This document shows, in pieces, positions 1-64,000 of a stretch of DNA of 64,000 nt. A model generated the notes under the pieces. The model searched no databases and was not told the origin of the DNA. It saw only the letters and a program-made list of their open reading frames with translations. Origin of the DNA: Syncephalis fuscata S228 (lineage: Eukaryota; Fungi; Zoopagomycota); the NCBI GenBank assembly GCA_025786725.1, contig JAHLTZ010000003.1, forward strand, positions 310,001 through 374,000. Direction: 5' to 3'. The position numbers and the translations under genes are program-made. Position 1 is the first letter of the stretch; every line of letters begins with the position of its first letter.

Positions 1-883
1 ACATTCTGCTATTAATGCTTAATAACTATATACGATACTAATGTTTGATACTAATAATACCTAATAATATACTAGGATTAAAATTTTGGTTTCTATTACA
101 ATTCTATTACATAGTATTGCAATATCAAACACAGTTATACTATTCAAGCCTTTGAAACGTTTATGCTAGTTACGTATTAAACAGCATTACGTCTATTTAA
201 TAACTTGTATATGCGCGTTTGTTTTGTCTGTGTAAGCAATGGGCGACATATTCGTGACAATACCAGTTCCCGTTACAAAATACCAAGCATAGCACAATAT
301 ATATGTTTACTCTCTTTCTTCTTTCGTCAGACTAGTGCCCATATTTTGTTTATCGCCCTTCTATCCTAGTCTTGCTTTACTCTTACTCTATTCGTTTGCA
401 TACTAACAACACTTGCATCTCTGCTTAAGTACCCCTCTACCACCCCTTCTTAGCCATATTGCATATCGAAGGACTTTGCGTACACTGCTCAAGTGTCTGT
501 TTACTTCACCCTGCAGTCCTATTAGTTCATTGCTTTTGTTCATCCTTATTCGCCAGTGCCAACGCTATTGTTCTTGGCCACAGACCGCATTGCATAAAAC
601 TAACCCCGTTTGGTTTGCTATTTAGATTTATCGTAGTTATTTAATTAGTTTGCATTAGGTTGAAAGCGTGCGTTCTTTATATAAAAGGTAAGTAGCTAAT
701 AACTGTAGCAGTAATATTCGCCAAAAACAGTATCGGCGTTTGACGGCCAGCTTTTCTCAACGGCTTCACACCTAATTCTTTGTAAACCATGCTCATCTAG
801 TAAGGCGACTGTACTGCTGTAGTACATTACCACTGCCGTTCTACTTTGTATCAAGCCTACTATTAGCTTGGTATTGATTCTTA

Positions 884-3800
884 ATGGCGTCCTCGCCCGT
901 GTCGAATGAACATGGTGCGACGTCGCAACAACAGCCACAAGCGAGAGTAAGCACTATTGCTGAACGTCCATCTCGGCGTCATTTACATCATGCCAGTATT
1001 GCTGATGCAGAAGATGCAGAAATTGTTGTAACCGCGGGTATGGAAGTGGAACGGGCGCGTGCTAGGGACGCGCTTGTTGCTTCAATAAACCCAAATTCTG
1101 TTGATGAACGAGATTACCAACAATTTGTACGTCGTTGGCGTACTATCCATGAACGACGACCTTCAAGGATAAGTGCATTAAGTCAGGAAAGAAATACGCC
1201 AGAACACCCCACAGATACGGCTGATGACGCCGATGACGATAGCGAAGCAGTAACTACGCCAACGTCTGTACAACGTTCGTCAGCAGCCGCTGCAGCTAGA
1301 CGCGTACGTAGTAGTGGCACATCAATGGCTAGTCGATATCGCGATTCGAATCGACCTAGTCGCCGTGGAACACTGCGTGAATCAATTATGGACTCGTTAC
1401 GTGATATATCGGCCCGTGTGGCTGGCAGTCAAGGCGATGACCGAACAGCATTCTCCGTATCCAGTGCAAGTGCCCACAGTCCCCGGTCCTATTTAACATC
1501 TGATGGAGGTAGGCGCAGTAGAAGATCACGACGATGGCGCCAGCGTGATAATCGATTGTCCTCTGAAGCGTTGCTTGCCTATGATAACATACCACTTCCT
1601 TCTTCTCCTGCGATCGCTATAATGCCTACGGATGCCTCACTTTTACCAGCGTCTCCTTCTATTTCGCGTCGATTCTTTTCATCTGCCTATACTGATTTAT
1701 CGTATGAATTTAATACAGAGGATGCCGAGAAACCACACCGCCCAAAACATAACCGATCAAGATCGCGTACCCGTGCCGAGATGGCTGCCGTGGATAGTGA
1801 CGCTATAAGCTTACAAGATGTCAAAATATCTGATATGACTCCCCCGTATCGCCAGCTACTGGACGAGAAGACATTGATGTTCAGCTTATTGTTGTATCCG
1901 ATCCCAACAACAACAGTAACAATGTTAATACTAACCATAATAATAACAGTAATAATAATAATAATAATAATAGCCATAATAACAGCAACAAGTATATTGG
2001 AGATGATGAACAACAAGATGTCGATGTTACATATGGTAGATTCTCTCGTGACTTTATGGCTAGTAGAATGCCTATGGTAAATACACCTGGTGGTGGCACA
2101 CGGGTCTCTTTTTCACGTTCAGATCGATCACGTCAACCAACTGCACCTATTCTATTTAATAGTGGTATTTATAATGATCCACACCGACCACCATTGGGTG
2201 GCCATTCATTTGGTGTATTTGGACCACATAATCGAATTCGTATTTGGTTAGCACGACTATTACAAAATCGGTAAGTTAATTAACTAGTTATTATTAATAT
2301 ATTGATATATATATATATATTAATTAATTATGATTATTAGTTGGACTGAACCCATCATTTTAGTATTAGTAATGTTAAATTGTTTATTACTAGCCTTTGA
2401 TACTCGACAATTTAATCAAAAAGAACTATTTGGTGATAGTTGGCTAGATTATGCATTACTTGGTGTATTTGTTATTTATACGTAAGTAGTCATTGACGGC
2501 AGCTAATAGTTATAACTAATGCCTATAATTAATATTAATACATAATTAGTATTGAAGTGGCTGTAAAAATGATTGTATTTGGTGTGTTTATTAATCCACC
2601 GCCTATTCAACGAAGTCAATTAAATACAACTGGACGTCGTAAGGCTAGACGATCAAGTGGTGCAGATCAATCTAATGAAAAGACACTAGCCATGTCTCAA
2701 GATCATCTTAGTCCTACGGGTGGTCTTAGTGCATCCGTAGCATTATCACCCGGTGGTGCTACACATTTAAGACGTCGAGATAGTAGTCGTCGTCGTCACA
2801 AACGCAGTCATAGTAATCAGCATAAAAGTAACAAATCAAATACGAATGCTGATTTTGATGAATTAACGGCGGGTGTGTCGCCCTTTCCTTCCCCGTGTGG
2901 ATCAGCATTTCCCTCGCCCATTCATTCTGATGTATCTGATGAATCGGGTGTTGAAAATCATAAACGACCTATTACTAAATCACCATCACTTATATTTAAT
3001 ACGGTAACTGAATCAAACCTTAATACCACGTGTAACACCACGGCTATAAATACAGAGCCATTATCACCAAAGATGCCATCATCTAAACCGTGGTATTTAA
3101 ACTGGTGGCCATTAAATCGTCAACAACCAGATCCATCATCAACGAATCTAACTAACGATCCGTCACAGCCACCTATAAAGCCAATTCTACCTCATACGGC
3201 CTATCTTCGACATACATTTAATCGAATTGATTTCATTGCCGTAGTAGCATTTTGGATTGATTTAGCCATTATGGCCGCAGAAATTAAAGGCTTTCCTTTA
3301 TTTAAAGGTCTTGCTGCATTACGACCTGTACGTTTATTGGTCATTACAAGTGGTTTAGCAGTAAGTTGATGGTCATGAATTAAATAATACACTTATTAAT
3401 ATCAATGTTATTGAATAGACGATTACACAATCGCTTAAAGTGGCTATGCCATTGTTGGTGGATGTTACTGGATTTATTACCTTTTTCCTTATTATATTTG
3501 GTATTATTGCACTTGAAACCTTTAAAGGATCATTATCGCGACACTGTGTCATGGATAGCGATGAAGGTAATACTACTACTACTACTACTACTACTATATA
3601 ATAGTTACTAATTAATTGATTGATTGATTGATTGATAAATAGCTTTAGTTACTGCACCCATTAAGTATTGTGGCAGTTATATCGATTTAAATAGCAGCAA
3701 GATTATGAGTCTAGTCAACAATAACAAAACACTGTCGAATATAGCCACTAAAGGCTATACATGTCCGGCCAATCAATTATGTCGTGATATGAATGAGAAT

Positions 3801-6800
3801 CCAATGTTTGGCTTTCTTGGCTATGACCATATATTTATGGCTATTCTAGCCATTGTTACATCTGTATCCACTGAAGGCTGGACTGATACAATGTACTGGA
3901 CAATGGATGCAGAATATGGATTAGCCGCTTTATATTACTGTATTTTAATTATTACCATGACGTTTATTATTATGCAGTTGTTTATTGGTAAGTAAATATT
4001 AATAAATTAGTAGATTATAATATATTAATATATTAATATAATTGTATTTAATAGCGGTTATTACTGAATCGTTTGGACAAGTGAGAGCAGATAAACAATC
4101 ATCGGCGTTTTTATCAGCCGGATCTGATCCATTGTTGTTACACCACGATGCCCATGAAACATTGGCTGCTCGGGCTGCTGCTTCTCGTATGGAACTTGAA
4201 GAAGCATGGATGATGGCCGAAGAGGGTCGACGACGATCACTACGCCATCGTATACATACTGTTGCGGCTAAATGTGTTAATCATCCAGTATTTGTCTATT
4301 TGGGTGGTGCATTAGCAGCAGCTAATCTAGGTATAATGGCCACCCGTACCGAACATTCTACACCACGACAAGAGAATTTAATTGGTAAGTAGAAATATAT
4401 ATAACTATATATAAAAACTAGTTAATTAATAACTATTTAAATAGTTCGATGTGAAACTGCATTTACAGCCGTATTTGTAGCAGAAATTATTGTACGTATC
4501 TATGCTGCACCTAATTGGTCGATATTCTGGAGACGTACAACCAATCGAGTGGATTTATTCTTGGCCATCGTTACAGCCATTATTCAATTTACACCTATTC
4601 ATGAATTGGAATGGTATCGCTATTTAACTGTACTCCATGTAATGCGATTCTATCGTGTGGTGCCGCTTATTCCACGTATCAATGTGATGGCGGTAAGTAA
4701 CATTTCATAGTTATGAGCAATTACTAATACTATATTGACGATAGGCTAATATGTTTAAAAGTGTCCGGTCATTTATTAATGTCATTTTCTTTTTAATGAT
4801 GACTTTACTTGTGGCATCCACAGTGACCATGCAAGTATTTAGTGGCAGTTTTGAATTCAATAACGATAATAATAAGCCTGCGCTTAACTTTGATACATTT
4901 GGTGATGCTTATCTTTCACTCTTTGTGGTAAGTAATTCATCGTCAATGTTATACTACTATATTACTGAATTGATATTATATAGATATTGACAGGAGAGAA
5001 TTGGAATGTAATATTATATGATTGCATGCGATCTCAAAAGGGTGCTATGATTGTTATAGCTGCCTTATTTGTCGTTATATTCTATTGCTTCTCTCATTGT
5101 AAGTAATTAAATCTATATTTCTATCTAAATAACCAACTTTATATAGATGTTATTTCCAATCTTTTCGTTGCTGTATTATTGGAAAACTTTGAATTGGACG
5201 AAGAAGAGAAACGAGCACGACAAATTGTCAATTTTTTATCAAAACGAGAAAAGCGTGAACAATACATTACTGGTGGATTATTTAGGTAAATATACTAATA
5301 CTATGCTTAATACTATGTTTAATACTATGCTTAATAATAATCTACTATTGTTATTATAGTAAACTCAATCCATATTTATATATGAAACCAAAACCACGAT
5401 TGTTACAAGTATCCAATCTACCAAAAGGTATGCAGGCTCAAGTACGTAAATCCATGGTTCGACGTATGTTAGCAGAAGGTGGAGCCATCACCGATGACAC
5501 ACCTAGTAAAATAGCAGCTGCAAAAGACCATAAATATAATGGCAGTCTATGGTCAAGTATACGTCGTCGTATACGTGGTGACAACTCTGATATTGCCATG
5601 GAAGAACTAAATACTGAAATGGATCACCATCAGCAAACAGCATCATCAGCCGGTGCATCTACACCAAATATGGGACGTCGTAAAAACAGTTATACCAGTG
5701 GACACAGTAGACAACAAAGTAGACGACGATTATATGAATCTGGTGTGGCTTCACAGTTCTCCGGTATTACTGCCATCGATGAAGATGATATAGCTACAGA
5801 AAACACTAGATCACCTGATATGGCCATGATATCATTGACATCAGCATCACCATCGTCAACGCCCTTTTCACCGATATCACCAGCCACACCAGGCATGACT
5901 ACGGCTTCTAATTCACTTGATTTATACGGACGTGCCTCTAATGATACACGAATTGATCCATCACTAAGCTTAACAGAAGAAGCACCTGGTCTTACCAAGA
6001 AGGCGCCACACCGTGCTCGATCTGGATCCATTCCTCAACTAGATGGTAGAGCAGCTAGAGAGGCTGAATTCCGTGAAGCTTATCCAACTTATGAGCGGTC
6101 TTTATTCCTCTTCTATCCTGGTTCACGTATACGTCGTTGGTGTCAAGGATTATTGGGTACACGTGAAACAAGAGCTGCCGGTATACGTACTTGGTTTGAC
6201 TGGCTTATTATTCTCAGTATTATTGGCAGTGTGGTGGTGGTAGTTATGGATACACCTGTACTTCGTCGTAAATTACATCAAAAAGGACGAGATAATGACA
6301 ATATCTTCCCTAAATTAGATGCTATTTTTTTGGTCATTTTTACAGTTGAATTATTGGTACGAGCCTGTGCTGATGGTTTTCTATTCACTCCAAATGCCTA
6401 TATAAGAGATGCATGGAATCGAATGGATTTTCTTGTATTGATTACACTTGCCGCTGGTATGTGTTTTAATGCCAGTGGTTCGCATGGTGTAGAGCGTACT
6501 TTTAGAGCTACACGGGCCATTCGTCCCTTGCGACTTATTAATCAATTCCGTGGCACACGTGAAATCTTCTTCTCTACAATTAGTACAGTGCCGAGTATTC
6601 TTTATACGGCTGCACTATCTATCCTCTTTGTTATTCCATTTGCCGTTTATGGTGTTAATGTATTTGCCGGTTACTTTGCCCAATGTAATGATGGCGATGT
6701 CAACGATATTTCAGAATGTGTGGGCGAATATCTATACACCCCGGCTGATGCAGCCATTAGTATTCTAACCCCACGGGTCTGGACCAATCCGTATAAATAC

Positions 6801-9376
6801 AGTTTTGATTCGTTTGGATCGGCCATTTTACTACTATTTGAAATGGCCTCCGGTGAAGGTTGGGTCGATGTACTATTTACAGGTATGGCGACCCCCCATA
6901 AGATTGGTGAACAAATGCAATATACAAGCTCGGATCCATCATGGTATAACTCGATCTTCTTTTGCGTCTATATGCTATTCGGTTCCGTTGTCGTCGTGCA
7001 GCTGTTTATTGGTGTCATTGTAGAGAATTTGAAAACACGTTCAGGTATTGCCTTGCTAACGGTGGATCAACAACGATGGATTGATTTACAACGACAATTA
7101 AAGATGATACGGCCCACAACAATGCCGCTACGTCCACTAAATCGATTACGTGCCTGGTGTTTTGATTTGGCTATTGATAAACGAGGTCGGCTTTCACAAG
7201 CTATTAATGCCATTACCGTATTCAATATACTAATGATGATGACCGAACATAAGAACCAACCTCATTGGTGGGATAAAACAAAAGGTAAGCTAACTGGTAG
7301 AATAGTTGAATAGTAAATACTAATTAAACTATTTAATAGATATTGTGTTTAGTTGCTTAATTGCTCTTTACACCCTTGAAGTCATTATTAAATTATATGG
7401 ACTTGGATTTAAAAAGGTAAAACGAATAATAATAATAATAATAGTAGTAGTAGTAGTAGGATTAATGATAATGGTATTAATACTATTTATATTTATATAG
7501 TGGTGTAAAAATCGATGGAATATATTTGATCTTATTGTGACTATGGGTGCACTTGTTACCGACATTTGTTTGGCGGTTAAATTCCAGGTAAGTATTTATG
7601 ATGATTAGTTTTATTGTCTTACTAATTGTCATGTAACTATTATAGACGGATATTATTATGCAAGTACAAAAGCTATTTCTAGTGGCTATTGCGTTTAAAC
7701 TCGTACAACGTATTGAATCGTTACAAATGCTGTTTAAAACGCTTATGGCTTCCGTACCGTCGATTATCAACATTATGACTGTACTGCTTCTCGTATTTAT
7801 CGTTTATGCTATTCTATTTATGGAGATATTTGCATTAACACGATATGGCCGCTACACGAATTCCCATGCCAATTTCCAGGAATTCGGTAATACACTACTA
7901 TTGCTACTACGTATGACGACGGGCGAGAATTGGAACTACGTAATGCACGATATGATGACGGAGGGGCCTTATTGCGTTAGTAATGAGAATTATCTTGAAA
8001 CAGATTGTGGTAGTCGGTACTGGGCACTTTTCCTATTTATTTCATTCTATGTTATTGGCACCTATATTCTAGTTAACATGTTTATTGTTGTGGTCATTGA
8101 TAACTTCTCCTACACTTATCAGCGGGACATTCGTGCCGCCTACATTACTCGGGCTGATCTGCGTGGTTTTAAAAAGGTATGGGTCGAATACGATCCAAAA
8201 GCTACCGGTTATATACCAGCCCGTGTATTGCCATCCTTTTTACGTTCATTAACGGGCCGTTTCTCCGTTCGTATCTACGATGATGCTCATGATGTGACGA
8301 ATCTACGCCGACGAGCTATTAAAGGTCAGCGTGGACCCGGTGGCGGTAATACATTTATTGCAGAGGCGGTACGCGTTGATGTACAGCGTTTGAATCGTTC
8401 ATTGGCCGCTATGGATGTGGTACAAGTGCGAGCACGTCGTCGTCGCTACAATCTTGTCTACCAAGAAGCGATGCTTTCACAAGATAGCCGGGGCATTTCA
8501 TTCCACGCTATGCTGCAAGTGCTAGCGTATAGTCTGGTGGAAACGGAGAAATGTTTACAGGTTGAAGATCTTATTATTCGACAGCGTAAAGAAGAAGAAC
8601 TACTTGAACGAGCAGCTCGAGAAAAGGTGGCGGGTATTCTACGTACACTTATTCAACGTAGACGTTTCCGACAACTTGTAGGCCAAGCACTTGGTCAGGC
8701 CCGTGCCGATGGAACACTAGTATCAGCAACAACGCCGCAAAGTGCATCCACTGCAGGCCAACTTGGTAAGTTTAAACGATGTATATATATGTCGTAATAT
8801 TGAACTAATGAATCATGATTATCGTGTATTCTATAGATGTACCCTCCATTGTCGTATCACGTAAAAATAATTCTAATCAGGGACATATGCCAGCACGTCC
8901 GCATGATATTGATACCAAGGTAGCGACATCAACGACGGATCGGGCACGTCATTTATCAGCAGCTTCATTTTTAAGTGCTGACGATGGTACAGCCGATCCA
9001 GCATCTGATTCTGATACTGGTAGTCTTTTACTGCTATCGCCATCATCAGGCCCATCTTCCTCTTTAGCGGGTGCTGTACAAGCTCAACAAGACTCTCCAT
9101 CAACTACTACGGCCATGCCTACAAAGTAAGTCCTATTTGAGTATTCATTTTACGACTATGCTAACGTTTTGTCATTATGATAGTAGAAATGTTATTGCAC
9201 CATCCACGGATGCTTGGCGGGATCTTGACCCGACGGAAATTACCTCTGAGAATGCCGACTCTGTACTACGTAACGTAACCAATAACATGTGGTATGGTAT
9301 CATGGAAGAAGAGCGTGAACGAGAAGCTATTGCCGATTTAAATTCAAACAGTCCGCGATCATCGGTAGATTTGTAA
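884..9376 (+). CDS. CCH1: Four-domain Ca2+ channel alpha subunit, Cch1/NALCN clade (multi-exon; one apparent frameshift near 1870)
   Basis: Four 6-TM repeats with S4 segments (LAALRPVRLL, RATRAIRPLRLI). Pore loops STEGWTD, LTGENWN, ASGEGWVD, TTGENWN. C-terminal EF-hand-like YDPKATGYI. GT-AG introns link the ORF pieces. Confidence 0.95.
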
Positions 9377-10307
9377 AGTAGTACCTACTACTGATGCTAT
9401 ACACTAGCGATTTATAAGTTGCGTTTAGTCTTTAGTCTTTATTATTATTAGTTTCATTAAAGGCATTTACCTATAAAGCATTTTATTCATTTGACATAGC
9501 ACATTTTAATCTAGTTTTTAATTTACATATATTGCTATACTTTATTATTATTAAACATTGCTGTTATTAAATTAGTAAAGATAAAAAACCAATATTTATT
9601 TATTGGTTTTTAATGATAATTATAATATTTTCCAGATCTTGGTATTTGATTTACAGAAAACAAAACTATTAATTATAACTGTAACAACAAGTGTGTAGAT
9701 GGCAATAATATTGTACTTTATAGCTATTTGAACCAGCACAATTATAGATTAAAAGTAGTGTATATAGCAATATAGTAGAAGTAGATGATGGTCTGTCTTT
9801 TACTTGCAAAAATGCTAGGTTATTTTTTGTGTAAAAACAAACAGATATTTATTACCGTTTATCAAAGGGCACAACTATGTTTAGTTTTAAATGTTATTTT
9901 CGGCAATTGGCAAGTAAACGATATATGCTTGATTGAATAAACATTGAAATTAATTGATGCAAATTGAAACAAAGCAGGTGTATTTGCATTTTAATCGTCA
10001 TATACAAAAATCAATTTTATTGTAATTTGTATACAAGTGTAAATACATACTAAAATAATTGTCTGTATTTTGGTTTACATATTCCATATAGAATTAAACA
10101 TTGATGGATTTCAAAAGTGTTAATGAAATTGATTACTGGAATAGAGACAGCCATTAGATTGCATTTACTAAACCAGTTTGATTTTATTAGTTAAATTAAA
10201 AAATAAAACCTGGAATAATTACTTGTATCCTATCTGCTGCTTAAATAGTTATTAAACTAATATAACATTTTATTTAATATGCAACTGATATAAGATAATA
10301 ATAAAGT

Positions 10308-11576
10308 AATATAATTAAAATGAAATCATGTATTTATTACCAGTTTGCACAGTTGAATAGGCATAACTCAGACTTGTTGACAATACGATGATGCTATTGA
10401 TTAATAGTTGAATAAAACGAGAGCATTGGCTGTAACTTGGTATGTAAGTGAAATGAATGATCGTCATTGAATGGTCTTGATTTTGCCAAAGATATACCTA
10501 ATATATTGCTCTAGCAGCTCCATTTACACCACCAATGCTAATCTATTGAATATACAGGCTAAACTGTATCGATAGTATATATGTAGAATGTGCCATATAA
10601 GCAGCATATAAATTAATGCTATACGATGTCACTTACATTCTATTAATACAAGTTATCAAGTGCACACATTGAATGACATGTAACAAATATAAAATTGGTT
10701 AATATAGCATACTACTTACCAACTATCAATATAGTTATTAAATATACACAACGTATATTGTTTAATTAGCATATAGCTATTTAATATAAAATGCCACTTA
10801 CCAGCTATTGATATTAGATTGTTAAACACACACAGCGCATAGCATGTAACTAGTTTATATTTATTTGATACAAAACATCACTTGCCAACTATTAGTATTA
10901 TTATTAGATATGCATAATATATGAAATATAATTAGTATGTAACCAAACAATATACAATTCCACTTACTGGCAGCTGTTATGTGTTATAATGGCCATCATG
11001 TGTATAATAGTGTCGATAAGTGTTGGAATAATGATCAATAATCACGACTTATGTTCTAATGATGCATTAGGTAAACATAGTGTTAATAAGTATACTAATT
11101 TACATATTTATTGTAATTGCAACATACCGCGACAAGCTAGAACTGGCTTAGCATCCACCACAATCATAGTGGCCACAAGAGCCACGACAATGGCACCGAC
11201 GACGGTAATAGAAAGCTTTATAGTAATACTGGATTGTTAAAAGAAACAAGTAGAATGAAGATGGTATGTGTTTAGTATAAATAATCCGATACATAGGCGG
11301 TAGAAATCTACATACAAGTCTATACAGCACCATTACACAGCTCAACTACACGTCGCAAACTAGATCTATTGGCTTTAAAAAAACAGCGACAATGCGCCAT
11401 TATGCTTCTATTGTCACTTTTACCGGCAAAATCAATTTCATATCTACATGCATTCCAAACAGTCCATAACATCAATGCAACAGTAACATTAATACACTGC
11501 AATATTGCTTATTGCAGGATCTATCATTATGCATAGACTAGTCGTACTGTCTAGAACTATGAGGATATACTGATTG
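10308..11576. repeat. Dispersed repeat copy 1 (~1.27 kb) carrying the micro-exon peptide gene
   Basis: Near-identical to 62108-63378 (offset 51800 across the gene) and to ~33698-34948. Confidence 0.97.
10559..11221 (-). pseudogene. Micro-exon secreted-peptide gene copy 1; start ATG>ATA, dibasic RR>CR
   Basis: Exon 1 reads (I)KLSITVVGAIVVALVATMIVVDAKPVLACR, followed by the same micro-exons AAC/CTGCCA/TTG/CTG/TTG/AAT/TTTAG as copy 3. Confidence 0.7.
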
Positions 11577-12049
11577 GTTCATACAAATACTCGGTTTGAC
11601 GTCATGTATATCAGTATTGGAATGGACAGCACATTGAGTTTACATAGATGTTACATTTGCTCATATCACTCCACGCATCATACAGTTATCGATATATCAA
11701 GTAAGATTTTAGTGAATCAACCGCGCAATAAGTGCTACTTGTAGTACAGCCCATAATAACTTTCATATTTACAAAAATCCAAATATGCCTGAATAGCTTT
11801 CATACTAAAAATAAATACAGCAAATTAAACATAACATACATATTAATATTAGTATGGCTGCATACTATATATTGTTGCTATAGTGCTATACAGCCAACAA
11901 AAATACAGTTTCTACATTGCTAAAATTAAAGCAAAAATAATAGATTTGCACTATACATTCTAGATTATAGTGTGCGGTATAGCAATAAAAAAATATGACT
12001 GCCTTGACAATAAGAAATTCAATTGAGTTTTATGCTCATTATAATATTT

Positions 12050-12500
12050 TAATTTAAAACCCTTGTTTCTGCAGCTTGTTAGGAAAAGTTTCTTATAAAC
12101 CTTTTTGTAATTGGCTCTGTTGGCCCACTAATCCAAAGAATAGCGCAGATGGCTGCATCATCATGGTTCTTGAGCACCCATTCCACTCATTAACATGCTG
12201 CCATAATCAGAATTTTTGACTTTTCAACAAGATAGTCGATAAATTTGTTAATGTTGTTGCTAGATGTCCGCTGATAAATAACATACTTTACTGTATCAGA
12301 TACAAAGCGGCGACGCCATAATATTCCACGACGCTACTCGTAGCAAATAGCTTGTCAAGATATAGACCAGTGTCTACTGGCAATAGTTGTCGCATAAGAC
12401 GGCCAATAGCGATATGGGCATCGTGTCTCCATGCATCGGTCGTGCATAAACCGGCAACGGACAGCAAGATAGCTAGCGCAAATTTCTTTGAAATCAGCAT
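12050..12500 (-). pseudogene. Secreted S1/P1 nuclease-like fragment, truncated or degenerate
   Basis: Signal peptide then mature N-terminus WRHDAHIAIG, matching the S1/P1 W-x4-H Zn-binding start. Downstream sequence is short and contains stops. Confidence 0.5.
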
Positions 12501-13411
12501 GTTGAAAAGTGGTGCTAATAAATAATGATGTTATACAGTGTACGGATGGCTATTAAATCAAACATAAAGTGTAGCAGTAATCGACAATGTTGTAGCTAGC
12601 GTGTAAATGTAAGAGTATATATGAATGAATTGTAAGTAAATATCGAGCACATAAATCAATTCAAGCAATTCATTTTATAACCAAATAGCAGCACTTTCAG
12701 AACTTTGTTTAAATAAACAAATATACTAATGGTTTATTGCATTATGGGTAAGATTTCAAGTGTAAATCAGATTGACATCTACAAACAATAAGCTCAATAT
12801 GACTGTTTCATGTTGAAACTAACCAGTGCTTTTGGCGACTTTTTATGCATTCATTAAAAATAGTCATTTGTTTAATGTGCATAAGTGTTTATTTTTAGCA
12901 GCAAATGAATGGAAAAAGGAATGCACTTGATGGCTATAATTGAACATCGTAAATGCTATTAATATAGAATACACCAAAATCAGAGTATTAATCACGTTGT
13001 ATTTAGATTAATGTATAGTCTGCACATGTCATGTATTCTAGCTAGTACACAACTGCACCAAGTTATAGCGCTAAAAATAGCCAACTTCCTTATCTGAAAT
13101 TAGTATCATTATTTAATGCTAAATAAGTCATTTTGAGTATTTTATTATTTGTTTTTGTTTTCCTAATAGCCGTTGGCCATTGAGTTTTCTACTTTCTTGC
13201 TAGTATAAGTCACTAGTCTGTAATACATTTATTTCTTGACATCATAAACACTGTTATCGCTTGAAACTTTTAATATAAAAGCATTTGACTGCAACACTTC
13301 ATATCTTTGTTAACAGCGTTTTATCCCACATTCTTATTAACAGCAATTACTCTTGTTTTCGTTAAACAAAACGCTTTGTTAGCTATCTACTTAACAGCAA
13401 TAACCTACAAT

Positions 13412-14737
13412 ATGGATCAATACTCGCAAGACATTGCTAGCTCTAGCTCTCCTAAGCCACAGCGTGTTATAGCCGCACAGCCAGGAGCTCAAGGAAACAT
13501 GCAAGTGTCATTTGCGCATGAAATTCCTCTTGGAGAACAGGGAGGCTATGGTAAGTGAACCGTGAAAAGCCAAGTCCAATAATTACTAAATAATGACTGT
13601 TATTGATTATAGCGCACATTATGAACGCTATTGGCTCGATTATTGGTGCATTTGGAGCAGTAAGTAATAATAAAACGATGCCTAATGTTTATTGATATAT
13701 TTATTCTTCATCTAGATTCCATGCTGCTTATGTTGTCCAAATCCATATAAGGAGGTACATCAAGGTGAGTTGTTTGTAGTCCACATTTATTTTAGTGCTA
13801 ATATAAATGTTTTAGGATCGGTTGGTTTGATCGAACGGTTTGGTAAATATTACAAGACAGTCAACCCCGGTCTTGTCAATGTAAATCCTGTCAGTGAAAA
13901 GATACGACGGGTCGATATTAAGATGCAAATCACTTCAATTCAAGATATATCAATTATGACTAAAGTGGGTGTTTAATTGCTAACATAACAATGCTGCACA
14001 ACTTGCTAACCATGTTATCAAATCAATTTATTGTTATTAGGACAATGTTAATATCACAATTGACTGTGTTGTTTATTGGCACGTTGTAGATGTGTACCTT
14101 GCCACGTACGGCGTCACACGACTTGAGAAGGCTCTTTTGGAACGTGCTCAAACAAGTCTTCGTGCAATTCTTGGTGGTCGCTCATTGCAAGATTGCATTG
14201 AGAATCGTGAAAGTATTGGACAGTCATTAGGCGCTATGCTTGAAGAACCGGCTGCCTCGTGGGGTATTCGCGTGGAGAATACACTAATCAAAGACTTGCA
14301 ATTCAGCCAAGAACTCCAGCAGTCCCTATCTAGTGCTGCCACGCAGAAACGTATTGGTGAATCAAAAGTCATTGCTGCCAAGGCTGAAGGTAAGTTTGGC
14401 AAACTAGTAGCACACAGTGGCCTATTGGCTCGATATTGCGATAAAACAATGGCTAATACACTTGACTCGTGTTCCATCATATCTAGTCGACTCGGCTAAA
14501 CTAATGCGTGAAGCATCGGAGATTCTTAATACCCCGGCAGCCATGCAGATCCGCTATCTCGATACCATGGCACAGATGTCAAAGAGCGGCCAGACTAAGG
14601 TTATCTTTATGCCAGTTCCAGGTCCCGATGTCCAGGCAGGTGCGACAGACTCTCATGGTGGAAATGCATCTGGCAAAACACCCGCATTTACTCCCCAAAT
14701 GGCGGCATTGACAGAGTACATGGGCGACCAGCGCTAA
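13412..14737 (+). CDS. Stomatin/SPFH (band 7) family protein, copy A
   Basis: CCLCCPNPYKEVHQG, GLIERFGKY, TKDNV, AQTSLRAILG, WGIRVE, AAMQIRYLDTM; multi-exon. Confidence 0.95.
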
Positions 14738-15408
14738 GTGTATGTATCGCATTGCCAGTCATTATACTCATAGCTGCTTATAACTTTGATATGCTGTCTA
14801 TCATTGAATAAATACTAAAATACTTGCTAGTATACCTATTTGGCATCTTTAATGGTAAACAGCCACTCCACACACTTCCATATAAGTCTTGTAAAAAATA
14901 AAACGCCATGTTTTTGTTTTAAAACACCATGTAACTGTCTCGTTACTGACTTGGTTTAAAACGTGATCAACGTGCCAGATCACTGTGCGTTTTACTATGT
15001 ATCAGCTATGGTCAATCCATTAGAAGTTCCTTTTGACAAGCAAAGTGTATTTCTCATACATATTTTTGCAACTGAAACAGCAATCCGGTAATTCCAATGC
15101 TGCCATTGATGCAAGCATGTTGATTGTTGTATTTTTAGCATTGACAAAGCATGTTGATTGGCTTAACAGTCTCTTGACGATTATTTTCATATGCTTTTGT
15201 GCCCACTAGCGCTTCCTTTCGTAGAAACGTGTAATAAACATGGTATTTCATCTCTCCGTCGTAATGTATAAATATTGTCATGATTAGCTCGATTTGTACT
15301 ATACCGTATCCTTCAATCCTCCGTTACTTCACTTGCTTGACGCAAACTTAACGACTACCTCATTTGCTATCTAGAATAGAATCCTCATTATAGAAATTCA
15401 TTTTTATT

Positions 15409-16785
15409 ATGACGAGATTTTATAACTTTTTTACAATTGTGATGATTGGTACCCTGGTGGCACTAATTCAAACGGCAATGGCATATGTTCCTTACGAAAT
15501 ACGCATAGGTATAATAACATATATAACATTTATGTAATACTAATTTATATACTTATTTGATAGATAATGTCGAACTCTTCAATGCTGGTGCGCGACATTT
15601 GGACGATCACAGTAACCAGGCTCAGTATAATATCACAGATTTAAAATGGTTTGGTATAGGAGAATTGGGAGCTTTTGCCAATGTTAAATGGAACAATCAA
15701 GATGGTGTCCTTAATTGTAAACGGGACACTAATACAATCACAAAAGGATATCAGGTTTTTACTGTATGAACAAGACGGTATTGTAGTTGCATTTACTTAT
15801 TTATTATGATGTAGGCATTGGAAAAGGGCGAGAAAATGTTTTCTGACAAGCAAGCACCTGGCAGAAAGTACATCCAGCGCCCATTGTCAAGATTTATTAT
15901 TCCAAGACCACCTGGAACTCACACCAGTGCCACCGACTGTTACATCCACGAAAAGGTCCAAGGAGTTCCGCTTGGCCAATTTATAGCTAAAAAGACCTGG
16001 GAGGAAAAGGCAGTATTTCTACCAGATATATTTTATAAAGTGACCCAAGGTGAGCAAAATCTATTGCACTAGCACCTACATGTTAGCTAATCTTTATATG
16101 TAGCAATTATGTACTGGCGCAGCCTTAACATTATGCACGCCGGCATTACTGAAAACAGTATGTATATTCATATTCAAAAATTGCATTCTAACATTGATCT
16201 GTAGCTATTATGGTTGAGCAAATAACCGCAGACCACGTACGCGTCAAGGTTTATGATTATACAAGGGCAAGCATATTAGTTGGGCAAAATAATAATGTAT
16301 TTGAAAGCGGAAAGCTTTCTACGTTAAAAGAATTGAGTAGCAAAACGGCTACTGAAAAGTGCTACAATCAAAATGTAATGCTTAGTATAATGGTATACTA
16401 TGCAATCACTGGAGCTTATCCACCGGTCAGGCCAGAATCAAAACTGGAAGCTTACCGTTATCTACAGACACATGTTCAAAGCATACTAGATCCATCGTCA
16501 ACACGATCCTCAGCTATTTTGAACAATCCAAAACAAAATCCTAGTGAGAAATTCAAAAATGTATGGAACCAAACACCGCAATATCCAACGGTTGCCAATG
16601 TTCGCGCCGTCAAACAAATATTCCCTCTTATACAAACTATCGAGCCACTATTTGCCGTAAAAAACACTGACTGCACAATTCCTTCTAATGTTTTGCACAA
16701 GTTGCTACCGCCTATGAGACCCATTGCAAACATGGGCAAATGGATGCATAACAAGTTTTCGAAACCAAAACAAGTAGTCGTATAG
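15409..16785 (+). CDS. Secreted kinase-fold protein (probable pseudokinase), copy A
   Basis: Signal peptide MTRFYNFFTIVMIGTLVALIQTAMA. CYIHEKVQGVPL hinge, IMHAGITEN in place of HRD..N, KVYDYT in place of DFG, YYAITGAYPP alphaF-like segment. Confidence 0.75.
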
Positions 16786-17399
16786 TTTAAATATCTTTAC
16801 AATGCTTGCAAAGCAATAAAATTATTGTTTAACAACTTGGTATTATTTGGGCCAAATGCGCATTTAATACTATTCGCGTAACTAAACTATATGTTTTTTC
16901 TATTGAACATCAAATACGTATGGTTTGATGCTAAAATAAACTAGATAAATCAAATTTTATCAGTAGTAGAACTAGCATCAAACAGAAAGCATTTGGAGAT
17001 AACTAGTAATTATATATAATAAGCTTAGTTGATATATTTGTAAGAATGAATGTAAATAACAAGCATTGTACAACTGTACAAAAACGTATTAATATATCCA
17101 ATAAATTCATTCATTATTTCTATAGCTTGCCTTAAGTGTTTATTTAGTTTGTAATTGAACCAGTAAACAGCGTGAAACTATACAAGGCTACAGTATAAGT
17201 AGTTCTAAGATCAACACATTGAAAAAATGCAATATTATGCGATTCAGACCTGTATAATAAAACAAATTTATTTCAATATATAAATATGACTGCAATAGTG
17301 TTAATAACTATATAATTAGCATCGCCATTAACGTTTAACAAAATAGATGGTATTAATGAAGGTGCCGTTTAAAAATAACCGGTCCGTACTTGCATGATT

Positions 17400-17700
17400 G
17401 GAGTTGATAATACACCAATATACAATTGTTTTATGTATAGTCGGACTTTTTTGCTCCTTCCAACATTCATGCACCCTTGCTATTCTCCTTTATTGCATAG
17501 CTACTAGATTGGGAGACACTTACACGTTTATACTCAAGTCTTATCTTGGTCATAGCTTAAAATCAATACCCAGTTATTCATAGCCAATATCACCAGTGTT
17601 GAATATTGGCACGGCAGTCATTTGATTAAAATCATCATAGACGACACTATTAATGTGTTTAGTAAATCAACAACTGTGATTTGAGTTTACTGTTCACCTA
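17400..17700 (-). pseudogene. Possible decayed kinase-like gene fragment
   Basis: After a TAG acceptor, broken frames give QITVVDL...PIFNTGDIGYE*LGIDF, loosely resembling DFG/APE-region spacing. Several stops. Confidence 0.25.
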
Positions 17701-18380
17701 GTAAATAGGCCTTTAAATATAAATGTGACAACTGATATGAAACGCTAGATTTGAGCCATTTTATACATAGCTATTGCTATTACTGGTATTACTGCTAGTA
17801 ATAGAGATCGTAGCCAGTATCGTCACAATGGTTTCCCAGCAACCATATTAATATACCGTTAGACAGGAAAGCATAACGACATGTTACTAACCATGATGAC
17901 ACTAGCATCATTTTCTTTTCTAAACATACGTGTCAGTTGTATTATAACGTAGGCCTCAAAGGTGGTTCTACCATTAATCTTATCTTATAAACATTCTATT
18001 TTTAGTGATACCATCTTATATCGGTTATTTTATTCATTTCTTGGCAGTTTAAGTCTTTATTCAATTATAAACCGCCGTCCTCTTTCTTTCTAGTACCAAA
18101 CTTAGTTTACACTTGATTGCTTTATCTGACACTTTGTGCGAGTGCACACGACGGTCCTTGCTTTATCCGTACTCCGGTTTTCACCGCTACTGCATCATTC
18201 GCTGCGAGTGCAGTCCCAGTCATATCCTTCTCTTTCTCTTTCGTGCCGTTTCGTTTCGTTTTTACTTCTATTTCATACTTATTGAGCGGACTTGCTCTAT
18301 TCTCAACTCAATTCCAGTGAGCAAACACTTAGAATAGTTTATTCACTATTTTCCTTACTCTGCTGGTATCGCATGCTATT

Positions 18381-20883
18381 ATGTCGTGTCAAATGCAGGA
18401 AAAAGTACTATCTTCTTTACCCAATGCTTCTCCCAACCGGCAGCCTGCGGTGATAATTACACCTACCAACCAGCATAGCAATAACAGTAACAGTAACAGC
18501 AATACTGCTACTACTACTACTACTTCGGCATCATTCTTCTCAGCAACCGATATTCAATTTGGGTCTTCTGTTGATGTTACACTTTGTCTGCCCACAAAGG
18601 ATATAACACATAAAGAACCACTATCTACAGCACATGACACAGACGTATCAAATCTAGCTACAATGACACCCGGCACGGCATCTAATACAGCATCAACAGC
18701 TATGCTAATGACCACTGATAATAATGCAGTTGGTTTAGGCGGACAGCCAGCAGGTATTGGGCGATTAACACATAGTTTTACCTCGTCGGATGACCGTTTT
18801 GCATTTGATGATGGGCCTGTATCAATTTACAACTCGCCTGTCATCATTAATAAACCACAATGCTCATTTTCATCCAATGAAAGTAATACTGACGATGATA
18901 GCGACAGCAACGCCGATGACAGTGAGGATGATAAGCCATTGAACAAAGGCGGTGATTTACGTATAAGTCATCTTTCCTCGTCTTCGTCATCAAATTCATT
19001 GTCAGGCTCAGCAAGATTTGTTCGGCGTACCAATACGCAACGGCGTAAGCTACATTCGCAATTAGCTCCACCACGTCCTGTATCAGTTGCCATGCCTGGT
19101 ATGATGCCATCACCTGAGGATACGCCATTGTCAGCACCAATTTCAGCAACTACACTATCGCCATTCTATAATTTAGGCGAACGAGCCGGTTCTTCAACAA
19201 GTGTTGGTACATCATCGGCTGCATCGGTGGCAGCTGCAGCTGGTCTGCCAATGCCAGGTGTACCTTACGCGGCTGGTGCTATTATTCATCATCGTCGTCG
19301 AAGTTCAAATGGCTCTGTTCAATCAATGCGTAATCATGCAGCACGTGCCTCAATTACACTATCACATGGTGGCGATAGTGCTTTAAATCTTTATCGCGAA
19401 ACGGCAAAACGTACCAATGATCCGAATATTCAATGGGAATTTGCCAAGTACTTACTTGAATGTACGGCAAAAGAAGAGGAAAACAGCGGCAATGGTTCAC
19501 TGCGTCCAAATGGCTCAATCGACTATTTGTCATCATTATCTGGCCGTAATACGCCACAGCCCACTTCACCAGCCAATGGATCAGTCACTTCGTTGCCTAA
19601 TTCATTTGGTACTAGTGCTAGAAATAGTTTTGCTTCTGATGGATATCCATCGAATGCTATGAGTGACCATGAAGATAATTACCAACACTATGCTAATGGC
19701 AACAATCGTAATCAACGGCAAAACAATAATCGCTGGAGTAGTCCACCTAGTCCAACAACAACAACGAATAGCGATACTGCTTCACCATCAATAACATCAA
19801 GTAGTAATGGCCAGGATCCAACATCGTCGTCAAAACAACGTTCACTTAAAGATGAAGCCATTTATTGGGTACATAAACTATCAAAGGCCGGTCAACCAGA
19901 AGCCTGTGCTGTTAAGGCACAATGGCATCAACAAGGCACTTTTGGTATGGTACAAAGCGAAGATAAAGCTATTACACTTTATACAACGGCAAGTAAACAA
20001 AATCATGCACGTGCAGGCCATCGACTTGGCGAGATTTATGAAAAGAAAAAAGGCATTTCAAAGGCTGTGCAATATTATACACGCTCTTCATCACAAAACG
20101 ATGCACTTGCTAATTTGGTAAGTAATCATGACTATTTATTTACATTATAATTAATCAATCAATCAATTAATTAATTAATAGCGATTGGGTAAAGCACATT
20201 TAATGGGTGAATTAAAATTAGCCCGTGATTATAATGCGGCATTGAGATATATTCGTCGTGCATCGGATGCAGCTACATTGGCTGATAAAGAATCCCATGA
20301 AGCACCGTATTTATTGGCTCAGCTTATTGGTGATTTACATCCAACAATTCGATTACCGGCTGATATATTAGCACACGATCCGAGTGGTGCACTTGATCAG
20401 TTTACTCGTGCAGCTGAACTTGGCCACCCAGTAGCGATGTTTGAACTTGCTTATAGCTACGAGTACGCCTGTCTTGGCTTAGAGATGGCCGAACCCGATC
20501 TATCGATTATGTGGTATCGACGGGCCGCCGATCTTGGTCATCCTGATGCGATGGTCGGTCTAAGTGGCTGGTACCTAACCGGTCTCGAAGGTATACTTGC
20601 TCCAGATGATTCGGCCGCCTTTGAATTGTGTTATCGCGCGGCCAATGACCATCATCTGCCCAAGGCTGAATATGCTGTCGGATATTACTACGAGGTTGGT
20701 ATCGGTGTCGACATTGATATGGCCGAGGCCATGCGCTGGTACGAAAAGGCCGCTTCACACGGTAGTCGTGATGCTCAATTCCGTCTTAATAAGCCGGAGT
20801 CAGCGACCAAGTTAAGAAAGTCCGAATACGGCACTGTTAAAATGAAGAAGCATAAAAAGGGAAGTGAGTGCACTGTTATGTAG
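18381..20883 (+). CDS. CHS4: Sel1-repeat chitin synthase activator (Chs4/Skt5-like)
   Basis: Low-complexity N-terminus, LYRETAKRTNDPNIQWEFAKYL, several SEL1 repeats (WYRRAADLGHPDAM, KAEYAVGYYYEVGIG), polybasic stretch plus CAAX (CTVM*). One intron at ~20118-20181. Confidence 0.88.
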
Positions 20884-21135
20884 AAGAATTAGACAAGAAA
20901 ACGCACAAACAGAGTATTGTTTGTAAATGGCAAGAAAAGGGAATGTGTAGTATTTTATATTTAGAATATATTATTAAATATTAATTATTATTATTATGGC
21001 TATTACCATTGTTGCTGTTATTATTATTAACATTATTATAATATTATTATATAGCGTATTTTATTCTATTATTAATAATATCGAATTAACATAATACAAC
21101 TGTGTGTGTGTGTGTGTTCATAACACTAATCGGTA

Positions 21136-24100
21136 TTACTAAATAAAAACAATTTATTAGTATTTCTATTTAATATACAGAATAACTTACCAAATCATTT
21201 AGACGTGTCCTTAAACGTCTATTCTCATCCCGTAGTCGTTCTACTTCATCGCGTAATGCATCCGCATCTCCATAATGTCTAACTAGTGATTCTATTTCGT
21301 TCTATATTAAATACAAACTTGATTAATATAGTAGCCGGTTATTAATTACAATATAAACTACTTACCCGTTGAATATGAAATTGACGTAATAGTTCCAAAT
21401 GTAAATTCTGTAGATCTGCTCGAATCTCTTCACGAAAATCTTGCATACAATCCTCGACGACTCTTTCAACAATGCGTAGTTGAAATGAATTGGTATTGGA
21501 TAACTCGTTGGTTTGTGGTGTATCATGACCATTCATCGTACTACTCGCCAGTGCAGGCATCGCTGATAATGGTGTATCGTCATACAAGCCGGTAAATCCA
21601 TGCTGAACTCGACTTATAGCAGGTGCCGATTTTAGCATACTATCACTTCCATTCTCCATAGCCGTCCCTTTGGCCACTATATTAAGTTGTGGTAAACGAG
21701 GTCGAATAGCTGCATTCACCGCTGCTCCCACACTTCCATCATTGGTGGTATAGGAAATAGAAGAGCGATGTCGTCGATGATAAGTAGTGGGCGGTGTAAT
21801 ATCACGCCCACCCAATTCATATACATTAGATCGTGTTTTAAGATTCCGAATCTAATAAACAAGCCAATTAATTGTTATTCATAGTAATCGTAATAAATAC
21901 CTACTTCGCGTGTACTACCATTAGATGGTGGCGCTATTCCATCACCTTCACTATTTGCATCTATATCAATAGAACCGCCACTTCTTCCGCCACTGTCACT
22001 CTTTCCAAATGTTACTTGAGATCGAGTACGTGAATGTCGTGCTAATGGTGAACCAGCCCGTTCCTCGCCCAATACCGAGGATGGCCGTGATGTATAATAA
22101 GAATTACGTGGTGATACAGAAGGTCGACGTATACCGCCACTACCACTACCACTACCACTATAACCACCACCACTTCCATCACCTGTACCTTCTCGTTCTG
22201 GTATTGCCGTAGCACCATTATATCCACCCGAATTCTCTCTTGATAATCCAGATTGACTTGAAGTTGTAGTTCCAGTAGCTGAATAAGCATCTGGCACTAT
22301 TATTATTATTATTATTAATATACCAATAAAATAGCAATTTAATCACTTACAACTTTCACGATCTGAACGTGATTTGGATCTTAATATTTCCCTCTCTAAT
22401 CGTCCACTTCCTTCACGCACTGGCCGTGTACCTGATGGCGAGGTAACACGCCTCATCATACGTGCTGAATCACCTATTACACATTTAAGTATTGATTAAA
22501 TCTAATTATTAATAACCTACCCGTAAATGCTGATTCAAATTCAACTGGCCCATTATTTTCTTGATCTTTTTCTTGATCTTTTACGGGAGAAAACATATCC
22601 ATATAGGTAATATTGTTGTTGTTGTTGTTGTTGTTATTACTCGTAATATGAGTATTAACCGAGGATGCTGTCTGTGAACGACGCATAGGTGGTGACACTA
22701 AATCCATTGGATCATCAAGTGTTGTTGTTGTTGTTGTTGTAGGTGGTGGCGGTGAAGGTAATCTACGTGTACCACGATGACTGATCATTTCTGTCTTTGT
22801 ATCTGTCAATGTTGGTGTAACTGATTCAGTAGCATTTAATACGGTCGATGTACGTTTTGATGATCCAGTATTAGACGACTTTTTACCCAAAGGTTGAAGC
22901 TATTAATTAAATATAAATGTTAAATATCAAATATAACAGCTATTAAATATTAATATTAATTACCTGAAATAATGTCGATTTGACTGCATGTGGTTCATGT
23001 GCCCATACACTAGCCAACGGTTTTGATGATGATCTTAAATCAAATAATAATAATTTGCCTATTATTTCATATAAATTAAATTACTTATGTTTCATATTTA
23101 ATCGTGTTAATCTACCTTGAATCGTACCCGCCGCAATTGTAACACCATCATTCTTAAATGATAATGTAGTTAATGGCTGATCTGTTGATAATGTCTTAAT
23201 TGCTCTATAATATAGATATTCATTAATTATATTATTAATTAGCCTATTAATAATTACCCTTGTTTCTCAGCATCATATAAAACGACACGTTTATCTAAAC
23301 CAGCTGAACACATCAAATATCGATTAAATGGACTAAATGCCACCCCTTTAACCGGTGCACTATGAACACTTTGAAATGTCTGTATCGGCGTCTGTCCCTG
23401 ATTAGTGTCCAACATATGAACTGCACCATCATCGCCACCACATAATAATAGTGATTTACGGAATTTTGAATAATCAATAGCATTAAGTGACTATGACCAT
23501 TATAGATGAGTTAATGAATTACATCATACACTATATATTTACCTGTTCCGTTGGAATACTATATGGTTGTTGTAGACCCTTTTGTAGATTGTGCACTATT
23601 AGTTTACCCATAACGGATACACTTCCTAAATGTGTCTGATCTATATCAAGGGCCATACTTGTGATAGCGCCTTTATGGCCAGTTAACGATTCAAGCCATC
23701 GACCATCCTGTCTATCCCATCTACGTATAATGCCATGAGAACCGGCCACCATAACTTGTCGTCCTCGTTGTGCCATACACATGGTGGATATTTCACCAAA
23801 TCCCTTTATATAATATCTATTACACCACTGCCATTATATAATACAATAAACACTTACTCCACGTAATCCATCTGCTGTAATACTATCTACACGTGAACCA
23901 TCTGGATTATGAATTGATATAATGCCATCAGACCCAGTTAAGCCCAGCAATTTGCCTATTATATTAGTATATTAGTATTGTATATTATATATTATATTAT
24001 ATATATATTATATTATATGTATTATATACTAAATACTAAATACTAAATACTATATTTCTGACAACTTACCGTCTTCACTCCAGCATGTAGTATTGACATT

Positions 24101-24247
24101 ACCGCCAGCCTCGTCTTTACCAAGTACATAGACTAATCGACATGGATTATCACTGGTTGATTTTGCTTGATTCGAAGAAGGTGGCGTATAACTCCATAGT
24201 TTAACCCCATTGGCCGCCGATGTGACAAGCAGTGGATGATTGGACAT
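21136..24247 (-). CDS. NEDD1: NEDD1/GCP-WD gamma-TuRC targeting factor
   Basis: N-terminal WD40 repeats, disordered linker, C-terminal VVEDCMQDFREEIRADLQNLHLELLRQFHIQ...LRDEVERLRDENRRLR typical of NEDD1. Confidence 0.88.
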
Positions 24248-24694
24248 GTTCGACGCCAAGAGTACACAACCGTAGAATCAAAGGTGGTCAACGCGATTAG
24301 GGAAATGGTCTTAAAGGAATGGAGCCACTAACAAATATCTGCCACGATATATCTGTCCGATATATACCCTATAGGCGATAAATACTAGTGCACGACTAAA
24401 AGTACAAGCAAAGTGTCAAACACTATAGAAAAGAGGAAAGAATGGCCCACTAACCTACACTTTGTAACCAACAAACAACAATAGCAATAGCAATAATAAT
24501 AACATTAAATCAAATTTATAAAGTTTAGCCAACTACACCCACATACACATTACATATATTAATTAATTAATTAGTTGGTTAATTAGTTAAATAGATATAA
24601 TAACATTTGCAGTATAAATCCATTTATTATTTAAACGGTATCACTTGATCGTGATGATGATGATGATGACGATGACACCGCACACTATAATGAA

Positions 24695-26974
24695 TTAAGG
24701 CAAACAACGGCCGGTAAATCGTGGATATAGACAGCATTCACGAACGGTGTATCGGTTAAGTATCCAGGCCAGGAATCGTTCAACACCTAGGCCATACCAC
24801 CATGTTCAGTTGTACCATATTTACGCTGATCCGTGAACCTATTAAACAGTAGTATATTGTTAACATTTATATTGTTATTATCGTCGTCGTCGTCATCTTA
24901 CCAGTAGTATGGTGTTGGGTCAATGCCTTCCCGTTTGTAGCCGGCCATTAGTTCATCTAGATCGGATATTCTCATACTGCCACCAACAATCTCTCCGACA
25001 CCAGGCATGAGTACATCGACAGATTCAGTGACTCGTGGATCATCTTTGCATCGCTTCATGTAGAAACTCTTAATCTCGGCGGGGAATCGACATAACATAA
25101 TAGGGCGACCAATAGCATCGGTCATGGCGCGTTCAGGTGCCTCTGGAATATCGTCACCGAATTCAAAGTCTTTACCATCTTCACGTTTAATACCGTGTTC
25201 GTTCAAGTAAGCAATGGCCTCCTTGTAGTCCATACGCATAAATGGACGGGATGGTTTCTTGAATTCAGGATTCAATTGATAAATAAGTTTGGCTGTGGCT
25301 TCATTGGCCAAGGCACGGTCAATAGTATCACAGATCTAGTATAGATAGAATAGATAAAATAATATGTTATATATATTAATATATTAATAATAAATAAATA
25401 AATAAATAATAAGATCTACTTACCACATCTTCAATAGAGTTTAATAGGGCATCAAAGTCAACAAATACTAATTCAGCCTCCAAATGTGTATATCTATTAT
25501 ATTATTATTATTATTATTGATTAATAAACATATATATATATATATATGTGTGTGTGTATATTACTTACTGTGACAAATGACGACGTGTATGTGAAGTCTC
25601 TGCTCTATAAGATTCAGCCATACAATAAACATCGCCCATTGATGGCAAACAAGTCTCAAGGTAAAGCTGAGATGATTGTGTTAAATAGGCCTATATATAG
25701 AGATAGAGCTGTATATCAATATTTCTTCCTAACATCTATATGTAATATGTAATATACCTTTTCACCATAGTAATCTAGATTGAAAAGAGTACCGCCACCT
25801 TCAACTTGTGTTTGTACCATACATGGTGGTGTTACTTCAGTATAGCCACGGTTATGGAAATGATCACGGAATGACTTCATTAAATCAGATCGGGCACGAA
25901 GTACTGATGAGGCAGTTTCACCACGAATTACTAAATGACGTTGATCATAAAGAACGGTGGGACTTGATTCCTAGTGCTTATTAATATCCTATTACGTAAC
26001 TATCAATAATATAATTACCTCATTCAACTTGTTACCAATGGCATCTTCACCACCTGGTGCCTTGCCTAATACTTGCCAGTAATCCACAACCATTTCATGA
26101 TTATCTGGAGCCTATTTATATATTTTATTAATTACTATAAATATTATAATCATAATAAATACTTACTGTTTTGCCTTCAGGTAATTCTGAAATGATACCA
26201 TAAACAGTGATGGTTGATTCCATAGTAAGCGTCAATGCATCATACGTATGGTTCTATAACGCATTAATACATTATTTAATATTTAGTATTGTTTACTTAC
26301 CAATTTTCCAGTCAATACACATTGAAGGAAGCCGGTACCATCACGCAACACAATGAATCGCATATCTTTGCCTTGTGTACGCATACGATGTACCCAACCA
26401 GATACTTTGACACGTTGACCTCGATGGCTTACACTATCACGCAATTTAATCTATACTATAATTAGCGTGTATTCTATAACCACCACTATTCATAATATAC
26501 AACTTACTGTTTTGGCAGCAGGTAAGCTGGCATCTTGTTCAAGCACAATTGATTTGGCTTCTTCCAATTTGCGCTCCTCTTCAATACGGCGCTGCTCTTC
26601 TTTGGCTGCTTGTTCCTGACGTTGTTGTTCTTGTTTCTTTTGTTTGCGCAACAATTCATCGACGCGCTTCTTGGCCTTTTTAAGAGCGGCACCTGAAATA
26701 GGTGTATAGCTAGCTGGTTCACTATCCGTGGCTGGCTTATACACATGGATCTGAGCCGTCTCGCTATGCTGCAAAGCACGAGCTGCCGTTTGGTATGGCG
26801 CTGACTCGGTGCCATTACCCGTCTCGTCACTACCGTTAGTCTCGTCAACGTAGAGGATCACTAAACAAGGATAGGATAGTAAGTATGCAGTATAGGTCTA
26901 GATAGTTTAGTGTTAAATTTACCATCATTGACCGAAAGATTGGCCGTAGCTTGGGCTAATTCAGACGTCGACAT
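24695..26974 (-). CDS. DED81: Cytosolic asparaginyl-tRNA synthetase
   Basis: [13 protein letters not shown]-domain, SGWVHR OB fold, [47 protein letters not shown]. One base missing in HGGYGLG near 24797. Confidence 0.97.
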
Positions 26975-28211
26975 GTTAAACAGCCAAATCAATCAACTAA
27001 TAGATAGTTGTATACACTATAAGAAGAGAGAACGGTAGTGATATCGACAATAGTTGTCGCAGTGTAGATAGTATAGGTAGAAGTGGAAAAAAAGGTGTCA
27101 AATTCGGCACCTGAACTTTACTTTGCGCCCCAATCCAGTGCAATAAGTCATTTTACGCAATCGATCACAATGATTTGATTAGATTGATTTATGTTTAAAT
27201 GATCGTTTACAATAAACATTAATGTAATATTGTTATCATTTCCATAAAATAGAATTGATTAAATGTAACATTCTATTTGATTTCTTTAAAACATTTAAGA
27301 CTGACCATTGTTGTTGCGCTAACATATACATACTATGTAACATCTCACTTTTAACTTTTAATTTTAATACTTGTTAATTGAGTTAAATAAAATGTCACTA
27401 TTATATAAAATATCGTGTATTTAACATTATTATACAATTTAATTGAATTTATTAGCCATTTAGTATGATTTGATGATCAAATGACTATATTTAATACTAT
27501 TTAATTTATTGAACATGATGATCGCTGGTAAGTGACATTAAATATCAAATTATAATGGTTTAAATACTTTACGTCAACAATGATATAGATTAACATTTAT
27601 TAATGACTATTACGTACTAATAAAATACTAATACATTTATTATAAATTCTAATATTTATTATAACAATCGCTTATAACACATAAATGCTAATAATAACAC
27701 TAACAATAACAATAACAACAACTCGTTTTGGTTATCACAGTTTTCTACTTACTTTACTATATTTGTGATGTGGCCATATGACGCGTTAACACCATTGAAA
27801 GGCATAGTGCTATTTTCTTTTTTTTACACGCATGCTATTATAACCAATCAATGAGCTCCATGATTATTACCCGCAACCAACCAGAGGCGAGTATGATTTT
27901 TCTTTATCGCTACTTATAGACAACAACGACGACGCCGTTTTTCTTCTTTTTTTTCTTCACCTTCTTACTGCTCTGCCGCCGTTGTTGTTGTCGTTACTGT
28001 TACTGCTACTGCTGCTGTTGCTGAAAGTTGTTATTGTTATTGTTTGGTCGTGGTTTAGTCTTCTACTATTACCGCACTATCTCGTTTGTTCTCTCGTCTT
28101 GCCTGCTTTATTTATCGCCACTCTATTTGCGTATACCCTTTTGTGTACACGCGTACAGATTGATTATAGTGCTTTGCTATAAACAAAAGACAAACTATTA
28201 CGAATTTACCT

Positions 28212-31200
28212 ATGGGCAACCCAATCATGGACGACCAACAATACTTGTCATCTTTCGAAGAGCTGTTGGGTCAGCTTGTACAAAGTAGCACTGATACTGC
28301 TCGTATTCAAACGGTATGTATTAATAAGCGGATGTTATCATTGTATTAGTCTAATTACTGATAAATATTTATCTTTTTATAAATAGGCATCGACCACTTT
28401 GAATGCTCAGTATTATGATCAAGCTCGCTGTGTTCCAGCTCTAGTAGAGTTGGTAAACCGATCTGAGCACTGGCAGGTACGTTAATTAATGTAATATTTA
28501 ATAAATGATTAAATAACTAATATACTATATTTATCATCTATTATATAGATCCGCCAATTGGCTGCTGTAGAATTGCGTAAACGTAATGCTCGCTGGTGGA
28601 AGGAACTAGATGCCAATACCAAGACAACTATTCGTTCATGTTTGCTCGAATGTGTTATGAAAGAGCCAGAGTAAGTTATTTATTGCTATTAACACTTTTA
28701 AACGATATACTAATAATAACCATTTGTTTATTATTGCTACTATTATGATAGAGTACTTGTACGTAATGCTATTGCCCGTGCCATCTCATCGGTGGCTCAA
28801 GAAGAAGGCATTAAGGATAGCTGGCCAGATCTTCAACCTTTCTTGGAACAGTGCATTGCTGATGGTAATGCTGGCCAGCGTGAAGTTGGCATTTACGTGC
28901 TCTACAGTCTTTTGGACGTCATTGTTGACTATTCGCCAGAACAATTAAACCGATTGATTGGCCTATTCAGTCGTACTCTAATGGATCCAGAAAGCAAGGA
29001 AGTGCGTATTACAACACTACAGGCACTTAGCACATTGGCCGATAGCATTGAAGGCGAAGAAAAGGCTCAAGTCCGTCTATTACAAGATCAAGTGCCAAAT
29101 ATGATTGCTGTTCTTCAGCAATGCATTACTGAAGGCGATGAAAGCAGCTTGGCTAAAGGTTTTGATGCACTCGACAGCATGATGTTGCTAGAGACACCAA
29201 TTCTATCACGTCATATTCCTCAGCTTATTGAGTTCTCGTTCAATGTTGGCTCAAACAAAGGACTTGATGACTCGGCCCGTGTTATGGCTCTTTCCTTCTT
29301 GTTAATGACTTCAATTTACAAGAAGACTCGTTTGCAAAAAGCCAAGCTTGTCACGCCAATGATCCAGCATTTGATGCCAATTGCTACTGAAGACGATCCA
29401 GAAGATGTTGACGATGACTCACCATCCCGTGTTGCTCTGCGTGTTATCCAGTCGTTGTCGTCAAGCTTGCCACCTACTCAAGTCTTCCCAACGCTGCTCC
29501 AGCTCATTCTTGAGTATATGACAAATCCAGCGCCCGGCTACCGCAAGGCTGCTATGATGGCATTTGCTGCCTCCGTCGAAGGATGTGCCGACTTTATGCG
29601 CAGCAAGATCAACGAATTAATGCAACTTGTATTTGCCGGTCTACAAGATCCAGATGCTACTGTACGTCGTGCTGCTTGTCTTGCACTCAGTTGCGTAGCC
29701 GACGAAATTGAAGAGGCTGTTACGAACAATCACGCCGTTCTATTGCCACTTCTATTCAACTTGATTGGTGAATCCAATCCAGAAATTACCAAGTATGCAT
29801 GCAGTGCACTCGGGCTCTTTTGGACAACTTGGGTGATGAAATTCTCCAGTATATGCCAACTCTTATGGAGAAGCTAGTTATTCTTATGGAGAACACTCAA
29901 GGTGAAATGCGTTGCACTGTAGTCAATGCTGTAGGCAGTGCTGCACAAACATCCGGCCCAGCATTTGCTCCATACTTCCATGAAGTTATGGTCCGTCTTC
30001 AGCCAATGATGGCCTATCAAGGTACTGAAGATGACGATGTTGTGTTGCGTGGTGTTGCTACCGACACGGCTGGTGCCATTGCCACTGCTGTTGGCAAAGA
30101 AGCATTCATGCCGTATTTGGAGCCTACTATGCTATTGGCTGTTGAAGCACTACAATTGCAAGGTCCACGTCTACGTGAAACTAGCTACTCTTTCTTCACT
30201 TTGATGGCTGGTGTATTCGGTGAATCCATGGCACCATTCTTGCCTACTATTGTACCACAGCTATTGCACACTTGTAAACAAGACGAAACCAATGGTGTTG
30301 AGCTTGTTAACGAAGCAGAAGAGATTGATCTTGGCGAAGAGGGACTCGAAGATGATGATGAAGAGGAAGAGGCCTTCCGTCTTAACACAGCTCTTGGAGA
30401 TGAAAAGGAAATTGCCGCCGATGCTATTGGCGAGTTGGTTGAAGCTACTCGTGGCCATTTTATGCCATACGCTTCAGACTGTGTTAATTCTTTGATTAAG
30501 ATGCTTGACCATTACTCCGATGGTGTACGCAAGTCATCCATTGCTTCATTGCTTAAGTTCGTGTATACATTTAGCGATATGGCTACACCTGAAGGTACAC
30601 AATGGATTGCTGGTCTGCCATTGCAACAACCAGTCCACGAGAACGTTGCTTCAATCATTCAATTGGTTATGCCAGCATTGCTTCAAGCCTGGAAGGAAGA
30701 AGATGACAAGATGGTCGCTATTGTCATTCAGCAAGAGTTGGCTGATGCTATTAAACGCGTTGGCCCATCTATGATTGCCGACTATGTCAAAGAAGTTAAC
30801 ACTGCCGTTCTTGAAGTACTTGAAGGCAAATCTTACTGCCAAACAGCTGAACTGGACGATGAAGACGAGGACTTTGGTGGTGATGACGAAAATAACGGTG
30901 ATCAGTCAGAGCACGATGCTTTGTTGATCAGCTCAAGCACAGATATGATTGGAGCCTTGTCAGTAGCATTGGGTGCCAGCTTTGTCGACTATTTCCGCGT
31001 CTACTTGCCACACTTGCTTAGTTATTACGCGCCAAACAAGTCAACCTCGGAACGTTCCATGACCATCGGCTGCATTGGCGAGACGACCAGCGGACTTAAG
31101 GAAGGTGTTTCCGAGTTTACTGAAACGATCTACGCTGTTGTTAGCAAGGCATTGGTTGATCCAGAGGAAGAAGTACGCAGCAATGCGGCTTTTGCCATTG

Positions 31201-31595
31201 GTACACTTTGCCAATACAGCACAGTCGATGTCAGCTCGCAGTACCCAGCGATCCTTGCTGCACTTAGCCCACTATTCCAATGCAAATTGCCTAATGCCGT
31301 TGATAATGCCTGCGGTGCCATTGCTCGTCTAATTATTGCCCATCCTAATGCCATCCAGCTTGAAGAAGTATTGCCTGTACTTGTGCAACACTTGCCACTA
31401 CGTACTGACTATGCCGAAAACGAGCCTGTCTACCGTTGTCTAATTCAGCTAATTCGTTCGAGCCACCCGGCCATTGCTTCACATCTACCGGCCCTCCGTG
31501 GCGTCTTCGCCCAAGTATTGTCGTCACCTGAAGATCAATTAACTTCAGCTGTACGTAGTGAGTTGCTTGAAGTGGTCCAACAACTCGGTGCATAG
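28212..31595 (+). CDS. KAP123: Importin-4 / Kap123 karyopherin-beta
   Basis: IBN_N (QIRQLAAVELRK), HEAT repeats, EKEIAADAIGE, VRSNAAFAIG, DNACGAIARLI, LPLRTDYAENEPVY. Apparent frameshift near 29810. Confidence 0.93.
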
Positions 31596-32749
31596 ATAAA
31601 ACGTAGCTGCTAAACTATGCTTTACGCGTACAAGTGTAGGATCGCGCGTTGTTTATGAGTACGTGTACGTGTGTTTGTGTGTCTATTGCCATATAAATTA
31701 AAATTTTGACTGGCCTTTAAATTATATAGGATAATATATCATTTTATTTTATACTAATTACAGTGTGGTTTGGTGTTAAATGGCACTATCAAATAACATT
31801 TGCATAATTGAACTAGACAATTGTTCTATTGAACATAGAACTGGGTGGTGAGTGACACTAAAATCTGAAATGTCTATCATCATAGCTTTATTATCCAGTA
31901 TGCATATATCCCTTTCATACTGTATGATCGTATTGCTAAATATCATTCTACAATATGCCGAATACATTTTATTGTTTATATGTTCCAGTATACTTTGTTC
32001 ATTCCGCTCATTGCGCTATATGTACTATAGCTTCAAGATTACTATCCATGTCTTTCTCATTGCTATTCATTTCATTCTATACTGTTGCGTTTTATTAAAT
32101 ACACAGAGCCATTTCCCTTTGAGTCCTTAAATTCAAACTAGACAAAAAGATCCATAGCTTAAATAATAAACCGTCAATCAGTTTTTACTACTGAGAAGTG
32201 TTATTTGTTAAAGCAGTATCATATCAACTCTGATTGAATTAGTCAGTTTTAATTAATTTGCACTATTTTCAATATCAAAATAGATATTAAATAGCATTTT
32301 CATGTCACTTGCAATAAAGTATAATAAACAAATACATGTTAATCCATATTATTGTTGCAGTAAAGTATTAAAGTATTATAGTTTGATTATTTAATGTCAC
32401 TTACCATCTAGCTCCATGTTTAGCAGAATAACAAATGTGTAGTTCAATCAGGCAAAGGATGTCAGCTTTGATCTTTTGTACTGAATTATATGAGTTTACT
32501 AATGAATTATTTATGATTAGTAAACTATTTTACTTTGGCTCTTAAATTTTATTTACTCATTTCACTTTTTTTTCTTAATGCTTTTAAATACAATCAACCA
32601 CTTATTCATACCTATAACATGTATAATATTGGGTCCAACATTAATTAATTCATGTGTAATTATCAGTACAGTAATGTAATGTAATTAGTTATATTTATTA
32701 TTGCTTTAATAGATATATATATATTGTCATTTATTTAGTCAGATTGGCT

Positions 32750-33020
32750 ATAGGACAAGTGGCTGTCTAATAAACAACATTTGTAACAACTATATTAATA
32801 CTGATCTTACATCACAATATGCCCAGAATGCTATAATAAAATAGTAGAAAATAAAAGAGATCATTTAGATGCAATAATTTATGCTGTATGTAGATGCAAC
32901 AATAACAACTGCAAAACAATATGGAATTGCAATCATATGGCTTCTATTAATATTTGATCAGTCTTTCTACGTATAGCCAACACAATAACAATCAGGCTCA
33001 GATGTTTCAAAGAAAGCAAT
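32750..33020 (+). mobile_element. Degenerate Fanzor/TnpB C-terminal relic (Zn ribbon + RuvC-III)
   Basis: LTSQ/CPECYNK...IYAVCRCNNNNCKTIWNCNHMASINI*SVF matches the TSxxCxxC...C.N..C..WNRD..A..NI signature. Confidence 0.75.
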
Positions 33021-33082
33021 AGTATGTTACATTATTTATTAAATCAATTTATTAACAATATTTTAATAGAAAGTAATATAAC

Positions 33083-33160
33083 TATGTTGTGCATAACAAC
33101 ATAACTTTGATTGAAATGAATTGTGCTTTGGGACAGATGTGGGAGTCAAAGTACAATTCA
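33083..33160 (+). ncRNA. Two hairpins just 3' of the Fanzor relic, candidate omegaRNA scaffold remnant
   Basis: TATGTTGT/ACAACATA (33083-33103) and TGAATTGTGCTTTG/CAAAGTACAATTCA (33117-33160, one G-U pair). Confidence 0.35.
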
Positions 33161-33650
33161 GCTAAATACACTTTATTAAATGATAGGTAATCATACGTGT
33201 ACTTGTATTAAGTGTATACTATTTGTGTTTTTAAATATGAATATATTATATAGTTTTCAATGCCTAATAAATAATTGCTTGTTAGTTCAACTTACAATAT
33301 TGCAATGGGATTGTAATGAATTTATAAAATAAATTAAAAAAATAAGACGTAATATGCGTAGGAAAAAAGAATAGACTAGCCATTAACAATTAAAAGATTG
33401 GCATGCTTTTATGTAATCATAGTACTTTTAAAATGTATTAAATATATGACAGTGCCAGCTTTGATAATACTTATGACATGTTTACAAATGTGTACATTTA
33501 AATATATTGTTAAAATGTATTGTTACAATGTTGATAGTCATAATTGTAGTTTGAATGGCAATATTGTTACAGTTTCGCCAATATACTTGACACTTAATAG
33601 AGAATATCTGTACAAATTTGTTATTAATATGTTTATTTAGATAGCGTTTA

Positions 33651-35330
33651 TAGCTGTTGAATGCAAACGCAAATAAACAAAACTATGGAAATGCTTAAAT
33701 ATAATTAAAATGAAATATGTATTTATTACCAGTTTGCACAGTTGAATAGGCACAACTCAGACTTGTTGACAATAAATGATGCTATTGATTAATAGTTGAA
33801 TAAAACGAGAGCATTGCTGTAACTTGGTATGTAAGTGAATGAAATCGTCATTGAATGGTCTTGATTTTGCCAAAGATATCCTAATATATTGCTCTGCAGC
33901 TCCATTTACACCACCAATGCTAATCTATTGAATATACCGGCTAAACTGTATCAATAGTATATGTAGAATGTGCCATATAAGCAGCATATAAATTAATCTA
34001 TACGATGTCACTTACATTCTATTAATACAAGTTATCAAGTGCACACATTGAATGACATGTAACAAATATAAAATTGGTTAATATAGCATACTACTTACCA
34101 ACTATCAATATGTTATTAAATATACACAACGCATATTGTTTAATTAGCATATAGCTATTTAATATAAAATGCCATTACCAACTATTGATATTAGATTGTT
34201 AAACACACACAGCGCATAGCATGTAATAGTTATATTTACTTGATAAAAACATCACTTGCCAACTATTAGTATTATTATTGGATATGCATAATACATAAAA
34301 TATAATTGGTATGTAACCAAACAATATACAATTCCACTTACTGCAGCTGTTATGTGTTATAATGGCCATCATGTGTATAATAGTGTCATAAGTGTTGGAA
34401 TAATGATCAATAATCACGACTTATGTTCTAATGATGCATTAGGTAAACATAGTGTTAATAAGTATACTAATTTACATATTTATTGTAATTGCAACATACC
34501 GCGACGAGCTAGAACTGGCTTAGCATCCACCACGATCATAGTGGCCACAAGAGCCACGACAATGGCACCGACGACGGCAATAGAAAGCTTTATAGTAATA
34601 CTGGATTGTTAAAAGAAACAAGTAGAATGGAAGATGGTTTGTGTTTATTATAAATAATCCGATACATAGGCGGTAGAAATCTACATACAAGTCTATACAG
34701 CACCATTACACAGCTCAACTACACGTCGCAAACTAGATCTATTGGCTTTAAAAAAACAGCGACAATGCGCCATTATGCTTCTATTGTCACTTTTACCGGC
34801 AAAATCAATTTCCATACTTGCATGCATTCCAAACAGTCCATAACATCAATGCAACAGTAACATTGATACGCTGTGATATTGTTTGTTGCAGGACTATCAC
34901 TATGCATAGACTAGTCGTACTGTCTAGAACTATGAGGATATACCGATTGACGTGTACTTGTTCAAATTAACATTACAACTTGACTACAGGAATAAACAGC
35001 TCATTTTAGCACTATAATATCAACTATCAATACAAAATGTTTTTAACAAACAGTTTCTAGCATTGGCTATTGGATGTTGGATAGCAGCATTTATAATAAA
35101 GCATCAAGTTTAGCATTGATATTATTAATTGTTTGGTCATTAGGCAATGTAAAGACGCTAAACTGCACCATCAAACTGTCTATTACATATAGTTAGTTCT
35201 GAGTGTACAGCAATAATACGCGGCCTATTAATCAGTGGTAATCTTAATGCACATATGAGTTATTTAGCCAATAAACAAATAAAATACTATGGTATAATAG
35301 AAATACTAACAGTGAAATAATAATAAATAA
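33651..35330. repeat. Dispersed repeat copy 2 (~1.7 kb) carrying the micro-exon peptide gene
   Basis: Matches 62060-63759 over its full length, with many single-base deletions in its left half. Confidence 0.96.
33941..34593 (-). pseudogene. Micro-exon secreted-peptide gene copy 2; ATG>ATA, several 1-nt deletions
   Basis: Exon 1 reads (I)KLSIAVVGAIVVALVATMIVVDAKPVLARR. The 6-nt exon appears as CTGCA and one donor lacks a base; these may be sequencing errors. Confidence 0.65.
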
Positions 35331-35595
35331 AGGTTATTCTATTATAAAAATGAACCATTTTATAAAATTATAATGTGTTTTTTAGTTGTTTAAACATAAA
35401 AATAAAATACAACATATTAACAGTAGAATCCCAGTAGTACTAGTCATAGCAGGTGTAACCACCAGCATTATACAGTATAATAACTAGTTAATTGTCATAC
35501 TTGCGTATCATTACAATATAATCAAGTCCTTGTCTATTCTTTTCTTTTTCTTTATCGTTATTGTTGTAAATCTTCAATAGTAAACATTCAGTACA

Positions 35596-36722
35596 ATGAC
35601 TGTCGAGACAACATCAAACGTTGAAATGACGTTTCAGCCAAAGAGTAACATTAGCATAGATACTATTGCACGACTTTTGCGTGCAACCGTATTCAGTAGC
35701 TGGTTTGGTCTAGCGCTTGCATTAGCGGCAAATACTTGTAGCGTTTCCATAAATCAAGTATGGGCCCGCCGTTTAGTATATTACTCGGTATTTCGTGCTG
35801 TTCTCGCAGTAAGACGGCGTTTGATTCGGCGACGTCTTTTATCTTTTGATTGGTCACACAAATAGTAGTCGTAACGGGTGGTAAGCTTGTTAAGTATTTG
35901 ATAATTTAGCACTACTCACTAATATCAATTAAGGCTGCGGTGGTGTTGGCAACGTGCTTACAAAAGAATTAGCAAATTTGGGTGCAAAAGTAGCTGTGAT
36001 AGATATTCGGGTTATGCCAAATGATCAGCAGAATGTTATGGTCTATGAGTGTGATATTACAAATCGAGAACAATTAAGTGTGACCGCACAACAGATTCGT
36101 GAGCAGATGGGGAATCCAACGGTGTTAATCAATAATGCTGGATGGGTTTCTAAAGGCAGTATTTTAAATGTATCTCCAGAAAATATCGAGAAAACATTTC
36201 AAGTTAACAACTTGGCCCATTTCTGGACCGTTCGCGAGTTTCTACCGGCAATGCAAGGCCGCAAACAGGGTCATATTGTAACAATTGCTTCGATTGCAGG
36301 CTGGTCAGGTTTAGGTGGTTTAACAAGCTATGCTGCTAGTAAAGGAGCAGCAGTGATGTTTCACGATTCACTACAACATGAATTGCATATGCTTAACTCG
36401 GGCGTTCATACGACTATGGTATGCCCAGGACATATTGCGACGAATATGTTTGCCGATTTTGGACACTGCGGCCAGTTTGTAATGCCTATACTTTCTCCCA
36501 CGCAAGTAGTAAAGCCGATCATTGAGGCAATTGCAATGCAAAAAGATAATGATGTTTATCTACCCTTATGTAGCAATATTTTACCTTATGTATGGCTGCT
36601 CTCACCAGCTGGTCGCAGGTTATTTAAATTTGTAAGTCAGTTAAAAACATGAATAGCAAAATGTAACATTCTTTTAGATTTGCAACTACAGAGAACTTAT
36701 CATTAACTATTTAAAAAAATAA
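35596..36722 (+). CDS. Short-chain dehydrogenase/reductase (17beta-HSD11/retinol dehydrogenase-like)
   Basis: VVVTGG/CGGVG, LINNAG, YAASK catalytic motif, N-terminal hydrophobic anchor. Apparent frameshift near 35862. Confidence 0.92.
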
Positions 36723-36898
36723 TTGGCTTATATGTTGCTATAACAAGAACGTTTGAATAAAGCGATTTAGTTGTCTTAGTGATTTTTATTATCTTTACAA
36801 TCTGTTCATTAATAATGTTAAGAATTATTACAATAATTTTACTATAAATTGTTAAACAATAATTTTATTGCTTTGCAAGCATTGTAAAGATATTTAAA

Positions 36899-38267
36899 CT
36901 ATACGGCTACTTGTTTTGGTTTCGAAAACTTGTTATGCATCCATTTGCCCATGTTTGCAATGGTCTCATAGGCGGTAGCAACTTGTGCAAAACATTAGAA
37001 GGAATTGTGCAGTCAGTGTTTTTTACGGCAAATAGTGGCTCGATAGTTTGTATAAGAGGGAATATTTGTTTGACGGCGCGACATTGGCAACCGTTGGATA
37101 TTGCGGTGTTTGGTTCATATTTTTGAATTTCTCACTAGGATTTTGTTTTGGATTGTTCAAAATAGCTGAGGATCGTGTTGACGATGGATCTAGTACGCCT
37201 TGAACATGTATCTGTAGATAACGGTAAGCTTCCATTTTTGATTCTGGCCTAACCGGTGGATAAGCTCCAGTGATCGCATAGTATACCATTATACTAAGCA
37301 TTACATTTTGATTGTAGCACTTTTCAATAGATATTTTGCTATCCAATTCTTTTAACGTAGAAAGCTTTCCAGTTCTAAGCACATTCTTATTTTGCCCATC
37401 CAACATGCTTGCATCCGTATAATCATAAACCTTGACGCGTACGTGGTCTGCGGTTATTTGCTCAACCATAATAGCTACAGATCAATGTTAGAATGCAATT
37501 TTTGAATATGAATATACATACTGTTTTCAGTAATGCCGGCATGCATAATGTTAAGGCTGCGCCAGTACATAATTGCTACATATAAAGATTAGCTAACATG
37601 TAGGTGCTAGTGCAATAGATTTTGCTCACCTTGGGTCACTTTATAAAATATATCTGGTAGAAATACTGCCTTTTCCTCCCAGGTCTTTTTAGCTATAAAT
37701 TGTCCAAGCGGAACTCCTTGAACATCTTCGTGGATGTAACAATTGGCGACACGATTATAAGCTCCACTCGAGTTTTCAATGGTAAAACTTGACAATGGGC
37801 GCTGGATGTACTTTCTGCCAGGTGCTTGATTGTCAGAAAACATTTTCTCGCCCTTTTGCAATGCCTACATCATAATAAATAAGTAAATGCAACTACAATA
37901 TTTCTTGTTCATACAGTAAAAACCTGGTATTCTGTCGTGATTTTATTATATTCTCCCCATTTACATGTGAGAACACCGTTTTGATTGTTCCATTTAACTT
38001 TGGCAAAAGCTGCTGATTTTGATAAACCGATCCATTTTAAATGTGTTATGTTGTACTGAGCTTGGTTACGGGTATTGTTCAAGTGTCGTACGCCAGCATC
38101 GTAATCGTGACAATATCTATCAAATAATATATAAATTAGTATTACTTAAATATTATATATGTTTTATACCTTGGTATCTGGTAAGGAACATATGCCATTG
38201 CCGTTTGAATTAGTGCCACCAGGGTACCAATCATCACAATTGTAAAAAAGTTATAAAATCTCGTCAT
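36899..38267 (-). CDS. Secreted pseudokinase, copy B (small indels near the 3' end)
   Basis: Same signal peptide and exon structure as 15409-16785, with locally divergent exons. Confidence 0.75.
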
Positions 38268-38936
38268 AATAAAAATGAATTTCTATAATGAGGATTCTAT
38301 TCTAGATAGCAAATGAGGTAGTCGTTAAGTTTGCGTCAAGCAAGTGAAGTAACGGAGGATTGAAGGATACGGTATAGTACAAATCGAGCTAATCATGACA
38401 ATATTTATACATTACGACGGAGAGATGAAATACCATGTTTATTACACGTTTCTACGAAAGGAAGCGCTAGTGGGCACAAAAGCATATGAAAATAATCGTC
38501 AAGAGACGTTAAGCCAATCAACATGCTTTGTCAATGCTAAAAATACAACAATCAACATGTTTGCATCAATGGCAGCATTGGAATTACCGGATTGCTGTTT
38601 CAGTTGCAAAAATATGTATGAGAAATACACTTTGCTTGTCAAAAGGAACTTCTAATGGATTGACCATAGCTGATACATAGTAAAACGCACAGTGATCTGG
38701 CACGTTGATCACGTTTTAAACCAAGTCAGTAACGAGACAGTTACATGGTGTTTTAAAACAAAAACATGGCGTTTTATTTTTTACAAGACTTATATGGAAG
38801 TGTGTGGAGTGGCTGTTTACCATTAAAGATGCCAAATAGGTATACTAGCAAGTATTTTAGTATTTATTCAATGATAGACAGCATATCAAAGTTATAAGCA
38901 GCTATGAGTATAATGATGGCAATGCGATACATACAC

Positions 38937-40261
38937 TTAGCGCTGGTCGCCCATGTACTCTGTCAATGCCGCCATTTGGGGAGTAAATGCGGGTGTTTTG
39001 CCAGATGCATTTCCACCATGAGAGTCTGTCGCACCTGCCTGGACATCGGGACCTGGAACTGGCATAAAGATAACCTTAGTCTGGCCGCTCTTTGACATCT
39101 GTGCCATGGTATCGAGATAGCGGATCTGCATGGCTGCCGGGGTATTAAGAATCTCCGATGCTTCACGCATTAGTTTAGCCGAGTCGACTAGATATGATGG
39201 AACACGAGTCAAGTGTATTAGCCATTGTTTTATCGCAATATCGAGCCAATAGGCCACTGTGTGCTACTAGTTTGCCAAACTTACCTTCAGCCTTGGCAGC
39301 AATGACTTTTGATTCACCAATACGTTTCTGCGTGGCAGCACTAGATAGGGACTGCTGGAGTTCTTGGCTGAATTGCAAGTCTTTGATTAGTGTATTCTCC
39401 ACGCGAATACCCCACGAGGCAGCCGGTTCTTCAAGCATAGCGCCTAATGACTGTCCAATACTTTCACGATTCTCAATGCAATCTTGCAATGAGCGCCCAC
39501 CAAGAATTGCGCGGAGACTTGTTTGAGCACGTTCCAAAAGAGCCTTCTCGAGTTGTGTGACGCCGTACGTGGCAAGGTACACATCTACAACGTGCCAATA
39601 AACAACACAGTCAATTGTGATATTAACATTGTCCTAATAACAATAAATTGATTTGATAACATGGTTAGCAAGTTGTGCAGCATTGTTATGTTAGCAATTA
39701 AACACCCACTTTAGTCATAATTGATATATCTTGAATTGAAGTGATTTGCATCTTAATATCGACCCGTCGTATCTTTTCACTGACAGGATTTACATTGACA
39801 AGACCGGGGTTGACTGTCTTGTAATATTTACCAAACCGTTCGATCAAACCAACCGATCCTAAAACATTTATATTAGCACTAAAATAAATGTGGACTACAA
39901 ACAACTTACCTTGATGTACCTCCTTATATGGATTTGGACAACATAAGCAGCATGGAATCTAGATGAAGAATAAATATATCAATAAACATTAGGCATCGTT
40001 TTATTATTACTTACTGCTCCAAATGCACCAATAATCGAGCCAATAGCGTTCATAATGTGCGCTATAATCAATAACAGCCATTATTTAGTAATTATTGGAC
40101 TTGGCTTTTCACGGTTCACTTACCATAGCCTCCCTGTTCTCCAAGAGGAATTTCATGCGCAAATGACACTTGCATGTTCCTTGAGCTCCTGGCTGTGCGG
40201 CTATAACACGCTGTGGCTTAGGAGAGCTAGAGCTAGCAATGTCTTGCGAGTATTGATCCAT
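38937..40261 (-). CDS. Stomatin/SPFH protein, copy B
   Basis: Nearly identical to 13412-14737. One 1-nt deletion near 40177. Confidence 0.92.
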
Positions 40262-41498
40262 ATTGTAGGTTATTGCTGTTAAGTAGATAGCTAACAAAGT
40301 GTTTTGTTTAACGAAAACAAGAGTAATTGCTGTTAATAAGAATGTGGGATAAAACGCTGTTAACAAAGATATGAAGTGTTGCAGTCAAATGCTTTTATAT
40401 TAAAAGTTTCAAGTGATAACAGTGTTTATGATGCCAAGAAATAAATGTACTATAGGCCAACTTATACTGGCAGGAAAGTAAAAGACTAGAAAATTCAAAG
40501 GCTACCAACTAACAGGAAAGCAGCATAAAAAAAGGGCAAATAGAATATTCCAATTGCCTTTTTAAGTATTTAATAATGATGATAATTCACTCAAATAAGG
40601 AAATCATTTATTTTTAGTATTATAAACAGCAACGCCAGTGAGCGTTTATTTAATCAATATTATTGGTTTGTTAAAAAGCAAGGCCTGAAGGTTTATAAAT
40701 AAGTAGATAAATAGATAACTATTTGAACAGAAAATTGTAAATTAAATATTAACTCAATTTTATAGATCACTAGTGTTAAATACTATAATACAGCTAGTCT
40801 ATATTAGATTATTATATCCAAAAACTACTAATCAAATGGTTTCAATATTATAATATATTTCTAATTTTTATTCAGGCCACTTTAATAATATTACTATATT
40901 AAATATTTAATCAACTACATATTAAACATTAGTATATAGCGCATCACCTATGGCTAATGCATAGTAGGTGTGCTATAAAATATAAAATATAAATGGCAAG
41001 TAAATATATGGTTTATATTTATACAACAAACGGTTTAATTATATAGTAGATAGTAATTGTAAAAGTATTTATTCTTGCACTTTTATCTAAAAATACAAAT
41101 AATGCATATATTTTTCTGTTCATATTGTAATTTAATAGTTTTTACGCACTTTTATTTAATACTTTATTAAAATATTCAATTAACTATACAGTTATTATTT
41201 GTTTATATTTATATAATTTACTATTTATCAAATAGTTTTTAAAGTATTTGAGTTGCAATACATTCGTTTATATGTTGTAAACAATCTAATATCATAACTC
41301 ATATCCTGTTTATAATTTTACTTGCTAATTCAATTAAAACTGTAACAATATCATTAAAACAGCAATGGCCAATAAACGCTTGTTTAGATGATGTGGTGCA
41401 GATTATACGTACGTGGCCTAAAAAGTCGCGATTTCGCTTATTTATTTCTCTTCACTCTTTTCTTTCTTTATACCAATCTTTGTAGTCCACAACAAACC

Positions 41499-43987
41499 AT
41501 GGCGCATTTACTTGCTTCAAACCGCGAGACTTCTTCTACTGGCGTGGCAGTTAAGCCATTGGAGTCCGACCAAATCAACTGTCAAAATACCGATGATTCA
41601 ACAAGTATTGGTACGCGGTCTTTTGTCGATCCCACGTCTAAAGAGAAAGGCAAAATAAATGCTTCCCTATTCCACATCGGCGATCTAACTGATATTGAGA
41701 AAGAAAAAGAGAATATTCTACCCGTACGTAGTGGAAGAAGTGTTTATGAGCTTGTACGGCAGTTTAGTACACCTGATAAAAAACGTCATTCTAAATTGCA
41801 AGAAGAACGCGAAGGATTTGAAACTCTACTTACTAACGCACACGAATGGGATGATCCACTCGAAGCATATTATAAATTTGTACACTGGACCATCGATAAC
41901 TATCCACAAGGAAACAATAGTGAAAGTAATCTTGTACCGCTTCTTGAGCGGTGTACACGTACCTTTCGCACAGATAAACGTTATGTAAATGATCCACGCT
42001 ATTTACGGTGCTGGCTTATGTACGCCGAGTATATTGCTGAGCCGCGTATTATATTCCAGCATCTTGAAGCCAACGGCATTGGACAAGAATTGGCTGCATT
42101 TTATGAAGAGTATGCTGTTAATTTGGAAAAAGAATCTAGGTAATTACATTGTAACTAATAAATAATAATCACTTAATTGAATTTAGATGGCAACAAGCAG
42201 ATGCCATTTATAAGCTAGGCATTAATCGATTTGCCCAGCCACTAAATCGGCTTACACGCAAATATAATGCATTTCAAGTTCGAATGGCCGCTGTTGGTGT
42301 TAAACTATCTCCGACTGATTTAGTTGCTGAACAGTCTGTAGCAGAAGTCTCAAAAAAGCCGACAGTAGAACGACCACCCATGCGTGTTTTTGGCAACGCT
42401 CAAGCAAACACACAGAGTAACGTTGAGGTCAAAGACGCTCTTGGCCAACATAATCAGCGTTTAGAGGTTTATCAAGATAAAGAAGATGCTAGCCTACCAG
42501 CTGTCGCCAACAACAACACAACACCTTGGACTGATCTAGGCACCGAAGCCAGTAGACATAAAGAGAATCGGTTAGAGCCGACTCGTTGGCGAGGACAGAA
42601 GCTATCAAACTTTGGTACACGTCTAGCGCAGCCTTGCAAGAAATTTAAAGTATACGAGGATGAGGTAAATAACAATAATAATAATAATAAACTATATCAT
42701 TAATATATAGTGACTAATACTGCCTTTTATAGCCGGAAGAATCAGTTGAAGATACTACACCAGCACGTAATAAAACATCATCAAGACTGACGCCATATAG
42801 TGCACGATCGGAGACAGATCTGCTTAGAGACGATCCATTGCATTATATTAAATTGGCCGATGCTTCAGCCGATAAAACAGCCGCTGATGCTGTTCAAAAG
42901 CCAAAAACCAAGACAAAGGCGCCACGACCAGAAGTTATGGTGGCTACATTTGAATTTGTGTATCCAGATGGTGTAGAGCGCTCATTTGAAGAAGCCAGAG
43001 CTGCTGCATTGGGACTATTAGGTGCAAACTTTGATACACCTCGTACTAAAACCAAGCCAGATGGTAGGTATAGCTAAAAGGCATGATAGATTACATTTTA
43101 ATACTTTTAATGTACTTATTTCAAGCAGAATTAGAGAGCCCATCACCAGTAAAGCGTAGGCGTCGAAGCTATGAGCGGCCTTCATCGCCTACCATTCATA
43201 CAAAGGCTGCACTAAATGATGTTATGGAAATGTTTAATCAGCCGTTAGCATATGAAAATAGTGACCCAGATCACTCATTCGATGGCAATAACGAGGTCGA
43301 AGAAAAAAGTGTGGCGATAAGAGTAACAAAGAGGAAAAAGAAGACGGCGACGACAAAGAATCGAATCAAACGTTTGAATTGCCGTCAAATTCATCAAAGT
43401 TCTCCGTTTATTGTGATGAAGATGACGAGGCTACATCAGTACAGCCATCTGTCAATCATCTTTCACTCAATTATGACGACATAACTGATCATTCTGGTCA
43501 TTATTCAGAGGATGAGGCGCCAGAAGATCTTACTCGTCAACTTGATTTAATGCGAGAATATCAACCATTTAATACTACACTTCCATTATCATCGGATGAT
43601 GATTTTACTATTAATTTTACACATAGAGAAACTATTTGCTCTACGCCACATGGCGCACATATTACCCATACTGAAAATAGCGATGACGATGAAGAGAAGG
43701 ATGAAGAAGACAATAATGTAGATGTGCCGTATACACCTAGAATGGATATTGGTCATAGACCACAAGTGATGCGTATACCTGTACTGACACCCATTACAGA
43801 AGTGAGTGAACGGTCGATCTACTATACAAGTGGACATCGATCTGAACAAGTGTCAACTGGTCATTTAACGGCATTATCGGAACAATCGGAAGACGCGTCT
43901 ACACCACCTGACACTTTAGAAGCTGTATCGCCATTACCACTATCACTGCCATCACCGCACGACAATGAAGTAAATAGCCATGAGTAA
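41499..43987 (+). CDS. MAD3: Mad3/BubR1-family spindle checkpoint protein, no kinase domain visible
   Basis: KEN1 (EKENILP), TPR (DDPLEAY...YVNDPRYLRCW), ABBA motifs (LEVYQD, FKVYED, FSVYCD), KEN2, GLEBS (ERSFEEARA), CD1 (SPTIHTKAALNDVMEMF), KARD (LTPITEVS). Confidence 0.93.
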
Positions 43988-44515
43988 TGGATATATATAT
44001 ATATATGGTCTATTTATTGTATATTTATATGTTTAGATATGAATAGCCGACAATTAAGTGAATATGAATATTATATGGCTTGGATTATAAACAGTTTGCG
44101 TTTGTATGCTGCTTACTGCACACTCAATAAAGTTGTTTTTGTTGCTACGCATATTACTGTGTTTTATTATTTATTATTTAAATATAAATTATAAATCAAT
44201 ATATTTATTGCAATGCAAGTTATTGATAAAAGTGCATGTTTACTAAATGGATTTGTGTTAGTAGAATTAAATATTGACGTTTTATTAAAAATAAATAAAG
44301 GTTTATGGTTTAACGCGTATTATTAAACAGTTTGGCTAAATAAACAAGTAATTAAAGTGCACTTACACTAAATACACTAACTACATCTTGATCGGTTCAA
44401 TACAGTAATAAATTCTACACCATCGTGAATTTGTTTTAGCGTAGTACCAAAGCCTTAGTCTGTTTTATTTAAAAGTAAGAGTTGACAATTATTTGCAATA
44501 CCTTGTACTAACCTA

Positions 44516-45000
44516 TGCGAAATTTACTGGGTACTTCTGTGTAGCAGCCTATTTCATGGTGATTGTTAAGGCCAAAAAAGTCCCATCATAAACGAAGAAC
44601 ATTATTGATAAGACGACTTTAAGTACTGGTTTTAAATACAATAACGATTTGGCCCGTGTTTTTGACATTAGTGATAAACAGGCTTTAGGCTTAGCATTTC
44701 ATTATGTCCGGTGATTAATTAATTTGAAAAAATGTAGAAATGTTAGGCCTATCGTTTATCAATGACATTTCAAGCGACAAAATAAGGATAATTAACGGTA
44801 TTGGTGACTAGAGTTGGCCACTTGGACTGCTTTTAAGCTGTACAAGTAGTTGAGCAATTTTCGCCATCTATCTCCAGCCTTGTAATTTAATAAATATAAT
44901 TTATTAACAATGGTGACACCACGTGCATTACAGACGATTGTAATAAATTACAAACAATGCTATTGCCCATTCTCAGTGCTGATGGCGACATAGTTATAGA
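44516..45000 (+). pseudogene. Possible decayed secreted-protein gene
   Basis: Frameshifted signal-like MRNLL..VAAYFMVIVKA, then a stop, then TKNIIDKTTLSTGFKYNNDLARVFDISDKQALGLAFHYVR and a GT-AG intron. Confidence 0.3.
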
Positions 45001-46117
45001 AATTTAAAACATTGGTTACTATCTTTATTATAGCCATCTATATATTAAATGTGTATTGCCATTAAATATTAGTAGGATGTGATTGGTGCATAGAAATAAT
45101 AAATAAAAGATTATCTATTCTTGTTGTACATTTGTATAGCCACGCAACCGGAAAAACCCGTAAGATTACAGCTCAATATTACGCGTACCTGAACCAGCTT
45201 GATCATTTGGCAATTGGCGTAACCTGCATTGAAAGGGGCTATGTGCATAGCAAGTCGGCAAAAGGGACATGCAGCAAATGTTTGAACTGTTCCCAATAAA
45301 CAAGAGCCCCTCTGTTTATTATTACTATTATTATTATTATTATTGACATTGCCATCATTATTGTTATTTTATTGTCAATGAGGTTATTATTATTATTGAT
45401 ATAATAGTGTTTTGAATTAAATTATTGTCTTTCAATATTAAACAAATACCTAAGCGGTAAATATCACGAGAAAAGCCGCTATCCGTATTGCCTATAACAC
45501 TACTACTTTGTATCACAGAATAACCGCCACACACACCACCTATATTAGAAAGTGAAAGCAGTGTCCTCCCGGTAGACGTGACATTCTTATCTGGCCGTCC
45601 AACGTTCTACATGCCAAACAACAGACCTCAGCAACGAAAAATCTGTTTGGTTGCCGACTTGGCCGCACGCGTAATAGCGTAGCTTGTCGGTACCTGTGTG
45701 TATGTGTGCGTGCATGGGCAATTGAAAGTAACTCTCCCATCCATCAGTGGTCGTTATTGCTCATTTTCTTGAATTATTCGCCGTCGTCAAGGTGTACACG
45801 TTGTTACACTTCAACAACTATTGCTTGTAATTATTCCACTATCATTCATCGATTGGCAACTGGTTGTTGTTTATATATTTATATGCCGCCGTTAGATAAA
45901 AGCGAAATCACATAAAACAATTCGTAACCTATCCAAAATCTCTGCTGGACACACCTCGCCTTCAATAGTGACAACAACAACAACAACACTATCCACAGTA
46001 GTCGTAGTAGTAATAGTAATAGTATCAACAACTATTTGTTACTTATTTCTTTATTCAAACATCACTTACAAAAAACGATAAAAACGACAAAAGTAGTAAT
46101 ACTTACGCGTATTAGTG

Positions 46118-46916
46118 ATGTCACTCTTTTTTGCTCATGTTTACTTGCTTTCCGTAAGTCATTTATATTTAACTATACTACTAATACTAACCAAATCAAT
46201 TATCTATATTATATCACATTTATTTACGATCACCGAGTAGTTAGCGTGGCTGCTTATTGCTCCCGTGGCCATGTTTGTTGGTACACAGCCGTTACGCCGT
46301 CAACTATTTCCCAAAGACCATGGCAGTAGCGTTAGACATACAAAGGCTCATCGATGGGCCATGACGCTTGTTTTCCTAATGGTGACGGTCGGCTGCCTTA
46401 TTGGTATGTTTGGCCTAAGCCATGGTCCTAGTAAATCACTCCACGGTATTGTCGGCATTATCATTTTTGCCTTGCTCTGTGTACTGGCCCTATTTGGTAT
46501 GCTACGTGCCTATTTCGTTAAGGCACTTGGTCAACGTAATGCCATTCAACAGGTGCTTACACCTCGTAAACACTTAATGACCGCCATCCATAGACATATG
46601 GGTATATTTGTATGGACATTAGCGGCTATTAATGTACTGCTCGGCCTATTAAGAATCCGTAAGTAAATTACAAATAATCAAAACCATATTACTAATTTCA
46701 GCCCTTTTCTTGATAGATGCACACTATGCACATCTTTGTGTGGTCGGTGTCTATTCGGTATTATGGTTTGGTGTACTGACCTACCAAGTGTATTTCAAAC
46801 GTACACTAGCCAATGCTTTCCCACCACGACGTGCCGCAACTGCCAACGATTTAAATAAACTATCTAATAGTCAGGTCGAAAAGGTCGAAGAAACCAGCGC
46901 CATACCAGTCGTTTAG
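46118..46916 (+). CDS. Cytochrome b561-family membrane protein
   Basis: Spliced MSLFFAHVYLLS/LAWLLIAP. Four heme-ligand His in successive TM helices (AH, KAHRW, SLHGIVG, AIHRHMG). Two introns. Confidence 0.8.
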
Positions 46917-47099
46917 ATTGGGATGTGTAAACAATCCCTCGTTGTAGTCTCATTTTAATAATAATAAAATTACTGATTTATTTACATTGTGTTGCTTTAC
47001 TACTATCAGTTTAATCAAATTAATTCGTTTATTTTAAAACTTATTTAAATTTATTAAAGTTAAAAAGTACACACTGGACATGACTGCCATATGTATATT

Positions 47100-50000
47100 T
47101 TACTGGCAAGGCGTTCGCATTTGCAGCTGACGCCAGCGCATTGTATCTATCGCCATTTCCAGCACAACACGTACTCGGAACATTGCACCAGTTTGCATAT
47201 CTTGTTGTTGCTCCTCTCGTAGTACTACTTGATAAATGGGCACAGTGGCGTCATGTGGCAAAGGCACTATATAGCAATAATCATGAGCTACTAATTCCTA
47301 TCAATTATATAGCACTATGTATTTACTTACCCGATCGATCTCCCATAACAAACGCTCCAATGTAGTGTCGTTCATCAGGCCGGACACAATTAGCATTTTG
47401 ATCAATCCAATTAAGCAGTTCTTTTGACTGGGTCGATGCACCACCCGTATGCGGTGGCTGTGGCGGAGGTGGACCGCCAGCACCTGATGGCAGAGAGGCT
47501 GTGGTGGATAGCCATGAACTGTACCAGTCGGTGGTGGCGGTCCTACTGGTCGAACATGGTAATGATATCCATGAGGCTGTTGTGGCGGTTGTTGTGATGA
47601 TGCATGTGGATGAGGTGGTCCCATCATAGCATGATGTGTTGGATGTGTTGGTGGTGCAGGTGTAGAATTAGAATGCGTCATTGGGTGTCCATAACCTGAG
47701 GGTCGTCGATGCTCTCCACTATGTGGATGTACAACATGTGATGATGATGAAGATGGAGCCATAGGCGTAGATGAATGTATTAAATAGTCATGAGGGGGTG
47801 GCTGTGACATATGTCGATGTGGATGTGGTGTCGATGTCTGTTCATAAGTATGATGTGGATGAGGTGGATGAGGTGGTATATGTTGCATTGAATGGGGATT
47901 TTGTGTCATAGAAGTAGCTGACATGACATAAGGTTGTGGTGGTGGTGGTCCATTCATAGCATGTCCTATATTAAATAGTATTAAACATTAAGTCGATAGG
48001 TATATTATATTAATTACTTACCTTGTGGAGCCGACATAGATGGATGATGATACTGCATTGGTGGTGGCTGTTGTTGTTGCATAGAGCTATGACTAATACC
48101 ACCACTATTACTATTAGAATGTGGCGCTGAACTAGCATGGGCAGATGATGCAGCATGTCCTTCAATAAAAGATATACTGGGTCTTCTATGAGCATGTTGC
48201 TGTTGTTGCTGTTGCTGTTGCTGCTGTTGTTGTGAAGGTTGTTGTTGTTGTTGTGAAGGTTGTGCAGATGCAGGTTGACTACGTGGTGATTGGGCTGGTG
48301 GTATATCCGGTCTAGTATGTGGCGAGTATCTTTGATTACTATCCTGCTTCTCTTTATTCATCACTGTTTTATGAGAATAGGATGAGGCAGGTTGAAAACT
48401 ACCTTGTTGTTCTTGTGATAGTCGATATACATTAAGCGTATCTTGATACGGTGAACCAGATTGCCGCAATCGTTCTCTTGTTACTGCTGGATCACCATTA
48501 GTAATAAATGTATACGATTTCTCTGCTTTATTTGCAAATCCTATTTGATTATGACCATCTCGATCCAGTTGATGCTGTTCATTCTCTGTAGTCTCTTTCT
48601 TACTCGATTCACTTTGTGGATCACATATAGCGATGGTGGTGGCATCTGGTTCTGATTCTAATTTGAATTCTGATTTAGATTTGGATTCGACTGAAGTGTC
48701 ATTGCTGGATATCACAGTTTCATTCTTTGATACATTTGAAGGTGTTTCTACGTCAGTCTTTGTTGTTACAGTCGTCGACGCTATTGGAGAATGAATATTT
48801 GTGTTGGATGAGGTGTCATACTTTGTTCTTTTTACAGAATATAATTGATTATCGTCTTGGTTTACTATTATTAGTATTAATAAATTACTTGATTATCTTA
48901 TATTAATCACTTACTTGGTGTAGTAATAGACGTAGTATTTATAGATACAGTGGTGGCCGCCGTGGTTGATACTGTTGCTGCTGTTGCTGATAGTATTGAT
49001 GTTACAGGTTCATTGGTAGTAATCATCGTTGAAGATGACATCTGACTATCCATAGCAAGTTCTCGTTGACGCTGTGCTTCCTCTTCTTGTTGCTGTGCCT
49101 CTATATTGGTTATTAGTAAAGCAGTTGTAGCTGTATAGCAATTACCTTGATATGCACGCTCTTCTGCTTCTCTTTCTCGTGGTGTCTGGCCTGGTCTTTG
49201 GCGTTTTCTTTCTCGTTTATCATTTCTCTCTTGTATTCGTCGTCGTTTCTCCTCTGCTTCTTGTAAACGGCGTTGTTCCATTTCATGTCGTCGTTTTTGC
49301 ATTCGCTGTTCTTTCTCTCTCGCCTCATCTAATCATTAGCTATTGTTAGCTATTATTATTTACTGTATTGCTGTATTTAATTACCTTGTTGTTTCCGTGT
49401 CTTTTCATCTTCTACTGAACGAATAATAGCCGCTCCTTCAGCAATATCAAGCATTTGCATACGGGTTTCTCTGCCACCTGGTGTTACTGGCACTATAGGA
49501 GAGACGAGAGATGCATTATTGGACTCAGTGGCCGATGAAGGCTGACTTGAGCTATTACCAATGGCTGATACTGATGTAATTGAACCTCCAGTTGTAGTCA
49601 CTAAATAAATACAGTAATAAATACAGTTGGTTATTATCATGCAAATTGTATTTAATTCTATACTATATTGGTCTAATACTTTACCACGAGTAGATGTATT
49701 GATAGGGCGTGGTCGTTGTACACCTGTACGTAGAAATGATGGTGTTTGTTTTGGCATACCTGGTCGAACAGGTGCTGTAGTACGTCGTGGCATAAATAAG
49801 CCTGCTGAACTTGCTGCTGAACTTGGTGCATTTGAACTAGCCTGACTATTTGGCATAGGAGGTCGTGTTCTGCCCATGCCAGTAGCTGTGCCATCACTAA
49901 CAGCTGTATTGCCACTGTTACTATCTGTTGCTGTTGTAGACATAGCATTACCACTACCACTAATATTGATAACTGAAGCCATAGCGCTAACACTAACAGG

Positions 50001-50701
50001 TACTGCGGCCAACATTTGGAATCTCTTTTGTCGTTCAGAACGCGTTGTTACACCTTCACTTGACCGAATAGCCGCTAAAGGTGCTGATGCAGTTGATTTT
50101 GACGAAGATCGATTTTGTTCAACAATAGATTCATTCAAATAAGCTTCTTCATCTCGTGTAAACTGAACACCATCCTGTACTATTACACCGTTTAATATCA
50201 ACTAATTAATCAACTAATTAATTAGTTAAAATATATACTTACATTGAAGTGTTATAGCCTCAATTCGACTACTTAACATAGATATCTGATCTACATCTTT
50301 GACATCTAATCTACCCGTAATGGGTACACGTTTAAACAATCGTCCAAAAGTATTTACCCAGTCATCCGGGTCCTTGGCTGCCAATTCCAATAACTGATTT
50401 CCAATAACCAATGCTATTAATATAGTATAATTACCTATAAACAATCAATTACCTTTGATAATGAATCACCAAGTTCTTTTAGTTGAATCGGTCTGATACA
50501 AGCAATGGCCAGGCAAGCAATAATACGAGATGTTGAATCAAATGTAGACCAATTCGCATATAGTTGCCCTACCAGTTCCTCTGTCAAGTGTGAGGCCAGA
50601 GTAAGTGCACTCACCCAAGTGGGCGCAGATACAGCACTACGTAACAATTCCTGCAATGTATCCGACTCGACAACAACATCGCTAATAGCTAGATTATCCA
50701 T
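47100..50701 (-). CDS. NELFA: Negative elongation factor A (NELF-A/WHSC2) orthologue
   Basis: N-domain ESDT...W...LASHLT...LLELAAKDPDDWV...PITGRL; tentacle motif RETRMQMLDIAE; C-domain NANCVRPDERHYIGAFVMGDRS...YQVVLRE...VVLEMAIDTMRWRQL. All three resemble animal NELF-A blocks, in the same order. Confidence 0.85.
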
Positions 50702-51305
50702 CTCTACTTAGATTAATTCGTTCGTTCGTTAGTTAGTTAGTTAGACGATCAAATAGAATCAAACTAATCCACGGATTCAATATAAAATACGCTTATAATA
50801 CTTTATAAAGTAGAATCGTATATGAATTAGTGTTAGATCTACCTACCTAGTTCAAACAAATGACCGTTATTATCGTAGCTACGCCCACCAGATAAATACT
50901 GCTGGGATCGCGCTTTAATCAACAAATAAATGAGTTTCTTTCTTAATCGATAGTTGTATGCGAAACTAATCGCACACAAAGATAACCAAGGCTATCCAAC
51001 GTCTAGCAGTAATAACACACGCAAAACACTTCTCCTATACAGGTAGAACAGTAGGATAATGGTGTGTATTTAGAAGATGGAAGAGTAAAAGAAAAAGGTT
51101 TAAGAATGAACTATAATAGATCTAACCTAATTTTCCCAGATCTATTTCATTGTTGTTGTTATTGTAGGCGGTATTATTAGATCCCCGATCGCTTCTTTAT
51201 TCACTAATCTACACTACGGTTTTTACAATTATACGCAATAGTAAGCTTTCATCGTCTTAGTATATGTTGCTTGTCACGATAGTGTTGTCTATCGTGTTCT
51301 AGACC

Positions 51306-54123
51306 ATGACTATACCACATCTACGTCTGCCACAGGGTAAGTAATACGGGTAGCACTATAGATCAATATAGATTGAAAAGGGCTGGAGACATAGAGACAG
51401 AGCACTGATATGCAATACCAACTATAACTGTTATTATTTATTAGATGTATATACGCGCCTATATGCAGCTACAAGTAACCATACTGAATTCCAAGCGATA
51501 CTCTACGGTGTATGCGAGGAATGTCTTGGACAAGGATTAGTGGCCCGTGTCAAAGTAGGTTCAACACATACACATACACACTATTTGATCAATATTATTA
51601 AATATTAACGCTAATATTAATAGGGCATATTACCGTATCGTTCACATGGCACAGATTTTGAATCAATGCTTACTTCAATAGTTGCCCGTCCAGATATGAC
51701 TGTATTAGGTGTAGCTGTGGTAGGTCATATACGATTGATAAAAGTAACATATTAATAATTGAAATATTTAATAGATTCCAGATGAACGTACACTTGGATT
51801 GGCAACAGCACATGAAATTGCTGCATCCTATTTACTTACACTTCAAACAACACTTGTTAAAGTAGTAGCAGCTGCACGTCTTCATCTACACTCGAGTAAG
51901 TATTAGCAAACAATATACGTATTGGATGATATATTAATTCAGTATATTAGATGATGCCTATTTTACACACAAAATTGCTAAAGAATGTTCAGCATGGTTC
52001 AGAGATTTGATTGTATTAGTTGGTGGACAGTCAATGCCAATAACTATAAAAGCTGGATCATCTTCGGCATCTTCATCGCCATCTTCATTATCTTCAGATA
52101 AATACACGTCTACGTCGCTTAATAATCGACTAGATGACAATGACAGCCATACATTTGGTGCTCGATTACGCTTCTTTGTCAATCCTTCCATTAGTATTCA
52201 TGATGTATCGACCATGATGCGACAACAGTCTCAAGATAACGTTGTAACAGCAGAACGGTTTAAGAACGCATCACTAGTTGAATTGACAAATGCCACCATT
52301 CATAGTCGTGATAAACTTGATATGGATGGTGAAGATGTAAAAATGCCATTTACAAGATTAGAAAGGATGCCGTTAAGAGAAGAAGAAGAAGAAGAAACAA
52401 CGAATATACTAGAAGATGACGAGAAAGGTAGAGATGGAGATGGAGAAGCGGAAGATGAAGATGAAGATGAAGATAATGAAGAAGAAGAGGATAATGAAGA
52501 TAATATAGAAGAAGTAGATGAAAATGAAATGGAAATAGAACATGAATTAAGATTAAAGGAAGATGACGACGATGATGATGAAGAAGAAACAGATGAAGAT
52601 AATTGTCATATTAACGAGAATACTAATAATAATGAAGATACAGTAGAACACGATGTCAATATGTCTGATGGATTGTGTATTGCATCTAGAAACGATACAA
52701 CACAAGAAATAGATAACAGTTTTGCATCTTATATTTCATCAAGTGGTAATGAAGGTGTTAATACAGAACGGTTATCCACTTATAGACGACATAAAGGACC
52801 TCATAAAAGTAAACGGTTTTTGGATGGACATATTAAAGAGACGACTGCATCAAGATCAACTGCAATGAAATTGGTATGTAATATACTATAGATTAATATA
52901 TGTATATGTATATATGTGTACTTACATAACAATTATAGCCTCGATTAATTACACCATCATTATATGAAAAGTTTACAGTTGAGAAAGGACAAGGATCAGC
53001 CTATTTACAAAGAGTATTAGGTGAAGCAAGGTAAGATGAGTAGTATATTGTTATATAAATGTAATTTAATTATATTTATTTAGTTTGACCAATTGTACAA
53101 ATGAAGATGAACGGGATCTTGTAGAGTCTATTGATGCATTATTAGAGGAATCATTGCCACATGAACGGCGTGAACGATTAGAACGGAAACAACAAGCGTT
53201 GGAAAGTAGGATTCGGTAAGTATAGTGTGTATTATTTAACAATAGCAATTACTTATTATATAAATAGTAAACTTAGTACTAAAATTGATGTATACGCCGA
53301 ATCACATCGAGAATATACTGGACTTACTTATTTATGGCGATTACTTGAAGCATCACCAGAAGAATTGTTTCATCAATTAGATGCTATGCAATTAGCTGGA
53401 CAACATAGTAATATGACATCTCAATCAACTATTAATGGACAAGCATCTACTACATCATGGCATGAAAGAAGTATACAGCCACCAACTATAACATCTCCTA
53501 TATTGACTGGACCGACACTATTACATGGATCTACTGAAACAATGACATCATCTCATCCTTCGTATTATTGGCATGGTCAACATGTGAATACTAGTGATCA
53601 TTTACCTCGAATGACTACAAGTAATGAACATCACTTTATCTCAGAAGAGAATACATTGGCAACAACAGGAATGATACAACAACAACATCGACGATCTACT
53701 AATAGACCAAGAGATCCTGATAGTACAGATACTGAACCTGAACCTGAACTGTCAGTATTGAATTATCATTCACGAAAGATATCACCAAGTAAAGAAGTGG
53801 TTAATACGTCCTCTATTCCATCTACTACTATAGGCACCCATCAGTCTAATTTAGGTGTCAATCATTATACACAGCCCAATCCTGCACCAACATCAGATTT
53901 ATATACATTAGCGTCAATTGCTCTTCCATCTGATCCTATTACTGATCCTATGGTTTATTCATCTACCGATACTACTACTAGTACTGCTACTGTACCAGTA
54001 TCTGCTACTTGGACTACTACTACTACTACTACTGATAAAATAGTATCTGAAATTGTTCCAGCTCCTCCTCCCGCTACCGCTTCTTCTTCTTCCTCTTCTC
54101 ATACTCATCCAACTTTAAAATAG
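51306..54123 (+). CDS. Hypothetical protein: possible MPN-like N-domain, acidic tract, coiled coil, S/T/P-rich tail
   Basis: Multi-exon model from ATG 51306: TEFQAILYGV...VKGILPY...TVLGVAV, a D/E-rich block at 52380-52600, and HERRERLERKQQALESRIR. Confidence 0.6.
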
Positions 54124-54634
54124 TTAAATTGAGAAAAAAATCGTTATTTTGTTATTGTATAACGTTATAAATTACAATTGATTATAAAGTAGTTATATTT
54201 TTATTTGAATAAAATGGCAAAAAAGAATTCTAAATAGTGTTATCAGATTATTCTTTTTAGACTGTTATTTGCATGAATAATAGAACAATTCTATAGAAAT
54301 GAATGACTATTAATGGTAGTTTTAAGACATCGTTATTTACTAAATAGAACGATTAAGCACGTCATTGCAGTATTTAGTTAATTTCTGTTAAATAAAAGAC
54401 TTGTATTTTGCACAAATTCATGCTTTATTGCTGTAGTATTTTATTTTTAGTCCATCGACCATGTGGGCTTTATCTGATCTTACTGGCGACTTTTTTAGCT
54501 TTATGTTAACACGTGTCTTATATTAATGTGGTGGTCAAGTTCATAAGTGTATTTCAGCATAAATATCAATCGATGAAGATAGTATTATGGCTATCATTAA
54601 TTATTTTCCTTTTATTTTCATCGTTATATTCAAT

Positions 54635-55846
54635 ATGAAATCCATTATTGTTTATCTTGGCGCATCAGTAGTTTGGTGTGGAGTTTCTTGTATGGCACAG
54701 ACTATGCCGAGTAGATCGTCATCTAGTTTATGTGGGTATTACATTTTATTGTGACGTATCTGGCCTATAATGAATAACAGCAAATATAGATGAAACAAAA
54801 ACATTTCTTTCGCAGGTATTAAAGCAAAAGAATGCGTTTGGCAAACCGGGTCTTCGTATAGTGGAGGTTGAAAAACACGAAAGAAATGTGCCAATGGCGC
54901 GAGGAACCTTTAACGGGGCGAGTGTTTCCATCGAATGTCCAAATGCACAAGAACAACTTTACAACCAATATCAAGCTATCGATGTAAGTTTAGTCAGAGT
55001 ATTGTATTTTATTAATAATTGTGTAATGTGTAGCTCATTAAAAAGGCTATGAATCAAATACCAGATGCTTATAAAGATGGAAGCGAATTTATTGCATTGC
55101 CGCTACTTGAATTTGGTCATCACGATAGATATTGTTACGTGACATCGCGTCAGTGCGATATTGAATTAATGGAATATAAATGTGACGATTTAATGCAAAA
55201 TAGAGCTAAAGGATTACAGAACTTTTTTATGCAAATGCTACGTGGTAAAGTTATTTGCTACTAAAGTGTTGTTAGATTGTTAATTATGTGTTTAGGAATT
55301 GCCTTTATGCATCGTATTCATTTACTTATGTCGGATTTCAATCCAGAAGGTAATATACATATGCACTTAATAGTGTGCTGTTGCTAATTAGATTTATATA
55401 GATATTTGTATCAATTCAAAGCTATTTGGTAAATCAAAAATTATTATTCGAAAGTTTAGCAATTCTGTGCCATTCTCAGTCATTGATGATCGTGAGTTTT
55501 GAATAACTATTAAGTGTTAAATAGCTAAACTATTCTATTCTGTTCTAGGTGATAATTCTGGTTTGAAGAATGAATTATGCAAACAGATTCATTAATTATT
55601 GGCAAGGTTATTTATAAAACGCTGTCCAACAACTCATTACCTCCATACTATACATCACAAGCTGGTCCTCTTAATAGTTTTTACATATCTGTCATCGAAC
55701 GAACAAGCTTTAGACCAACAATTGCCAAAAGCAAAGAGATATTACAGCCACTTGTGGATATGATAAATGTTCTTGTTGAGCATGATTTTAATGACCGACC
55801 TACACCAGAAGACTATATCAGTCTAAATAGGATTGGCACAGCATAG
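54635..55846 (+). CDS. Secreted kinase-fold protein (pseudokinase), distant paralogue
   Basis: Signal-like MKSIIVYLGASVVWCGVSCMA; YCYVTSRQC; FFMQMLRGIAFMHRIHLLMSDFNPEDICI; IRKFS in place of DFG; C-terminal DRPTPEDY. Confidence 0.72.
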
Positions 55847-56407
55847 TGCGTAATAGTTTGAATAACCTAATAAAACAATGCAATTATAAATATGATTTAT
55901 ATAGATATTTAATTTAATTATAAAATAACATGCACTAAGTATACAATTATGCAATTACTTATAAGTAGCTTAACAAATGGTTTTGGCTTGTAAATTTTTG
56001 ATAGAAAAGTTCAAGACAGTTTCAACATGTGATATGTTGTTGAATATTACATTTGTGTAACCATTATGTCGAATGTAAAGCGCATGCTTCATCATTATTT
56101 TCAGGCTTTCTTTGTTCTCGTATACACACTTGCAAATGTATAAATTATAACATGCGATACAACCACATGAACATAATCATTGCCATTTTCAATAAAATAG
56201 TCCTTGAATACCACATGAATGCGAATAACATTTATTAAAGCAGTATTGCATGGTATATTCATCCAGTCTGTCACTTATTCTATTGCTCTGTATTTGCGCC
56301 CAACACTCGTACTATTTGTAACTCTGTTTATTAGAGTTAGCAGGTCTGCTCTATTCTGTTATAGTCAACTCATATCACCAACTACTTGAATTTATTACTC
56401 AACCAAC

Positions 56408-57921
56408 ATGCGTTTCCTAAATCCCCCGCATGAACCACTTCACTTGTAATATCGCGTTTCCTATTCTTAGTTATAGGGGCTGCTGGATAATTTTTATTAT
56501 TGTTAATCAATTCTCTGATTACTTGAGTGAAAGATACTTATCAAATTGAGTATCATACCGAAACAATTAATGTACCAACTCTACTATTTCGAACAATAGC
56601 ACCTGTATATAGATGTTCATATAATGTCGGTGTAATACAAATAGGATTTAAGATACAAAATGTGATGTTAAAAGTTTGATGATATAAATGGAATGAGAAT
56701 GTAACTGATACAACTATTTGATTCAAGATTGGAAGACAGTCGAATCAGCAATATCTCTCATCAAATAACTCAGTACTCAGCATGGTCATGATAAAGCCTA
56801 ATATTAATCATACTTTGTTCCGGCAACTAACAATTTGAGGAGACCAGCGCAAGCGATCGATTTATTAAGATTTCCTATGTGGTAAAACGGCGCCTCGATC
56901 AGATACGTTTAACACTGTGGGCCTTTCTAATTTTCAAACTGACATATTTGTCATCAACGATCCCGATTTACTTGATCCAACAAAGTCTGGCCAATTACTT
57001 GAATTGGGCAGAATTCCTTCTAAAGATCGGTTTACCGTAAAAGGTGGCAATAATGTTAATATTGATTTCCTCAAAACTTATAAAAAAAGAATCAAATTGA
57101 GGCTGTGTATAATTTTGGGTTTTATGAACAGCGGGGAGTAGAACCAACAATGATGGGAATTAACATTACTCCTCGTAATGACCCAGCTGAAGGTAGCGAT
57201 GCTTTTACAGTAAAAGAAGAAATCTCACGACGTCCTGCCGGCTTGTTTCAAGCATTTGGTGCGACTGGTGGTGCTATATCGATATTTATTATTATTTTTA
57301 TTATACTCTTTGGTCAATGTCGTCTTCGTCCTTGGGGATCATTCAACGATACATTATGCGCAATAAAATGCTTAGTATTCTACCACCGTCCATGGTCAGC
57401 ATAAAATCACATTATAATCCTAGATTTAATCAAGGATCAGCTACTGATATGACATTTATAAATATGCCAAATTCAGAACAACGTGGCACAACATCAGGTT
57501 ATCAAAGTCTACCATCAATACATATCGGCACGAAATGCCAGATAATGACAGATCCCAACATATACCGTCTATATTGACTAATGGCAGACAATCACACATC
57601 TCTACTGCTGACACTCATGTAGTGAAATAAGCGAGCTTAAGCAATGATGGAAACACAATGAAGCAATTTACAATGATGTCAAATCGACTTGCAACTCTTG
57701 AAGGTGACACAATACACATAACAGTAATATAATGCTAGATAAACCAACTCCAGATAAGCATGGCTACCAAATACTTCAATAGCTCAGTATAGCAAAACAT
57801 TTGTATCTTCAGGTAATTCATCATCAGTTGAAGCTCGCTTATCAGACGTCGAAGCTTTCCAACATCGATAAAAACATTTTATTTATCATCTGACTTGTTT
57901 AAAGACAATTCGTTTAATTAA
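56408..57921 (+). pseudogene. Frameshifted paralogue of the 2-TM protein at 59920-61560
   Basis: Same start MRFLNPPHE and end SDLFKDNSFN*, many 1-nt deletions, and lacks part of the coiled coil. Confidence 0.8.
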
Positions 57922-58480
57922 TATTACAATAAACTAATTAGTTATATTACCATAATAACTATATATTTAAAACTAAAAAAGTATGTATCATTTAGCTATT
58001 AAACAGTTTTAAGCATTGATTATGCACACTATAATATTGTTTGATGACAATATAATTACAAGGCAATAATAGTAATGAATACCTGAAATGTTTTATTAAA
58101 TTACTAAGATTATTGTAAATAAAATAATTAAGCAAAATAATAACAAAATACTTGTAAATCAAAGTTCAATGCTTTATTATGAGCAAATCATGTATATATC
58201 TATATTGAACACATGCTACATAAATATCCAAATAAATGTATATGTTGAGTAATCTCCAAGTAATCCATGCCTTTGGTTTTATATTCAGCTTACGACAATA
58301 TAAACAGCCAATGATAAGACTAAACAATATAATAGTTAATAATATCACTATTGCATTAGAGCGAATTTATATGTTGAATATGCTTAATAGACAAATGGAA
58401 CATTATGGCAAATATTATGTAATGGTCAATAAATAAAACATGATAAAATTATATAAATTTATCATAAATTACTACATATT

Positions 58481-59074
58481 TTATTTTGTTCGACATGGAC
58501 CAAAGTCTGGCTTATCATAGGCATTACCACATGTTTCAAGCATTCGGTCAATACAATATACTAGATTGTTAGAATTATTAGAAATTTGACTAATAATTCT
58601 TGCGCAATTTACATATAAAACACCATTTGTTCTGTAAATGCAAAGTGGCCGATTTGCATAGCTTTGGGCGAGGTAACGTTGACCATTAAGCAGATTCGTA
58701 GAAAAGTTATTACGAGAGAACATATAATGCTTTGCTTGCTCTTTATCCAAAATTCCATTAAATGACCTAGACTCTGGTATAAACGCAACGCCATTTTGAG
58801 AATTCATAGGATAACTTGCTTGAGAACTACCTGAAAATAAATTTTCAAGTATTTTATAAAACGATTGACTATTTTGATTGTCGCTTGATTTTATAGCTTT
58901 TCCTAAAGATTTTAAATCATATATCCACATGTTTTGGTTTGGCAAATTCGTCTTTGGTAGAACCCTGTTTAAAATAAAAGGCGTTTGGGAATCATCTTGA
59001 AGTTTAGAATCAGTAGGTGCTGCTATCACCACCGATAGTAAAACAAGTGAAATAAATATAACGTGGAATAGCAT
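58481..59074 (-). CDS. Small secreted protein, 197 aa, intronless, candidate effector
   Basis: Signal peptide MLFHVIFISLVLLSVVIA-APT. Five Cys clustered in the C-terminal third. Confidence 0.75.
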   Translation of the reverse strand: MLFHVIFISLVLLSVVIAAPTDSKLQDDSQTPFILNRVLPKTNLPNQNMWIYDLKSLGKAIKSSDNQNSQSFYKILENLFSGSSQASYPMNSQNGVAFIPESRSFNGILDKEQAKHYMFSRNNFSTNLLNGQRYLAQSYANRPLCIYRTNGVLYVNCARIISQISNNSNNLVYCIDRMLETCGNAYDKPDFGPCRTK

Positions 59075-59127
59075 GCTTGAAATGCTAATATGCTATCACG
59101 ATAAATGGGATGCTTGATATAAACAAA

Positions 59128-59197
59128 ATGCAGTTAATGATTGACAGTATGGAAATGCAGTTAATGATTGACAGTATGGAAATGCAGCTAATGCTTG
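59128..59197. repeat. 27-bp tandem repeat upstream of the secreted-protein gene
   Basis: ATGCAGTTAATGATTGACAGTATGGAA twice plus a degenerate third unit. Confidence 0.85.
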
Positions 59198-59919
59198 AAA
59201 ATACAGAAATGCTAAACAAGAAGAATGCAATGAAATGAATGCGAAATGAAGAGTATATCACTAACTCTGTATCGTTCACTCGTAGTCTTATACAAAGGAT
59301 AGCACACAATAATAATTATCCAACTATTGGGCAAAGTCGATACTGAGATTGGCAAAATACGTCATTTGCCTATTTATTATACCTTTGCGCCTTTGACGTT
59401 GCCATTTAAATGAATATTGAAATTATTTCATTATTTAGTCTTCATCACTGAATGTGTATTTATGTAACTATTTACAAATAGCGTAGTATATGGCTTTGTT
59501 TACAGCTGTTTAATTAAAAAGTTTATGATAATTTCAGCATGTGGTAGACTGTTCAATATTACATTCGTGTAACAATCAAGTTGAATGTGAAGCACATGCT
59601 TCATCAACTATTTCCACGCTCTTTGTTTTCGTATGCGTTCTTCCAAACGCGTGACTTATAACATGCGGTTGCACAGCATGGACATGATTTGTTGCCATGC
59701 CCAGTAGAATAGTCCTTGAATATTACATGAATGCGAATAACATTTATTAAAGCAGTATTGCATGGTATATTCATCCAGTCTGCCACTTATTCTATTGCTC
59801 TGTATTTGCGCCCAACACTCGTACTATTTGTAACTCTGTTTATTAGAGTTAGCAGGTCTGCTCTATTCTGTTATAGTCAACTCATATCACCAACTACTTG
59901 AATTTATTACTCAACCAAC

Positions 59920-61560
59920 ATGCGTTTCCTAAATCCCCCCCATGAACCAACTTCACTTGTAATATCGCGTTTCCTATTCTTAGTTATAGGGGCTGCTGGA
60001 TTAATTTTTTTTATTGTTAAGCAATTCAGTGACTTACTCGAGCTAAAAGATACCTATCAAATTGAATATCATACTGAAACAATTGTTATGCCAACTCTAT
60101 TATTTCGAACAATAGTGGCATCTAATATCGATATTCAATATGGTGCCGGCATTAACACTAAATCAGATTTTAAGCTATACGACCAATCTGAAATTAAAAA
60201 TGTATTTGATATAGTCAAATGGAAGGAGAATGTAACTGATGCAAACTATTTAATTCAAGATTGGAAGTCACTTGGTGTTAAACAAATATCTCCCTCTCTA
60301 AATAACTCGGCTCTCGACATGGTTATGATAAAGCCTAATATTAATCTTACCTTTGTTCCGGCACGTCGAAGCAATTTCAAAAGTCCTAATTCAGGCAAAG
60401 TACCTATTGTTGATTTTGTTATGTGGATCATCATGCAGCCTCGAACAGATGCCTCATCCGCTGCTTTACAGCTTTCTAATTTTCAAACCGACATATTTGT
60501 TATCAACAATCCCGATTTACTTGATCCAACAAAATATGGCCGGCCACTTGAATTGGCCAGAATTCCCTCTAAAGATCGATTTACTGTAAAAGGCGGCAGT
60601 AATATTAATATTGATTTTCTTAAAACCTATAAGAAAAAGAATCAAACTGAAACGGTGTATGACTTTGGATTTTATGACCAGCAAGCTGCAGATTCAACAG
60701 TAATAGGAATTAATATTACTCCTCGTAATGAACCAGCTGAAGATAGCGATGCTTTTACAGTAAAAGAAGAAATCTCACGACGCCCTGTTGGTTTATTTCA
60801 AGTGTTTGGTGCGACTGGTGGTGCTATATCGATTTTTATTTTTATTTTTATTATACTCTTTGGTCAATGCCGTCTTCGTCCTTGGGGAATCATTCAACGA
60901 TACATTATGCGCAATAGAATGCTTAGTATTCTACCACCGTCCATGGTCAGCATAAAATCACATTATAATCCTGGATCTAATCAAGAATCAGCTACTGATA
61001 TGACATTTATAAATATGCCAAATTCAGAACAACGTGGCACAGCATCCTGGCAACCAAAACCTGTCGACAACCGTTCATATCAACACGAGCCACTAGATGA
61101 TGCCATATCTCAACGTATACCATCTATATTTATTAATGATGAGAACAAACAATCATATGCTGTTGCAGATGCTCGTGCTAGTGAAATTCGTGAACTTAAA
61201 GCAATGATGGCAGCACAGAAAACACAAATACAAGAGCAGCAAGCACAAATGGAAACTCAAAAAAATAGGATGGAAGCACAAATGGTAACTCAAATGAGAC
61301 AACTTGCAATGATGTCAAATCAACTTGCAGTGCTTGAAGGTGATACAAATACAAACAACAGTGCTATAATGCTAAATAAACCAACTCCGGATAAGACATG
61401 CCTAGCAAGTACTTCGATAAATCAGTATAGTAAAGCAATTTTGTCTTCAGACATTTCGTCGTCGCTTGAAGCTCGCGTTTCAAACATTGAGGCTTTTCAG
61501 TATCGATTGGAAACATTTTACTTATCATCTGACTTGTTTAAAGACAATTCATTTAATTAA
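59920..61560 (+). CDS. Intronless 2-TM membrane protein with large ecto-loop and cytosolic coiled coil
   Basis: TM1 at residues ~17-33, TM2 GATGGAISIFIFIFIILFG, LRPWGIIQRY, Q/M/E-rich coiled coil. Confidence 0.85.
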   Translation: MRFLNPPHEPTSLVISRFLFLVIGAAGLIFFIVKQFSDLLELKDTYQIEYHTETIVMPTLLFRTIVASNIDIQYGAGINTKSDFKLYDQSEIKNVFDIVKWKENVTDANYLIQDWKSLGVKQISPSLNNSALDMVMIKPNINLTFVPARRSNFKSPNSGKVPIVDFVMWIIMQPRTDASSAALQLSNFQTDIFVINNPDLLDPTKYGRPLELARIPSKDRFTVKGGSNINIDFLKTYKKKNQTETVYDFGFYDQQAADSTVIGINITPRNEPAEDSDAFTVKEEISRRPVGLFQVFGATGGAISIFIFIFIILFGQCRLRPWGIIQRYIMRNRMLSILPPSMVSIKSHYNPGSNQESATDMTFINMPNSEQRGTASWQPKPVDNRSYQHEPLDDAISQRIPSIFINDENKQSYAVADARASEIRELKAMMAAQKTQIQEQQAQMETQKNRMEAQMVTQMRQLAMMSNQLAVLEGDTNTNNSAIMLNKPTPDKTCLASTSINQYSKAILSSDISSSLEARVSNIEAFQYRLETFYLSSDLFKDNSFN

Positions 61561-62059
61561 TATTTACAATAAACTAATTAGTAATTACTGGCTACTTTCG
61601 CTTCATTCATCAATTTCAATGCTATTCACTGTTTATTCGCACTCATATTAATGCATTATATAATTGTGTTTGTACTATTATGTTGTTACTTGTTTCTAAC
61701 ATTATTATCTACTAGTAAACATGCTCAGTTTATTCAATACATAGTTTATTCATTGTTCAAACTGAATATCATTATGCGCAACATAAATATAGCAAATAGA
61801 AAATTTAATAAATAATATCAGGCTAAATATTGCAATACTTGCTATATAAACATATATGAACAAACTAAATAATAAAACAAAAAAATAAAATTCTTATTAT
61901 ATTAATAATATTTAATATAATTACGAATCAGTACAATTCATTGTATTGCTGATACGTTTTACGTAAAAAATTTTGATTTAAATAAAAATATATATTATTA
62001 GCTAATGAGGTGTGTATGCATGAATAGTGTAATAACATATTTTACCGATCAGTGTTTAC

Positions 62060-63759
62060 TAGCTGTTGAATGCAAATGCAAATAAACAAAACTATGGAAA
62101 GTGCTTAAATATAATTAAAATGAAATCATGTATTTATTACCAATTTGCACAGTTGAATAGGCATAACTCAGACTTGTTGACAATACGATGATGCTATTGA
62201 TTAATAGTTGAATAAAACGAGAGCATTGGCTGTAACTTGGTATGTAAGTGAAATGAATGATCGTCATTGAATGGTCTTGATTTTGCCAAAGATATGCCTA
62301 ATATATTGCTCTGGCACCTCCATTTACACCACCAATGCTAATCTATTGAATATACAGGCTAAACTGTATCGATAGTATATATGTAGAATGTGCCATATAA
62401 GCAGCATATAAATTAATGCTATACGATGTCACTTACATTCTATTAATACAAGTTATCAAGTGCACACATTGAATGACATGTAAAAAATATAAAATTGGTT
62501 AATATAGCATACTACTTACCAACTATCAATATAGTTATTAAATATACACAACGTATATTGTTTAATTAGCATATAGCTATTTAATATAAAATGCCACTTA
62601 CCAGCTATTGATATTAGATTGTTAAACACACACAGCGCATAGCATGTAATTAGTTTATATTTATTTGATACAAAACATCACTTGCCAACTATTAGTATTA
62701 TTATTGGATATGCATAATATATAAAATATAATTGGTATGTAACCAAACAATATACAATTCCACTTACTGGCAGCTGTTATGTGTTATAATGGCCATCATG
62801 TGTATAATAGTGTCGATAAGTGTTGGAATAATGATCCATAATCACAACTTATGTTCTAATGATGCATTAGGTAAACATAGTGTTAATAAGTATACTAATT
62901 TACATATTTATTGTAATTGCAACATACCACGGCGAGCTAGAACTGGCTTAGCATCCACCACAATCATAGTGGCCACAAGAGCCACGACAATGGTACCGAC
63001 GACAGCAATAGAAAGATTCATGTTAATACTGGATCGTTAAAAGAAACAAGTAGAATGGAAGATGGTATGTGTTTATTATAAATAATCCGATACATAGGCG
63101 GTAGAAATCTACATACAAGTCTATACAGCACCATTACACAGCTCAACTACACGTCGCAAACTAGATCTATTGGCTTTAAAAAAACAGCGACAATGCGCCA
63201 TTATGCTTCTATTGTCACTTTTACCGGCAAAATCAATTTCCATACTTGCATGCATTCCAAACAGTCCATAACATCAATGCAACAGTAACATTGATACGCT
63301 GTAATATTGCTTATTGCAGGACCTATCACTATGCATAGACTAGTCGTACTGTCTAGAACTATGAGGATATACCGATTGACGTGTACTTGTTCAAATTAAC
63401 ATTGCACCTTGACTACAGGAATAAACAGCTCATTTTAGCACTATAATATCAACTATCAATACAAAATGTTTTAACAAACAGTTTCTAGCATTGGCTATTG
63501 GATGTTGGATAGCAGCATTTATAATAAGGCATCAAGTTTAGCATTGATATTATTAATTGTTTGGTCATTAGGCAATGTAAAGACGCTAAACTGCACCATC
63601 AAACTGTCTATTACATATAGTTAGTTCTGAGTGTACAGCAATAATACGCGGCCTATTAATCAGTGGTAATCTTAATGCACATATGAGTTATTTAGCCAAT
63701 AAACAAATAAAATACTATGGTATAATAGAACATACTAACAGTGAAATAATAATAAATAA
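62060..63759. repeat. Dispersed repeat copy 3 (~1.7 kb) carrying the micro-exon peptide gene
   Basis: Matches copies 1 and 2 in the same orientation. Confidence 0.97.
62359..63021 (-). CDS. Micro-exon gene encoding a 39-aa secreted prepropeptide MNLSIAVVGTIVVALVATMIVVDA-KPVLARR-EPAIAVEF
   Basis: Exons 63021-62928, 62855-62853, 62773-62768, 62688-62686, 62604-62602, 62522-62520, 62439-62437, 62363-62359. Introns 72, 79, 79, 81, 79, 80, 73 nt, all with YAG acceptors. Donors gtatgt, ataagt (non-canonical), gtaagt, gcaagt, gtaagt, gtaagt, gtaagt. TATTTATA upstream (~63077-63084) and AATAAA downstream (~62133-62138). Confidence 0.75.
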
Positions 63760-63887
63760 TTCATTTTTTAAAAATAAACCATTTGTAATTATATTTATAT
63801 CAACACAAGAATGATGACGATTATATCAGGGTGCAACAGTGCAAATAACACTCGTTTTACTTGACTATTTCCATTCCAACTACAATT

Positions 63888-64000
63888 ATGTTACAGTCAA
63901 CGCCCAAGGACGCGCCACCCGGCGAGCGTACAGTATGGGCACGTAATGCACTACTGCTTATCGGTATCATATTCCACGTTACTTATATCTTTAGTATTTT
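63888..64000 (+). CDS. MCD4: 5' end of GPI ethanolamine-phosphate transferase 1 (Mcd4/PIG-N), runs off the window
   Basis: MLQSTPK...LLLIGIIFHVTYIFSIF matches the Mcd4 N-terminal motif G..FH..Y..SIFDIYF. Confidence 0.8.
   Translation, partial: MLQSTPKDAPPGERTVWARNALLLIGIIFHVTYIFSI

Follow-up and report, generated by a model that had tools for sequence, protein, structure and literature searches.

We identified in Syncephalis fuscata, a mycoparasitic fungus (Zoopagomycota), a gene that we take, with a probability of about 0.78, to be a transcribed and spliced orthologue of NELF-A, with nine coding exons and a product of 1041 aa. NELF-A (PANTHER PTHR13328) belongs to the complex by which RNA polymerase II (Pol II) is kept near promoters. 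The gene runs on the minus strand from position 50701 to position 47100 of the window, the 64,000-nt stretch of DNA that was analysed. It is 'NELF-A-like' in the usage of Chivu et al. (bioRxiv 10.1101/2023.02.19.529146), who listed such proteins for Rhizophagus, Lobosporangium and Basidiobolus, and it is a further member of these already known fungal genes. A first-pass annotation of the locus had called it a NELF-A orthologue in a fungus, and this identification holds, given the spliced 1041-aa ORF, a match of its orthologue to the Pfam family NELF-A_N, and the presence of NELF-B and NELF-C/D in the genome.

Transcript contigs showed that the gene is expressed and contains nine coding exons. 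The ATG at 50701 and the CDS stop at 47100 are exactly the limits that the first-pass annotation had drawn, and all eight modelled coding introns (GT..AG) were matched exactly by joints in the transcript contigs. The contigs were interrupted at the repeat in exon 7, which is spanned by a contig of X2. The features of the gene are as follows.

50704..50846, minus strand: 5' UTR intron, about 143 nt, GT..AG, with a 3-nt ambiguity; the loose end of contig X1 at 50706 equals window positions 50850-50879 on the plus strand.
50453..50701, minus strand: exon 1, 83 aa, covering the first half of the helical domain at the N-terminus; splice 50393/50453 in a transcript contig.
50394..50452, minus strand: intron 1, 59 nt, phase 0, GTAATT..CAG; X1 joint 50393->50453.
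50243..50393, minus strand: exon 2, 50 aa, later half of the N-domain, bearing the motif D-x-DDWV ... P-x-TG.
50180..50242, minus strand: intron 2, 63 nt, phase 1; joint 50179->50243.
49685..50179, minus strand: exon 3, 165 aa, completing the N-domain and continuing into a linker that carries the short conserved motifs GV.F..[ED]EEAYL, IRSSEGV.TR, AGLFMPRR and KQTPSFLRTGVQRPR.
49601..49684, minus strand: intron 3, 84 nt, in frame and stop-free; joint 49600->49685.
49385..49600, minus strand: exon 4, 72 aa, with the ETRMQMLD motif, the 'tentacle' block of the first-pass annotation.
49329..49384, minus strand: intron 4, 56 nt; joint 49328->49385.
49146..49328, minus strand: exon 5, 61 aa, charged and K/R/E-rich in translation.
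49101..49145, minus strand: intron 5, 45 nt, in frame; joint 49100->49146.
48915..49100, minus strand: exon 6, 62 aa, acidic, then S/T-rich.
48865..48914, minus strand: intron 6, 50 nt; joint 48864->48915.
48022..48864, minus strand: exon 7, 281 aa, spacer of low complexity, specific to the lineage, in which a CAA/CAG poly-Q tract occupies 48188-48263; its ORF had no Pfam match.
47966..48021, minus strand: intron 7, 56 nt; joint 47964->48021, cut +1.
47331..47965, minus strand: exon 8, 212 aa counting the extra base; P/H/Q-rich, leading into the C-terminal domain (NANCVRPDERHYIGAF).
47495..47496, minus strand: missing base, 1 nt absent from the assembly relative to the transcript; apparent frameshift.
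47267..47330, minus strand: intron 8, 64 nt; joint 47266->47331.
47100..47266, minus strand: exon 9, 55 aa plus TAA, last part of the C-terminal domain (YQVVL ... LEMAIDTMRW); equals residues 224-278 of the NCBI protein P0005.

The four strings of the window on which the original claim was built are all present on the minus strand in the claimed order: that of the N-domain lies in exon 2 (ORF 50226-50444), RETRMQMLDIAE in exon 4 (ORF 49377-50201), NANCVRPDE in exon 8 and VVLEMAIDTMRW in exon 9 (ORF 47100-47267). The human strings set beside them were also correct: the N-domain string occurs in PDB alignments, and the other two in the human NELF-A sequence that Chivu et al. give in their supplement.

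The family assignment depends mainly on a metagenomic relative. When 1.8 billion library proteins were searched exhaustively with exon 1 by HMMER, the only matches were a fragmentary relative (P0001; E 7e-14, 42-47% identity) and two repeat proteins. Identity to the relative was 37% in exon 2, 55% in exon 3, where the motifs form invariant blocks, and 58% over the motif of exon 4; a charged exon like exon 5 is also present there (L012 882-1109). Exons 2 and 3 of the relative form one ORF, intron 2 being absent. Judged by sequence, the relative (L010-L012) is an unambiguous orthologue of the S. fuscata gene. Two metagenome scans with the exon 3 and exon 2 alignments yielded no confirmed locus, and word searches, run for the ORF of the relative, the exon 8 ORF and the C-domain, returned only self-sequences and the NCBI fragment P0005.

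Exon 1 of the relative (P0001 residues 23-82) matched positions 10-68 of Pfam NELF-A_N (PF23553) with 17.8 bits, and its exon 2-3 ORF matched positions 71-123 with 19 bits; the E-values for the two exons were 1.4e-3 and 3.4e-3. The two matches are colinear; simply added together they reach 36.8 bits, above the cut-off of 27 bits. When the exon 2-3 ORF was compared with the PDB, its top three matches were the human NELF-A chains 5l3x_A, 6gml_U and 8uha_U (E 5.8e-4 for 5l3x_A to 5e-3; residues 74-133). Exon 2 of S. fuscata alone scored 12.3 bits against NELF-A_N (E 0.16, profile positions 70-106). Profiles built from the window and the relative together found NELF-A in the PDB at E 0.0027 (human 74-104, exon 2 profile) and 0.047, and NELF-A ranked first among single-stretch matches. 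Because an unambiguous orthologue matches NELF-A_N, the N-terminal domain of the S. fuscata protein is, on exon-wise scoring and mainly through that relative, assignable to this family; it is homologous to the N-terminal domain of human NELF-A (PDB 5L3X chain A, 6GML chain U; PF23553).

The protein was also compared by eye with the NELF-A-like proteins of Basidiobolus meristosporus (ORY06555.1), Lobosporangium transversale (XP_021882417.1) and Rhizophagus irregularis (XP_025172955.1). Their features come in the same order as in the Syncephalis protein, with the N-domain first and the ...EM...W tail of the C-terminus last: a helical N-domain with D-x-D-x-WV, then G[VI].F...AYL, GLF..R..SFLR, [RK][IM]Q[ILM]LD[IL], a K/R/E-rich stretch and a C-domain ending in ...[FLI]EM....W. 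At 1041 aa, the Syncephalis protein has about double the length of that of Basidiobolus (493 aa) because of S/T/Q/P/H-rich insertions in exons 6-8, and its sequence is so diverged that the exhaustive search with exon 1 found none of the three fungal proteins.

The first-pass annotation had named three blocks of likeness to human NELF-A, and these are colinear in the two proteins, with a much longer spacer in Syncephalis. For the N-domain the likeness stood, with statistics obtained mainly through the relative; for the tentacle and the C-domain it is one seen by eye, with no significant match. Thus, ETRMQMLD resembles by eye the [RK]IQ[IL]LD[IL] of the fungal proteins and the KLLDISE of the human one, and the linker and LD-type motifs are conserved between the two Zoopagales species and, again by eye, in other fungi and human. 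In contrast to human NELF-A, whose HDAg-like, Pol II-binding region (PROSITE PS51838) lies at about residues 189-248, the Syncephalis protein showed no detectable region of this type and no significant tentacle or C-terminus match in Pfam and phmmer tests: Pfam HDV_ag had no match in the window, phmmer with the end of exon 3 plus exon 4 did not find human NELF-A, and an alignment of exon 3 to human residues 199-222 was colinear, weak and not significant (second domain, -3.5 bits).

The conserved C-terminal domain of NELF-A has the pattern ..EDR/PEK..I..F..G ... [FLI]EM....W. By eye, the C-terminus encoded by exons 8-9 resembles those of the fungal NELF-A-like proteins and human NELF-A, about one third of its positions being identical to the Lobosporangium one. 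A phmmer search of the PDB, which includes full-length human NELF-A, with P0005:180-278 gave no match, and neither Pfam, an ESM Atlas feature search nor a word search returned anything for the C-domain beyond itself and P0005. Its AF2 model, of low confidence (pLDDT 54), has two helices and three strands.

The first-pass annotation had also proposed a genome search for other components of the system, and both partner subunits were found in S. fuscata, each as four colinear exons: NELF-B (PF06209 COBRA1) at C13:183722-184730 (best E 6e-13) and NELF-C/D (PF04858 TH1) at C361:273392-275474 (best E 4e-10). All COBRA1 and TH1 exons scored above the curated cut-offs, the weakest of each only with in-frame neighbours. 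The search for HEXIM (PF15313), likewise proposed, gave no match at E <= 1 in the genome, nor did that for 7SK RNA (RF00100), and the control genomes were also without a match. According to Chivu et al. (10.1101/2023.02.19.529146), NELF-B and NELF-C/D are of ancestral origin and yeasts have lost them, NELF-E occurs only in Metazoa, the HDAg profile occurs only in animals and Capsaspora, pausing indexes are higher in species with core NELF, and what NELF-A-like proteins do cannot be concluded firmly. The surprise implied by the first-pass annotation is absent, ancestral NELF-B and NELF-C/D, their loss in yeasts and NELF-A-like proteins of three early-diverging fungi having already been published. 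Zoopagomycotina become the fourth fungal lineage with a NELF-A-like gene alongside NELF-B and NELF-C/D, which favours a loss in Dikarya yeasts rather than a gain in animals.

The helical N-domain, encoded by exons 1-3, would dock on NELF-C/D in the manner of the human NELF-A/C subcomplex. The linker motifs and ETRMQMLD, followed by the charged stretch, may be the equivalent of the 'tentacle' that contacts Pol II, the small domain at the C-terminus may correspond to the conserved NELF-A tail, and the long low-complexity spacer of exons 6-8 is probably a lineage-specific insertion. The protein would then be a likely subunit of a three-subunit NELF (A, B and C/D) that slows early Pol II elongation, with pausing of the weaker 'core NELF' type rather than the 7SK/HEXIM-controlled type of animals. 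The 'animal-like pausing complex' of the first-pass annotation went beyond the evidence, in that HEXIM and 7SK were not found and the HDAg/Pol II-binding region is without statistical support.

These two observations, together with the published restriction of the HDAg profile to animals and Capsaspora and the caution of that study on the function of NELF-A-like proteins (10.1101/2023.02.19.529146), would also suit a true NELF-A homologue whose complex takes no part in promoter-proximal pausing and has instead some other role linked to NELF, such as in RNA 3'-end or cap-binding-complex pathways, or is a scaffold with a non-conserved Pol II-binding part. We consider this rather improbable; the conservation of the linker and LD-type motifs and the higher pausing indexes of core-NELF species argue against it. 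A bolder proposal, which we put forward tentatively and hold to be somewhat doubtful, is that the linker and LD motifs in early-diverging fungi truly correspond to the tentacle with which animal NELF-A binds Pol II, and that these fungi, Zoopagomycota among them, have retained a NELF of three subunits (A, B and C/D) and NELF-dependent pausing without NELF-E, HEXIM or 7SK. If so, the Pol II-contacting part of NELF-A would be older than Holozoa, against its published origin in animals and Capsaspora. The short conserved linker motifs are concrete candidates for the elements by which NELF-A ancestrally contacted Pol II.

Several searches bear on whether the likeness to NELF-A might be due to chance or to a generic repeat signature, the gene then encoding a nuclear protein of low complexity, specific to the lineage and with a single HEAT-like helical motif. 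The motif in exon 2 is indeed HEAT-like, and artificial alphaRep HEAT-repeat proteins outscored NELF-A, through summed short repeats, when the profile of this exon was used; TPR_28 gave a sub-threshold match on the exon 2 ORF that scored above NELF-A_N. As a single sequence, S. fuscata exon 1 had no Pfam or PDB match, its profile did not find NELF-A in the PDB, and Foldseek found no PDB match for its low-confidence AF2 model (pLDDT 65). Nothing significant came from exon-by-exon Pfam and PDB phmmer searches of the window, nothing from a six-frame PF23553 search of the S. fuscata genome, and nothing usable from an ESM Atlas feature search with exon 2. Exon 1, the tentacle and the C-domain are without a direct match. 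However, two separate exons of the orthologue match successive halves of NELF-A_N, the relative's match to human NELF-A runs beyond the HEAT-like motif through P-x-TG at an equivalent distance from the N-terminus, the motif order over the whole length is that of published fungal NELF-A-like proteins, and the partner subunits are present in the genome. A likeness due to chance or to a generic repeat signature is very improbable.

Near 47495, in exon 8, the frame of the assembly changes. Transcript contig X1 carries one extra base (A) behind 47495, which removes the sole frame break and gives the 1041-aa ORF. An intron as the cause was rejected, since no AT-rich GT..AG candidate was available and the transcript contains a 1-nt insertion. 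X1 differs from the assembly at four further positions, and strain variation or an assembly error is thus likely for the missing base. A pseudogene broken by this frameshift, as the frame change without a usable intron might suggest, is scarcely credible when the transcript reads through, the frame downstream of 47495 retains the conserved domain, and the other differences between contig and assembly point to strain or assembly error.

The public NCBI model of the locus is a 278-aa C-terminal fragment annotated as a 'hypothetical protein' (P0005), which maps at 100% to 48082-47103 and is without about 760 N-terminal residues of the gene product. It skips 47500-47525 at the assembly indel. Our gene model corrects this truncated annotation of S. 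fuscata, in which the indel was masked by a false 26-nt intron.

Open reading frame pieces on the minus strand, the first starting with an ATG at 50701, were separated by short AT-rich GTAAGT/GTAATT...AG stretches, and nine coding exons were modelled from the reading frames and splice signals. One intron in the 5' UTR was added from a further joint in a transcript contig.

about 50704-50846, minus strand, 5' UTR intron
50701-50453, minus strand, exon 1
50393-50243, minus strand, exon 2
50179-49685, minus strand, exon 3
49600-49385, minus strand, exon 4
49328-49146, minus strand, exon 5
49100-48915, minus strand, exon 6
48864-48022, minus strand, exon 7
47965-47331, minus strand, exon 8
47266-47100, minus strand, exon 9

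Spliced contigs of this NELF-A-like locus were present in the public run X1, which is taken as RNA on the index's guess only; as assembled contigs, they reveal presence and splicing, not expression level or transcript ends. The modelled borders were exact for all eight coding introns, including an in-frame intron of 45 nt (49101-49145), and the 5' UTR joint was found in the X1 contig as well. Exon 8 is shifted in frame in the assembly near 47500-47480, and no plausible candidate was found for an intron that would account for the change. The X1 contig carries one additional base after 47495, at the frame break, with which the reading frame is unbroken (3126 nt including the stop; 1041 aa). Since this contig also differs from the assembly at four other single bases, the absence of the base after 47495 most likely reflects a mistake in the assembly or variation between strains, and a pseudogene is very unlikely. 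The 1041-aa protein is expressed. No second copy of exon 1 was found in the S. fuscata genome. The X1 contigs stop at a CAA/CAG repeat in exon 7 (48188-48263), which encodes a poly-Q tract; one contig of a second run, X2, spans it. Upstream, the X1 contig over exons 1-7 extends approximately 2.6 kb via the 5' UTR intron (50704-50879 and beyond 50880), and it may be joined with the transcript of a neighboring gene at 51306-52200.

Syncephalis fuscata belongs to the Zoopagales (Zoopagomycota). The exon 8 reading frame, used as the query of a word search, returned its 278-aa 'hypothetical protein BDF19DRAFT_431079 [Syncephalis fuscata]' (P0005), which was placed at 100% identity at 48082-48020, 47963-47526, 47499-47332, and 47267-47103; the window is therefore from this species. 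This NCBI/JGI model begins at 48082, on an internal Met of exon 7, and therefore lacks approximately 760 N-terminal residues of the 1041-aa protein; a spurious intron of 26 nt (47500-47525) carries it past the frame break. Since no S. fuscata protein came up in the exhaustive search with exon 1, the N-terminal part appears to be absent from public protein sets. Our model thus corrects the public annotation of this gene.

The same exon 1 search yielded one relative, P0001 (E 7e-14, 47% identity), encoded on contigs L010-L012 of JGI metagenomes 3300059434, 3300051386, and 3300051380; this relative of Syncephalis occurs in all three samples. Identity between the window and the relative was 42-47% in exon 1, 37% in exon 2, 55% in exon 3, and 58% over the motif part of exon 4, and the charged exon 5 is common to both. 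Introns 1 and 3 are apparently kept in the relative's orthologue; intron 2 is missing, and exons 2 and 3 form a single reading frame of 182 aa. The best three PDB matches of this frame were all human NELF-A, at human residues 74-133 (5l3x_A, E 5.8e-4; 6gml_U, E 2.9e-3; 8uha_U, E 5.1e-3). Against the 146-position Pfam model NELF-A_N (PF23553), it matched positions 71-123 (19 bits, E 1.4e-3) and the relative's exon 1 matched positions 10-68 (17.8 bits, E 3.4e-3); the separate exons thus fit consecutive halves of one model, and their simple sum, 36.8 bits, exceeds the 27-bit cut-off. Orthology to this relative places the predicted N-domain of the window's protein in NELF-A_N. The relative is the only bridge from that protein to the NELF-A family.

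Searches with the spliced model were run exon by exon, and the window's exons gave no match singly against Pfam or PDB sequences. The exon 2 reading frame reached only 12.3 bits against PF23553 (positions 70-106), below a stronger, itself sub-threshold, TPR_28 match, and a six-frame scan of the S. fuscata genome with PF23553 gave no match. With profiles of the window and its relative, NELF-A was the best single-stretch match (E 0.047 and E 0.0027). Within exon 2, D-x-D-x-WV constitutes a HEAT-like signature, and artificial alphaRep proteins scored above NELF-A with the exon 2 profile by adding eight short repeats; unlike these, the NELF-A match is a single stretch that reaches through the P-x-TG segment. 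The NELF-A N-domain may hold a single HEAT-like hairpin, a feature that can lead to misleading matches with repeat proteins. The motif A-x-K-D-x-DDWV (50350-50385) fits the PBS-HEAT/alphaRep repeat consensus.

The first-pass annotation had aligned three blocks with animal NELF-A, of which the N-domain held through the relative (E 5.8e-4). NELF-A was not found with the exon 3 end and exon 4 stretch (tentacle), nor with the spliced C-terminal domain (P0005:180-278) against a PDB set including full-length human NELF-A; Pfam, atlas, and word searches on these blocks gave no match. Confidence in the AF2 models was low (C-domain, pLDDT 54; exon 1, pLDDT 65), and Foldseek gave no match. The putative tentacle and C-terminal blocks are therefore without statistical support here, and their likeness is one of motifs seen by eye. 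Chivu et al. (10.1101/2023.02.19.529146) provide, in their supplement, the sequences of human NELF-A and of NELF-A-like proteins from Basidiobolus, Lobosporangium, and Rhizophagus. On a reading of these printed sequences, without a tool score, the Syncephalis protein has the same motif order from end to end: G[VI].F...AYL; GLF..R..SFLR; [RK][IM]Q[ILM]LD[IL] with a K/R/E-rich stretch after it; and a C-terminal domain with ..[DE][ED]R..I..F..G..., YQ[IV]V, and [FLI]EM....W. Approximately one-third of C-domain positions are identical by eye between Syncephalis and Lobosporangium.

Chivu et al. (10.1101/2023.02.19.529146) reported apparent NELF-A homologues in unicellular eukaryotes, included three early-diverging fungi in their NELF-A-like set and tree, and detected the HDAg profile in animals and Capsaspora only. 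Fungal NELF-A-like proteins are thus already known, and the S. fuscata gene adds one more fungal subphylum and an annotation correction, not a new kind of gene. Our literature search found no further papers on NELF and 'early-diverging fungi'.

The same authors found NELF-B and NELF-C/D to be widespread, with losses in S. cerevisiae and S. pombe. Both partner genes are present in the S. fuscata genome: COBRA1/NELF-B (C13:183722-184730, best E 6e-13) and TH1/NELF-C/D (C361:273392-275474, best E 4e-10) each gave four colinear exon matches, all above curated cut-offs, with the weakest exon of each passing only with its in-frame neighbors. HEXIM and 7SK gave no match in this genome, and neither did the controls. 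The lack of any HEXIM or 7SK match, with NELF-E probably absent too, argues for a system simpler than the animal one. By analogy with the human structures 5l3x, 6gml, and 8uha and established knowledge of NELF, the N-domain would bind NELF-C/D, and the linker and LD motifs, which are conserved, would reach Pol II; together, A, B, and C/D would form a complex that slows early elongation. Pausing indexes are higher in species with core NELF (Chivu et al., 10.1101/2023.02.19.529146).
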